Assembly: GCA_001724265.1 (NCBI GenBank)
Contig: MEDY01000029.1
Location: 62,001 to 122,548, forward strand
Reading direction: 5' to 3'
DNA length: 60,548 bases
Origin: Rhizaria sp. SCN 62-66
Taxonomy: Eukaryota
Positions 1-60,548 of the stretch are shown here, one piece after another (positions within the stretch are counted from its first letter, which is position 1; every line of letters starts with the position of its first letter). Made by a program: the position numbers and the translations under genes. The notes beneath the pieces are model-generated. The model saw only the letters and a program-made list of their open reading frames with translations. It ran no database searches and was not told the origin of the DNA.

Positions 1-3000
1 TGGCGGGGTGGACGCGGTACTGCATGCGCAGACGGACTAAGCGGACGCAGACGGGGCCACCGGCGGTGGCCGCGCGACTGCTCGCGAAGGCGGCATTGTT
101 GCGAGGAGTGCTTACGGCAGTCGAGATAGCGCCGGAGAGGTCGCTGGGAGTATCTGTATGTGTGTTCGTAGCTACGGTTGCGCTGCAATCGTTATCGTCA
201 ACAGTGATTGCAAAGCGGGCGAGCCGGACGAACAGCGACCTTCCCAGGCCCGCAATCGCACCAGGGTCGCTCAGGCTCCCGCCCCCATTGCTGCTCACCA
301 CAGCGGCAGGGTCGCCATCGCCTGCATCGGGCTCGCCAGTATCCGTGCCGACCGCGGCCTCCGCCGCCCGCGCGGCCGCCCGGTACGCCGGCGGCGCCCA
401 GGGCAGCCCCGCGAGCGCGGTCAGCGCGGGCAGCGTCGGTGGCAGCTGCAGCGGGTCGCCCACCAGCGCCACGGCCTCGGCGCCGGCCCGCAGCAGCGGC
501 AGCAGCGCCAGCGGCTCCGTCGTCTGACTCGCCTCGTCGATAAAGCCCAGGGCGAAGCGCTGTCCGCGCAGCGCGTCCGAGGACGAGGAGATGCAGGTGG
601 TGCCGATGATGCGCGCTTTGAGCAGCCGCTGCGACCGCGTCTCGAGCGTCACGTCGCGACTGATGTGGCTGTATGAAGTGCTACTGTGTGCGAATAGAGA
701 CGAGCCGCCGCGCGCTGTCTGCTTTTGAGTCGCGCCTGACTCCGACAGCGCGCGTAAGTGGGCGAGCTCGTCCTCGGCGTCCGCGATAGCAGCGCGCACG
801 GCAGCCTCCTCATCGTCATCCTCGCTATCTACATCTGCCCTCGTGTGATTACTCCTGGCAGACGGCTTGGCTGCGGCTGCGTTACCGTTGCGGAACACGA
901 GTTTCGCGGTGAAAAGCCCCGCCGCGGCCGTGGCGGTGCGCGAACGGCCCAACGCCGCCAGCCTGTCCCTGAGCGCGCGCAGCGATGACGTCACGGCCGC
1001 CACGGCGCTGCCGGCCGCGGACGCTGACGACGACGACGCACCGGCCTTGGTCCGCTTCCGCCCCTTCCCAGCAGGGCCAGAGCCCGGGCCAGAGTTCGCG
1101 GCGGCGGCGGCGTTCGGTGCGGCGAGGCCGTGCGCGGTGAAGGCGAGTAATCCTTTATCGATCTTCATCGCGGACCCGACGCGCGCGAACTCGCGGCAGC
1201 CAGCGCGGCGCAGGCGCAGCAACACGTTGTCCGCAGCCGTGTTGGTGTGCGCCGCGAGGAGGATCCGCACGGTGCACTCGGGGTCGAGCTCCGCCAGCGC
1301 GGTCGCGAGCATGAGCAGGCAGCAGGCGAGCAGGTGCGACTTACCGCTGCCGAAGACGCCGTGCACCAGCACCAGCGGCGCCACCGTGGCCCCACGAGTA
1401 CCATCAAGAGTACCGTGTGTTCCCGTGCGAGTGTCATGTGCTCCCGCGAAAGCGTCGTGCGTACTCGAACCATCCGCATGTGATGTCGCTGTCGCTGTAT
1501 AGAGGTCGGTGACCCACGCAGCGCACTGCTGCAGCACTGAGAACTGGTCGCCGTTGAGCGGAAACCGCGCTACCGCCGCGTCGCACGCTGCGGCGACGCG
1601 CGCGCGGGCCCAGTCAAGCCGGGACTGGGAGTGCAGCGCGCGCTGCAGCGCGGCCAGAGGCGGCAACAGCTGCGCTGCCGAGGGGGGTTCCGTGTGCAGC
1701 GCCGACCTGAAACCACCGTGACCGTGACCGTGACCTTGGACAGACGTCGCAGCGGCGCCGTCACTGCGCCAGCCAGCTGCGGTGTGCAGCGACGTGAGCA
1801 GCTCAGCCTGTTCGGCTGCGGTCGTCGGCATGGGCCGCCACAGCATCGGCGCCAGCGGCGCCGATGCCAGAGCTGCGACCACTGACAGCGGCAGCGGCGC
1901 CATGCCACTGCTGCTCAGAGTCGCCGCCCCGCCAGCGCCGTGCTGCGCGGGGTGCTGCGCGAACTGATGTTGTTGCCGTTGCTGCGGGGTGAGGGCGAAC
2001 GCCGGGTGCGTGTTCGCCGCAGAGAACGCCGCCAGCGGGCCCAACGCACTGTGCAGCGCGGCCAGGGTTGGCGCCTCGGTCGACAGCGACCCAACGCGGT
2101 AGGCGAAGCAGGGCCGCCGAGCGGAGAGCTTGATTGCTAGTGGCGACGGCGGCAGTGAAAAGGCGGCACTCGCAGCGGCCGGGGCGGGGGACACGACGGC
2201 GTCGGTGAGGGTCGTCGCTGGCACTGTGGGCAGAGCAGGGTTACTCGCATTCACGCCCAGACTGCCGCAGTCGCTGCTGCTGAGGCTGTGCAGTGCGAGC
2301 GTGGACTGGAACGCGGCGCCGGTGGCCGAGGCGACAAGCGGCGACGGGGCGAAGAGGGGCTCGTGCAGAGGCAGCAGCTGCAGTAGTCCGCGCGGCGTGA
2401 ACGAGTGCCAGAGCGACACGAACAGGAACGGGTTCGAGAAGCTGCCGTCGAGCGAGACTGCCCATAAGTCAAGCCGCCCCAGGTCGCGGGGCAGCTGGGG
2501 GGTGCCGATGGTGGTGCCGGTGACGCTGCTGTAGCCGCTCGAAGCGCCGCCGCCGTACTGCCGTCCAGAGCCGCCGTGACTCCCGCTCCCACTGCCAGTG
2601 GTAAAGCCGCTGCTGCCACCGCCAGCGCTGCTGCTGCCAGAGCGGGAGGCGGGGGAGTCGAATTGGTCGGCCTTGGGAGCGAAACGGAGATACCACGCGA
2701 AATCGCTCGGATTGCTGCTGCTGCCACTCTTATCGTCGTCGTCATCGTCGGCGTTGTCGTCGTCGTCGTCGCCGTAGCCGTCGTGAGAGCGACCGTATTT
2801 GCCCCCTCGGCCGCCGCGGCCGCCGCGCCAGCCGCCGCCGCGGCCGCCACCGCGTTTACTATAGCCGCCGCCGCCGAAGCCGCTGTCACTATCCCTGTCC
2901 CCCTTGTTAGTGCCGCCGCTGTGGAACTTGATGAGGGACATGGTGGCCGGGGCGAAGGCGCCGGGGACCCCGGCCGCGGCCGCCGCGTCGCCCGGCGTGA

Positions 3001-5504
3001 CGGTGACGGGGACTAAGCCGGGGCATGGGACGGCCGGGAGGGCCATGGGCTTCTGTTGACCATAACCTTGATTTCCAGGTTGCTGCTGTTGTTGCTGCTG
3101 GAGGCGTGCGTGATGCAGCTGTTGCGCCACTAAACGACTGGCATTCGCCGCCACTGCAGCTGCGTATGCTGCCCCAAGCTTGGCCGCCGCGGGAACAACG
3201 ATGCCGCCGAATATGTGGTCCCAGCTGGCCGCAGTGAGCTGCGACACGTAGGCGGCTAGACTTTGATACGACCGGGGCAGCGGGGCCAGCGGCGGCAGAT
3301 TCACCGTGACAGACGCAGCAGCATGGCCTATGTTGTTCGTGGCGCTGTTTGCGAGTGCAGTGGGGGCGTTGGCTGGGAGATAGAGAGCGGGCGGGGGAAA
3401 GAAGATGCGCGGCGCGTGGCTCGATACAACAGAGACGCTCCCAATGCCAGGGCCGGCGCCAGCGCGAGTTTGGGAGACAACATTGGGAGCATTCAGTTGA
3501 ATGTTAGCAGGCGTATTGCGTGATATAGTGTCACTGTGATGAACCAGTTGCTGCTATTGCTGCTGTAAATGGTGCTGCTGGTGTTGTTGTTGTTGCTGTT
3601 GCCATGGGTTGTGCTGAGATGCTGCCGAATGACCATGAGTCGAAGTAGCTGCAGCGGAGTGACCGTGAGCCGCTGCTGTTGCTGCTGAGTGTGGCGCGTT
3701 GAGCTTAAAGGCAGTACTGTTGTTATGCGTTCCCGAGCTCTGCGTGAAGCCAAACTTGTCGACACCAAACGTCGCCTTTGCTGGGACAGCAGTTGGTGCA
3801 ATAGCGACGTTGCTGCTCAGGTCGTCATTCTCGTAGCTCCTGTCAGCCTGGTCATCTTTGCTGTCACTGTTGGCGTTATCGTAATTCATCAGAGTAGTGG
3901 CCGGGTGGGTTGCCTACATGTAATTATACTGGCCGTGACCTGCAAAGTGACCTGCGTAGTGACCGTGGGCAGAGTGACCGTGCGCAGCATCAAAGTGACC
4001 GTGAGCACCCTGCCCAGCACCCCCCGTCACATCCACAGTCCTCGCCACGGCCGTCGCCATAGCGTTTTCGACCGCGGCTACTGCGCTGTCCGCAGTAACC
4101 CCAAACCACCGCGGCCGCGCCCGGTCGGCGACGCCGGAGCCGGGCACGGTGGCCAGAGCGCGCAGAACGGCGGCGTCGGCTTCACGGTCACTCAGCAGCC
4201 CACGGTCAGGTGCCGGCGCACGGCCACTTGGCGCACGGTCATTGGGCGCAAAGTGACCGTGGGCTGCAGCAGCAGCAGCAGCAGCAGCATGAGGGTGACC
4301 GTAGGCAGCATGGGCAGCGGCAGCGGAGTGACTGTGGGTCAAGTGTTGACCCTGCTGCTGCGGATGTTGCTGTGACGACTGCTGCTGCTGTTGCTGTTGC
4401 AGTTCTTGTTTTTGCTGTAGTAGCTGTTCTTCCTCGTATTGACGCTGCTGCTGCTCTTGCTCTTGGTCTTGCTGTGGCAAGATGTACTGCTGTTGCTGAC
4501 GTGGCTGTTGGTGCTGCTGCTGTTGTTGCTGCTGCACCTGCTGGTCATTGTAGTGCTGCGGCTGCTGCTGGTAGAGGTTCTGTTGCGGAAACTGCTGCAG
4601 CTGCTGCTGTTGCTGATGTTGTTGTTGCTGATGTTGTTGTTGCTGATGTTGTTGTTGCTGATGTTGTTGTTGCTGCTGCTGCGGTGCTGGCTGCAGCTGC
4701 GGCATCAACGGCTGAAACTTTTGCCTGCCGACGCCCGCGCCCGCATTCGCACTCGCGTTCAAGGGAAGCAACGGCAGCGGCCCCTTGCGCTGCGGCCCTC
4801 CCAACGGCGTCACCCTCTGCTGCCCGGCGGTCAACGCCTGCTTCGCCCTGGCGTTGGCCTTGTTCTCGATGAAGGTCAGCAGCGGCGTCGGCGACCCGTC
4901 GCCGTCGAGCTCAACGAGGAACGCAGGCGTGAACTGGAATGTCTCGCCTGCCTCTTCCTCGGTCCGCTACCCTATCCCCGTCAGAGCCGCGGCCAGAGGG
5001 GCGCGCAGAGAGGCGGCGGCGAGCTCACGCCCCAGACAGGGCGGCGGCGCGGCGCCGGGGCCGAGGCCGAGGTCGGCCGCCAGCGAGTCGCCGCTGTTGC
5101 TGTTGTGGAGTCGAGGTTTGAGTGCGGGGGCGGGGGCGTCGTCGTCGTCCTCGGGCGAGGCCCAGAGGCGGGCTGAGGTGCCGCGGATCAAGAGAAAGCC
5201 CTCAGACCAGACCTATAAATGTACAAACAAAAAATAAATCGGCAAAAGATGTCAGGGATATGCAAATGTACATCAGAGTGAGAGTGATGAGACAACAATG
5301 GTAAGTTTAGTGTAGCGTGAGTGCGAGTGCGCAGACCTTCTTCTTGCGCGTGACGTGGGGCGTGTACATCACGGTGACGCAGGTCCACTGGTTGGCCACG
5401 GCAGGGTTGGCCGACGCGGTGGCAGACGCAGAGGACGCTGTGGGGGCCTGAGCTGCGGACGGAGGCGCCGCGGGAGCGCCCTGGAATGGGCCGTATCCCT
5501 GCAT
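1..5504 (-). CDS. ZGRF1: ZGRF1-like protein: N-terminal DUF2439-like domain, Q-rich linker, UPF1/DNA2-type SF1 helicase. 3' partial; contains 3 in-frame TAG codons
   Basis: Exon 1 5504-5337 (MQGYG...VMYTPHVTRKKK), intron 5336-5213, exon 2 from 5212 (VWSEGFLLIRG), giving the DUF2439-like YT..KKKVWxxG motif. The same frame runs to the window edge with LVHGVFGSGKS (about 1336-1370), ILLAAHTNTAADNVLL, ARVGS, IDEASQ, VGDPLQLPP and LRMQYRVHP. The only stops found are TAG at 4967-4969, 3914-3916 and 3554-3556. An upstream exon is possible. Confidence 0.85.
4600..4680 (-). repeat. 15-nt coding tandem repeat (CAGCAACAACAACAT)n encoding HQQQQ units
   Basis: gctgatgttgttgtt repeated on the + strand, inside the ZGRF1 Q-rich linker. 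Confidence 0.9.
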
Positions 5505-5935
5505 CGCCTGCGGGATAGAGAACGAAATAAATAACTCAGTAAAGAAATAAGTCAATATATCAATAAAATAAAATACATTAATGAACATATATCGGATATA
5601 CTTTCATAGATACAAGTTATGGGCTGATTTTCGTTAGATAGAGGTAAAAGCGGTGGGCGGGAGGAAGCTGTTGCCTCAGGTCCGAGCATGAAGGATGTGA
5701 AAAGCATCAAAATCGACAGTTATAGCGTTATAATTTAGCGAGTACACTAAAACAACACGCTCGAGTATTATACTTAAACGGTAGCTCTATTAACGGACAC
5801 TGCATGCTCACCCATATATCTCTGCCATCGCCTACCCCAGCCTCCTGACCACAAACAGTTGGCAACACTTTTCCGCCTTACCCTCCCACAGACGCACAGC
5901 ACGCAGTGTCACCCTGCGTTTCTCTCTGCCGCGCC

Positions 5936-7234
5936 ATGTCCGACGACAAATTCGCCTCTGACAACTACCGCTCTTCGTTCTCTGCCCCACAGAAGCCCAA
6001 GCACGACGGCGCCAACTTCACCTGTCAGCGCTGCTACCAAAAGGGACACTACACGTACGAGTGCAAGAGCGCCGATGTCATCTACCGCGCCCGCCCCACC
6101 GCCACCGCGCGCACCATGGAGCGCCACAACAGCTACGGCGCCAGCGCTGGTGCCGCGGCCGCGGCTGCGGGGGAGCCTGCAGTGAGGAATGCTTCTTTGC
6201 CGCCCAGCCTCATCCGCCAGCAGGTCCGTAAGCATCGCTAAATCACTAGAATCTCTCATATACCATATACGAATGTCATTGATCAACAAGCTCATGTGTA
6301 GTATCTATTTAACTTGATTTGTGCTCTGTTTACTGCTTTAGAGTGTTGCTGAGAAGCTTGCCCTGATCAAGAAGCAGCAAGAGGCCATGCGCGCTCGCCA
6401 AACGGCCGACGCTGACGCCGCCGCTGCTGCTGGTGCTGCGTCTGCTGCTAACGCTGACGCGCGCTCACAGTCGCGGGGCAGGGGCAGGGACAGGGGCGGC
6501 CGCCGCTCTGACTCACGGTCACGCTCGCAGTCCCTCTCGCGGTCACGCTCACCTCAGTCACGCTCACGGTCGCGCTCACGGTCATCTGAGTCACGGTCGC
6601 GCTCACGGTCACCTCGCTCACAGTCATCAAGGTCGCGCTCACGGTCGCGCTCACGGTCGCGCTCACGGTCACGGAGCCCGCGCCGCAGCGGCGTGAAGAA
6701 CGAGGAGGTCAAGACTGAGCCCACGGTCAAGAGCGAAGACAACGGCCACAGCAAAGGTCACGCCGAGCCTCGCAGCCGCAGCAGCAGCAGCGGCCGCTAC
6801 AGCAGTAACCGCCGCGACCGCAGTGACCGTGACCGCGACAGTCGCCGCCGTCGGCATCATCATCGTCGCAGCCGCCGTAGCCGCCGCTATAGCGATAGCA
6901 GCAGCGACAGCAGGGGCAGCAGCAGCGACAGCGGCAGTAGCAGCGACGGCGACAGCGGCAGTGACAGCGGCAGCGACCGCAGGCGTAATCGCAAGCACGG
7001 CCGCTCACGCTCGCGCTCACGGTCGCCGCACGCGGGTGGCGGCCGTGACCGCGCTGACCGCGACCGCGAGCAACGCAGTGGCCGCGATCGCAGTGGCAGT
7101 GGCCGTAAGACTACGACTGCGCCTGCGCGCAGTGCGAGCCCGGTTGTCAAGACCGAGCCCGGACTGGCTGGCGCCACAGCTGCAGCGCCTGCGGCTGACT
7201 CGGACTTAGCAGCTGTCTCGGGGAGCAGCAGTCT

Positions 7235-7314
<80 letters not shown>

Positions 7315-7526
7315 GCAACGGCAACGACGCTCATGTCAACAGTAGTCGTATGAAAGATACTGACTCATCCCGTCGTCGGAAGCGCTCGCGCTCACAGTCA
7401 CACTCACGCTCACGTTCACGGTCACCTTCAAACAGCAGTTCGCGCTCACGGTCACGGTCACGCTCGAGCTCGAGCTCTCGATCGCAGTCACGCTCGCAGT
7501 CGCGCTCACCGCGCCGTAGTAAGTGA
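5936..7526 (+). CDS. ZCCHC10-like zinc-knuckle protein with long RS/poly-Ser tail (putative splicing factor)
   Basis: Exon 1 5936-6223 has CQRCYQKGHYTYEC...YRARPT (CCHC knuckle). Intron 6224-6341 (GTCCGT...TAG). Exon 2 6342-7526 is RS-rich and ends in TGA. Confidence 0.75.
6510..6675 (+). repeat. Coding tandem repeat (CGCTCACGGTCG-like 12-mer) encoding RS dipeptides
   Basis: Repeated cgctcacggtc(g/a) units; a second RS block lies at about 7380-7510. Confidence 0.85.
7224..7313 (+). repeat. (AGC)n microsatellite encoding poly-Ser
   Basis: Long agcagc run with a few agt interruptions. Confidence 0.9.
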
Positions 7527-8345
7527 GTGGGGGAGATATTCATTCTAATTTTGTCTTGAGGGCAGATAATAACATCGTTACACCGTATATCTACGCTAGA
7601 ATGTAGCAAAAATATTGAATTTATCTGTATACCCGACCAATTCATGACATGATCGGTGTATGATGGCTCGATGCACTGCCCCCCCAGCAAGTGTTCAGAT
7701 CCGACTCGATGCTTCGGCAAAGGATATGTCGGGCCCAAACGATTGTCACAACCTGGATTTGTTCATGATACGATGTATTGTAGCAACAGTCAATACATAT
7801 TTTGATGTTGGCTTTAATCTTGTTTGTTTTAATGTAGGTATGCCAGATTATCGCCTGGCCACAAGCCGTTTCCGGTGAACGGCTCTCTGGCGGGAAGTGT
7901 AGCCGCGCGCCAACTTTGAGTGGGCAAATAAACTCAGAGCTTTGCTCGCAATGTTGACCTCATGCGCATGCATGGCTCGGATAAAGTGATAGCTTTCCTA
8001 CGTTTAATGCTGTAAATAGTATCTCCAACTGCATGTGTCATTGTTTTTAACTGCATTTTGTGGCTTTTTTGGTCGTTGGATGGCCTCCTTGGGAAGGGTC
8101 CTCGCGCAGCGTAAGCAAAAAGCGGGCTATCGGAAAGCCATCTCAGCACATGACACAACCGCCCAATAAGCGCCGGTATACTGTGTTTAGCTTATAAGCT
8201 TCGTGTAGACTCTATTTTCATTGCTAACTCTCTAACTGCATCTTTTTTTGCTGCCTATCAACGCTCCGCCCCCTGCTCAACGCCAGTTTCTCGAGCGTCG
8301 CGCCCTCCCTCTCAGCGTCCGTCTTGCCCCCGTCCTGGCCTTTTC

Positions 8346-11300
8346 ATGTCGAACGAGATCAAGATGCGTGCAACCGGGGGTCGTCCCGCCCCCGGTTCCG
8401 CTCCCGCGCCTCCCCGCGGCACAGACAAGCCCTTCTCCGGCCCTCCTGGCTCTGTCTCCACCTCCCTGGCCGCCGCCGCCGCCGCCGCCGCTTGCGCCCC
8501 CGCCGCCGCCGGCGGACTGTCGACCAAGCGGCTGATGCTGATCATCGCCCCGCTCGCACTCTTCGCGCTTGCCGGCTGGGCCTTTGCGCTGCGCGGCATG
8601 TTCGCCCTCCCAGGCGTCGCCGCCCCGCCGGTCTACTCCGCCGCCGCCGACGCTTCCATTGTGATTCCTGCGACGGCGACGGCGACCGCGACTGTGACCG
8701 CGCCCCCTGCTCTGCTCGAGACAACTGCCGACCTCATTCCTACCCCCGCCGTCGCTAAGGCGCCCCGCTCCATCACGCGCAGGGCCGCCCCCGACGACGA
8801 CGCCCTCGGCTCCAGCTCAAATAACACGCCTGTCGTCTCCGACACCGCCGTGGTCGCTGAGCCCACCGCCAACGCCTCGGCCTCAATCGCCGCGAAGCCC
8901 GCGAAGCCTGCGAAGGAGGTTGCGAGTCGCGTGTTCCTGCGGCAGCGCATGGACCTGCGGCGCGTCCCGCGCAACGTGGCGCCCATCCACATCTCGCGCG
9001 ACCACCACTGGGCGTTCTACTCGTGGCTCTACAACCTCCGCGCGGGCCGCCTCCACCCCGAGGGCGGTTACACCGTCGTCCACGTCGACACGCATTCGGA
9101 CCTCTTCACCGTGCAGGCCCACGCCTCGGTGCTCCGCGAGTCGGGCGTCACCCGCCTCGCCCCGCCCACTGTCCCCAACGCCTCGGCTCCCGCCAACACT
9201 CCGAACAGCAATCCCGACGCCGTGACCGCACGGCCCGTGTCGGCATTTGCCGTGCCGTCCTACCTGGCCTCCGCCCCGGCCCCGGTCGACCCAGCTCTGG
9301 CAGCCCACCTGGCGGCGACCGTGGGCGTGATCAACTCGGCGATGAACATCACCGAAGAGCAGCGCAAGGCCATCTCGGCCGCGGGCGGCGCGGCCATGCC
9401 CACGCGCGCGCGCAAGGCCACGGTCAACGGGCTGGAGAAGGCGCGCACTAACGTGGAGCGCGAGCCGGGCACCGACGGCATCGCGATCGCGGAGGACTTC
9501 ACCCCGTACCCGATCAAGGACGCGCTGACCGAGAGCGGGGTGCGCGCCGCGCCGCCAAAGGCCCTCCCTGTCGACCGGCTGACGCCCGACATGATCCTGC
9601 GCATGACGCGCGCGCTCACCATCGCCAACTACATCCCCGCGGCGACTTTCATCGGCGCCGACCTGGACCCCATGGCCTTCGGCTCACAGTCCTTCATCCC
9701 CCCCACGGCGACCAAGAGCGACAAGAGTAACGGGGACAAGGACGACCTGACGAACCCCCGGTACGACCCCACGCGCCCGTCGTCGAACGACGCGCCCTGG
9801 GCCGACTCCAGCTCGCCTGAACTGTACCCGGACACGGCGCGCTCCTCGGTGCCCTCGCCCAAACAGTTCATCTCGCACGTCATTTGGATCCGCCCCGACG
9901 TCGACACGTCGTTCAACTTCCCGCGCGGCCGCGGCGACTTCAACGTAACCTTCGGCTTCTACCACCTGCTCGCCCGGACGACGCCCGGCGTGACGGCCAA
10001 CTCCACGGCTAGCACGCCGCTCGAGATGTTCCCGGGGCAGCCCTTTATCCCCGCCGCCGCCATCGAGGGCCGCTTCGGCGGCGCCGACGCGCCCGTGGCG
10101 GCTAAGTTCACGCGCCCCGGCATGCCGCCGGTGAACATGACGCTGCCCGAAGCCTTCCGCATGACCATGGCGGACACTGACATCTCATCGGCGCTGCAGT
10201 CACTGGCCTCGACCGTCGGCGGCGAGGGGCTCTTCGAGGAGCCCGAGTGGGACGTGGCCACAAGCGTCAACGAGTTCGTGTCCAAGGCCGCGCTGCGCTA
10301 CGACGGCGTCATGTGCTCTTCGGTTGAGCACAGCACCGATGGGCCCTTCTGCAACGGCTACCAGGAGTGGGACAAGACCGCGCTCCAGAACGCCGACTTC
10401 GCGCGCAAGTTCGCGGCCGGCGACGCGACGCTCTCGGTCCGCCGCGCGCGCGCGATGCCGCTGTCGGGCGCCGGGCTCGACGCCTGGGACGCCATGAGCG
10501 ACGGCGAGCGCGACGTGAACCGCATGGAGAACTTCACGGCCCCCGGCGCCGCCACGCGCGAAGCCGCCGTCAAGGCCGCCGCGCACGCCGCAGGGAAGCC
10601 TGAGCCCGCGCGCAAGGCCGACTGGCCGCACCCGGACTATGTGCCCGAGTCGAAGCTGGACCTGGCCTTCTGGCCGCACCGTACGATCCGGCTGACTGTG
10701 CTCACGCCCGCCGAGTTCGTCGCGCAGGCTAAGTCCCTCGGCTTCGACACCGAGGCCGACTCGGCGCTGCACAAGGCCGAGCTCGCCAATCTTCCTAAGG
10801 GCGTCGGCCAGGCGGACGTCAAGAACCTGCATAAGCACAAGAAGCCCGTGCTGCTGGACGTCGACATGGACTTTTTCGCCTCGGCCTCCGAGTGGCGTAA
10901 CGTCGCCAAGGAGAAGCGCTCGCTGTCGATGAAGGAGACGGCCGTCGCCGCCGACATCATCAACATGTGCTGTGGCAAGCCGAACCCTATCGTGCCCGCC
11001 GGCGTGTCCTCGGGCTGCTGCGCTACGACGCCGTACCGCCAGCTCTTCCTGCGCGCTGCCACGGCAACGCTTGTCGAGAGCGTCATGGGCGCCTCGAACG
11101 AGACGGACTCGGTCATCGACGCGCTCGTGCCGTACGACAAGGACGTCGACCGCTACCGCGCCGCGCTCAACGCGCAGCTGCCTTTTGGCGATGGCTTCCA
11201 GCTTCCCGAGAAGTGCCCTGAGATTGACACGCTGCTCATCGCGCTGCACAAGTACGTCAACGTGACGCACAACCACGCGCTGGCGCTGACGCTGCTGGAT

Positions 11301-14045
11301 CTGGTGGCGCCCGAGGACGGCGACCTGTGGGGCTGTGAACCGCCGCGGCCGCGCGTTCAGAGCACTGACACGCCGTACGCTGATGAGTCGATCCGCAACA
11401 TGATGGAGGAGTACGACGACATGGTGGCCGAGGCCGCGAACCCGAAGCTGTCGTACAAAGAGCTGAAGGCGCGCCGCAGCAAGGACGCGGCCTTCGACGC
11501 CGAGGTCGAGGCTGAGGCCGAGGCGGAGCTGGCGGCGGAGCGGCGTCGGAAGAACAACCGCTCTGCGCAGTCCAAGGCGAGTAACAACGACTCCGGCTCT
11601 GCGTCGTCGGCATCGTCGTCCGAGAAAAGTGACGACAAGAGCCTGGACGACATGGACGCGGAGGACAGAGAGGCCTACCACGACGCCATGGACGACAACA
11701 TCGACGACGGTGACGAGGACCAAGGCGACGACAGCGACGTCGACGGTGAGAGCGAGTACGACGAGGACCAGTACGACGAGATGCTTCGCGTGCGCGACGA
11801 GTACGGCGACGAAATCGACGCCCACGCCAGAGCCCGCAGTGCATCGTCTTCTGCTTCCTCTTCGTCCTCTGCCTCTGCCTCTGGCTCTGCCTCTGTCTCG
11901 GTTTCGTACGATGACGATGGCGAGGTCATTGAGAGCCGTGAGGCGCTTGATGCCAAGGTCTCGGCCGACATTGCCAGTGTGTTCATCCAAATCGACGCAC
12001 AAATCACCCTCAGCAACAGCAGCAGCAGCAACGGCACGAATGCTGTCAATGCTAGTGCGAACGGCAACAGCACCGCTAACAACAACCTCAACAGTACTGC
12101 TACTGCTGCTGCTGTTGTGGCTGACCAGAAGCGCGGCGTCGCCCGCGCCAAGCTGTCCGCTGCCGAGCGCGTGACGGCGGTCAAGAAGCGCAGTCTCATG
12201 ACCAAAATGGCGCGAGACAACCGTGTCGCCCAGCGCAAGCACGCGCGCGCCCAGCGTAACCGCCGCCAGAGTCGCCGTCACGGTCACAATAGCACCAAGG
12301 CCAACAGCACTGCCGCGGCGAGCAACAGCACCGACAACGGCAACGCTACTGCCGTTGCCGCACCCGTTGCTCCCAAGCTCTCCCCTGTCGGCCCCAAGCA
12401 CGCCAACGCCAACCCGCACGCGCACACGTCCGCTGCGAAGCCGCATGCCGCCCACTCCGAGCCCGCCGCCGCCGGTGCTAAGAAGGCCCCCTCTGCTGCA
12501 GCGCTGCTGTCGACGGCGAGCTCCAACTCCGGCGTCGACAAGACCGTCTTCGCGGGGGTGACGGACAACATGAGCCTCACCCGCTCCGGCGCGTTGTCGA
12601 AGCTGCTCTCGGCGATCGAGCGCTCGGCCACCGCGACGCTGCTCGCGCACGAGACCGCCAAGGCGGTCATGCAGGAGAAGCGCAGCAACAACCGGCTGAT
12701 GCGCCGCGGCGGCCGCGAGCTCTTCGCTGCTGAGGCCGCGGGGGGCAAGCTCGCTGCTGCCGCCAAGAGCGTTAAGAAGGCCGACGGCATCGTCTCCGAC
12801 TCAACCTACTTCGACGGACTGGACCAGCGGGCCATGGCCGAGGACGTGGCAGCCGCGGCGCATGCCTCCGCCGCGCTGCAGCGTGTGCGGCGCTTCCGGC
12901 ATCAGGGTGGCGCCAGCTTTGCGGGATCCAAGACGCGCATGGCGGCCTCGATCCGCGCGCGCGAGGGCAAGATGCGCCGGCTGACCGTCGACGAGTCGCT
13001 GCGCAGCGCAGAGAATATTGAGGCCGCCATCCTCGACAAGCTCAGCAACGAGAACAAGATGGAATCACGGCTCGCGCCCGAGCGCCACTACTTCCAGGTA
13101 CGACGATGATTTGCGCTAAAACAAAGATATAAGATATCTCGCTCAATTTTTGCTTGATTGAAACTCGAAGATAATATACATGTTCTTGAATTGTTTGTAG
13201 ACTCAATTTTATTCAAAGTATTTTCTCCTAATCACATATCACTCATATATCAAACGTGTATTCCTCTTCTGCGTTAGGTGGAGCTGTGGCGCGAGATGTC
13301 CCCATTCCAGCGCCACGTCGAGGAGCGCGTGGGCCGCGCCTGCTTCTGCGAGTTCATCTCGTACTCTGAGCACCTTCCCCGCACCGTGCCCCTTCCGGCC
13401 TTCGCCCCCGTGCCCGTCGCCTCGCGCCCGGCCCTCCTGCCCGGCACCATCTACACGGCGCCTGTGCCCATCGCCGAGGAGGCCGCCGCGCGTGCCGCGG
13501 CTCCCGCGCAGTGCACGCCCACGGAGGCGTCGGAGCGGCTCTACGAGAGCGCGCAGGACCTGCGGCGCATCCTTAAGGTCGTCGCGCCGTACACAGAGGT
13601 CGTCACAGTAGCGCGGTCCGACGACTACTTCCTCCCGCCAGAGCTCACGCCCGAGGTCGAGTGGCTGACGCTGTCGGCGCTCCACGAGGCCGGACTGGGC
13701 ATCGCGCGCGTCGCCGTCTCCAGAAACGCCAGTGCCGGCGCTGGCAGTAACTCGACGGCCAACAACTCGACTGCGGGTGGCATTAGCAACGCGGTGGCGA
13801 GCGACGAGGCCTACGCGGCCGCGTCCGCCGATGCCAAGGCCGCCGCCGCGGGCGCGAAGGCCCCCGGTGTGGGCGGGACCGGTAGCGTGCTGAAGCAGTT
13901 CATCCAGATGGAGCAGCTGCTGGAGCTGACGATTCCGCCGACGGGCATGTGCACACGCGCCGCGCCCTTCTGCGTCGACTGGAAGCGCCCTCGCGCCGAA
14001 CGCTGCTGGGTCACCGAGTACAGCAACGACGTCACCTTCCCTTAA
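8346..14045 (+). CDS. UPF0489 (C5orf22-like) family protein with N-terminal signal anchor and large insertions, about 1840 aa
   Basis: Motifs IHISRDHHWAF, VVHVDTHSDL, LTIANYI, VLLDVDMDFF and VTVARSDDYFLP match the UPF0489 pattern. Hydrophobic segment LMLIIAPLALFALAGWAFAL. Exons 8346-13097 and 13278-14045 (GTACGA...TAG). Stop TAA. Confidence 0.75.
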
Positions 14046-17000
14046 GCGGGCGAGAGGCAACGCAAGCACAGCACTCAGGAGTGAGTAAGCACACAATCTT
14101 GTGAAGACTGCACTGAATGCATTCTTCTGATGTTCGTGTGTTCTCATTGTGTCTGTTGTGCGTTGCGACCGTCAGCCAGCAGTCTTAATCCAGTCCCCGT
14201 CAATCGAGACAGTTAGTACGCAAATCAATTGATTAGTCGAGCCAATTAAGTCAAATCCCTCTCTCAGGTCGTCCGTCCTCCATCTATCGCAGCGTCGGCC
14301 TGTGAATAATCTGATCCCCGTCAGTTAAAATTCTTCATTTCTGATTATCACATACTCGTATTTGTCTTGTTTGTCTCTTGTTTTGTATATTGCGTCCTCG
14401 TATTTCTTAATACTAGTTGGCTCTATTTTTTTAATGTGTTTTTTAATCTCCGTGATACTGTGTGTAGGTGGGATACACGTGAGCGCACTGTTCGTATCAG
14501 TCGCTTTCGCTCACACGCACACAGTAAAACCTTCATCAGACTCTGTGTGTACATGTACATTCTCTCTTACACCGTAAGCAAGAAGTATGTTATGCAACGT
14601 AGCTTTGTTTCACCACGTGGCAACCGAAAGAACCCGCTCATGATGTATCTCTATCTTAACTCCTGTCGCACTGCTGTCTGTGTGTGTGTGATGTTTCTGT
14701 TCGTGCTCCTTTGCGACATGTTGAGTTGTTGTTGTTTTCGCTGTCCAAACGTCGCCGTGCACTGCGCCGGACCCCGGTTCGTTTCGCACTTGACGGCCCG
14801 CCGTTCACCTCTCGTGGGGTGCGGCAGGGTGTCGTGCTAGAGAGATCCGCACTTCCGCCGCACGGAAGCGACCGACGCTGACAGCAATCAGCAGCGCCGA
14901 CAGCAAACAGCAACGCCGACGCCAGCACTAAACACGAACGCGACTAACGAGCACCGCAGCGCCGGCGACGCCGATGTAGTGGTTTCTCAGCACGACAGTG
15001 CTTGCGACCAGAGTCATGTGAAGATACCGCCCCGCCAAGAGATGTGTTTTTTTTGTTTGCTACCAAAATGGCATTGCCTCCAGATCTTGAAAATACCGCA
15101 AAAAGATATCCAATGCGCGACACAATCTTGCCTTAGATTTGATTCTACTTCTAAGACTGTGGCTGTTGGTTACCTTTGCAATGCAACGTGTGCACTCAGC
15201 TCGTCGCAGTGTGCTTTTGTCTGCTGGGTGTGTTGTCTGGAATGAGTTTATTAGTTTGTTGTAGCCCTGTGTCGTGCGACTCTGCACTGTGCGCTGTGCT
15301 TCCGTGTTGGATCGGTGTTGCGTCTGGTTCACTCTGTGCCTTGCGCTCATCTCCAACGCGTCAAAACAAACGCAGAGCTTCTACTCCTTGAACACTCACA
15401 CACACGTACACACAAGCACTCACGTGTCCTGCTTGCACACACGTTATCAAATATGTGTTTTAGTCCATGTACACCTAAATAATCTACATCAACCCCCTAC
15501 ACGTACTCTTGTATAGACGTACTTGTAAACAAACTAGTTTTTTTGCTTGAACATTTGTCACCACAGCCGAAATCATTTTGCTATCAGATTGCTTCGTGTT
15601 TCGTTTTTATTTGTAGGATTCCCGAGTGTATTCTGTTTTTGGTTTAGTTTGTGTTGATTGTCTGTTTTCGTTTTGTTGTTGTTGTTGTTTACTTTTTGTT
15701 TCTTGATCATGTTAGACAACGAGCGCAACGCAGCCAGTAGCACTCAGCACGCTTGGCCGCATGTTACAGCTAGCTGCGCTCGCCTCGTATTGCTCTCAAA
15801 TCACTCACATCACTTAATCACAGTATCTCGCTCGCTTTCTCTCTCGACACCATTTCGCTTTGCTCACTTGCGAACAACTGGCATCATCACTCGTCTCACG
15901 GATCGGTGTGCGTTCGAGTGCGGCTGCGCCTTTATACGGCCGTTCGTTGTCCCTCTTTGTGTGGTTTTGACAACGGCAACACGTATTCGACTTGCGCTCT
16001 ATTGAAGCAAATCGGTGTGTTCAACTCCGAAGAGAGACGGTGCGATGTGTTGTGTATTATATTTGAGCAGTATGTTGATCTGTCATATGATTTCATCTAG
16101 ACAAATGTTCACGAATCTTCGTTTTTATATGTTTTTGCGTTTCGCCGCCAATGTGAAGTTTTTTATATCATGTGTTTTTTTATAATCGCGTTTTTTATCA
16201 TATCGCTTGTGTCGTGTGTCAATACCGGTCCACTGCTGCCATTGGTCGCCTCTTTGTCCTTGGTGCGAGTTTCAATGGTTCCCATTAATCCGCGCTTCCG
16301 AACTGAGGACAACTACAACGACAGCGGCTGTGGACGCATACGTATTCACACGACTCCAGCACTATGATAACGCGTTTTTAGTCGTTTGTTCACTCCGTGT
16401 GATGGTCTTTTCTGCTCTCTGTCCGTGTGTCGCTACTGCCGGCCCCGCCTGCTGCCGACAGTGTCGCTGCGTGATGCGATGTGATATGTTAGCGCGAGTC
16501 TGGAGCTCTCTCCAACTGCGCTCGCTCTCATGTGCACTGCAGCGCTCCCTGTCGTCAGTCGGGTGTGTCCTGCCCGCATGTTCCGAGCGAAACCTCCCGT
16601 CTCCGTCCTTGTGTCGTCATCGGCATCGTCATCGCCGTCGTTCCCACCGCTGTTCCCTGTTGGCAAGCACGCGCTACGTGTCTGCAGACTACTCTCCCCC
16701 CTCGTCTTCCAGTCCGTCCAGTCCTGTCCAGTCTCACTCGTCATCCGTTTGCCCGTCTGTCTGTATGTCCGCCCTCTGTTCGACCGATTCCCGTCCAATA
16801 CCTCCACCGCCGCCACCGCCAGCGATGCCGGTGAGCCGTTCTATTCGCAATGACGCGCCAACTCACACTGTGTTCTCACCGCCATGTTATAGTCACGATC
16901 GCGCACGCATCAACACGCACTCGCATGTGGGGCAAGTTTTGCTCTTGGGTGGGTATTTGCATGTGGATCACTACTGTTATGGCGCTTGAACACAGTGATT

Positions 17001-17205
17001 ATGTATGTTGGTGCGTTGTTAAATTCAATGCGTACCACCACTTCACATACGAGGGCTAGCCAGATCCCATCAATGGTATTGTACAGTCACCACGACGACG
17101 ACGACGACGATGACGGCAACTGTCGCAACGACACGTCGCGAGCGCACGCGCTGCCACCCTCACTAGCACCCACCAGTCTCTGTCTTCCCTTTCCCTTTCT
17201 CTCGA

Positions 17206-17235
17206 TTTCTCTCTCGCTCTCTCTCTCTCTCTCTC
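17206..17235 (+). repeat. (CT)n microsatellite
   Basis: ctctctcgctctctctctctctctctc. Confidence 0.85.
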
Positions 17236-17772
17236 GCTTGCAAACTCTCGTGTTGCGATGTGCATGTAAGTGTAGTGTGCTTGTGGCTTACGTCGATGTG
17301 TTATTCACCACAAAGCCACAATACGCGCACACGAACAGGCTCAAAGCAACCGTGTGTTTGCACCGCGACTCGCTAGTCATAGCACCTTAACTCCATTTAT
17401 CATCGTCTCCGGAAGTCAAAGACTGTGTGTTTTTTATTTCAGCGCCTTCGCCCGACGTGTTTGTTCGCTCCCGTCTCACTTCATCCCCACTGCACACGCA
17501 CACTACTACTAACGCACCACGCATTTAGAGTCTTCTCTCAATACATTGCTTTAATCAGCTGCAAAAGAATAACAATGTGAAATGTACTGAGAAAATTGTA
17601 TGGCTTGATTGAATCTAAGTATGAAAACCATTTTGTCTAAGTAAAACTTCTGTCTAGATAACCGCACAACGAAGGTGTGTATCAGGCAACACTTATGAGT
17701 CAGACACAGGAGAGAGTCACAACACTCCCTGTTCCCTCACCCTGGCCGTGCGTTCCCACTCGTGCGTTTCGC

Positions 17773-18437
17773 TCACTCGCCCATCATCATCTGCACGTAG
17801 TCCATGTAGTTGATGTTGCCGTCCTTGTCGGCCACGGCCTCGAGCTGCTTCACCAGGTCCGCCACCTGCTCCTGCGACAGGCGCTCCGACGCGTAGACCT
17901 TGAGCGACGCCGCCAGGTGGCGGATGTTGATCACCCCGGGGGTCTTGCTCGTGCTGTTGCCCGACGCGTCCTGCGGCTCAAAAACCTTGAAGGCCTTCTT
18001 GACCTCCTGGGCGGTATAGGTTGCGTTGACCTTGCGCGCCATCACCTTGACGAACTCGTCGAATTGGATCTAAAAGAGAATCACGATACGAAACAGACGC
18101 AAAATTGATAAAGATAAATTATGGTGATGCTTAAAATTAGACATAACATCTAATATCTTAGTCTTCGTGTTTTGATAAAGTCTTGTTAGAATAAGGGATT
18201 ATATAGACGTACTTCTCCGTCGTTATTCTCGTCGATCTCGTGCACCATGAGGTCGAGCTCCTGCGGCGTGACGCGCAGATTGAGCGTGTTGAACAGCTGC
18301 CCGAGCTCGGCCTTGGAGATGGAGCCGCCGCCATCGAGATCAACAAGGTTGAAGATCTCCTGGAACTCCTGTTCCTCCTCCTTGGTGAGCGTGATGTTGC
18401 CGTAGCGGGTCTGAGCCAGCGAGCGATCCTTGCTCAT
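17773..18437 (-). CDS. Calmodulin/centrin-like EF-hand protein
   Basis: EF loops DLDGGGSISKAE, DENNDGE|IQFDEF and DKDGNINYMDY. Exons 18437-18213 and 18069-17773 (GTACGT...TAG). Stop TGA. An upstream intron or exon is possible. Confidence 0.9.
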
Positions 18438-19061
18438 GTTCGTCCCCTTCTACAGCAAAATACGGGATATAATGACGAAGTCAAGACATAGAGAGGCGTA
18501 GTTATGAGATCGTGTACATTTATAAAATTTATATGTCAAAATTTCGTTATAAATTTCATATATGTCTATCTTTTCGTTCAAATCCAAAGAAAAAGTAGGG
18601 ACAGCACCTCAACGTCTCTCGACTTCGGTCGGCCTCACAAAACCAACGCCCAGACCACCAAAACGTAATGCTAATAGTGACTATTAAGGGTGTAAAGTAC
18701 CAACAACGCAAGGCATCTTGGGTTAGCGTTACAGAACGTTTGGCGGTCATAATATGCCAGGGCAGATGTTATTTAACAGGTTCGTTTCTCAGTCAAAAGC
18801 GGCCTAACTTCATCCCTTTCAGACTGGACTGGCTTGTAGACCGGCCAGGCTGGCACCAGTCGTTCTCTATTTCGATGGCAGCTACCAAAGTTGGGCCCGG
18901 AGAGCGCTCACGCAATCAGCTCAGACTGGTGCTGAAATCCGTCAACCAACAAAATACCCGCTCTCAGTGATTTTAACGTGTACACTCTTTGTATTTATTT
19001 AATAATACTTCTCACAACCCCACATTCCCCCCGCTACATCTCCCCGCGCTCCACCCAGCCC

Positions 19062-21134
19062 ATGTCGAGCAAGCCCCTCAAGGCGCGCACGGGCCTGAGC
19101 AACCCCGCCGGCCTGGACGCACCCCGCGCCGGAGCCGCGGCGTCCGCGCGCCCGAACGCGCGCAAGGCCGCGCAGAAGAAGCGCCCCGTGACGCAGGTGG
19201 AGCGCAACCTCGCGGACCTGCTGTTCGACGACGCCGCGCCCATCACCAACCTGCTCGCCCCCATCGTCGATGCCGGCACGCCCGCCGCCGCCGCCGCCTC
19301 CGCCGCGGCCGAGGACGCCGCGGCCGCGAAGGGCCGCGGCAGCAAGAAGGCCCGCGCGGGCGACGCGGCGGGCGCGCTGGCGAGCGTGGTGCGCGAGGCC
19401 GCCTCGGAGTCGCAGTCGCAGCTTGGGCTCTTCGAGCTCTCGGGCGCCGGTGGCGACGGCGCGGGCGCGGCCGCGGCGTGGGCGGACGAGGACGACAGCG
19501 CGCACGCGGTCGACATCGCGAGCACCAACCGCACGCGCAAGCTCCGCGTCGCCGAGGATGAGACCGTCATCTCCAGCGAGGAGTTCATCAAGCGCCAGCG
19601 CAAGCAGTTCACCGCCATCAACCACGTACGTTCTGTTTCGCCCCTATTTAACAACACGCTTGAGAGTGATTATATTCATGAATTTGCATGTCGTGTTAAT
19701 TCCATATGTAATCGTTGTTTTCACATGTGTTTATGTATTCTTTTTATTTAACTAACATCTTCGTCTCCATAAATCGTGCTTTATACTTGCTATTCGCTCC
19801 ACGCAGGACGCCTCGTGGGCGCAGCTGCCCGCCGACGCCGCCGCTGCGGCCGCGGCCGAGGCCCCCACCGCGGCCGACGCCGAGGAGCTGGCGTCTGCCG
19901 CCGAGATCTCCCGCCGCATCCTGTCCAAGTCGGACGCGCTCACCCACACCGGCCGCGGTCTGGGCAACGGGCCCGACGCCAGCGAGCTCGCCGCGCTGCC
20001 CCAGGTATGGACTGTCTCCGATATCGTGACGGAAAAGCATCACGACAATAACATCTAGTCACCATTTTTGTACATTATATTTACTATTTAAATATCTCAC
20101 TTTTACTAAATATTATATCATAACTCATCGTTTGTTCCTATCTCGCTACGCAGGGCCGCCTTGAGATCTCACGCCTCCCCGACGCCAACGGCGCGGCGCC
20201 GCACAACGCCGTCTGCACCGCGGCGCGCTTCCACGGCAACGGCGAGCTATTCCTCACTGCCGGCATGGACAAGATGGTTCGGCTCTTCCACTTGGACCAC
20301 GCGCGCAACCCCTTGGTGCAGGGTGTGATGCTCGAGGACCTGCCCGTGCGCTGCGCCGACTTCCTGGGCGCGTCCGAGGTGATTGCTACGGGCCGCCGGC
20401 CGTACTTCTACTCGTACGACCTGGTCAAGGGCGCCGTGAGCAAGGTGCCCTACATCCGCGGGCGCGAGGGCCGCGAGAAGAGCCTCGAGCTCTTCCGCGT
20501 GTCCCCGGCCGGCGACCTCATCGCCGTCATGGGCGTCGACGGGTACGTCCTCCTGCTGCACGCGCGGTCCAAGCAGATGATCGGCAGCCTGCGCGCGCCG
20601 TGCCCGCTCAACGACCTGGCCTTCGGGCCCGCAGGCTCGGACCTGCTCTACACGGCCGGCAACGACGGGAGCGTCATGACGTGGGACCTCCGCACGCGCC
20701 GCTGCGTGGCGCGCCGCCAGGACGAGGGCGCCGTGCACGTGCGCTCCGTGGCGGCGTCCCCCGACGGCAGCTACCTCGCTGCGGGCTCAGACAGCGGCAT
20801 CGCCAACATCTACTCGGCCGCGCTCGACGCCGGCGACGACACGGGCGCCGCCGCGCGCCCGCTCAAGGGGCTGGACAACCTCACTACGGCCATCGACCGA
20901 CTCGCCTTTTCGGGCGCCGGCGAGATGATGGCCATGAGCAGCTACCGCAAGAAGGACTGTCTGCGGTTGGTGCACCTGCCCTCGCTGACGGCCTTCAACA
21001 ACTGGCCCACGGACCGCACGCCGCTAAGCTACGTGCAGGACGTGTCTTTCTCGCCTAACGGCGGGCTGCTCTCGATCGCCAACGACAAGGGCAAGGTGCT
21101 GCTGTACCGCATCAACCACTATCTCCAGGTCTGA
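19062..21134 (+). CDS. UTP18: U3 snoRNA-associated WD40 protein UTP18
   Basis: AAWADEDD..RKLR...RKQF at the N-terminus and NWPT..TPL...FSPNGGLLSIANDKGKVLLYRINHY at the C-terminus. Exons 19062-19625, 19807-20004 and 20154-21134, all phase 0. Stop TGA. Confidence 0.92.
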
Positions 21135-21504
21135 GCATGCAGTTCGTCAGTAAATCAATCAATCAGTCAGTTACCGCTTAGTCTGGGGCTGAGAGCTTTC
21201 AGGAGCTCGCAAATGTGAATAAGTACGGATGAGGCTGTTCTATATGGTCGAATTTGTAATGCGTATTAGGGCCAGGTTTTGCATATATTAATGAATGCAG
21301 CTGTACAACTTGTAATACAAAAGATAAAAATTCCACTAAACAAAGATATGTCACTTGTCACTCAAGCAACTTTGCCGCCTGTGATGTAAAATGAGGTGAA
21401 TATAAGACTATGTAGTGTATTGGTGCGTACGCCAAAGATAAAGTATAGAACAAACTATACGTGTAAGATAAGTGCATTGTGCAGTGTAATGGTGTCAGCC
21501 TTCT

Positions 21505-24500
21505 TTAGAACAGCGTGTCCGTCGGGTTCGAGAAGATCAAGCAATTGTTCTTGATGCTACTGGTGTTACCGTAATGTGAACCCCTACTATAGAGCGGCGC
21601 TGCTGTTGTGGTCGCACTTGAGTGACCGCTCACATTCGCGCCAGAGCTGATGCTGCTGCTGTTGGGCCTTGATGAGGGAGCCGCAAAGACGACCGGCGCA
21701 GCCCGCTGCAGCGCCGTCCGCAGCCAAAACGCGTCGTTACTCTGCGCACTCGCCGCACCATTAATCGCACTGCTCTGCGCGGTGCTCGCGCTCGCACCGG
21801 TGGTGGTATCGGCGCTTGCGCTCCTGTGTGCAGGGTAGATGGGGCCAGAGCGCGACATGGGGGCGGTGGCGCCTTCGCGCGCAGCGGTGACGGCGGCCGC
21901 TTGCGCCCACTCGCCGGCACGCCACTGCGCAGTCGTGCCGGCGTAGTGCGCACTCATTGCGCCACCGCGGCCCTGTGCACTGCTGTTGCTGCTGCTTTCG
22001 TGACTAGTCGAGCCGGGGTACTTGGCGCCGGCGCCGTTGATCTGCGCGCAGACGGTGGGACGGAGCGCCGCGGCCGACGCGGGCGTGAAGGCGTTGTGCG
22101 CGACGTACCCGGGCGCGGCAGCGCTTACGCTCGCGCTCACGGGCGCATGCGGCTTGATATGGCTCAAAGCCTGGCTCTGGCCGTGGCTGTGACCCAGACG
22201 GCGACTCTGCGCAGGAGCGTGACTGTGCGAATGTGACTGCGCGTTTGACTGCGAAACCTTGTTGGGGGCTGATGCGACAGCGCCAGGAGCAGCAGCGAGA
22301 GCAGCAGCGCTCGGCACTGCGGCAACGGGGCCGGCGCGCGGGGGCCACGGGCCGGTGTAAGCGCCGCCGGTGTGAGCGCCGCTGCTCGTGCTTGCATCTA
22401 CGACGTGCGCACAAGTGCTCACCGATGCACCAGAGTGACTGTGCGCCGCTTTGGGGGCAGCCGCAAAGGCTCCTGTACTCGGGATGGCGTTCTGTGGCTG
22501 CTGTTGACTCTGCTGCTGGTTACGCTGGTGCTGCTGATGCTGCTGTTGCAGCTGCATGTGAAGATGCTGGTGCTGCTGCTTGCACTCAGGCCCCACGCAC
22601 AAGACACGCAGGAGCGCGGTCGGGATGCCAGCGTCGGTGACGGACTTATCGTCGACGCTCACAGTGCCGCTCGGATGACCAGAAGCCGCGGATCCAGCGT
22701 TCGCATGCGCGGGCGCGTGAGTGTGCACGTTGGATGCGTTACTCGTGCCCGCAACGTGCTGCTTGCTCTGCTTCTCAATATTGCGCAAGTGCGTCAACGC
22801 AGCACGCACAGCGCGCGCCTCGGCGTCCGCCGTTGCACTCGCCGCAGCGCACGCGTGACAGCCGCACTGGGGGGCGTGGGCGGCGCTCTGCGCGGCGTGA
22901 CCGTGAGCGGCATCGTGCGCAGAGACACTGTGTGCGTGACTGCCGTTGATGGGGCTCGCAGCGATATCGTGAGATCGGCTGTGGACGCGGCGGTGCCGAC
23001 CGTCGCCGTGATGCTGACTGGCGCTACGGTAACCATGACTGCGGCTGTCACGGCGACTGTGACGGCGGCTGCGGCTCGATTCACAGAAGCACTCGCCCTC
23101 GCAACACCCACAGTCAATAACATACGCAGCCTCAGCCGGACTGTTATCATGCACAGTACCGAAGCTCATCGCGTTGTGATGACTGATGCTGCGGTAGTTG
23201 CCATTGTTCGTGGTCGATACCAGAGACATCAGCTCGCGCACCAGCGCAGCCGCGCTCGCCTCCGTGCTTTCATCCTGCCTAGCGCGCGCAGCGGCGGTAG
23301 CAGCATCGCTCGATGCAGCAGCAGCGTTCGCCGCCGCCGCCGCCCCCGCAGCCGCAGCCGCAGACGCGGCGGTGCTGCGCGCGCGCGTCAGCCTCCCCGC
23401 CGCAGCGGCCGCGGCCACGGTCGCTCGCACGGCGCCGCTAACAGCCTCGCCGGGTCCCGCCGCAGCCGCCGCCAGCAGCGCCGCGGCCGCGCGCGCGCAC
23501 ACGAGCAGTGCCGCGTCGCAATGCGCGGTGAGGTGCGCCGAGACCGAGGCGTAGCTCGAGAGGCAGCGGAGCGCGCTGCGGTGACCGCGGGCGCGGGCGG
23601 CGCGCGCGGCCGCGGCGGCCACGGCGGCGACCGCTTTCGAGCTCACACACACGGGCTTCAGAGCGCTGCCTGCGCCGCCACTGGCGCTGCCGCCGCCGTG
23701 TGCGGCTGCGGCCAGCGGAGCGAGGCCGCTGTAATGTGGCGATATGGGCAGACGCAGCGCGGCGAGACCGGCGCGCGCGGCGGCAACCGGGGCGGCGCCC
23801 GCGGCGGCGGCGTTGGCGGCAGCCAGCAGCGCGCGCGCGTGGCGCAGCGCGGAGGGGCAGCAGACGTCGGCGTAGACCGCGGCGGCGCCGTGCGCGGTGG
23901 AGGCGGCCGCGGCGGCGGTGCAAAGGGCGCTGAAGTCCGGGCCGGGAATGGCGCCAGCGACCCACCGCGGGCCAGTAGCGTCGCCGTGACTCAGACTGGC
24001 GTTGCTGTCATGGCGGTGCGAGAGGTGATGCGGGCTGCTGTTGACTGCGTACGTGCCGCCGGCAAGGCTGTTAGCTGAGCTATGAGCGTTACCACTGCTG
24101 TTGCTGGGCTGGATTAGCAAGCGCACGCTGCCGCGGTCACTCACGACGGCCGTGTTGCTGAAAGCCGCCGCCTCGGCCTCGGCCTCCGCCTCCGCCTCGG
24201 CGAGACCGTGTGCAACGGCGCCGGCGACCCGGCCGGTCTCCTCGGACAGCGCGGCCATCGCATCGACGACACCGCTGGCGCCGGCAGTCTGAGCATCAGC
24301 GCCAGCGCCTTTGCCGAAACTCGCAGCAAAGAGCAAAGGAGCGCCCCATGCCGCAGCGGCCTCGGAAACCGCGGTGGCGACGGCAGCCTCGGCCGACGCC
24401 GCCGCGGCGACTGCGTTGGCCGCCGCAGCCGCAAAGGCCCGCACGCCGCTGGCGACGCCCGTGGCAGCGCTGGCGGCCGCGTCCGCAGCGGCTGCGGTCT

Positions 24501-26439
24501 CGGCAGCGGCCGCAGCCACAGCAGCCGCAGCAGCTGCAGCAGCGGCGTTGTGGTCAGCGCTGATATAGGTCGGCTGCGCGCTGCTGCGAGCGGCAGCAGC
24601 GGCGGCCTTGGCGGCGCCGCTGGCGGCGGCCGCTACTGCGGGCCGCGAGAGCAGCTCGCGCGCCAGCAGCGCCAGCCAGCGCGCCAGCAGCAACGCGCGC
24701 AGCACACGCGCGCGCGCCGCCACGGCCAGCGCCGCGGCGCGCGCGATCGCGAGCGCGTCCAGCGGGAACACTGAGTGGCCGCCAGAGCCGGTGCCGTCAC
24801 TGCCGCTGCCTGCGCTGTGTGCACCGCTGTTCGCGCTGGCGCTGGCGCTGGCGCTGTGGAGGTTCGATGAGAGGCAGAGCGCACAGGCCGCGGCCTCGCA
24901 CGGCACACACCACGCCTGCAGGAGCCGGCCCGGGTGCAGTGCGCAGTACACCACGTCGGCGCCCGCACCGCCAAGCGCGCCGCCGCCGCTGGTGCTGCTG
25001 TTGTTGTTGTTGTTGCTGTTGTCGGTGGGCGTGAGGGAGAGAGACAGCGCCAGCGCCGAGGGCGGCGGCGCGGCTGCGGTCGCGGCCACGGCGGCGGCGG
25101 CCAGCGCGGCGGCCGCGGGCGGCGGCGGGGCCGCGGTGGCCGCGGAGGCGTTGGACACCGTCGCAGTCGCCGCGAGATCGCCGACGAGAGAGGACACCAG
25201 AGAGCTCTTCGCTGCGTGGCAACCGAGACCTTGACTCGCGTTGTGGCCGCAGTTTGCGCTCGCGCCGGAGGCAAACGCAGCGCGGACCGCAGTCGTCGTC
25301 GCAGCAGCGTCCGCGGCCGCCGTCTGCGACAGCATAGCCGCGACCAGCAGCGGCGCAGGCTCACTCTGCTCGCCGTCGCCGTCGCCGTCGCCGCAGCCGC
25401 CGCAGCCGCCCCGGCAGCGGCCGTGGCCGTGGCCGTGCCCGCCCGCGGCCGAAAACGCGGCGGGCGCAAGCGCCGAGAGCGGCAGCAGCGCAGGGGCGAC
25501 GCGCTCGCGGCCGTGCGCGCTGGCGACAGCGTTGGCGTACAGCGCGGTCGCCGCCGCCTGCGCCGCTGCTGCCGCGGTCGCGGGGTCCGGGTACTGCTGC
25601 TGCTGCTGCTGCAGCTGCTGTTGCTGGAGGGCGGAAAACTGCGGCAGCGGGTGCACGGCGTCGTCGCAGACGGAGCAGAGGCGCAGCAGGCAGCGCGCGC
25701 AGAACCACGCGGCGGGGCGCGCGGCGCAGCGGCCGCAGAAGAGCGACGCGTCCGCGCCCGCAGGCAGGGGCGCGAACGGTGCGGCGGCGGGGTCGGCTGA
25801 GGGCGCGGGTGGGGGCGGCGGCGGGGCAAACGCCGCGGGGGCCGGGGCGGGGCGCGGGAGGGATGAGGCGTCGCTGCTGCTGTCGCTGTCGCTGTCGCTG
25901 TCTGATGAGGAGGAGGAGGACGCTGGCGAGAGGGAGGAGCCCGTCAAAGAGTAAGACAGGGACGAGAACGAAGATGATAGCGAGCCGTTCGTGTGTGGGG
26001 AGCGGGAAAACGCGCTGCGGCGACTCGCGGGCGTCACTACGGCGGCGACGGAGGCGGCCTTGCTGCTGCCCGCTGGGAGGACGGAGCTGCTGACAACTGG
26101 GGTCGCAGCATTCGCTGGGTCAATCGCGCCCGTACCGACGACAACAGGGGGCGCAGCGGCAACAGTCGGAGTAGCGAGGGAGTCGCGAGACATGTCAACT
26201 ACGGCAGGACCGGTCAGCGTTGAAGACATCGCCGAGGCAGGGACCGTTGCGGCAGAGGCAGGTGCAGAAGCAGAAGCAGCGGAGGCGGGGACAGCAAGCG
26301 ACGACGATGCGTGACCGAGAGCAGCACCGGTAGACAACACAAGAGGGGGGACCGCTGGATTAGCGGGGTTCACAGCGGCTGGTGCCGTCCCAGTCGGAGC
26401 AGGTGCGGTCTGGGCAGCCGGCGGCGACAATAAAGGCAT
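21505..26439 (-). CDS. Large low-complexity protein with two B-box-type zinc fingers
   Basis: CGRCAARPAAWFCARCLLRLCSVCDDAVH and CALHPGRLLQAWCVPCEAAACALC..H. Single ORF with likely ATG at 26439 (MPLLSPP). Stop TAA. Confidence 0.75.
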   Translation of the reverse strand: MPLLSPPAAQTAPAPTGTAPAAVNPANPAVPPLVLSTGAALGHASSSLAVPASAASASAPASAATVPASAMSSTLTGPAVVDMSRDSLATPTVAAAPPVVVGTGAIDPANAATPVVSSSVLPAGSSKAASVAAVVTPASRRSAFSRSPHTNGSLSSSFSSLSYSLTGSSLSPASSSSSSDSDSDSDSSSDASSLPRPAPAPAAFAPPPPPPAPSADPAAAPFAPLPAGADASLFCGRCAARPAAWFCARCLLRLCSVCDDAVHPLPQFSALQQQQLQQQQQQYPDPATAAAAAQAAATALYANAVASAHGRERVAPALLPLSALAPAAFSAAGGHGHGHGRCRGGCGGCGDGDGDGEQSEPAPLLVAAMLSQTAAADAAATTTAVRAAFASGASANCGHNASQGLGCHAAKSSLVSSLVGDLAATATVSNASAATAAPPPPAAAALAAAAVAATAAAPPPSALALSLSLTPTDNSNNNNNSSTSGGGALGGAGADVVYCALHPGRLLQAWCVPCEAAACALCLSSNLHSASASASANSGAHSAGSGSDGTGSGGHSVFPLDALAIARAAALAVAARARVLRALLLARWLALLARELLSRPAVAAAASGAAKAAAAAARSSAQPTYISADHNAAAAAAAAAVAAAAAETAAAADAAASAATGVASGVRAFAAAAANAVAAAASAEAAVATAVSEAAAAWGAPLLFAASFGKGAGADAQTAGASGVVDAMAALSEETGRVAGAVAHGLAEAEAEAEAEAAAFSNTAVVSDRGSVRLLIQPSNSSGNAHSSANSLAGGTYAVNSSPHHLSHRHDSNASLSHGDATGPRWVAGAIPGPDFSALCTAAAAASTAHGAAAVYADVCCPSALRHARALLAAANAAAAGAAPVAAARAGLAALRLPISPHYSGLAPLAAAAHGGGSASGGAGSALKPVCVSSKAVAAVAAAAARAARARGHRSALRCLSSYASVSAHLTAHCDAALLVCARAAAALLAAAAAGPGEAVSGAVRATVAAAAAAGRLTRARSTAASAAAAAGAAAAANAAAASSDAATAAARARQDESTEASAAALVRELMSLVSTTNNGNYRSISHHNAMSFGTVHDNSPAEAAYVIDCGCCEGECFCESSRSRRHSRRDSRSHGYRSASQHHGDGRHRRVHSRSHDIAASPINGSHAHSVSAHDAAHGHAAQSAAHAPQCGCHACAAASATADAEARAVRAALTHLRNIEKQSKQHVAGTSNASNVHTHAPAHANAGSAASGHPSGTVSVDDKSVTDAGIPTALLRVLCVGPECKQQHQHLHMQLQQQHQQHQRNQQQSQQQPQNAIPSTGAFAAAPKAAHSHSGASVSTCAHVVDASTSSGAHTGGAYTGPWPPRAGPVAAVPSAAALAAAPGAVASAPNKVSQSNAQSHSHSHAPAQSRRLGHSHGQSQALSHIKPHAPVSASVSAAAPGYVAHNAFTPASAAALRPTVCAQINGAGAKYPGSTSHESSSNSSAQGRGGAMSAHYAGTTAQWRAGEWAQAAAVTAAREGATAPMSRSGPIYPAHRSASADTTTGASASTAQSSAINGAASAQSNDAFWLRTALQRAAPVVFAAPSSRPNSSSISSGANVSGHSSATTTAAPLYSRGSHYGNTSSIKNNCLIFSNPTDTLF

Positions 26440-26813
26440 GGTGTAGGGCGAAACTAGACGACAAGATCTAGCCTCCCTTTTGCCTACGTCTGTCAGTGAA
26501 GAGAAAGTGTTACAGAAATAAAAATCAAATATAATTCCAAAATGTAATGTTTGTCTTCGGTGCACATTGTAACATTTTTAAACCACGGATACACACATCA
26601 TGGTTCAAGTGTTTTTAAAGTTATCGAGTCTTGACCTTTTGCTGAAACAGTTTTCTATTTCTTCTCCTTGTGAGGTCCAAGTAGCCGTCATTATGTTGAG
26701 TATATCTCAACACGACGATCGTCAATAAGAATTAAAGTGTGTCTTGAGGGTTTTTTAGTATTGATTTATGTCATGTGTTTCTATTTTCTCTTCTGTCGTT
26801 GTTATATAGACAC

Positions 26814-28998
26814 ATGTACCCATCTGCGGCTCAGCCTCCGGCGCGCAGGGTGTTCCCCATGGTCACCACTTCCTCTTCCTCCAAGCCCGGCGCCGAGGGC
26901 CCCAGCTCTCTGGACTCGTCCCGCGAGACTGTGTCTCGCATGGATTACTTGCTCACGGCGGCGTACACGCTGCTCACGCGGTCCCCGCAGCTGTCGCGGC
27001 ACCTGGTGGCGCACCTGCGCGACCTCGCCGCGCGCGACTGCGTCCCGCTCGGCGAGAGCGCCGCCACCGCCTTCTGCCGCTGCTGCGGCACGCTCTTTGT
27101 GCCGGGCGTCACGCTCTGCGTGCGCTCGCAGTCGCTACGCAAGACGCAGCCGCCGCGCGCGCCAAAGCCCAAGGACGCGGGCGCCGCGACTGCGCCTGCG
27201 CCTGGCGGCAGCGGTGCAACTCCTTCTGCTACGAATGTAGCAGCGACGACTGCTGCGAATCCTGCGGCTGCCGCTACTGTTGCTGCCGCTGTCCCTATTG
27301 ATAAGCCCGCTGCTGCTGTTACTGCGCCGACGAGCTCTGGCTTAAGCACGAGCAGCATCTTCGGCAACAGCAACGCAACATCAAAGCAAGGCGCCAAGAG
27401 CAGTAGCGGCCTCAGTAGCGGCCTCGGTGCCTCTATCTTCGGCTCTCCGAAGCCCGCCGCGGCCCTGGCGCCGTCTCTCGCGCCGCTGGCCAGCTTTAAG
27501 GCCAGTGCCAAGGCTGAGCGCAAGCAAACTGCGGCCGCGGCGGCGGGCGGCTCTGGTTTCGGCCTGGGGCTGGGACTGGGAGCGGGCTCGGGGTTCAATC
27601 TGGGCGGCTTCGGCGGGCCGTCGATCTTTGACGCAAACAATAACAGCAACAATGCTAAGCAAAAGCAGCAACAACAACAAAAGCAGAACAGCAACAGCAA
27701 CACCAGCGTGAGCACCAGCGCCGGTGAGGCCAAGACGCCGTCTGACTCGGCAGCAGCCAGCTCGAGCGCTCCGCCCGCGGCCGCAGCTGGCGACGCCGCA
27801 GGCGCAAGCTCTAACGCCAACGCTAGCGCAACGGCGGCCGCAGCTGAGACTGCGACTGCTAGTGCGACTGCAACTGTTAGTGCGAGCGACGCGGCGGTGC
27901 AGCGCGCGCGCCGGCAGGCGTCCCGCCGACGCGACGCCGCGCGCCGCCGCGCCGCCTTCGTGTGGTCTGGGCTCTTCCTGCACTGCCGCGTCTGCGCGCA
28001 CGCCACGCCCGCGCACGCGCACGCGCAGCTCCTCGCCGTTACCGCCGCCGCCGCCGCCGCAACGGCAGCTGCCGCACAGCCGTCAGCCGCAGCCTCCACT
28101 ACAGCAACGACCACGACCGCGCCGGCTACTAATGCGGGGAAGGGCGCGGGGCTGACGATGGCGGAGCGCGCGGCGAGCGCGGCGGCGGCGGCCAAGGCGC
28201 AGGCGGCGCTGGCCTCGCCGGCCGCGCAGCTGTCGCTCGCGGCGGCCGCGTCCAAGTGGCACTCGCTCCGGCTCGGCGCGCCGAGGTATGTCGATCTGCA
28301 ACAGTGTTATCAGCGATAACCTGTGCGATGTGTAATTGAATCGATATTTGCTTTACATTCTTGATGTCGCAATTTCATGCGGAATCATATTTTCGATTTG
28401 TGGCCATCTTATACTCATATCTATCATTCTGTTTCTGTTTTCGCGCTTGCTCGCTGCTCAGGGCCGTGTTCGACGGACACGAGGACAAGTTCCGCGCCAG
28501 TGCCGGCGCGATCGCAGTGCGCACGGGCGTTGCCACCAAGACAGCGACGGGGCAAATCAAGCGCCCCGCCTCGGAATCAGACTCCTCCGCGAGCTCTAAT
28601 GCCAGTGCCAGTGCCAGTCCGACTGGCAGTGGCGCTGGCGCTGGCGCTGCCGGGGCTTTGGGCAGCAACCTCAAGGTGGGCCCCCGCCCCTCGCACCGCC
28701 GCATTGCCCGCACTCGCGTTTACAGCGCGAGCGCAGGCTTCAGTGAGGGCGACGCGGTGCTGCTCGCGGACGCTGCGAAGCTCGTGCTGGCCAGGATTGC
28801 GGCGGCTAAGAGTGACAGCGCCGACGCCAAGGCGACTGCGAGGGCCGAGAGCGCGGCCGCTGCGCGCGCGGCGCGGGCGCAAGCGGCCGTCGGCGTGGAG
28901 GCTGATGCTGTGGAGGCCGGGCCTCAAACGCAGTATAGCGACGATGGTTATAACAACAATGTGAGCAATGCTGCTCCGTACTCTCATGGGCACGCATG

Positions 28999-29030
<32 letters not shown>

Positions 29031-29209
29031 TTGGTCAAGCTGGCGGGAGTCACAACAAGAACAACAACAACGTTGCTGCTCCCAACGCCTCTGCTGCAGA
29101 CTCCGCGGCCGCCGCGGCCCCCGCGAAGAAGCCCGCTCCGGCAAAGTACAACAAGGAGGACGCCAAGAGGCAGGCGCTGCTCAAGATGCGTGCGATGACT
29201 CAATGGTGA
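26814..29209 (+). CDS. RNase P/MRP Rpr2/RPP21/Snm1-domain protein, greatly extended
   Basis: RMDYLLTAA...LSRHLV...FCRCCGTLFVPG then LHCRVCAH. Exons 26814 (or 26859)-28285 and 28462-29209 (phase 2, GTATGT...CAG). Stop TGA. Confidence 0.75.
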
Positions 29210-29476
29210 ATGCCTATGAACCACGTTATAATGTTATTTATCCGCCAAAACACGATAGATCTTATCGACTGCAGTTGCAACACAATTTGTACTGTTTACA
29301 TTAGTCCATGAATTGCTGAATTGACATAATACAGAATTGTATTTTCGATCACTCAATTGTACCAAGATCATATCTCATACGAAAATACATTTGGGACCGT
29401 GAATCTACATCCCATTCTTAAAAGCCACAGTCGCAATGTAAGTTGCAGTTAAGTGTCACGATATTTACTGCTTACT

Positions 29477-32400
29477 TTAATTCCCCATCTCGCCGCGCTC
29501 GCTGCGCCAGGCCTCGCTGCCGGACATGCGGCCGACACTCTCGTTGCCCGCCGGCTCCGCGCCAGCGTCCGCGCCGCCGCCGCCACAGGCGATCGTAGTC
29601 GCACCGCCGCTGCCAATGATGTTGGCAACGAACGCCGTGACAGCGCTCTGCGCGGCGTGCGCAGCGGCGACCGCGGCGGTGGCGTCGCTCCAGTCGTTCA
29701 CAGTGACGCCGCTGCTGTCCGTGCGCGCGTGGTCGCTCGTCGCGCACCGGCGGTTGCAGCCGTAGCAGCGCGCAGCCAGCGCGGCGCGGCGCGCCTCGGT
29801 GACCGCTGCGAGCACCGGCGTGATGGCGGCGGCAGAGGCCGTCGAGAGCAGAGCCGCGACCGCGGACAGCACGGCGCACGCGTCGTCGTAAGAAAGGCTT
29901 GTCGCATTAGCGTTGCGGCTGTAGTTGTTGCTAAGAGTGAGCTTCTCGCACTGAGAGGGCAGCGAGAGCAAAATAGGGGTGACGACGCGCCCTGCCAGTG
30001 TCGCTCGCACGCGCTCCGCCGCGCTGTCGCCCGCGAGCGCACTGTGGCCCACGAGCGCGCACTCTGCGGCCAGCGCGCCGTGCAGCGCGCGGGCCGCGGG
30101 CCACAGCAGCCGCCAGTCGCCGTGGTGCAGCGCCAGCGGCTCGCGCGCGGCAGCCGCGGAGGCCAGGTCAGCCCGCGCGCGCGCCGCCGAGGCCGCGCGG
30201 TCAAGCCGCTCGCTGCCGCGCCACAGCGCGTCCTCGGCGAGCGCAAAGTGGTCCGCCGCAAGCGCCAGCCGCCCCTGGAGCGCCGCGGCCGAGGGCTGGC
30301 GCAGCGCCGCGGCCGCGAGCGCCAGGGCGGCGCGCTCGCGGGCGGTCACGCGGGGCAGCAACGGCAGCGCGGCCAGCTGCGGCGCGGTCAGCAGCGCGAA
30401 GTCGCCGCCGCCACTACCGCCGCCGCTGTTCTTGCCCTCGCCCTCGGTCCGCGCAGAGACTTGCTCCACAAAGTCCCGGGTCACAGCGAGCATGTTGACG
30501 GCCAGTACCGGCAGCGCGCGCGGGGCGTGCGTGAGTGCGAGCGCGGAGCCGGCCGCGGGCCTGGACTGGGACGACGGCGGGTCGGCGTCGTCGGCGCAAT
30601 GGTGCACTGCGACGGAAGTCGTCATGCGAGCATGGCTGTGGGTATCACTCGTCTTCGCCTCCTCCTCCTCTCCGGCGCCGTTGACGCCGCCCCTGCCGCT
30701 GGCGCCGCCGCCCCACCCCCACAGCAGCGGCTCCTCGGCCACTGGGTCCGTGCCGGGCAGCCCCAGCAGAGGGCCCTGCGGCGCACCCGCCGCAAGTGCC
30801 CAGTCGGCCGCCAGCGGCGCGCGCGCGTCGAGCCGGGCTGCGACCAGCGCCGTCGGGCTCGCGAACGGGTCACGCGCACTCGCGCTCGCACTGCCGTCGG
30901 CACTGGCGCTGGCGCCGGACTGAGCCGCCGCGGCGTCGTTGGTGGCAAGCTCGTCGGCCGCGCGCAGGAGCAGCAGCGAGAGGGCCTCAGCCGCGACGGC
31001 GTCGTCGCTCCGCAGCGTCGCGATGATCGAGGCGAACGTCGCCGTCGCGCCGTCACCGCCGCTGTCGCTGCTGTAGGAGAAGTCGGAAGCAAGGAAGCTG
31101 TGTGCGTACAGCAGAAGGCCTGCCTTAGCCGCCGCGGGCGTGAGCCCGGCGCCCCAGTCATAGCTGCCGTGGCGCCAGAGCGACGCCGCGTTGCTGTACC
31201 GAGTGCAGCCGTAGCGCGCACCGCCGCCGCCGCCGCCGGAGCGCGCCGGGCTCACGGTGAGGGCGCGAGTGCTAAGCATCGCGGTGCGCTCCGAAATGCG
31301 GCGGCCCCAGGCCTTGAGGGCCAGCTCGCGGTCAACGGCGGCCACCAGCGCGGCGTGCCAGGGCTCGTTGACGCCTTGCGTCACTGCGGGAAACAAAGTG
31401 ATGACGATCAGAGAAAACATGTGGAGACATACACGTGAGATTCTTCATGTGAAAATACAATGAATGGATTAAAATACAATACTCAGCTAGTTTAACAACA
31501 ACAAAAAAAACGATTGAAAAAGATAGTCATCTCAATTGACATTGTTATCGCGGTCCGCCGTACCAGTGAGCCTGCGCTGCATGACCGCGGGCAGCTGTCG
31601 GGTGTGTTTGGCGATTACGTCAACGACGCCTGCGGCGGACACGGCGTACACGTGCTCAAGATTGCGCCCCCAGCCGCGCTCGTACAGCAGCGGTGCGTCG
31701 AGCGAGTCCTCGCACGAGTCGGCGTGCAGCCAACGCAGGCGCTGCCGCGACCACACCTCGGTCCACACGTGGTCGGTCGTCGCAACCACGAAGCGCGCCG
31801 CCAGCCCGGCCGCGCGCGCGGCCAGCAGGAAGCCCTGCGCCCACTCGCCGCAGCGGCCGCGGCGCGAGTTGACAAGCAGGTGCGCGGGGTCGTTGAAGCG
31901 CGGGAAACGTGTCACTACGCCTATGCGAGAACAAGGAATATAACGAGAATTAGGATGATAAACGTGGGTAAATATGTCGATCGTGAGTAAATATTCCAAT
32001 GTTGGGTACTGCGACTTGTTAAAAACTGCATTCATTGGTAAAACAATGTTTTACTCAAAATGCACGCTTCGTCAGCGTTGTATCATTTGGTTCATGTCAG
32101 CTCAACTTGTTCGATGCTTGTCGACGGCACGTACCTGGGCAGCGCGGGCAGGCGTAAAGCTCAGTCCGCGAGGCGCCCTTGGTCTGTTCCCACGCGTTGG
32201 GCTGCTCGACCCCCTGGGAAACCGTGTCCTTGCCGCCGCAGTTGACGCAGGGGAGTGCGTTGACCCACGTGAAGTGCTCGTTCTTGAACCACCGCAGAAG
32301 CGCGCGTGTGAGCTCCAGCTCGAACGCGCCCGCCGCGGAGGCCGGCAGCGACGCGGGCAGCCACCCGCGCGCGAACCGGGCCTCGGGCGCCGCCTCGGGC

Positions 32401-35348
32401 TCGGAGGGAGCGGCGAGACTCTGATTGGCTTCAGTAGTGTTCACGGTGCTCTCGCTGTTGTTGGCAGCGAGACTTGCGTGGACGGCGGCCTCGGCCTCGG
32501 CCCGCAAACGCTGCAGCGGCATCGCGGCGCGCGCGCGCACGTGCGCAGCCGCCTCCTTGCCACCGCCGCGTGCTGAGGCAGCGGAGGCAGCGGCGGCGAG
32601 CTGCGCGCAGTCGGCGCAGGGGCAGGCGCCGCAGTCGTCGTAGTCGCCGGCGCGCGCGTCGCCCGAGTAGGACTGCAGCAGCGACAGCGTCTTCTCGCAC
32701 TGGGCCGGGCGCGGAGGCACCTCAAGCCACCGCAGGCGCTGCGCGGGGCCGCCGGGGCCTAAGAGAGAGAAATCAGAACAGAAGGATTATGTCGTGAATA
32801 CATGATGGTATGTGCTCCAAGTATAGATTATGCATTTAAACAGAATTTAAAACAGATAAACTAATATAATAACTCGGGGCTCAGTCATATATTCATATAT
32901 ATCTATATAAAATATTCCAACTGCGTTCGTACCCTGCGTCGAGTACGCGTGCTGGGGCTGCGCGCGCGCGTCGTCAGGCACGCGGGCGGCCGGAAACACG
33001 ACCGCGAGCGCGACGTCCCCGCCGACGTCGCCGCCGTTGCTCCCGCCGCAATCGCTCACCGCGGTCACTGTGAGCGTGGGCTCCAACGTCGGCGAGCTGA
33101 CGACGGCGGCCACGTCGGTACGCGTGACCACGAGGCGCGTCATCAGCGCGCCCGCGCCGTCCGCACTCGCCCTGCCGCCGCAGCTGTCACCGCTGCCGTC
33201 AGCCGCGCCCGCCGCGACGAGGGCGTCGCGCACGGCCTCCAGCGTGGCCGCGGCGCCGCCGAGCGCGGCAAGCCGCGGCGCGCGCAGCTCCAGCTCCAGC
33301 CCGCACTCGAACGCCGCGGCCGCAAGCACCAGCTCCTGCGCGCCCGCGCCGCCGCCGAAGCGCACCGAGCCGTTGCGCACGGTGGCGCTAGGCGCGGCGC
33401 TTGACTGGGCGGCCAGGCTCTTCACCGCGGCGGCGTATGCGAGGTCGCCGCCGGCGCCGTCCAAGCGGCCTTGGGACACTGAGAGGTCGGAAAAGGCGAC
33501 GCGCAGCAGCCGGCGCGCGAGGACCGCGTACACGTCCTGTAGCATCACCGTGGCCGCGGCGTCGGCGTCGAGGCTGCCCGCGGCGGCGGCAGCGCCCTCA
33601 CCCGCGCTGGCGGCGGCAGCGTCCCTGAGCACGGCACCGAGGGCCGTCTCGTGGAGGTACTCGCAGCGTAGCGGGCCACCAAAGCCGGGCAGTGTCATGA
33701 CTTGCGCTCGGGCCGAGTCGCGGCCGCGCACAACAGCCTTGCCGCCCACGGTCGCCTGGCGGCCCGCGGCGGCCGGCTTGGGCTGCGGCTGCGGCTGGGG
33801 CAGGACCGACGGGCTGTTGTTGGCGAAGGGCGTGAGCGACATGAACGACGACAGCAGCGACGCCATCCCGCCGTCGCGCGCAGTCGCGCCGCCAACCGCG
33901 GGCACGGTCAGACTGGAGGAGTAAAAGGCGTTTGTGAGCGAGTCTGCGTCGAAGGTGGCCAAAGTGACTGGCGGCGCTGTGGTCACCTGCTGTCGAGTCG
34001 AAGGATTACTCGCGCGGGTGGCGAAGTGGTACGCGGGCCTGGGCGCCACCGCGCGGGCCCACTGCGAACACAGCCCTTCGCTCTCGTCGTTTTGTTGCTC
34101 ACGGTCACTGGACCCACGATCACCAGGCGGCAGGGGCGCCCCCGCGAGTGCCGCCAGCAGCGCGCGCAGGGGGGCGTTGCGGCGGCCCGGCAGCGCGCGG
34201 CGGAGGTGCTTCGACGCGGCGACCGCAGCCGCGCACAGGGCCGCGGCTGTGATGACCTCAGCGCTAGGACCCACCGCTGCAGCGGCAGTCGCAGTCGCCG
34301 TTGCAGTCGGGGTTGCATCGTTCGTTCGAGTGGTGCTTTGAGCGCCTGCGCTCGCGTCTGCGATCAGACTGGCGGACGGGATCAAACTAGCGGAGGGGAT
34401 CAGAGAGGCAGGCGGCACGGGGGTGGCCGGGCGGTACCGCTTGTACACGGAGCAGCAGCCGCCAGCCCAATCAGCATTCGCATTCGCTCTGGCATTCGGG
34501 CTGACACGGGTGTGGGCACCGTCATCGTTGTCGGACTCGTCGTCGTCGTCACCGTCATGGTCACTCTCGCGGTCAGCGTTGTTGTGGCGGTTCCGCTTAA
34601 GGTCCGCCGACGTCAGCAAAACGCCGTAGCTCCGCAGCAGCTCGACGCCCCGCGCGCCCGCCAAGTCGCTCACGGTCACGATCTCGGTCACGGTCCCAGT
34701 CGCGCCCGTCGGGCTCGTGTGGATCAAGGGGCCGTAGACGCCGTTGCGGCGCGCGCGGGCGAGCCGCTGCGTGCGCAAGGCCTCGGCCAGCAGGCACAGC
34801 TGCGCGGGCGGGGCCGTCACGGGGGGAATCAGCGGCGGCAGCACCACTACGACCGCAGAAGAGGCATTCACATCAGAGTCAGGAACCGCAACGCTGTTGT
34901 CGGTACTCTCTGCTGAAGTTGCGACAGCATCTGTCGTCGCCTTGGTGATGTTGACGATGGCCGCAGACGCGGCAGCAGTGGCCGCGGCGGCCGCGGTGGC
35001 AGAGGCGGCCGTGAGCGCCGCGTAGTCGCTCTCTAGGTCGACGAGGGCAGCGGCGCCGCACTCGCAAACCGTGGGGTAGTCGGTCGGAACGAACTCGACG
35101 GCGTCCGAGGCGCACGCGGCGGCGCCCGGCGCGCTGCGGGGCGCGTCGGCGCAGGTGAATGCGCAGCCCAGGCAGAGCAGGGCGCCCGCGTCGAGGCTAG
35201 TGGAAAAGGCGAAGGGCTCGGAGGACGGAAGCGTCGGCTGCGTCCGGAGGGTGAACATCGGCTGCAGCACCGGGGTGGCGCCAAACAGCGCGCGCGAGCA
35301 TTGCGTAAAGGGGCGCGCGGTCAGCCGCGGCGGGTGCTGAGAGGACAT
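29477..35348 (-). CDS. PNG1: Peptide:N-glycanase (PNG1/NGLY1) with long N- and C-terminal extensions
   Basis: LLRWFKNEHFTWVN, CVNC, ELYACPRC, RFPRFND, RRGRCGEWA, DHVWTEVW, WLHADSCE and LYERGWG give the Cys-His-Asp triad. Exons 35348-32933, 32758-32135, 31920-31564 and 31383-29477 join in frame (all phase 1). Stop TAA. Confidence 0.88.
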
Positions 35349-36097
35349 TGGGGTCAAAGATATCTCGTCTCGTCTCGTCTAGGCAAGGCGAATATCGAGC
35401 AGTCACGAACCTGGGTTTTCTTGAGGGCTAGAGAGATATAAAAAAAGAAACGAACACGTTGATCCGTGAAATTCGTGTCAGTATAACTTTGATTTGTATG
35501 TAATGTTTGTGTGTCTCACCAACCGATGCCTCCAAGGGCCATAAATCACACACTCGCAGCGCCACCACAAACGCTAAACCGCATATGCGATGAAACGACT
35601 TCGGAGAGTTCACGAGGCTGATAATCGAGATAAAGGTGAAAATTATGTATTCGTTGGTGCTTGTCATCTTGTGCTGTGTGTGCTTATACTTGTTTTGTCT
35701 TACTTTGTGTCAAGGTTCAAAGCTGTCTGTGCCCTGTCCATTTCTCTCGCTTAACTGCAGATACTCAAAAGATAACTAAAGGACTAGGTTAAATACCCGT
35801 GTCTGGGAACTAGCCGTGCGCAAACGGCGCAGCGGAGTCGTTGAGACGTATACTCACACCACCACAACATCGGCAAACTGTCACACACAGCAAGTGTTGC
35901 TGCTCGTGATGGTGCGGTTGGTGCCCCTGCTGGAGTGTTCGCATGGGGACAAGGACGCTACCACATCAGCGCTGCGAAGCGCGGAGTGCAGATGAGATAG
36001 CGGCGTGGTGAAAAATCAATTTAATAAACTAGAGAAAGTCATGTGCAACGTGTTGCCACAGCTGTGGTCGAAACAAGTTGCTCGCAAGTCGGCACAC

Positions 36098-36584
36098 TTA
36101 GTGAGCACCAGGCTTGGTGATACCCTGAGAAAAACGAGCGCAAAATAAGCAAGGGAAGCAATGAGCACAATTCGTATGATACAATACATCCGCGCAAGCT
36201 AGAATAATAAAACGCAGCACCTAGCCCTGAGCACGACAGCGTGACAGAGTGAGAGAGAAAGAGAGAGAGAAAGTGACGTACGAGGACGACCATGAGCTCG
36301 GCGTCGGCGCGCCAGCCGACCCAGGCGCCGGCGGCGAACATGGTGGCAGCGTAGGCGTAGAACTCCCACTGCGGCGCAATGGTCTCGTTGAGCTTGGCGG
36401 TGATCTCGGCAGGGCCCGTGAACGGGGCCGGCTTGCCCTGGCAGCCCATGAGGTTGGTCGTCTCCTGGGGGAAGATCGGGGTACGCCAGTTGCCGCCAGG
36501 CGCGGCGGGCATAATCGAGCCGTTGCGGCGGGGGATGGAGTACACGACGGACTCAACGCCACGACGAACAAGAGCCGAGAGCAT
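36098..36584 (-). CDS. Small (about 109 aa) single-TM protein with putative mitochondrial presequence
   Basis: MLSALVRR N-terminus, hydrophobic FYAYAATMFAAGAWVGW, strong C/G-ending codon bias. Exons 36584-36282 and 36124-36098 (GTACGT...CAG). Stop TAA. Confidence 0.7.
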
Positions 36585-37205
36585 CTACGTTCAGAGGAGC
36601 ACACGAAGGAAGAGGAAGCAGTACGGTGAGTGAGTAAGAACCGCGGGACGTGGAGAGAAACTGGCCAGTACATCACAGAACCATCGTACAATAGCAAACC
36701 AACATTAAATTAAAACAAAAAAACTATGCGATAATCACATATTAAAACCACAAATGAAAATAACGAGTGAAAGTAGGCGCAAACTCTCTGCAGAGTCGGC
36801 CCCCTGAGGCTCAAACCAAACGCTGGCTGGAGCACCAGCGACTCTGACTGACTGACCAACCGGCTTTCATTTGACCGTGCGTGCTCACAGTCTCAGTCCA
36901 AGTTTGACTAGCCAGTTGGCCGACGGGCGAGGGGGGTGACCAGTCGCTCGACGGTAGGGCCGAGTTTAATTCGCAGTTAGCTTCTCTTGACCGAGATAGC
37001 TGGCTGCGGATCTGAAAACTTGCACTGAGGGGGGGATTATTTTGTTTAGCATCGACTTATTTTATCTATGCGCGCTGGCACTGTTTATAGCGGTATTTTT
37101 AGTGCATTCGAAGAGGCCGTGGCGTGCCCCACCTTCCTGTCCGCGACCCAAACTCACCAGTTTTGTTCTCCTATCTTGCCCTTGTACACGCTGCTTTATT
37201 TAGAA

Positions 37206-38712
37206 ATGGGCAAGTTTGCGACTCTGCTTGTGGCTCTTATCGCCGTCAGTGCCGGCTTCGTTGTTCTGCGCTCCGGCGAGACCCTTCGTCTTGTTGGCGA
37301 TGGCGTACGTTACCCTGCTCCATGCCCGTAGCTCATTTCTATTTCTCCGACCTGCACCTCATAGACGCATGGCTTACGTCATCGGGCTATTATCCCAAAG
37401 TCTCATATTTTTTGTTCTTGCTATTGCAAAACTTTTCATTTCTTATATCTCACTTTAACCCCTTCTATTTGTCTTTTTTCCCGTTTCCCGCGCTTCCACG
37501 CACCTTCCCCTCCCATACCACGTTCCTTGCCCTTTTCTGACCCACGTGCTTTTGCCTCGCTGTGTCATCATGTCATCTGTGTGACCCTTGATATATTATA
37601 CTTGTGACTTCTCGTTTCTCTCCCGAGTGCAGAAGTCTCCCGGTATCCTGGATCTTTTCAAGAACCCCTTCATCCGCGACAAGATTAAGAACTCTGCCGA
37701 GGACTACCATGAGAAGAACATGCGTCTCGCCAGCGGTGAGATCAAGGAGCAGGATTCCGCCATGGTCGAGCACTACTACAACATTGTGACCGACTTCTAC
37801 GAGTACGGCTGGTCCCAGTCGTTCCACTTCGCGCACTACATGGACAACGAGTCGTTCGAGGAGTCCCTGGACCGCCACGAGCGCGCCCTCGCCTCCAAGG
37901 TCGACATCAAGCCCGAGCACAACGTCATCGACATCGGCTGCGGCGTCGGCGGCCCCGCGCGCAACATCCACCGCGCCACCAAGGCCAACGTGACCGGCGT
38001 GACGATCAACGAGTACCAGGTGCTGCGCGCCCGCGAGCACACGCAGGCCATGGGCTTCCAGGAGCGCGTCCACTTCCGCCAGATGGACTTCACCAAGCTT
38101 GACTTCGCCGACGCGACCTTTGACCGCGCGTACTCGATCGAGGCCACCTGCCACGCCACCGACCTCACCGACGTGTACCGCGAGGCGTACCGCGTGCTCA
38201 AGCCCGGAGGCCTGTTCGGTTCGTACGAGTGGCTCACCACGGACAAGCACGACGCCAAGAACCCCGAGCACGTCAAGATCATGCGCGACATCGAGTACGG
38301 CTCCGGCCTGCCCCCCATGCACTCGATCGCCGACGTGATGGACGCCGCCAAGAAGGTCGGCTTCGAGCTCGTGTTCGAGCACGACTACGCTCTCGAGACC
38401 AACTACACCCTCCCCTGGTACCACAAGCTCGACATGTCCTACATCTCGACCAGCATCACGCACTACTTCACTCTCTTCATGGAGACCATCGGCCTCGCCG
38501 CCCCCGGCTCCGTGCACGCGCACACCATGCTCCTGCACGCCGTCGACGGCCTCGTCGCCGGCGGCAAGTTCGGCACCTTCACTCCCATGCACATGGTCGT
38601 CTTCCGCAAGCCCCTTGCCGCCGCCAAGCCCGCTGCCGCCGCCGCTGCTGCTCCCGCTGCCCCCAAGGCCGCTGCTCCCGCCGCTGCTGCCCCCAAGGCT
38701 ACCAAGGTCTAA
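37206..38712 (+). CDS. SMT: Sterol C24-methyltransferase (SMT/ERG6 family) with N-terminal anchor
   Basis: YYNIVTDFYEYGWSQSFHFA, IDIGCGVGGPAR, YSIEATCHA and IEYGSGLP. Exons 37206-37304 and 37633-38712 (GTACGT...CAG). Stop TAA. Confidence 0.93.
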
Positions 38713-39972
38713 GTAGCTGAGTGCTTAGATTTGATGTTTCCTCATAACTGTGGTGGACATCAACAACAACACCATCATCTTCATCTGAACAAGACCGCGA
38801 GTTAACTACTGTTGACGTCGCGCTCTGTGTTCAGTGTACTTCTGCTCATCATCGACTTCAACCCTCTCTTTTTATCTACGATCTACAAAGTACCCTTCTT
38901 TATATGCGACTACTTCTTTGTCCCTAGGTGCCGACGACAACGATTTTCATGGGCAGAACGGCACTATTCTTGCTGTTTTGTCATGTTTATTCTGCGATGG
39001 CGGGCGGGCGGGTGGTGGAAGCATATTTTATCGACTTCATTCACTCTCACTTTACTGTGTGACTACGAACGAACGACCGGCGTGTCCGTCCTACTAAGTT
39101 ACGGTGCGTCGACGGTTGTTTGGTTATGTTCGCGCTTCACCGGTGTTTAACGACGGACGATTAAGACTTATCACCACAATCACATACACAACTTGCCCAT
39201 ATTCTATTCGCGTATCTCTCTTTTTTGCTGTCCGAACGTCCCAAGCGAATATATCTGGGGTTTCAATCTCTTGTTACTTCTACTTGTCTCGAACATTGAC
39301 AGCCACTTCGCTTCAGGCAGGATATTCACACATAGATCGGCAGCGCTCAACATTATTGCGCACTTTTTGAAACTAAGACACGGTGATATACTTCGGTGTG
39401 TAATTATTATTTTTAAAAGCTGCGTTTATGCGGCGCAACGCAGGGGTCTCTCACGGGGCGACGTCGACTCCTGACAGACACGAGGGCAGCGACGGTCCAC
39501 GGCACCATATGCCATGCCACTCCACCGACTCGTCGTCAGGGCGAAAGCGCGCTCGCGAGGCTCGAGAAGCGGCAACAACAGTGATAATCGCGTGATTTCT
39601 TGTGCTCCTTGTTGTCGCTTGGCGCTTTTACAAGATTTTGTTATTTTCATGAGTGGAAAAACGTGCGGATATGTAGGACAATCTGTGAATCGGTCTGCCC
39701 CGTCATCAGGTGCCTTTCTCGACAGTCTTCTTAATCTGCCACGTAACATCATGGAAACCGACTATATTTACTATGAACCCCCAGGAATAATCATGGAACT
39801 TATCTTTTTACGTGTGCACCTGGTTTAATTCGTACATCTCCGAGGCTTACATGCTGTTTGACACCTTTCTTTCATTTTTGCCTCTTTCACCACAGATCAC
39901 CCCAACGTCCTTCCTCTCACTCGCAACACGCCTTGGTCTGTGCTGCACTTCGATCAAACTCCACAGCGACAT

Positions 39973-40669
39973 ATGATGAGCGCCCGCAAACCATATGTTG
40001 GCGCGTTGGGCCCGTTCTCTGGCTCTGCGATACCCCAAAACCAGCTTGGAGCTAATGGTTCTTTCCTCCACCACCAAATGATATTTCCCCCCGCCTCCGC
40101 CTCTGTCACCTCTGTCCTCACGTCCGCGCATGCGAAGCCGGCCGTGGCCTACAACAGCGTCCTCGCGCAGGGGCGCGGTGCGATGGCCCGCCCACTCGCG
40201 CCCGCGCCTTCCTCCGTGCCCGTATCCGCGTCTGCGCCTGTCCCTGTCTCTGCATCTGTATCCGATGCGCTGTCAACAGGGCCGAATCAAGTTACCGCGC
40301 GGCCGCAGCAGCATGCCGCCGCGCGCTCGGTCTCCCCGCCGTCCCCGCACTACATCAACATTGCCGCAAACAACGGCGGCAACGGCAACGGCAACGCGCT
40401 CAGCCTCAGCGCTGCGGCCACGCAGTTACCGTTCAGCGGCCACGGCGGCGGTGCGCTGCCGTCGGTGCCCTCCGCGCCCGCATCGGCGCTCAACGGGCCC
40501 GTTGCCGTCCCCGCCCCGGTCTCGGCTGCACTGCTCGGCCTCAGCAACGGCAACGGCAGCAGCACTGCTGGCACTGGTGGCACTGGTGGCACTGTGAGTG
40601 CTGGCAATACGCCGCCGATTACGCCAATGCTCAATCAACAACTCAGTCAACAGCTCAGTCAGCAGCTCA

Positions 40670-40702
<33 letters not shown>

Positions 40703-42936
40703 CGGTGCTGGGCGGCGTTGCGTCGTCTATCCTCGCACTCCTGTCCTCATCCTCGGCCAATAACAACAACTACAACAACAACTACAACAACAATAATAAT
40801 AATAATAACAATAATAATAACAACAGCAGCGGCAGCAACAGTGGCAACGGCAACAATAACGTTGGCTCTGGCGCGGCCGCTGTGGCGGCGGGACGCGGGA
40901 CTCGCGCGTTCCCCTACGGCAACAACGGCGTCGCTAACGCCCCTGCAGCGCCCGCGACCGCGCCTACGGCTGCGTCTGCGTCTGCACCTGCGTCCTCGTC
41001 CGCTGCTGCGGCCACGGCTGCGCTGGCATACTTGCAGCAGCAGATCGCGGCGAGCGGCGCCGCGTCCGGCGCCGGCGTCCTCGCCTCGCTTGGTGACCTG
41101 AGCAACTTCAACGTCGCGGCAGTGGCGCAGGCGCTGATGCAGGCGCGCCAGCGCCAGCAGCAACAGCAGCAGCAGCAACAACAGCAGCTTCCGTTCGCGA
41201 CCAGTGACAACGCCAACTTCCACCCCGGCAACCCCGTCAGCATCACGCCTCTGCGCACCCCTGTGTCTCTGGCGGGTGCACACGGCAGCAACGGCGCTGC
41301 GAGTGGCCTCGGCGGGGCGACTGTGGGCAGCGTCAACACGCCCCCTTCAGCCCAGCCTCTGAACGGTGGCAACGGCGGCAGCGGCCACCTCGCGGCCCTG
41401 GGCTCGCCCCCCGCCCTGAGCACTGCCATTAACAACAGCAGCAGCGCCGGCAGCGGCGCCAGCGTCAGCGGTGTGGGTATGGCGTTTCCAGCGACCACTG
41501 GCGAGGAGAAGCTCAAGCGGCGGCTCGCGCGCAAGGCCGAGCTGGCGCGCGCGTCGCGGCGGCGCAAGAAGCACTACGTGACTGAGCTGCAGCAGCGTGT
41601 GGCGCTGCTGACGGCAAAGCTCTGGGAGGTCGAGCGGCGGTACGGGATCCCCACGGGCCTCAGCCAGCTCGAAGCGATCGGCGGCGACGAGGATGATAAC
41701 GACAACAGCGACGCCGAGAGCACCCCCGCTCACGCCGCGACCGGCGCGAACCCCGGCTCTGGGGCCAACGCCGGGATCGGGGGCCCGAGTCCCGGGCCCG
41801 GTACTATGGGGGATGCGGGGGAGTCGGTGCTGCCGCCGCAGCCGCCGGGGCTACAGCTGTCGTTCCAGCTCGCGTGGCTCGCGCAGTCCCAGCAGCAACA
41901 GCAGTCGCATCCTCAGCAGCAGCAGCAGCAGCAGCAGCCTGGGTTCAGCGCGAGCGACGTCAGCCGCATTATCGCCACCCTCGCCAACAGCAACGCGGCT
42001 GCGGGCAGCGGCGCCGGCGCAATCGCCAGCGTCCTCGGCAACGCCAGCACTAGTGCTAGCGCTAGTGCTAGCGCGAGCGACGGCGAGGGCGGGGTCGTGC
42101 GTGCGCTGCAGTCACTGCTGCAGCAGCAGCAGCAGCAGCAAGGTGGTGGCAACACTGCGACCAACTTGAGCAGCAGCAGCAACAACAACAACGCGTTCAA
42201 CAGTGGCAGCAACAGCAACGCGCAGTCCGAGCCCTCTCCGGTCTCTGACGCGCAGCCCCAGGCGCAGACGCAGACGCAGTCCGAAGCTCAGGCACAGGCG
42301 CAAGCGTGGCTTGCAATTGCCCAGCTCGAGCATCAACAGCAGCAGCAGCAGCAGCAGCAGCAGGACCAGGAGCAGCAGCAGGAGCGGCTTGACTTCGAGC
42401 ATGACTCCTCGCTCAGCGACGACGCGAGCGAGAGCGACCGCAGACTGTCTGACGCACAGTCGCAGTCGCATAATGCGCGGACACTGGCTCAGGCGCAGCG
42501 TCTGCAATCGCGCGCGCAGTCGGTGTCGGCGTCGCCGGTGCCCAGCGCGGCGGACTACGGCACCCACGCCGACGCTCCGCTCGCGCTCCCTCCTGCTGCT
42601 GCTGCGGCGGTGGCTGCGGCTGCTACAAACGCTACCGTGGCGACTGCTGCAACGGCCGTGGCTATCGCCGCCAACACGCGTCGCCGTCGCTCGCCCACCG
42701 TGACCGCGGCTGCCGTCGCCGCTGCAACCCCGACGGATGACAGCAGCAACAGCTTTAACGGCGACGCCGGCGCGGCGATTTCGCACAAGGCCAAGCGCGC
42801 GCGGCTAGCGGCAGGCGCGACGCGCCTCAGTGCAAGCGGCAGCGGCGGCGCGGGCCCTAACGCCCCGGCGGCTGAGTCAGCGTCGGAGGCGGACGGCGCG
42901 GGTGGTGAGGCGCTCGCTGAGGAAGCGAGCGGGTGA
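39973..42936 (+). CDS. bZIP transcription factor with poly-Q/poly-N tracts (start uncertain)
   Basis: EEKLKRRLARKAELARASRRRKKHYVTELQQRVALL at about 41503-41610. A possible acceptor at 39895 suggests an upstream exon. Stop TGA. Confidence 0.8.
40759..40824 (+). repeat. (AAC/AAT)n coding microsatellite, poly-Asn
   Basis: aacaacaac/aataataat run in the bZIP ORF. Confidence 0.9.
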
Positions 42937-43136
42937 GTGAGTCAGTGAGAGAGAAAGATAGAATGCGAGAGGACGACCGCCGGCAAGGTTGAACAGGATC
43001 TGCCAGCGTATCGTGCGAAAGTGTGGAATGGTGATGTGCTAAGTGACAAGATTAGCATGTGTACATACTTTGATTTTTTTTATACTGGGATTTGAGTGGT
43101 TAAGTAATGATTTCGGTACTGTCTATATTCGTGTAC

Positions 43137-43144
43137 TTTGGCGC
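43137..43144 (+). promoter_or_regulatory. E2F-like site TTTGGCGC upstream of the DONSON-like gene
   Basis: Exact TTTSSCGC match about 220 nt before the ATG at 43366. Confidence 0.4.
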
Positions 43145-43365
43145 TAAATGGCATTGTCTGGCTCTAGCATCTGACTTTTTCACAGACGGCACAGAGCTGG
43201 CAACTTTGCCACCACAAAAACAGCGCGCGCAACAGCCCTTGCAGAACGAGAAACGGAAACTGCGATCTGAATGACTCGGGATTATTTTTTAGACGACATA
43301 AATAAGCAATTATTTAGATATCTTTAACGCATTTTTATTTATATTCTCGCATTCTCTGTTAACGG

Positions 43366-46300
43366 ATGTCTGACGGTACATCTCCTCAGTTTTCTATCCG
43401 GTCCTCTCTTTCGCGCCTGCTTTCCCAGCCTCGTCCTTCCCCGAGCGTTGCAGCCATGTCCCGCCATGGACGCACGCCTTCCAAGGCCCCCGGCGGCCCC
43501 AGCCACCTTACTGACCCGCTGTCTCCCGCCCGGTTTACCGCAGTGCGCCCCCGCGCCCCTTTGGCGGCCTCGCGCCGGTCGTTGGCGCAAACCCTCTCTG
43601 CGGCCGACAACAGCGCCCACGGCCCTGTCGGCGCAGATTCCACCCTCGGCGCCTCCGCAACGAGTGCAGCCGCTGACACCGCAGTGGTCGGGCCCGTAGT
43701 GAAGCGCCCGCGCGGGCTGGACACGGTTGACGAAGCCTTCGGGCAGATCAGGAGCGCCAACGGCACCGCTGAGGCTCACCTCAGCGGCAATATCACGAGT
43801 GCAAACGCTGTTAGTGTCGCTGGTGCGGGTACTAACAGCGCGCTGGCGTCGCGTTACAACGCACCCTACGGCCCCGTGCCCCCGTATGGCGCTGGAAACA
43901 GCTCTGTCGCTCACACCGCTACGGCCGCCGCCACGACCGCTGCCAGCTCTCGCTCTCGTGTCGGCGACGCTGCCGGCATCGCTCCAGTCCCCGTCGGCGC
44001 CGAGTCGTCCCGCACCGTCTCCGCCTGGGGCGACGGCAACGCTAACAACGACATCTCCGACATTGGCTTTACCTCCCCAGTCAATAATAGCAACAATAAC
44101 AGTAATAACAGTGCTGCTAACACGCATGTGCGCAGCGCAATTACGCGCATGCTGACGACGCAGCGGCAGGGCCAGACGGCCGCTGTGGACAACCTCAACA
44201 GCAGCAGCAGCGCCAGCGCCGTGAACCTTGGCCTGAGCGGTGCTGGGGCTGGGGCGGGGGCTGGCGCTGGCGGGCTGACGGGGCTGACGCGGTTGCTGCA
44301 GTCTCAGTCGGGACACGCGCAGTCGGGACACGCACAGTCGCAGTACCAGCCCGGCTTTCCGCAACAACAGCAGCAGGGGCAACAGCAGCGGCTCATTGCG
44401 AGCGAGGCTATCGCTCACAATCTCAAAGCAAGTGCAACGACCGCGTTAGACTCCCCCACCGGCCCCCTAACCTCCGCGCCCAAGCCAGGCCCCTTAGACG
44501 GCGGCGGTGGCGGCGGCGGCGGCGGTGGCGGTGCGGCCGAGCTCGACGAGCTGGACATGCTGCTTGCCGGCTCGCACGACCGCGACGCGCGCGCGCTCAG
44601 GCGCGTGCAGTTGGCCACCACGGCCGCGGCCGCCGCGGCAGCTGCAGCCCACGGTCATAGTCACGGGCACGGTGAGAGCGGCGTGCTGCGGCTGGCCGCG
44701 CCGCCGACGGACTACACCATGCGCTGCGTTGCGCGCATTTCACTTGCTCACGACGATAGCAGCGCTGCCGCGGCCAGCAGTGGTGATGCAACTTCTGGTG
44801 AAAACGTAAGCAACGCGAGATCAAGTGCTTCTTCGAGCTCTCGCGGCCTCGGTTGGCTTGTCGCCGCCCTTAGTGGCGCCGAGCCTTCAGACGCAACGAC
44901 GCTTGAAACACTGAACCACAGCTTCAACTCAAGTGAGACCGACTCAAGCGTGCTTGAGGCCTACGACGGAGTCTCGCTCGACGACGCGACGGCTGCCGCC
45001 TCGGCCGCCGTCGCCGCCGTGCCCGCCGCGCTGGCTGCGGCCGCGCGCGCCGCGGTGCGTTTCCACCGGTACCCCTCCGCGGCGCTGCCCGCGGGCCACC
45101 CGGTGCTGGCGGCCCACGCGCGACACCGCCACCGCGTGCGCGACCTGGAGGCGCTGCCCGCGGACGCGCTCGCTGCCGCCGCCGCGCGCAAGGCCGCCGC
45201 CGCGTCGGCAGCGGCAACGGCGGCAGCGGCCGTGGCCGCCGCGGCCGCCACGGGCCGGGGCCGCACGGGCGCCGCGTCGGCCGCCGCCGTGGCCGCGTAC
45301 GCGCTCACGGGCGCTGCGACCGCGGCCGCCGCGGCGTCGGTCGCGGCGGTGACCTCGGCCACGGGACTCGTCACCATGGGCGCCGGCGACGCCCTTAATG
45401 AGGGGGCGGGGGGCGGGATGTGGTGGGACGGCGCGGGCGGCCCGCCGGCGGACGCGGCGCTGGTGCGGGCTGCCGAGGCGCGCTGGCGCGGCTGGGAGGC
45501 GGCGCTCCGCGACCTGGCCACGCGGCTGCTTGCGGGGGCGCTCGAGAGGTTCTACGTCACGACGGCCTACACCACGTGGGTGTTTGCAGCGCCCACCGCC
45601 GTCGACGTGGGCGAACACCACCAAAACAGCAAGATCAAGTGTGTTCACTGCATGTCGTCGAGTGACAACTCGGTTCCTAAGCGAAAGAAGAGCTCTAAAC
45701 GCAACAACAATCACGACGACGACGACAGCGACATGAGCGCAACATCGTGCACTTGCTCTGCGGACGTCAATGCCCGCAGCGACGGCCGCCGCTTCGTGGG
45801 CGTGGGCCCGGTCGCCGTGGCGTCGCACTCGACCGCCGAGCTGCGCGCCGCCCTCGCGCGCGCCGGCGTGCCCTTCCTGACCCCGCTCGCGCCTCGGGCC
45901 GCGGGCGCCGGAGACCCGGCCGCGGTGGGCGCGGGCGCGGGCTCGCTGCTGGTCGTCCCCGGCGCGGCCGCCGTGGCCGCGCTGGTCAGCTGGCTGCACG
46001 CGGACGCGGCGCGGTGCGCGCCCTTCCCGCGCCCGCCGCGGGCCGTGCTGGTCGCCAACACGACGTCCTCGTCCGCGAACGACACCGCCGGTGGCGCCCT
46101 GAAGAGCACGGCAAACACGGGCACGAGCGCTGGCGTCGGCGCTGGCGTCGGCGCAGGCACAGCAGGTAAAGCCTCATCCTCCACCTCGTCGTCGTCATCT
46201 TCCTCAGTCGGCGCGACAACCGCGGTGACGGCCCCCGGCGTGAGCATGGGCGCACTGCTGGCGGCGATCGCGCTGACTGGCGACGCCACGGCCGACTCGG

Positions 46301-47130
46301 CGCCCGCGGCCGCCGCGGCCCACGGCGCTGGGCAAGAGGCCGCCTACCCCGCGGGCGCCTGCGACGTGCCGCTGCTGGCCTGCGCCTGGCCCTTCGCCGG
46401 CGCCGCGGCCTGCGACGCGCGCGTCGTCCGCGCCCACGCAAATATGGACGCTACTATGGGCGAGGCGGGGGACTGGGTCGAGGTGAGCGCGGACCCGCTG
46501 CTGCCCGAGACGGCGGCGGCCCTGCTGCGCGTGGCGGCGCTTGGCGCGGGGCTGCGCGCAGTCGCCGTCCGCGCGGTCAGGGCCGCCGAGGAGGCGGCAG
46601 ACGGCTGCGGCCACTCCTCTGACGAGCACAAGGCGATCACAACTTCGCACAGCAACAGCAGCAGCGGTGCGCTGGTGTCGGCGGACGCGCGTGCGGCCGC
46701 AGCTGCTGCAGCCGCTGCCGCAGCGGCGACAGTGACGATGTCGGGCACGACGCACCCCCTGCTGGCGACCGCGGCCAACATCAACGCCGCGCCCCTGCCG
46801 CAGCTGCAGCGCCCGCTTGCGGCCCACGTCGACGCCGCGGCCGCCGCGGCCGTGGCAGCAACGGCGCGCGCGCTCCGCGCAGCGGCGGTTGTGGCCACGG
46901 TTGCCGGGGAACCCGCGGCCGCCGCGGCGTACCGGCGCGGGGCGGCGGCGGCGGCGGCAATGCATTCGCGCTCGCACTCGCACACATTGCAGTCGCACAT
47001 CGATCGCAGCAGCGGTCGCGGTGCGGGGCTGTCGCTGCTGACGGCGCATGCGGCGCACACGACAGCGCCGCGGGTGGCCAGCGTGGCCGTCAGCAGCGCG
47101 GGCTACACAGTCAAGCTCGACGCAATCTAA
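43366..47130 (+). CDS. DONSON: DONSON-like replication protein
   Basis: Ordered blocks PTDYTM, HRYPS, WEAALRDL...FYV....WVF, SHSTAELRAAL...GVPF, SLLVVPG...LVSWL, DVPLL...PFAGA and PLLP resemble conserved DONSON blocks. Single exon; alternative start at 43456. Stop TAA. Confidence 0.7.
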   Translation: MSDGTSPQFSIRSSLSRLLSQPRPSPSVAAMSRHGRTPSKAPGGPSHLTDPLSPARFTAVRPRAPLAASRRSLAQTLSAADNSAHGPVGADSTLGASATSAAADTAVVGPVVKRPRGLDTVDEAFGQIRSANGTAEAHLSGNITSANAVSVAGAGTNSALASRYNAPYGPVPPYGAGNSSVAHTATAAATTAASSRSRVGDAAGIAPVPVGAESSRTVSAWGDGNANNDISDIGFTSPVNNSNNNSNNSAANTHVRSAITRMLTTQRQGQTAAVDNLNSSSSASAVNLGLSGAGAGAGAGAGGLTGLTRLLQSQSGHAQSGHAQSQYQPGFPQQQQQGQQQRLIASEAIAHNLKASATTALDSPTGPLTSAPKPGPLDGGGGGGGGGGGAAELDELDMLLAGSHDRDARALRRVQLATTAAAAAAAAAHGHSHGHGESGVLRLAAPPTDYTMRCVARISLAHDDSSAAAASSGDATSGENVSNARSSASSSSRGLGWLVAALSGAEPSDATTLETLNHSFNSSETDSSVLEAYDGVSLDDATAAASAAVAAVPAALAAAARAAVRFHRYPSAALPAGHPVLAAHARHRHRVRDLEALPADALAAAAARKAAAASAAATAAAAVAAAAATGRGRTGAASAAAVAAYALTGAATAAAAASVAAVTSATGLVTMGAGDALNEGAGGGMWWDGAGGPPADAALVRAAEARWRGWEAALRDLATRLLAGALERFYVTTAYTTWVFAAPTAVDVGEHHQNSKIKCVHCMSSSDNSVPKRKKSSKRNNNHDDDDSDMSATSCTCSADVNARSDGRRFVGVGPVAVASHSTAELRAALARAGVPFLTPLAPRAAGAGDPAAVGAGAGSLLVVPGAAAVAALVSWLHADAARCAPFPRPPRAVLVANTTSSSANDTAGGALKSTANTGTSAGVGAGVGAGTAGKASSSTSSSSSSSVGATTAVTAPGVSMGALLAAIALTGDATADSAPAAAAAHGAGQEAAYPAGACDVPLLACAWPFAGAAACDARVVRAHANMDATMGEAGDWVEVSADPLLPETAAALLRVAALGAGLRAVAVRAVRAAEEAADGCGHSSDEHKAITTSHSNSSSGALVSADARAAAAAAAAAAAATVTMSGTTHPLLATAANINAAPLPQLQRPLAAHVDAAAAAAVAATARALRAAAVVATVAGEPAAAAAYRRGAAAAAAMHSRSHSHTLQSHIDRSSGRGAGLSLLTAHAAHTTAPRVASVAVSSAGYTVKLDAI

Positions 47131-47549
47131 CGCAATGTGACTGATGCATCGTAAGACTCATAACGATTCATGTCGTAATGAGGACTTATGTTTCAAACTG
47201 CGCGAAATATAACAATTGGTCAAAAAATAATGTATTATTGCACTTGAATTTCCATTAAAACGTTTGACTCTGTATGATTCAACTTGATCAAGAATAAAGA
47301 ACATACATGTTCCGATAAACCACACATCACATTCACACACTAGCTGCGTAAAATCGCAGTTATGGACATTTCATGACCTTTAAAACACTATTTAACTGGC
47401 AACAACTAAATATCTCGAATAATAAGCGCAATATAGCCGATCAGCCTCAGAAATCGTAGCTCGCAGCCTCAGCAGCAAACGCGTCAGTGTCACTGCATCA
47501 CTAGAACCCCCGCAGCGGCGGTCGCCTTCAGCAGTAGCCCTCGGCAGCC

Positions 47550-48393
47550 TCACCAGCCCTCGGCCTCCGCGGCCGCCATCTCGTCCTCGAGCAGCGCGGC
47601 GAAAGCGCCCCCGCGCCGCGGCGGGTACGGCTCCAGCGCGGCCCACCGGCGCGTCGCGGCGGCGGCGGCCAGCGCGGCGGCGGCGGTGGCGACGTCGGCG
47701 GCGATCAGGTAGGGAGACAGCGCCGTGGCCAGCTCCGACTGGTGGTTGTCCATCAGCGCGGGGTTCGTCACGATGAACAGCAGCGGGCCCTGTGACGGCG
47801 ACGGCGACGCAGAAGCAGGAGCAGCAGCAGCTGTCACATCAGCACACGCAGTTGCGATGGCAGGCGTAGTCTGGAGAGGAACAATGGGCGAGGACGCGCG
47901 GAGGGCCTCGAGGACGGTGCCGGCGCCGGCGTGCGAGACGAGAAGCGCGGCGCCGCGCGTGACGGGCCCGAAGTCGGGAATGTAGGCCGCGGTGGCGATA
48001 GTGAAGCCCGCTAAGGCGGCGGCGGCGAGAAAGCACGGGGGCGGCGGGGAGGAGCCGTGCTGCAGCACAATCGCGGAGATAGACAGCGCGCGGAACGCAT
48101 CCAGGAATACGGGCGCGTCGCAGTCCTAAGGGGAGCGCAGGGGCAAGTGTGGCAGCGGTCGAGCGTGGGGTCAGGTGGTAAAGGATGAAAGAGGAGAAGA
48201 TACGACAAGCTATGAGTCGGACAAGCGAGCAAAGAGCAGGGCTAGAGTGCGAACGATGGAGCGGACAGGGATAGCAAGAAAGGCAACGTACAAGAGCGTC
48301 CATGAGGAGCGGGAACTGCGTGGTGCCGACGGTGATGACGACGTAGGGCTCGGTGGGACACACGAAAGGGGTCTCACCAGCAGTTGTTGACAT
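47550..48393 (-). CDS. ALG13: UDP-GlcNAc transferase subunit ALG13
   Basis: ITVGTTQF, LQHG, VSHAGAGTVLEAL and NPALMDNHQSELA. Exons 48393-48292 and 48125-47550 (GTACGT...TAG). Stop TGA. Confidence 0.92.
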
Positions 48394-48598
48394 TGGTGGC
48401 TGGAAACAGCAAGAGGGAGATAAAAGCAGTGTTTGATCGTCAACAGAGCCGTCTGAACAATATAATATACATGCGTCATGATAGTACTCTAATCATTGAT
48501 AAAAAGTCAATAATAATCCACCTGCATGACGCTAGCTGTTCAAACGTGGACGCTCACCTGTATTCGCCAGCTCTGCCCGCCCAACAACTTTCTTTTTT

Positions 48599-48606
48599 TT
48601 TGGCGC
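48599..48606 (+). promoter_or_regulatory. E2F-like site TTTGGCGC in the ALG13/RPA2 divergent promoter
   Basis: Exact TTTSSCGC match about 80 nt before the RPA2 ATG. Confidence 0.45.
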
Positions 48607-48687
48607 CCAGCCCTGGCAGACGACAACCGATCTTGATCGAGTCTTCTGCGACTATCCTGAGGCCATTTTTGGTTTTCTTAGCACACC

Positions 48688-49788
48688 ATGGGTACGTTTT
48701 ACGTGTGTTTTCTATTCTCTTTTTTAAATCACTCCGTCAACCGATATATATCTCTCGCAGCGCTCTCTCTTGCTGACTTCAAACCCACTCACTTTCCACT
48801 CTGTCCCCTTGCTTCCATCGCGCCACTCCTGCTTCGCTTTCCTTGTCTGCCTCGCTCTGCTGCCTGCGCGCCCCGTTTTGCAGACTTTTCCTCCGGCTCC
48901 GGCACGAACCCGCAGCGCCCCGCGCGCAACTACTCGAACACGGTGACGCCCGTGACTGCGCGCCAGATCGCGAGCGCGACCGTGGACCCCTCGGTGCCGA
49001 CGCAGGTGCTGCTCGACGGGCGCCCTGTGCACGCCGTCACGCTCGTCGGCTACGTCATCGAGGTTACCATTGAGTCTACGCAGCAGACGTTCATGATCGA
49101 TGACTCGACGGGCTTCTGTTACGGCCGCCAGCACTTCGACTCGGCCGACGGCTCCGACGACCCCTCCGTGGGCACCTCCGCCTCGGGCGCGCGCCCCGAC
49201 CTCAACCAGCGCTACGTCCGCGTCTTCGGCTCGCTGCGCGTCGACTCGTCCTCGCGCGCGCCCGCGCTGGTGGTCACCCGCGCGACCGAGGTGGCCGAGT
49301 TCAACGAAGTCACGTTCCACTTGCTCGAGGCGCTCCACACACACCTCCGCAACACCCAGGCGCCCCGCGGCGGCGCGGGCGCGGCCGGCGCGGCGCCCTT
49401 TGCCGCCTCCGCGGGCGGGCTCAACCTAGGCGCCGCCCCGGGCATGTCGGGTGCCGCGCTCGGCGGCGGCGCGGGCGCGGGCGCGGGCGGCGCGGCCGTC
49501 TCGGCCCCCGGCGGCGGCCGCAGCCTTGCCGGGACGACCCTGGGCAGCGTGCGGCCCGCGGCGCTGGAGCTGGCCGGCGGCGACCTGGAGCGCGCGATGG
49601 CCGTCGAGGCGCTGATGCAGCTCATGCCGGGCAACGAGAACGGCGTGTCGCGCGCGGCGGCCGTGGAGCGGCTTCGCGACGCCGTGGGCGACGAGGCCGC
49701 GCGCCGCGCGATCGACAACGTCGTCGAGGACGGCACCGTGTACACGACCTTCGACGACGAGCACTACCTTATCTCCGACACCAAGTAA
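48688..49788 (+). CDS. RPA2: Replication protein A 32 kDa subunit
   Basis: TPVTARQI, VTLVG, IDDSTG, YVRVFGSL, FNEVTFHLLE and C-terminal winged helix GTVYTTFDDEHY. First coding exon ATGG 48688-48691, intron 48692-48883, exon 48884-49788. Stop TAA. Confidence 0.92.
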   Translation: MGTFYVCFLFSFLNHSVNRYISLAALSLADFKPTHFPLCPLASIAPLLLRFPCLPRSAACAPRFADFSSGSGTNPQRPARNYSNTVTPVTARQIASATVDPSVPTQVLLDGRPVHAVTLVGYVIEVTIESTQQTFMIDDSTGFCYGRQHFDSADGSDDPSVGTSASGARPDLNQRYVRVFGSLRVDSSSRAPALVVTRATEVAEFNEVTFHLLEALHTHLRNTQAPRGGAGAAGAAPFAASAGGLNLGAAPGMSGAALGGGAGAGAGGAAVSAPGGGRSLAGTTLGSVRPAALELAGGDLERAMAVEALMQLMPGNENGVSRAAAVERLRDAVGDEAARRAIDNVVEDGTVYTTFDDEHYLISDTK

Positions 49789-50704
49789 GCGCGCGACTGC
49801 GAGCGCAAACCAGGAAACGCACAAGCGGCGAAACATGATGAAAAGCTTGTACTTTGCTTTGCTTGATGTTTAGATTGTGGCTGAAGTGTAACGATGATTG
49901 AGGTGGGGGGTTTTTGGTTTATTGATTGACTGATACTTAGTGTTGATGATACTGATATAATAACAGCGGTAGCTATAGATTGCTATTTGCTAAGCACGAC
50001 ATCGGGTGATGTCGTTACGTGCGTTGTTGGTTGGAATAAGTGAGATATCCCTGAGGAACATCTCTGCTAGGATTGCGCAGCTCAGGTGCATGTGCTGTAG
50101 TATGATACATGTGCTGTTGCTGCAACTGCCGTTGCTGCTTTGGCTCTGGCTCTGGCTCAAGTCGACACTCGTGTGTACGCGTGTGTGTGTGACCTGACAG
50201 GGTTCATGTGCACAAACGCTACAGACCGAGACTTGATCACGAGCAGGAGCTGTGGGAAGGTAGGATGTTCCCGTGGGAGTAAAATAATAAAATAAAATAT
50301 GGATTTAAGTTATGGTATATGACTTGATACTGATATAAATGTCACCTAACTTCGTCTCATGTCGATTTGCGCTCGCTATGTATGTGGTATATTGAACCAG
50401 GCGCGAGATAGCGATGGTAGTGGGACCGAAAAATCCTGAGATGGGGGGCTAACGAGAGCAAAAGGGAGGTTCAAGGAGGGCTTAAACTTGGCGGATTAGT
50501 GCTCTATAGCATCGTTAAAAATACTCTAATTTTGTCAACATAGTTAACCGTATGTTTTGGGTCCTGTGATTCATTTGATACTCCCGCATGACGATGGGAA
50601 CCTCTCTAACCTGCCACCCTTTTTGTCTATTTGGCTCTGCCCCTTCTGTGCCTGCTCTTCTCCTTGCAGTGTCACCCCCGCGCTCACACCGCGTCGAGAC
50701 TGGA

Positions 50705-53230
50705 ATGCGGCGCCGTTTCGGTCGTGGGGTCTCCACCCCCGTGTGGATGGCCGCGCTCCTCGCGCTGCTCAGCTGCTTCGTGGCCGTGGCTCCGCTCGCC
50801 CGCGTCGCGGCGGCAGCCGAGGCCACACCACCGCTTCACAACGAGGGTACTGCTGCCTCTGCCTCTGCCTCAGCTGGCAACAGTGCTCGCAGTGGGGCTA
50901 GTGGCAGCGGCAGCGCGTCTGCGTTGCCGCCCCGGCTCACGGTCCTCTCGTCGGGCCTGGAGATCCACACAATCGCCCTCACAGGCTTCCCCCAGCAACA
51001 GCAATCACAACAACAACAGCAGCAACAGCAGCCTCCGCTGCCTGCGTCGCACCCGCTATCGTCGTCGCCGCCGCCGCGCACGGTCTCCCCGGCCGAGGCG
51101 CTGGTGGGCTTCGTCAAGGTCGCTGTGGCCACGGTCACGTTCGACCGCCCCGTGTGGGTGCACCGCGACGCCCTGACGGCGCCCGTGGGCGAACCCGTGC
51201 CCTACGGGTTCATGCCGTCGCCCGCCACCGCCGCACGCGCCGCTAACACCACCGGCGATCTCTACGGCACCGTCGGGCTTGCCCGCCTCGTCTGCGCGCC
51301 CCCGCACTCGCGCTCGCACGCGCACGGCAACGGCAACGGGTCGCTCCACAGCAGGCTCGCTGCCGGCCTCGACTCTGGCTCCGACTCCTATAGTAGCGCT
51401 AGCGGTGCGCTGGTCTTCGACTCGTTCCCGTCGCCGTCGCAGTCGCACGCGCCCCCGCGCTTCCTCGTCCCCTCGGAGCACCTCAGCCTCTACCTGTCCG
51501 AGCTGCCCGCGGTGACCGCCGCGCTCCCCGGACTCATGGCGTGCCCCGCCTCCACTCATAACGGCAGCTCGAGCCCCTCGAGCCCGCCGAGCTCGTCTAG
51601 TTCTAGCTCCAGTGGCCCCGGGGCGTCGCAGCTGTCGTTCGTGCTGCTCATGTCGCACTCGCGCGCCGGCCTGCCCTCGCTCGAGCACCTCACCGACGCC
51701 GACCTTGCCTCGTGCCGGCTGGCCTTCCCCCCGCGCCGCGCGCAGGGATGGCGGCCCGCCGGCGCGCTCGCCGCGGCCGCTGACGCCGACGCACCCGTGT
51801 TCGCCGGCTCGGTACCGCTGCCCCTCGTCCAGCGCCAGGCGCGCGAGCACTTCTACCGCACCTACAACAGCAACAAGAACGACAACGACGCCAACGCTGT
51901 CAATGCGACGAGCGCGAGCGCGAGCGCGAGCGCGAGCGTCTCTGGCCGCCGCCTGCGCCGGCCCTTGCCGGGCCCCGGCGCGCTGAGCGACGCGCGCGCG
52001 GCCCTGGGCCTGTGCTGGACGGGCGCGCGCGGCGGCTTCGCGGGCTTCCGCGCCCCGGCCCGCGAGCGGCTGCTGCCGGCCGACGCCGCCGTCAAGCGCG
52101 CGCTCGAGATGGGCACCGAGGACCTGCTGTCGGGCCGCGCGCAGGCGCTGCTCGCGGGACCCTCGTTCCCCGTCGCTCACGGCGCGGCTGACGCCGTGCA
52201 CGGGGGTGTGGGCGGGGAGTTTTTCGGTCCCGTGACCTTCCTGCAGCACCAGAGCCTCGTCTTCGACCGCTCCAACACCCGCGCCAACGGCAACGCGAAT
52301 ATGAAGGCTGGCGGCGAGCGGTTCTTCGGCGAGAACTCGCTGGCCGCCGGGCTGGTCGCCGACTCGCTGTCGTCGTCGCTGGTTGTGCACTCGGAGCCGT
52401 GGGTGCTGTCGCTGCTCGAGACGGGCTCCGAGCTCTCGCACGACGCGACGCTGCGCTCCATGGGCGCCGCGGGCAACATGATGATGGGGCTGCTCTCGGG
52501 CGCCTTCGCCCCCGCCATCAAGCCGCTGGTTCCGGGCGTGTCTGCGGCGACGTCGGGCGACGTGCAGGGCGCGTTGATGGATCCTGTCGAGAACCACATC
52601 GTGCAGGAAGTCTCGCAGGGCATCATCGACGCGCTGGAGCCGCTGCTGACGGGCGAGATCGCGCTGTCGGTGGTGCCGGCGCTGATCGAGACCATCACGG
52701 ACGAGACGATCGAGGGCGCGGCGCTCGAGATCGCGGACCAGGTGGCGCTGGACGCGACGCCCATCCTCACGCGTGACATCACCAAGCGAGTCACGCGCAA
52801 GCTGGTGCCCTTCGTAGCCGAGAGCATCTCGACGCTGTCGGCGATCGAGATCGTCAAGAACCTGACGCGGCCGCTGGCGTCGGTGTTGCCGCGCGCGCTG
52901 GCGCACGCCATTGTGCCCGCGCTGTCGCAGACGCTGACGCTGAGCCCCGACCAGCACGAGCACTGCTACAAGTGCGTGATCCTCGCCGACGCCATGGCGT
53001 GCATGCAGTGCCCCGAGGACAAAAAGAGCACCGACGCCTTCGGGCTGCCCCCGTCGCTGTACTACGCGCTCTACTACACGGGCTACTACTCGACCTACTT
53101 TGGCGGCTACTACGCCGACGTCTTCGCCAACAGCCCCGGGCTGCGCGTCGTGCGCAGGCGCGTGCTCGACCCCAACGACCCCGTGCCCGACCCCATGGGC
53201 TTCGAAGGCGATGGGCCCGGACAGATCTGA
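50705..53230 (+). CDS. Putative secreted protein of unknown function with Cys cluster and Tyr-rich C-terminal motif
   Basis: Signal-like MAALLALLSCFVAVAPLARVAAA; C-terminal CYKC...CMQC and YYALYYTGYYSTYFGGYY. Stop TGA. Start uncertain. Confidence 0.7.
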   Translation: MRRRFGRGVSTPVWMAALLALLSCFVAVAPLARVAAAAEATPPLHNEGTAASASASAGNSARSGASGSGSASALPPRLTVLSSGLEIHTIALTGFPQQQQSQQQQQQQQPPLPASHPLSSSPPPRTVSPAEALVGFVKVAVATVTFDRPVWVHRDALTAPVGEPVPYGFMPSPATAARAANTTGDLYGTVGLARLVCAPPHSRSHAHGNGNGSLHSRLAAGLDSGSDSYSSASGALVFDSFPSPSQSHAPPRFLVPSEHLSLYLSELPAVTAALPGLMACPASTHNGSSSPSSPPSSSSSSSSGPGASQLSFVLLMSHSRAGLPSLEHLTDADLASCRLAFPPRRAQGWRPAGALAAAADADAPVFAGSVPLPLVQRQAREHFYRTYNSNKNDNDANAVNATSASASASASVSGRRLRRPLPGPGALSDARAALGLCWTGARGGFAGFRAPARERLLPADAAVKRALEMGTEDLLSGRAQALLAGPSFPVAHGAADAVHGGVGGEFFGPVTFLQHQSLVFDRSNTRANGNANMKAGGERFFGENSLAAGLVADSLSSSLVVHSEPWVLSLLETGSELSHDATLRSMGAAGNMMMGLLSGAFAPAIKPLVPGVSAATSGDVQGALMDPVENHIVQEVSQGIIDALEPLLTGEIALSVVPALIETITDETIEGAALEIADQVALDATPILTRDITKRVTRKLVPFVAESISTLSAIEIVKNLTRPLASVLPRALAHAIVPALSQTLTLSPDQHEHCYKCVILADAMACMQCPEDKKSTDAFGLPPSLYYALYYTGYYSTYFGGYYADVFANSPGLRVVRRRVLDPNDPVPDPMGFEGDGPGQI

Positions 53231-53515
53231 GCGCGCCGCGGCGGAGAAGCGCATTGTGCGTGCAGGGGGGCGGTGGACTGAGCGAGTGCGTGTGGTGCGT
53301 GGCGGGCCAGGCCTCGAGACACGCGAGTGGTTGTTGTGATGCTAAATTGGTGGTTTGATGCGCACGTATGAATAATAGTGCAGATGTGTGTTTGTGCATA
53401 ATAACAATCATGGTGTTTTATTATGATAATAAGAATAATATAAATTCTGGCAATAAATAGTTTCTTTCTTTTGTTTCACAACTTACAACGCACAACAGAA
53501 CAGTCCAGCAACTCT

Positions 53516-56500
53516 TTACTTGCTGTACCAAAAGTCACGCTTGTTGTTGTGTCCTCCGCCGTTGCTGCTGCTGCTGCTGCCGCTCTTGCCCTTGCCCTGA
53601 CCTTGACCTCGACCGTGGCCGTAACCCTTGTTGTAGGCCTTCACAGGCGGCGGCTCGTTAAAGAGCACGTCCCGCACCGACGCCGAGTAGCCGCCGCCGA
53701 AGCCGCCCTTGCCACCGTCACTGCTCCCGCGACTGCTACCAGCGCTGCGGCTGCTGTTGCTGGTGCTGCTGCTGCTGGTACTCTTGCCGTCGCGCGGGCC
53801 CTGGGACTGCTGCTTCTGCGGCCTCTTGTAATCACTACCGTTGCTACCGCGGCCGCTGTTGCTGTTGCTGTTGTTGCTGTTGCTGTTGCTGTTGTTGTTC
53901 CTGTTATTGTCCATGGTGCGGTTGAACCGGACAAAGTTGTTGTAGTTGTGCGCGTTTTCCTCGCTGATGCGCGCCGCGCGCGCCGCGTCGGCCTCGGCAG
54001 CAGCGGCCTTGCGCGCGCGCTCGGCCTCCTTACGACGCGCCGTCCGCTCGCGGTTGCGCTGCGCCTCGGCCTCGACCTCGGCAGCGCGCGCCGCAGCGGC
54101 CTCATCCTGCCGTGCGCGCCGCGCCGCCTTGGCCTCGCGCTTCAGCGCCGCGCGCGCCAGCAGCCACCGCGCGCGCTGCTCGGGGTCCGCGCCGTCACCT
54201 GCGTCTGCGCCCTCGTCGGCCTCCGCCTCAGCCTCAGCAAGAGTGGCGTTGTCAGCGCCGTCAGCGGCGGTGTCAATGAGAGCGGCGACGCGCGGGGGCG
54301 GCCCGGACAGCAGCGCGGCGGCCTCCAGCGCGCGCAGCGCAGCCGAGGGCGCGACGACGTAGGGCGCGGCGCCGGGTTCCGCTCCGGTGGACACGGATAG
54401 GCCCGCGGCCAGCTCGTCGATGCTAGCGGCAGAAGCAGGAGCAGCAGCGGCAGCGGCAGCAGCAGCAGCGGGCGCAGACTCAGCGGACGCAGCAAACACG
54501 GCGGCCCCGGCGGCGGGGTGCGCCCTGCGCGCAGGCGCGGCCGCGGGGACGACGGCGCCGTCGGCCGTGAAGGGCTGGCCGTGCTGCCACCCGCGCAGCG
54601 TCGTCGTCAGCGCCACAGCGCTCGTAGAATCAGCGTCAGCGGTAGAGTCCGCAGCGGCGGTGTGGGAGTCAGCGGCGCGGCGGCCGGTCGCGGCGTCCAC
54701 GCCCGTGTCGATGCTGAAGGACATGTTGGCCGCGAATGCAGAGTCGGCGGCCGCGCTCGCGGGCGCGGCGGCAGCCTCGGCGGCGGCGGCGAACGCGGCC
54801 TCAGAGGCCTCCGCGGCGGCCTTGGCGGCGGAGCGGGCCTCGGCAGCGCGCTCGCGCGCCTTGACGACGCTCGCGGGCACCACTGGCTCCGCGGGCTCCG
54901 CGGCGGCCGCCATAGTAGAGGCTGGGGCAGCGAGCTCCTCGCGCGAGACGCCCAGCCCGCCGCCGCGCTTGCCGCGCTTCACGGGCACGATCACCGGCCC
55001 AGCGGGCAAGCCGGCACTGGCGTCGGCGGCGGCGCCGGGCGCGAGGCCGGCCTCCTGCTCGGCCCGGAGCACCGCGGCGTCGGCGGCGTCCGCGGCGCGC
55101 GCGGCGCCCTTCGCGGCGCGCTCGGCGGCGGCGGCCAGCTCGGCTTGCACGGCGGCGGGGTGATCCTCCGGGACCGTGAGCCCGGTCGACAGGCGCAGGA
55201 AGCGCCGCGGGCGCGCGCGCAGCAGGGCGCCCGAGCCCAGGTCGAGCAGGTGCCCGTGCGAGAGCACCGTGGGCCGGAAGCGCACGGCGGCCACGGCCGC
55301 GGCGGCGCGCAGCACCGAGCGCGCGCGCGGCGGCAGCGCAGACAGCATCGCGGTGGCGGTGTCCGCGGGCGCGGGCTCCAGGCCGCCGACCTGGGCGTCC
55401 GCGCCCGGGTCAGCAGTTGCAATCGCATTAACGTCGACGTCAGAGAGAACGCCCCACTCCTCGGCCTCCTCCGCATCAATCACCGCATCATCCGCTTGCT
55501 CATGCTCATGTGTCTCCACAAGCCCATGCTGCTGCTGCTGCTGCTCCTCGCGCATCATGTCCCTGACGGCGGCGTGCGCGCCTGAGGCCGCGGCGGCGGC
55601 GCGGGTGCCAGTGGGGCACTGGACGACTGTGAGCACGAGAGCGCCCTGCTGCTGCGAACGCGTGCGGTCCACGCGGCCGGCGCGGTGCACGTAGCTCCAG
55701 GGGTCCTCTGGCGCGCCCAGGTTGATCACGCAAGCGACGCCGCTCGTGTCGACGCCACGTGCGACCATGTTGGTGGCCACCACCACGCGCACGGCCCCGC
55801 GCCGCGCCGCCGCCAGCGCGCGCCGGCGCTCGTCGCGGTGCGAACCCGCGGCCAGCCCCACGGCGGCAACGCCCTTGGCGCGCAGCGCAGCTGCCAGCGC
55901 GGGCACGCGCGCGTGCTCGTTGACAAAGACGAGCGCGCAGCGCGGCTCGAGCGCGGCGAGCAGGCGCGTCACGGTGTTGGCGTCGGCGGCCGCGAGCGTG
56001 CCCAGCGCAGCCAGCGCGGGGTGCCGCGCCTCGAGCGCGGCCAGCTCCACGGCGGCGTTCTCGGCCTCCTCGGCCGCGTCGCGGCTGCGCGCCTTGCTCA
56101 GCGCAGCGGACTGCTGCTGCTGCTGCTTGTCGTTGTCGTTGTTCTTGCTATGCTTGCCGTGCTTGCCGTCCCTGCCCTTGCCCGCGCCCCTGCCGTCCCG
56201 CTCGTCGCCCTGCGACGGCACCAGCAGGGCCTCGGCGCGCGCGGCGTCGCCCGGAAAGCGCAGCGGGACCCAGGCCGCCAGCTCCGGCCCGCGCACTTGC
56301 GCCGGCGCGGCGAGCAGGTGTGCGGGCACGGCCAGCGGCAGCACAGCGTGGCGCAGCGTCGCGGGCAGCAGCCGCTCGCGCTGCGCCTCGACCGCGCGCC
56401 GGATGTTGGCCAGCAGCAGCGGCGACGTGAAGCGGCCCCACCCGCCCACCGCGCGGCTCGAGACCAGGTGCCCGCCGCGATTGCCCACAGTGCTGGGGTT

Positions 56501-59326
56501 TACGCCTGCGCTCTCGGGCGCAGTCTCAGAGTCGGTGGCAGAGTCGTGCTCACCGCCGCTCTCGGTCTCGGCGTCAGCGGGGCCGTGCGTGCGGAGCGCC
56601 TCTGGGTCGAAGAGCGAGACGGCTGAAAGCGCGAAGTTGGCCGGCGCGGCGCCGGGGCTGGCCGAGACGGCGCGCGCGGTGATCAGGTAGGGATTGTTCA
56701 GCGCCTCGGCGGCGACGCGCAGCAGCAGCGGCGTGACCGTAGCCGAAACCCACACGCTCCGCAGCGGTGCAGCGACGTAGGGCCAGTCGGCGGTGGGCTT
56801 GGGCAGCCCGCGCAGCCCCGCGGCGAGCTGCATCCGCCGCAGCTCCTGCGCGAATAGCAGCGCGAGCAGCGTGTGGCGCCAGTGTGCGCGCTGCACAGCG
56901 TAGTCGGCCTCGTCCAGCACCAGCGTGCGCACATGGCGCGCCTCGAAGCGGCGCACGACGCTGCCGTCGGGCTGCCGCACCGCGCCCGCGGGCTCGCGCA
57001 AGCGCCGCCGCACCGCCGCGCGCTCGTCGCCGTAGAGCCCCAGCGAGTAGCGCGACAGGAACGCCGCCGCGGACGCGCCCGCCGACGCCGAAGACGCCAG
57101 CGGGTTGAACTCCGTGTCCGCGTCGCCCTCAGCGTCGCTGGCGAACAGCTCGGCGTCGGCGTTGGCGGTCGCGGCGGCGTCGGCGTCGGTCTCGTAGTCG
57201 GCCGCGATTGTCCCGGGCGCGGAACGGGTAAAGGCGAAGTTGGTCTCGCCAACATCGTCGGCGTCCTCGTCCTCGTCAGCCTCGTCTACTTCGTCAGCCT
57301 CGGCCTCGGCCTCCGCAGCGGTGTTGGCCTCGGCCAGGAGCGCGTCCTCGTCGGCCTCCATCTCAGCCTCGGTCACTAACACCGGCACAGGCGCAGTCGC
57401 GGGCGCAGCAGACTTGCGCTTAGAGTGGCTGCTGTCGCTCTTGACGGCCGCGTCCTCACTTTGACTCTGGCTCGAACTCTGAGTCTGGGTCTTGCCCTTG
57501 CGCTTGCTGGCGGGAAAGTCAGCTGCGTCGTCATCAGCGACAACGTCATCACCAGCAGCCTCGCCAGCATCGGCGCCGTCACGGCCCCCGCGGTCGCCGC
57601 GGTCCCTGCGCGAGGCGCGCAGACTGGCCGTGACGGCCGCGCGCAGCCGCGCCCGGCGCAGCACGGCGGCGCGCGCGGCGGGCGACGCGGCCTCCGAGTA
57701 GGCCTCGGCGTCGTCGCCCGTGAGCACAAAGTCGGCACTCTCGGCGTCCTGCCGGCTCACGTCCAGCCCCTCGGCGGAGCCCAGCACGCGCACGCGCGCG
57801 CGCGCGCCCGCCGCCGCCGCCGTCGCCGCCGCCACCGCCGCGGCCAGCTCGCGGTCCGCGCGGCCGCTCTCGCCCTCCGCGCCGTCCTTGTCCCTGCTCT
57901 TGTCCGTGGCCACGGCGGCGGCCTGTGCGCGCGCCTGCAGCGCGAGGAAGCGCGCGATCTGCTCCGCGGTGAAGCCAAGGTCCGCCAGCTCGGCGGGTCC
58001 CGCGGTCACACCCGCCAGCGCCGCCGCGTCCGCCGCCGCGCGCGCCGCCCGCCGGCCCGCGCGCGTCATGGCAACGGAGCCATCGCCACCACCGCCGGCC
58101 TTCCTGCCGCCGGCCCTCTTGCCGGCCCTGCCACGGGCGCCCGCGCCCGCGCCCGCGTCCCTGTGCGCGTGCGTGAGCATTTGCGCGAAGAGCTTCGGCG
58201 TGGTCACCACGACGTGCGGCGTCGTCTCGGGGCGCGCGAAGGCCGAGGCGGGCCCCAGCAGCGCGCCAACGGCGCCGCCCACGCGCGCCACCCGCACGGC
58301 GCCGCGGCGCGTCGCGGCGGCGGCGGCCAGCGCGGCGATGGCGTGGTAGGTCTGCACGGCCAGCTCGCGCGTGGGGCAGAGCACAACGGCCTGCGTAGCG
58401 CCCACGCCCACGTCGACCGACTGCAGCAGCGGGACGGCGTAGGCGAGCGTCTTGCCCGAGCCCGTCATGTCCTGCACCAGCACGTCGTAGTGCGCCGGCA
58501 GCGCAACGCCCGCGCGCGCCGCCAGCGAGGGCGCGGGCGTGAAGCCCTGCGAGTGCGCGCGCGCGGGCAGCAGGTGCGGCAGCGCGGCCAGCTGCACGGC
58601 CGTGGGGTGCCGGAAGCCGGCCTCGTGGAGCCGCGGCCAGAGCTGCGGGGCCACCCCCAGCCGCGTGAAGGTCAGGTACGGAAGTGCCGCCACCGGGATG
58701 GACGCGAACGGCACGCCGCGAAACATCGCCGCCGTTGCCGCGGCCGCCGCCGCGCGCGGAGACACGGCCCCCGCCGCGCTCTCTACGCCGGGCGCGCTCT
58801 GTGAGCCGGCAACGCTCGCACCGCGGGGCCTGTTCTTGGCCGCCGCAGTCGTCGGCACGTCGGTCTCGTCGGCTGCAATGGCGGCAGCAGGTGTGGCGTC
58901 AGTCGCGGAGGCGGCAGAGCGGGCGGCGTGCGCGGCGGCAGTGCCGCGGACGACGGCGGCCAGAAACGGGTCAGCCGACGCCGATGCCGACGCCGACACT
59001 GCGCCAGCGCCATAGCGAGCGCCTGTGGCGGAGGCCGCGGCGGTGGCTGCCGCGGTGGCCGCGGCGGTGCGGGTCAGGCGCTCGGGCTTTCGCGAGAGCC
59101 CGGGCTTCGTGTAGGAGATGTGCGCCGCGGGCGTCGCAAACACAGAGGCGGAGCCAGAGCCAGAGACTGCGGCGGAGGCGGTAGAGGCAGCAGAGGCGCT
59201 GGTGCTGCTGGCGAAAGCGAAGAGCGCGGGCTGCGGCTGCGGCAGAGGGCCTGAGAGCGCAACGGCGCTGTGGACATCAAACGCCAGGCGCTGCACGCCA
59301 CGCGCTAGGCTCACGCGGAAAGACAT
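53516..59326 (-). CDS. DEAD-box RNA helicase, probably mitochondrial, 1936 aa with large insertions
   Basis: GFRHPTAVQ, TGSGKT, PTRELA, VLDEAD, SAT, LVFVN, ARGVD and HRAGR. N-terminus MSFRVSLARGVQRL is presequence-like. Stop TAA. Confidence 0.9.
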   Translation of the reverse strand: MSFRVSLARGVQRLAFDVHSAVALSGPLPQPQPALFAFASSTSASAASTASAAVSGSGSASVFATPAAHISYTKPGLSRKPERLTRTAAATAAATAAASATGARYGAGAVSASASASADPFLAAVVRGTAAAHAARSAASATDATPAAAIAADETDVPTTAAAKNRPRGASVAGSQSAPGVESAAGAVSPRAAAAAATAAMFRGVPFASIPVAALPYLTFTRLGVAPQLWPRLHEAGFRHPTAVQLAALPHLLPARAHSQGFTPAPSLAARAGVALPAHYDVLVQDMTGSGKTLAYAVPLLQSVDVGVGATQAVVLCPTRELAVQTYHAIAALAAAAATRRGAVRVARVGGAVGALLGPASAFARPETTPHVVVTTPKLFAQMLTHAHRDAGAGAGARGRAGKRAGGRKAGGGGDGSVAMTRAGRRAARAAADAAALAGVTAGPAELADLGFTAEQIARFLALQARAQAAAVATDKSRDKDGAEGESGRADRELAAAVAAATAAAAGARARVRVLGSAEGLDVSRQDAESADFVLTGDDAEAYSEAASPAARAAVLRRARLRAAVTASLRASRRDRGDRGGRDGADAGEAAGDDVVADDDAADFPASKRKGKTQTQSSSQSQSEDAAVKSDSSHSKRKSAAPATAPVPVLVTEAEMEADEDALLAEANTAAEAEAEADEVDEADEDEDADDVGETNFAFTRSAPGTIAADYETDADAAATANADAELFASDAEGDADTEFNPLASSASAGASAAAFLSRYSLGLYGDERAAVRRRLREPAGAVRQPDGSVVRRFEARHVRTLVLDEADYAVQRAHWRHTLLALLFAQELRRMQLAAGLRGLPKPTADWPYVAAPLRSVWVSATVTPLLLRVAAEALNNPYLITARAVSASPGAAPANFALSAVSLFDPEALRTHGPADAETESGGEHDSATDSETAPESAGVNPSTVGNRGGHLVSSRAVGGWGRFTSPLLLANIRRAVEAQRERLLPATLRHAVLPLAVPAHLLAAPAQVRGPELAAWVPLRFPGDAARAEALLVPSQGDERDGRGAGKGRDGKHGKHSKNNDNDKQQQQQSAALSKARSRDAAEEAENAAVELAALEARHPALAALGTLAAADANTVTRLLAALEPRCALVFVNEHARVPALAAALRAKGVAAVGLAAGSHRDERRRALAAARRGAVRVVVATNMVARGVDTSGVACVINLGAPEDPWSYVHRAGRVDRTRSQQQGALVLTVVQCPTGTRAAAAASGAHAAVRDMMREEQQQQQHGLVETHEHEQADDAVIDAEEAEEWGVLSDVDVNAIATADPGADAQVGGLEPAPADTATAMLSALPPRARSVLRAAAAVAAVRFRPTVLSHGHLLDLGSGALLRARPRRFLRLSTGLTVPEDHPAAVQAELAAAAERAAKGAARAADAADAAVLRAEQEAGLAPGAAADASAGLPAGPVIVPVKRGKRGGGLGVSREELAAPASTMAAAAEPAEPVVPASVVKARERAAEARSAAKAAAEASEAAFAAAAEAAAAPASAAADSAFAANMSFSIDTGVDAATGRRAADSHTAAADSTADADSTSAVALTTTLRGWQHGQPFTADGAVVPAAAPARRAHPAAGAAVFAASAESAPAAAAAAAAAAPASAASIDELAAGLSVSTGAEPGAAPYVVAPSAALRALEAAALLSGPPPRVAALIDTAADGADNATLAEAEAEADEGADAGDGADPEQRARWLLARAALKREAKAARRARQDEAAAARAAEVEAEAQRNRERTARRKEAERARKAAAAEADAARAARISEENAHNYNNFVRFNRTMDNNRNNNSNSNSNNSNSNSGRGSNGSDYKRPQKQQSQGPRDGKSTSSSSTSNSSRSAGSSRGSSDGGKGGFGGGYSASVRDVLFNEPPPVKAYNKGYGHGRGQGQGKGKSGSSSSSNGGGHNNKRDFWYSK

Positions 59327-59785
59327 GAGTGTGAAGCCTTGTGTTCAGACGGTTGTGGCAGTTCAGGAAGTAACTGAGAAGTCGGTCTGCCGAGTCTGCT
59401 AAAAGTGGGAAATAGACGCGGTAGATCGAGGACAGTGAGTATCTAAAAAGGTTTAAATATGATTTATGCTATAGTGATCCTGATTTGTGTGCTGGCATGC
59501 GTATTGACGGAAACTGCATTGCGTAGTGGCTTCGATGCGGCAGCTCCGGCCTTCGACACTTTCCTTCTGCTCGGCCCAACGCGTGTCCTAACAAAACAGG
59601 CACACTGTGAGGAAATCATTACACCAACAAGAAAAGCGCACTAACAAAGTTGGATAGCGGAGATAACTTGAATAAATAGACATTGTATTGATACCTAGAC
59701 AAAAAACTATTATAAACGTATAATTCTGTAAATAACCTCGCAATATCGCGAGCCTCGTGAGTCGGTCTCACTTGGTAAAAACGCC

Positions 59786-60296
59786 TCACTTGCCCGTGGG
59801 CCGCGGAATCTGCGCTCGCGCCTGCCCCTGCTGCGGCCCCTGTGGCGGCCCCAGCGGCGGCCCCTGCGCCTGCAGCGGCTCCGTGAAGCAGCAGCGGCGG
59901 TCGCAGATCTTCCTGAAGGGCTCCGCGTCGCCGCGGCCTGCCTCGCGGACCCGGATAACCGGGGGGATCTGCCCGGCATGGAACCACGCCCGCATGAGCG
60001 CAGACGCAAACGGACCCTGGCGCCGCCCCGAGGGGTCCAGGTACTCCCACTCGGGCTCCGACGCGGAGGGCTGCGCGGGCCGCGCCTGCGAGTGCGCAGG
60101 CGCAGACTGAGACTGAGGCTGAGGCTGGGACTGAGTCCAGGAGCGCTTGCCAGCAGCAGCGCTCTGCTGCGGCGGCTGCGGCTGCTGCTGTTGCTGCAGA
60201 CGGCTGAGCGCGGCGGGCGGCGGCGGCGGCGGCGGTGGCACCCCGAAGCTAGCCGCCCCCCGCCTAGGCTGCTGTTGGCCCTGCATTTGCAGTCCT

Positions 60297-60337
<41 letters not shown>

Positions 60338-60548
60338 GCCCGGCAGAACCCCGGCGGCGGCCGCGGCCCTGGTGGCCTGCACGGCTTCGGCCGCCAGCGT
60401 GCCGACCGCGGCCGCGACGCCCGCGCGCCCCGACACCGCCGCCAGGGCCAGCAGCGCGGAGTCCGCCGCAGCGGCAGTCGCCGTCGCGCGCGCGCGGGCC
60501 GCCGCCGCAGCGGCCTCGGCGGCAGCGGCGGCGGCCTCGGCCGCGGCA
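59786..60548 (-). CDS. GYF-domain protein, 5' partial
   Basis: WEYLDPSGRRQGPFASALMRAWFHAGQI. Frame is open to the window end. Ends at TGA 59786, or splices at GTGAGG to a short last exon. Confidence 0.75.

Follow-up and report, generated by a model that had tools for sequence, protein, structure and literature searches.

Three in-frame TAG codons in one helicase gene from an uncultured protist of wastewater and the possible sense use of UAG

What does TAG mean in a reading frame that contains it three times and contains no other stop codon? The question is raised by a helicase gene on the minus strand of a 60,548-nucleotide stretch of DNA, the whole of which was analyzed here and is called the window.

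A long frame interrupted by TAG alone

An earlier note, made from the letters of this DNA, had described a minus-strand frame broken only by TAG, at three sites, over about 5.2 kb free of TAA, TGA, and frameshifts, with the gene split into co-framed open reading frame (ORF) pieces (4967..5191, 3914..4834, and 3554..3889). These observations were reproduced exactly. From 5212 to 2, the frame whose first codon base has a coordinate of 1 modulo 3 is open for 1,737 codons, with 3 TAG, 0 TAA, and 0 TGA; the TAG sites match to the base, and all three pieces are present in the ORF list. The two other minus-strand frames over this interval contain 35 and 43 stops. Between 5212 and 3554, each of them contains 13 TGA codons, versus 0 in the coding frame. 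The openness of the coding frame, compared with the others, is far beyond chance. The codon-usage score is also highest in the coding frame nearly throughout exon 2. GC3 is 0.95 directly past TAG1 (4940-4820), 0.42-0.7 from ~4400 to ~3300, and 0.8-0.95 in the helicase part.

Table 1. Features of the helicase gene (window coordinates)
Feature	Position	Strand	Description	Basis or setting
Probable splice acceptor (cag/)	5508..5510	-	5'-UTR intron or spliced leader	3 bases upstream of ATG
Exon 1	5337..5504	-	56 codons, ATG 5504-5502, end ...VMYTPHVTRKKK	translation; cDNA contig X5 record 23
Spliceosomal intron	5213..5336	-	124 nt, GTCTGC...TTTATAG, 40% G+C, phase 0	X5 record 23
Exon 2	1..5212	-	single frame to window edge, 1,737 codons	frame scan, codon usage
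TAG1	4967..4969	-	GGG TAG CGG	between two halves of N-terminal motif region
TAG2	3914..3916	-	ATG TAG GCA	His/Gly/Ala-rich repeat region, same frame both sides
TAG3	3554..3556	-	CAA TAG CAG	Gln run with interspersed Leu
AAA_11 (PF13086), UPF1-like superfamily 1 helicase	431..1375	-	residues 1273-1587 of window:2-5191	E 3.8e-28

The gene does not start where it was first assumed to start, as an upstream exon and an intron were found (Table 1). A spliced contig (run X5, record 23) covers 5332-5509 and connects exon 1 to exon 2, with 5207 and 5332 directly adjacent in its sequence. Because the five bases gtctg fit either side of the joint, the intron cut was placed at GT..AG. The same intron is retained in a contig of DNA run X3 (record 8). 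The match of the X5 contig stops at 5509, leaving 21 extra letters (746 versus 725 aligned), and 5508..5510 reads cag after a pyrimidine tract; this site is probably the acceptor of a 5'-UTR intron or a spliced leader. The three introns measured in the window have 34-46% G+C. At its other end, the gene continues past the window; its longer protein (P0121) ends in ...DALLDVEE.

The claim that the helicase motifs downstream are intact was confirmed by Pfam, with AAA_11 in the window and both AAA_11 (E 1.3e-28) and AAA_12 (E 2.8e-36) in P0121; the AAA_12 domain falls outside the window. ZGRF1/Mte1-type helicases consist of a DUF2439 N-terminus, a GRF zinc finger, and a UPF1-like AAA_11/AAA_12 core, of which the core is common to the helicase here. 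No match to zf-GRF (PF06839) was obtained in the read-through protein, nor in P0121 at E<=10, and the proposed DUF2439-like domain at the N-terminus was not recovered by Pfam at E<=10 when the two exon products were scanned separately. Because both of these Pfam matches are missing, "ZGRF1" and "DUF2439-like" are labels based only on a weak likeness: the N-terminal motif ...YTPHVTRKKK/VWSEGFLLI resembles the N-terminus of a helicase relative (P0124) at a nonsignificant level (BLAST E 0.37). The helicase part has its best named match in a Percolomonas protein with zf-GRF (32% identity).

Three assemblies (P0121, P0133, and P0134) contain the complete helicase part and differ by only one in-frame 7-residue indel and one substitution. 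No second copy or uninterrupted version of the gene was found among proteins of 955-3,040 aa, and none of 595 pattern matches to the helicase in JGI metagenome contigs was confirmed as a relative. For the N-terminal region, a word-indexed search scored 8,000 low-complexity candidates, none of which passed, and a full HMMER search retrieved 4 matches at E<=0.001, namely the gene's own 74-residue piece and 3 low-complexity sequences.

Persistence of the TAGs and use of TAG elsewhere in the window

Run X3, which belongs to a study other than the probable source of the window DNA, has DNA contigs spanning all three TAGs without a single difference. Agreement is complete at TAG1 in X3 record 8 (DNA) and the spliced X5 record 23, at TAG2 in X3 record 3, X4 record 11, and X9 record 25 (polyA RNA library), and at TAG3 in X3 record 2, X4 record 11, and X5 record 19; no alternative letters are listed at any of these sites in the 4 runs compared. 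An assembly error, which the earlier note had put forward as a possible refutation, was therefore not borne out. The same is true of removal by splicing or editing, as the TAGs are unchanged in the RNA-derived contigs covering them. With the GT-AG intron removed, X5 record 23 is unbroken through TAG1. This spliced form is one contig with a depth of 6.6, from a run labeled RNA-Seq for which a tool guess reads "probably DNA." Because the intron is also present unspliced in X9 (record 30), the contigs of that run may derive from pre-mRNA or DNA, and the RNA-library contigs over TAG2 and TAG3 may likewise reflect pre-mRNA or DNA carry-over. Six in-frame GT..AG candidates with a GTRNG donor lie across the TAGs; they have 65-73% G+C and purine-rich acceptors. 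Judged by composition, these candidates are unlike the measured introns, and no plausible in-frame intron spans any TAG.

A strain contrast was considered as a test of selection and rejected. Run X4 differs from the window by ~1.3% in 5505-6341 and hardly at all in the gene body. The neighboring zf-CCHC coding ORF is as diverged as intergenic DNA, so the contrast looks like a haplotype block and not like purifying selection.

The 18 ORF ends in the window, some of which may be exon ends in this intron-bearing genome, comprise 9 TAA, 9 TGA, and 0 TAG. If TAG made up 20% of terminators, the probability of drawing none would be 0.018; with a share of 25%, it would be 0.0056. Frequent termination at TAG, another possible refutation, was thus not observed. 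The stop of a sterol methyltransferase gene is the sole end compared with a relative, in which the aligned codon is TAA (contig L001). A TAG at 20056 looked terminal and was rejected, as it lies within an intron of a UTP18-like gene. A lineage that merely avoids TAG as a stop, as reported for Guttulinopsis vulgaris in PMC5304391, would also give 0/18.

As the earlier note had cautioned, in-frame TAG is confined to one gene: the 19 other ORFs or exons of the window contain 0 in 12,774 codons. Three TAGs placed at random would all hit the helicase gene with a probability of 0.0017 when all codons are considered and of 0.013 when Gln codons are. Of the 129 CAA codons counted, 51 are in this gene, which makes a clustering of rare codons there only mildly surprising (p 0.06, CAA weighting). 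ARAGORN predicted 0 tRNA genes in the window, an Rfam scan returned 0 matches, and the eRF1 gene is absent from the window.

Weighing sense use against decay, readthrough, and artifact

The tests for error, splicing, and terminator use all failed to refute the earlier reading of UAG as a sense codon, and these three failures raise it from conjecture to the likeliest explanation, with the lack of TAG in the other window genes counting against it. We consider it slightly more probable than not that this organism uses TAG as a rare sense codon. UAG would then be no effective terminator in this protist and would be decoded as an amino acid, probably through a tRNA with anticodon CUA (Gln or Leu type), while still being very rare as a codon. 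The helicase gene would yield one long protein of ~2,200 residues (56 codons of exon 1, the 1,737 codons of exon 2 in the window, and ~360 residues inferred from P0121). TAG1-3 would fall in its weakly codon-biased, disordered N-terminal third, where rare codons may be expected to collect. Translation through the TAGs, the tRNA, and the organism-wide scope are what we infer; one gene cannot prove reassignment of TAG.

Gene-specific decay under the standard code is a less likely explanation. Here, the N-terminal third (TAG1 to ~3283) would have been knocked out by nonsense mutations, with the helicase made from an internal start, or the whole would be a young transcribed pseudogene. The restriction of the TAGs to the first third of a single gene fits this account, as do the lower GC3 from ~4400 to ~3300 than in the helicase part and the fact that gene callers begin the helicase protein downstream of TAG3. 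TAG is moreover the commonest nonsense product expected, at 61% of random nonsense changes in the segment, so that three TAGs in three has a p of only ~0.23. Against this, 553 codons are free of TAA, TGA, and frameshifts over a length in which the other frames contain 15 and 17 stops. Nonsense changes make up 4.3% of substitutions; three of them imply ~70 neutral substitutions in 1.66 kb, which by estimate rather than computation should bring several frameshifting indels. Strong codon bias persists right past TAG1, and splicing of exon 1 to exon 2 is retained. Across TAG2, the frame encoding the His-Gly repeat motif does not change. TAG1 likewise stands in frame between the N-terminal motif, made up of exon 1 and the first part of exon 2, and what is likely the C-terminal half of that motif. 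Decay also leaves the 0/18 TAG terminators unexplained. Unitary (unprocessed) pseudogenes resemble this locus in having premature stops in an otherwise recognizable gene. The helicase gene differs from them in that it has no frameshifts and a single stop type, keeps codon bias and splicing, is transcribed, and has its downstream two-thirds intact in several assemblies. Among the usual signs of a pseudogene (frameshifts, mixed stops, and lost codon bias), only the reduced GC3 at ~4400-3300 was found.

Leaky or programmed readthrough of UAG in this gene, with an otherwise standard code, appears improbable. Near-cognate tRNAs would act at low efficiency and give little full-length protein. At two of the three sites, the base after TAG is C, the leakiest +4 base in eukaryotes, and TAG3 (CAA TAG CAG CAA) resembles the tobamovirus CAA-UAG-CAA context. 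The 100 nt past TAG1 fold somewhat better than shuffles (z = -2.24), but this downstream structure is not shared by TAG2 (z = +0.81) or TAG3 (z = +0.22), and the contexts vary among the three sites. Three successive events would multiply to a very small yield, and the missing TAG terminators would again be unexplained.

Lastly, the genome has introns, and these commonly end in TAG (as with the acceptors at 5213 and 18072; the TAG at 20056 is intronic), but a sequencing or assembly error, TAGs in unrecognized introns, or UAG editing is very improbable and largely excluded, given the identical TAGs in X3 contigs from another study (two also in X4), their retention in the spliced cDNA contig (TAG1) and in RNA-library contigs (TAG2 and TAG3), and in-frame GT..AG candidates unlike real introns.

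The organism and the meaning of UAG

The host is an uncultured, G+C-rich, intron-bearing protist of wastewater and bioreactor samples; 16 rows of public runs from such samples, in 9 studies, each contain at least part of the stretch. In a tree of the window's sterol methyltransferase, Guttulinopsis vulgaris is the one named member of the clade (support 99/97) that contains this protein, and this sainouroid genus was the only named relative found. Matches to the methyltransferase in metagenome contigs were limited to L001 (an 87% relative, 1.7 kb) and L002 (window-identical, 1.2 kb). In prokaryote genome contigs, the only candidate was an unrelated Chlamydiia MAG locus at 36%, which was rejected.

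According to the available text of Panek et al. 2017 (PMC5304391), the insect-associated sainouroid "Rhizaria sp. exLh" reads UAG as Leu, Guttulinopsis is its closest sequenced relative, and G. vulgaris avoids TAG as a stop. A literature search on the genetic code and stop codons of Sainouroidea and Guttulinopsis returned nothing on sainouroid codes beyond that paper. As judged from one gene tree that leaves out exLh itself, exLh and the window organism possibly belong to the same broad lineage. In the exLh code, as in the one proposed here, only UAG is altered, and the only terminators are UAA and UGA (56 and 15 there, 9 and 9 here). The sections of PMC5304391 consulted give 384 in-frame UAGs in 71 exLh genes, mostly at conserved Leu positions, whereas the helicase organism has 3 TAGs in one gene, 0 in 12,774 other codons, and no alignable position.

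The earlier note had considered Gln the most likely meaning of TAG, a preference that found no support over Leu. No homologue aligned at TAG1, TAG2, or TAG3 was found in searches of metagenome contigs and with the N-terminal region, so conservation gives no amino acid; when compared by eye with P0122 and P0124, TAG1 lies in a variable loop. The nearest named UAG-only lineage, exLh, uses Leu. In the unrelated fornicate Iotanema spirale, another UAG-only change, UAG encodes Gln with UAA still a stop; UAG is a minority codon there (~8% of Gln codons), and its meaning was shown at 22 of 28 hyperconserved Gln positions (PMC5304391, in the text available). No comparable position exists here, where one of the three TAGs lies within a Gln run. 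Gln and Leu are not distinguishable for this TAG.

Nuclear reassignments of UAG alone are rare and, according to the literature consulted, comprise exLh, Iotanema, and some ciliates. A tentative proposal, which we hold at somewhat less than even confidence, is that this activated-sludge protist is an uncultured, free-living sainouroid cercozoan related to Guttulinopsis, in which UAG no longer serves as a terminator and has begun to be used in sense at very low frequency. If the helicase gene proves to be decaying, the finding is ordinary. Should the proposal be true, this organism would be at an early point in the reassignment that exLh has completed, and the two would form part of a natural series on how a UAG-only change starts. 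Such a change may begin with a codon vanishing as a stop or may pass through an ambiguous stage; 60 kb with no TAG gene ends and three sense-like TAGs in a weakly biased region of one gene are what an early stage would be expected to look like. The repeated occurrence of this protist in public runs from wastewater and bioreactors means that its genome, tRNA complement, and eRF1 are recoverable from existing data.

Helicase gene and its in-frame TAG codons

From position 5212 to the first bases of the window, the minus-strand helicase frame (coordinate of the first codon base mod 3 = 1) spans 1,737 codons and contains three TAG codons, no TAA, and no TGA. Over the same stretch, the other two minus-strand frames carry 35 and 43 stops, and in the first 553 codons TGA occurs 13 times in each noncoding frame versus 0 times in the coding frame. 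Taken with the ORF pieces and the Pfam domains, these stop counts indicate that the three-TAG observation is right and far from chance. The earlier note was correct that the TAGs are the sole interruptions and that the gene lacks a frameshift; the ORF pieces it listed are those of the window's ORF track.

Features located in the window
Feature	Position	Strand	Details
TAG1	4969-4967	-	in-frame, helicase frame
TAG2	3916-3914	-	in-frame, helicase frame
TAG3	3556-3554	-	in-frame, helicase frame
Helicase intron	5336..5213	-	124 nt, GTCTGC...TTTATAG, 40% G+C
UTP18-like WD40 gene	18936-21134	+	three exons; introns start GTACGT and GTATGG, end ...cgcag
UTP18-like gene intron	20005..20153	+	holds in-frame TAG at 20056
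Sterol 24-C-methyltransferase gene	37206..38712	+	two exons
Methyltransferase intron	37305..37632	+	328 nt, GTACGT..GTGCAG; missing from L001

Contigs of four public sequencing runs were aligned to positions 2500-6500. In run X5 (library labeled RNA-Seq cDNA, guessed as DNA by the tool), contig 23 matches 4661-5207 and then 5332-5509 without a gap in the contig. Five bases (gtctg) could belong to either side of the joint, which makes the missing segment the helicase intron of the table; contig 8 of the DNA run X3 keeps this intron unspliced. The upstream exon begins with ATG at 5504, ends in ...VMYTPHVTRKKK, and joins VWSEGFLLIRG... in phase 0. Because the match of contig 23 ends at 5509, 3 bases before the ATG, with 21 further letters unmatched and a pyrimidine tract plus cag at this end (5505-5530, minus strand), a 5'-UTR intron or trans-spliced leader is likely. 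Other introns in the window look similar to that of the helicase gene. The window comes from eukaryotic nuclear DNA that contains introns; the organism was sampled from wastewater and bioreactor metagenomes. Two stretches of low G+C content (~48 to 54%), 14000-17700 and 35400-37200, lie in this otherwise gene-dense window of 60 to 75% G+C. Neither holds a well-scoring ORF, and 35400-37500 gave no Pfam match in six frames; both are large intergenic or intron-rich regions.

Pfam detects AAA_11 in the window's helicase and AAA_11 plus AAA_12 in P0121, the same organism's longer protein from another assembly, which provides the C terminus lying beyond the window. The downstream motifs are thus intact, as previously claimed, and the protein belongs to the UPF1-like SF1 helicases. 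Its best match among named sequences is a Percolomonas protein (32% identity) that carries a GRF zinc finger. For the earlier naming (ZGRF1, DUF2439-like domain), Pfam found neither zf-GRF nor DUF2439 in the gene products, and an N-terminal motif bears only a weak resemblance to that of the helicase relative P0124 (E 0.37). "ZGRF1-like" is a reasonable label for a putative family member.

Presence of the TAG codons in DNA and RNA

In run X3, from a study other than that of the probable source run, contigs 2, 3, and 8 together span the three TAGs and show 0 differences, which argues against misassembled CAG codons, and X4 contig 11 covers TAG2 and TAG3. None of the four runs lists a variant letter at these codons. 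The spliced X5 contig continues straight through TAG1, while TAG3 is covered by X5 contig 19 and TAG2 by contig 25 of X9 (a polyA RNA library), all with 0 differences. This evidence consists of contigs rather than reads, with the spliced form coming from one contig at a depth of 6.6. Since X9 contig 30 keeps the helicase intron unspliced, X9 contigs may be pre-mRNA or DNA; the contigs retaining TAG2 and TAG3 may be likewise. In-frame GT..AG candidates around TAG1, TAG2, and TAG3 number 51, 153, and 22, respectively. A GTRNG donor occurs in only six, all of which are 65 to 73% G+C with purine-rich acceptors, unlike real introns. With identical contigs, TAGs retained, and atypical candidate introns, assembly error, splicing, and editing are largely excluded as sources of the TAGs.

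Strains vary in the in-frame length of the helicase repeats (4157-4825 and ~2650-2700, minus strand), where X4 shows gaps of 6 nt and 30 nt and P0121 a deletion of 7 residues. Within 5070-6341, X4 has 15 differences, 5 of them in the zf-CCHC ORF 5849-6241, versus hardly any in the helicase gene body, which suggests a haplotype boundary near 5100.

Stop codon use and affinity of the organism

Codon-usage scores and Pfam were used to define 18 ORF ends, which are not proven termini, within the window: 9 are TAA, 9 are TGA, and none is TAG, so frequent termination at TAG is not seen here. The chance of 0/18 is 0.018 at a 20% TAG share and 0.0056 at 25%. The only TAG with the look of a terminator (20056) was rejected because it is intronic. 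The sole end compared with a relative is that of the methyltransferase, whose TAA aligns with the end of L001, a metagenome contig 87% identical. L001 has the same N terminus (a first exon of 33 codons, hydrophobic) without the GT-AG intron and is thus probably a transcript contig.

Environmental relatives of the methyltransferase share 87 to 58% identity; the best named match is Guttulinopsis vulgaris (65%), with other named sequences at ~54% or below. A maximum-likelihood tree of 43 rows puts the window's sequence in a 15-member clade (support 99/97) with Guttulinopsis as the only named member. As a tree of one gene, this makes Guttulinopsis kinship a lead rather than a placement. In a Chlamydiia MAG, a 139-kb contig (L003, 10001-10867) encodes a protein 36% identical to eukaryotic sterol methyltransferase (residues 42-329).

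According to PMC5304391, UAG means Leu in the sainouroid "Rhizaria sp. exLh," which usually groups as sister to G. vulgaris, and its only terminators are UAA (56) and UGA (15). In the same paper, UAA ends nearly all known G. vulgaris genes, and Rosculus has one gene with a UAG end. Our literature search turned up no further paper on the genetic codes of sainouroids. The exLh precedent makes a UAG change more plausible a priori and Leu as good a candidate as Gln, which the earlier note had preferred; either residue would be natural at TAG3 (...HHLQQQ*QQLVHH).

Interpretation of the TAG codons

The most likely reading, which we hold to be somewhat more probable than not, is that UAG is a rare sense codon for some amino acid in this organism. 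The TAGs are real in DNA and RNA and terminate 0/18 ORFs, but they occur in one gene; as the earlier note observed for Q-rich genes, TAG is absent from the 12,774 codons (470 Gln, 966 Leu) of the window's other 19 ORFs or exons. Under random placement, all three would land in the helicase gene with a chance of 0.0017 when all codons are counted, 0.013 when Gln codons are, and 0.06 when TAG is taken to track CAA, a rare Gln codon (51/129 in this gene). The window yielded no tRNA gene, Rfam match, or eRF1 gene, and searches for N-terminal relatives found no homologue aligned at any TAG site.

This confinement to one gene would also fit the main alternative, in which the N-terminal third or the entire gene is decaying; we regard this as unlikely. 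Codon bias is relaxed in the N-terminal third (GC3 0.42 to 0.7 from ~4400 to ~3300), compatible with a weakly selected disordered region and also with decay. Of the nonsense changes expected in the segment, 61% would yield TAG, more than either other stop, so three TAGs of three are unremarkable. However, the frame is unshifted, codon usage favors it almost throughout, GC3 is 0.95 directly 3' of TAG1, and the same His-Gly repeats continue in frame on both sides of TAG2. Nonsense changes constitute only 4.3% of substitutions in the segment; three hits imply ~70 neutral substitutions in 1.66 kb, which by our uncomputed estimate ought to be accompanied by frameshifts, TGA, or TAA. The helicase part is intact in three assemblies, differing by one substitution and one in-frame indel (7 residues deleted from a Ser/Gly run in P0121 relative to the window and P0134). 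No second copy or uninterrupted version was found among proteins of 955 to 3,040 residues.

Gene-specific readthrough is improbable, as the three contexts differ, no common structure is seen in the 100-nt stretches that follow TAG1, TAG2, and TAG3 (z -2.24, +0.81, and +0.22, respectively), and three leaky stops in series would leave little product.

If UAG is indeed a rare sense codon, this would be another UAG-only nuclear code beside those known, and might capture reassignment at an early stage, in a lineage with one completed case.
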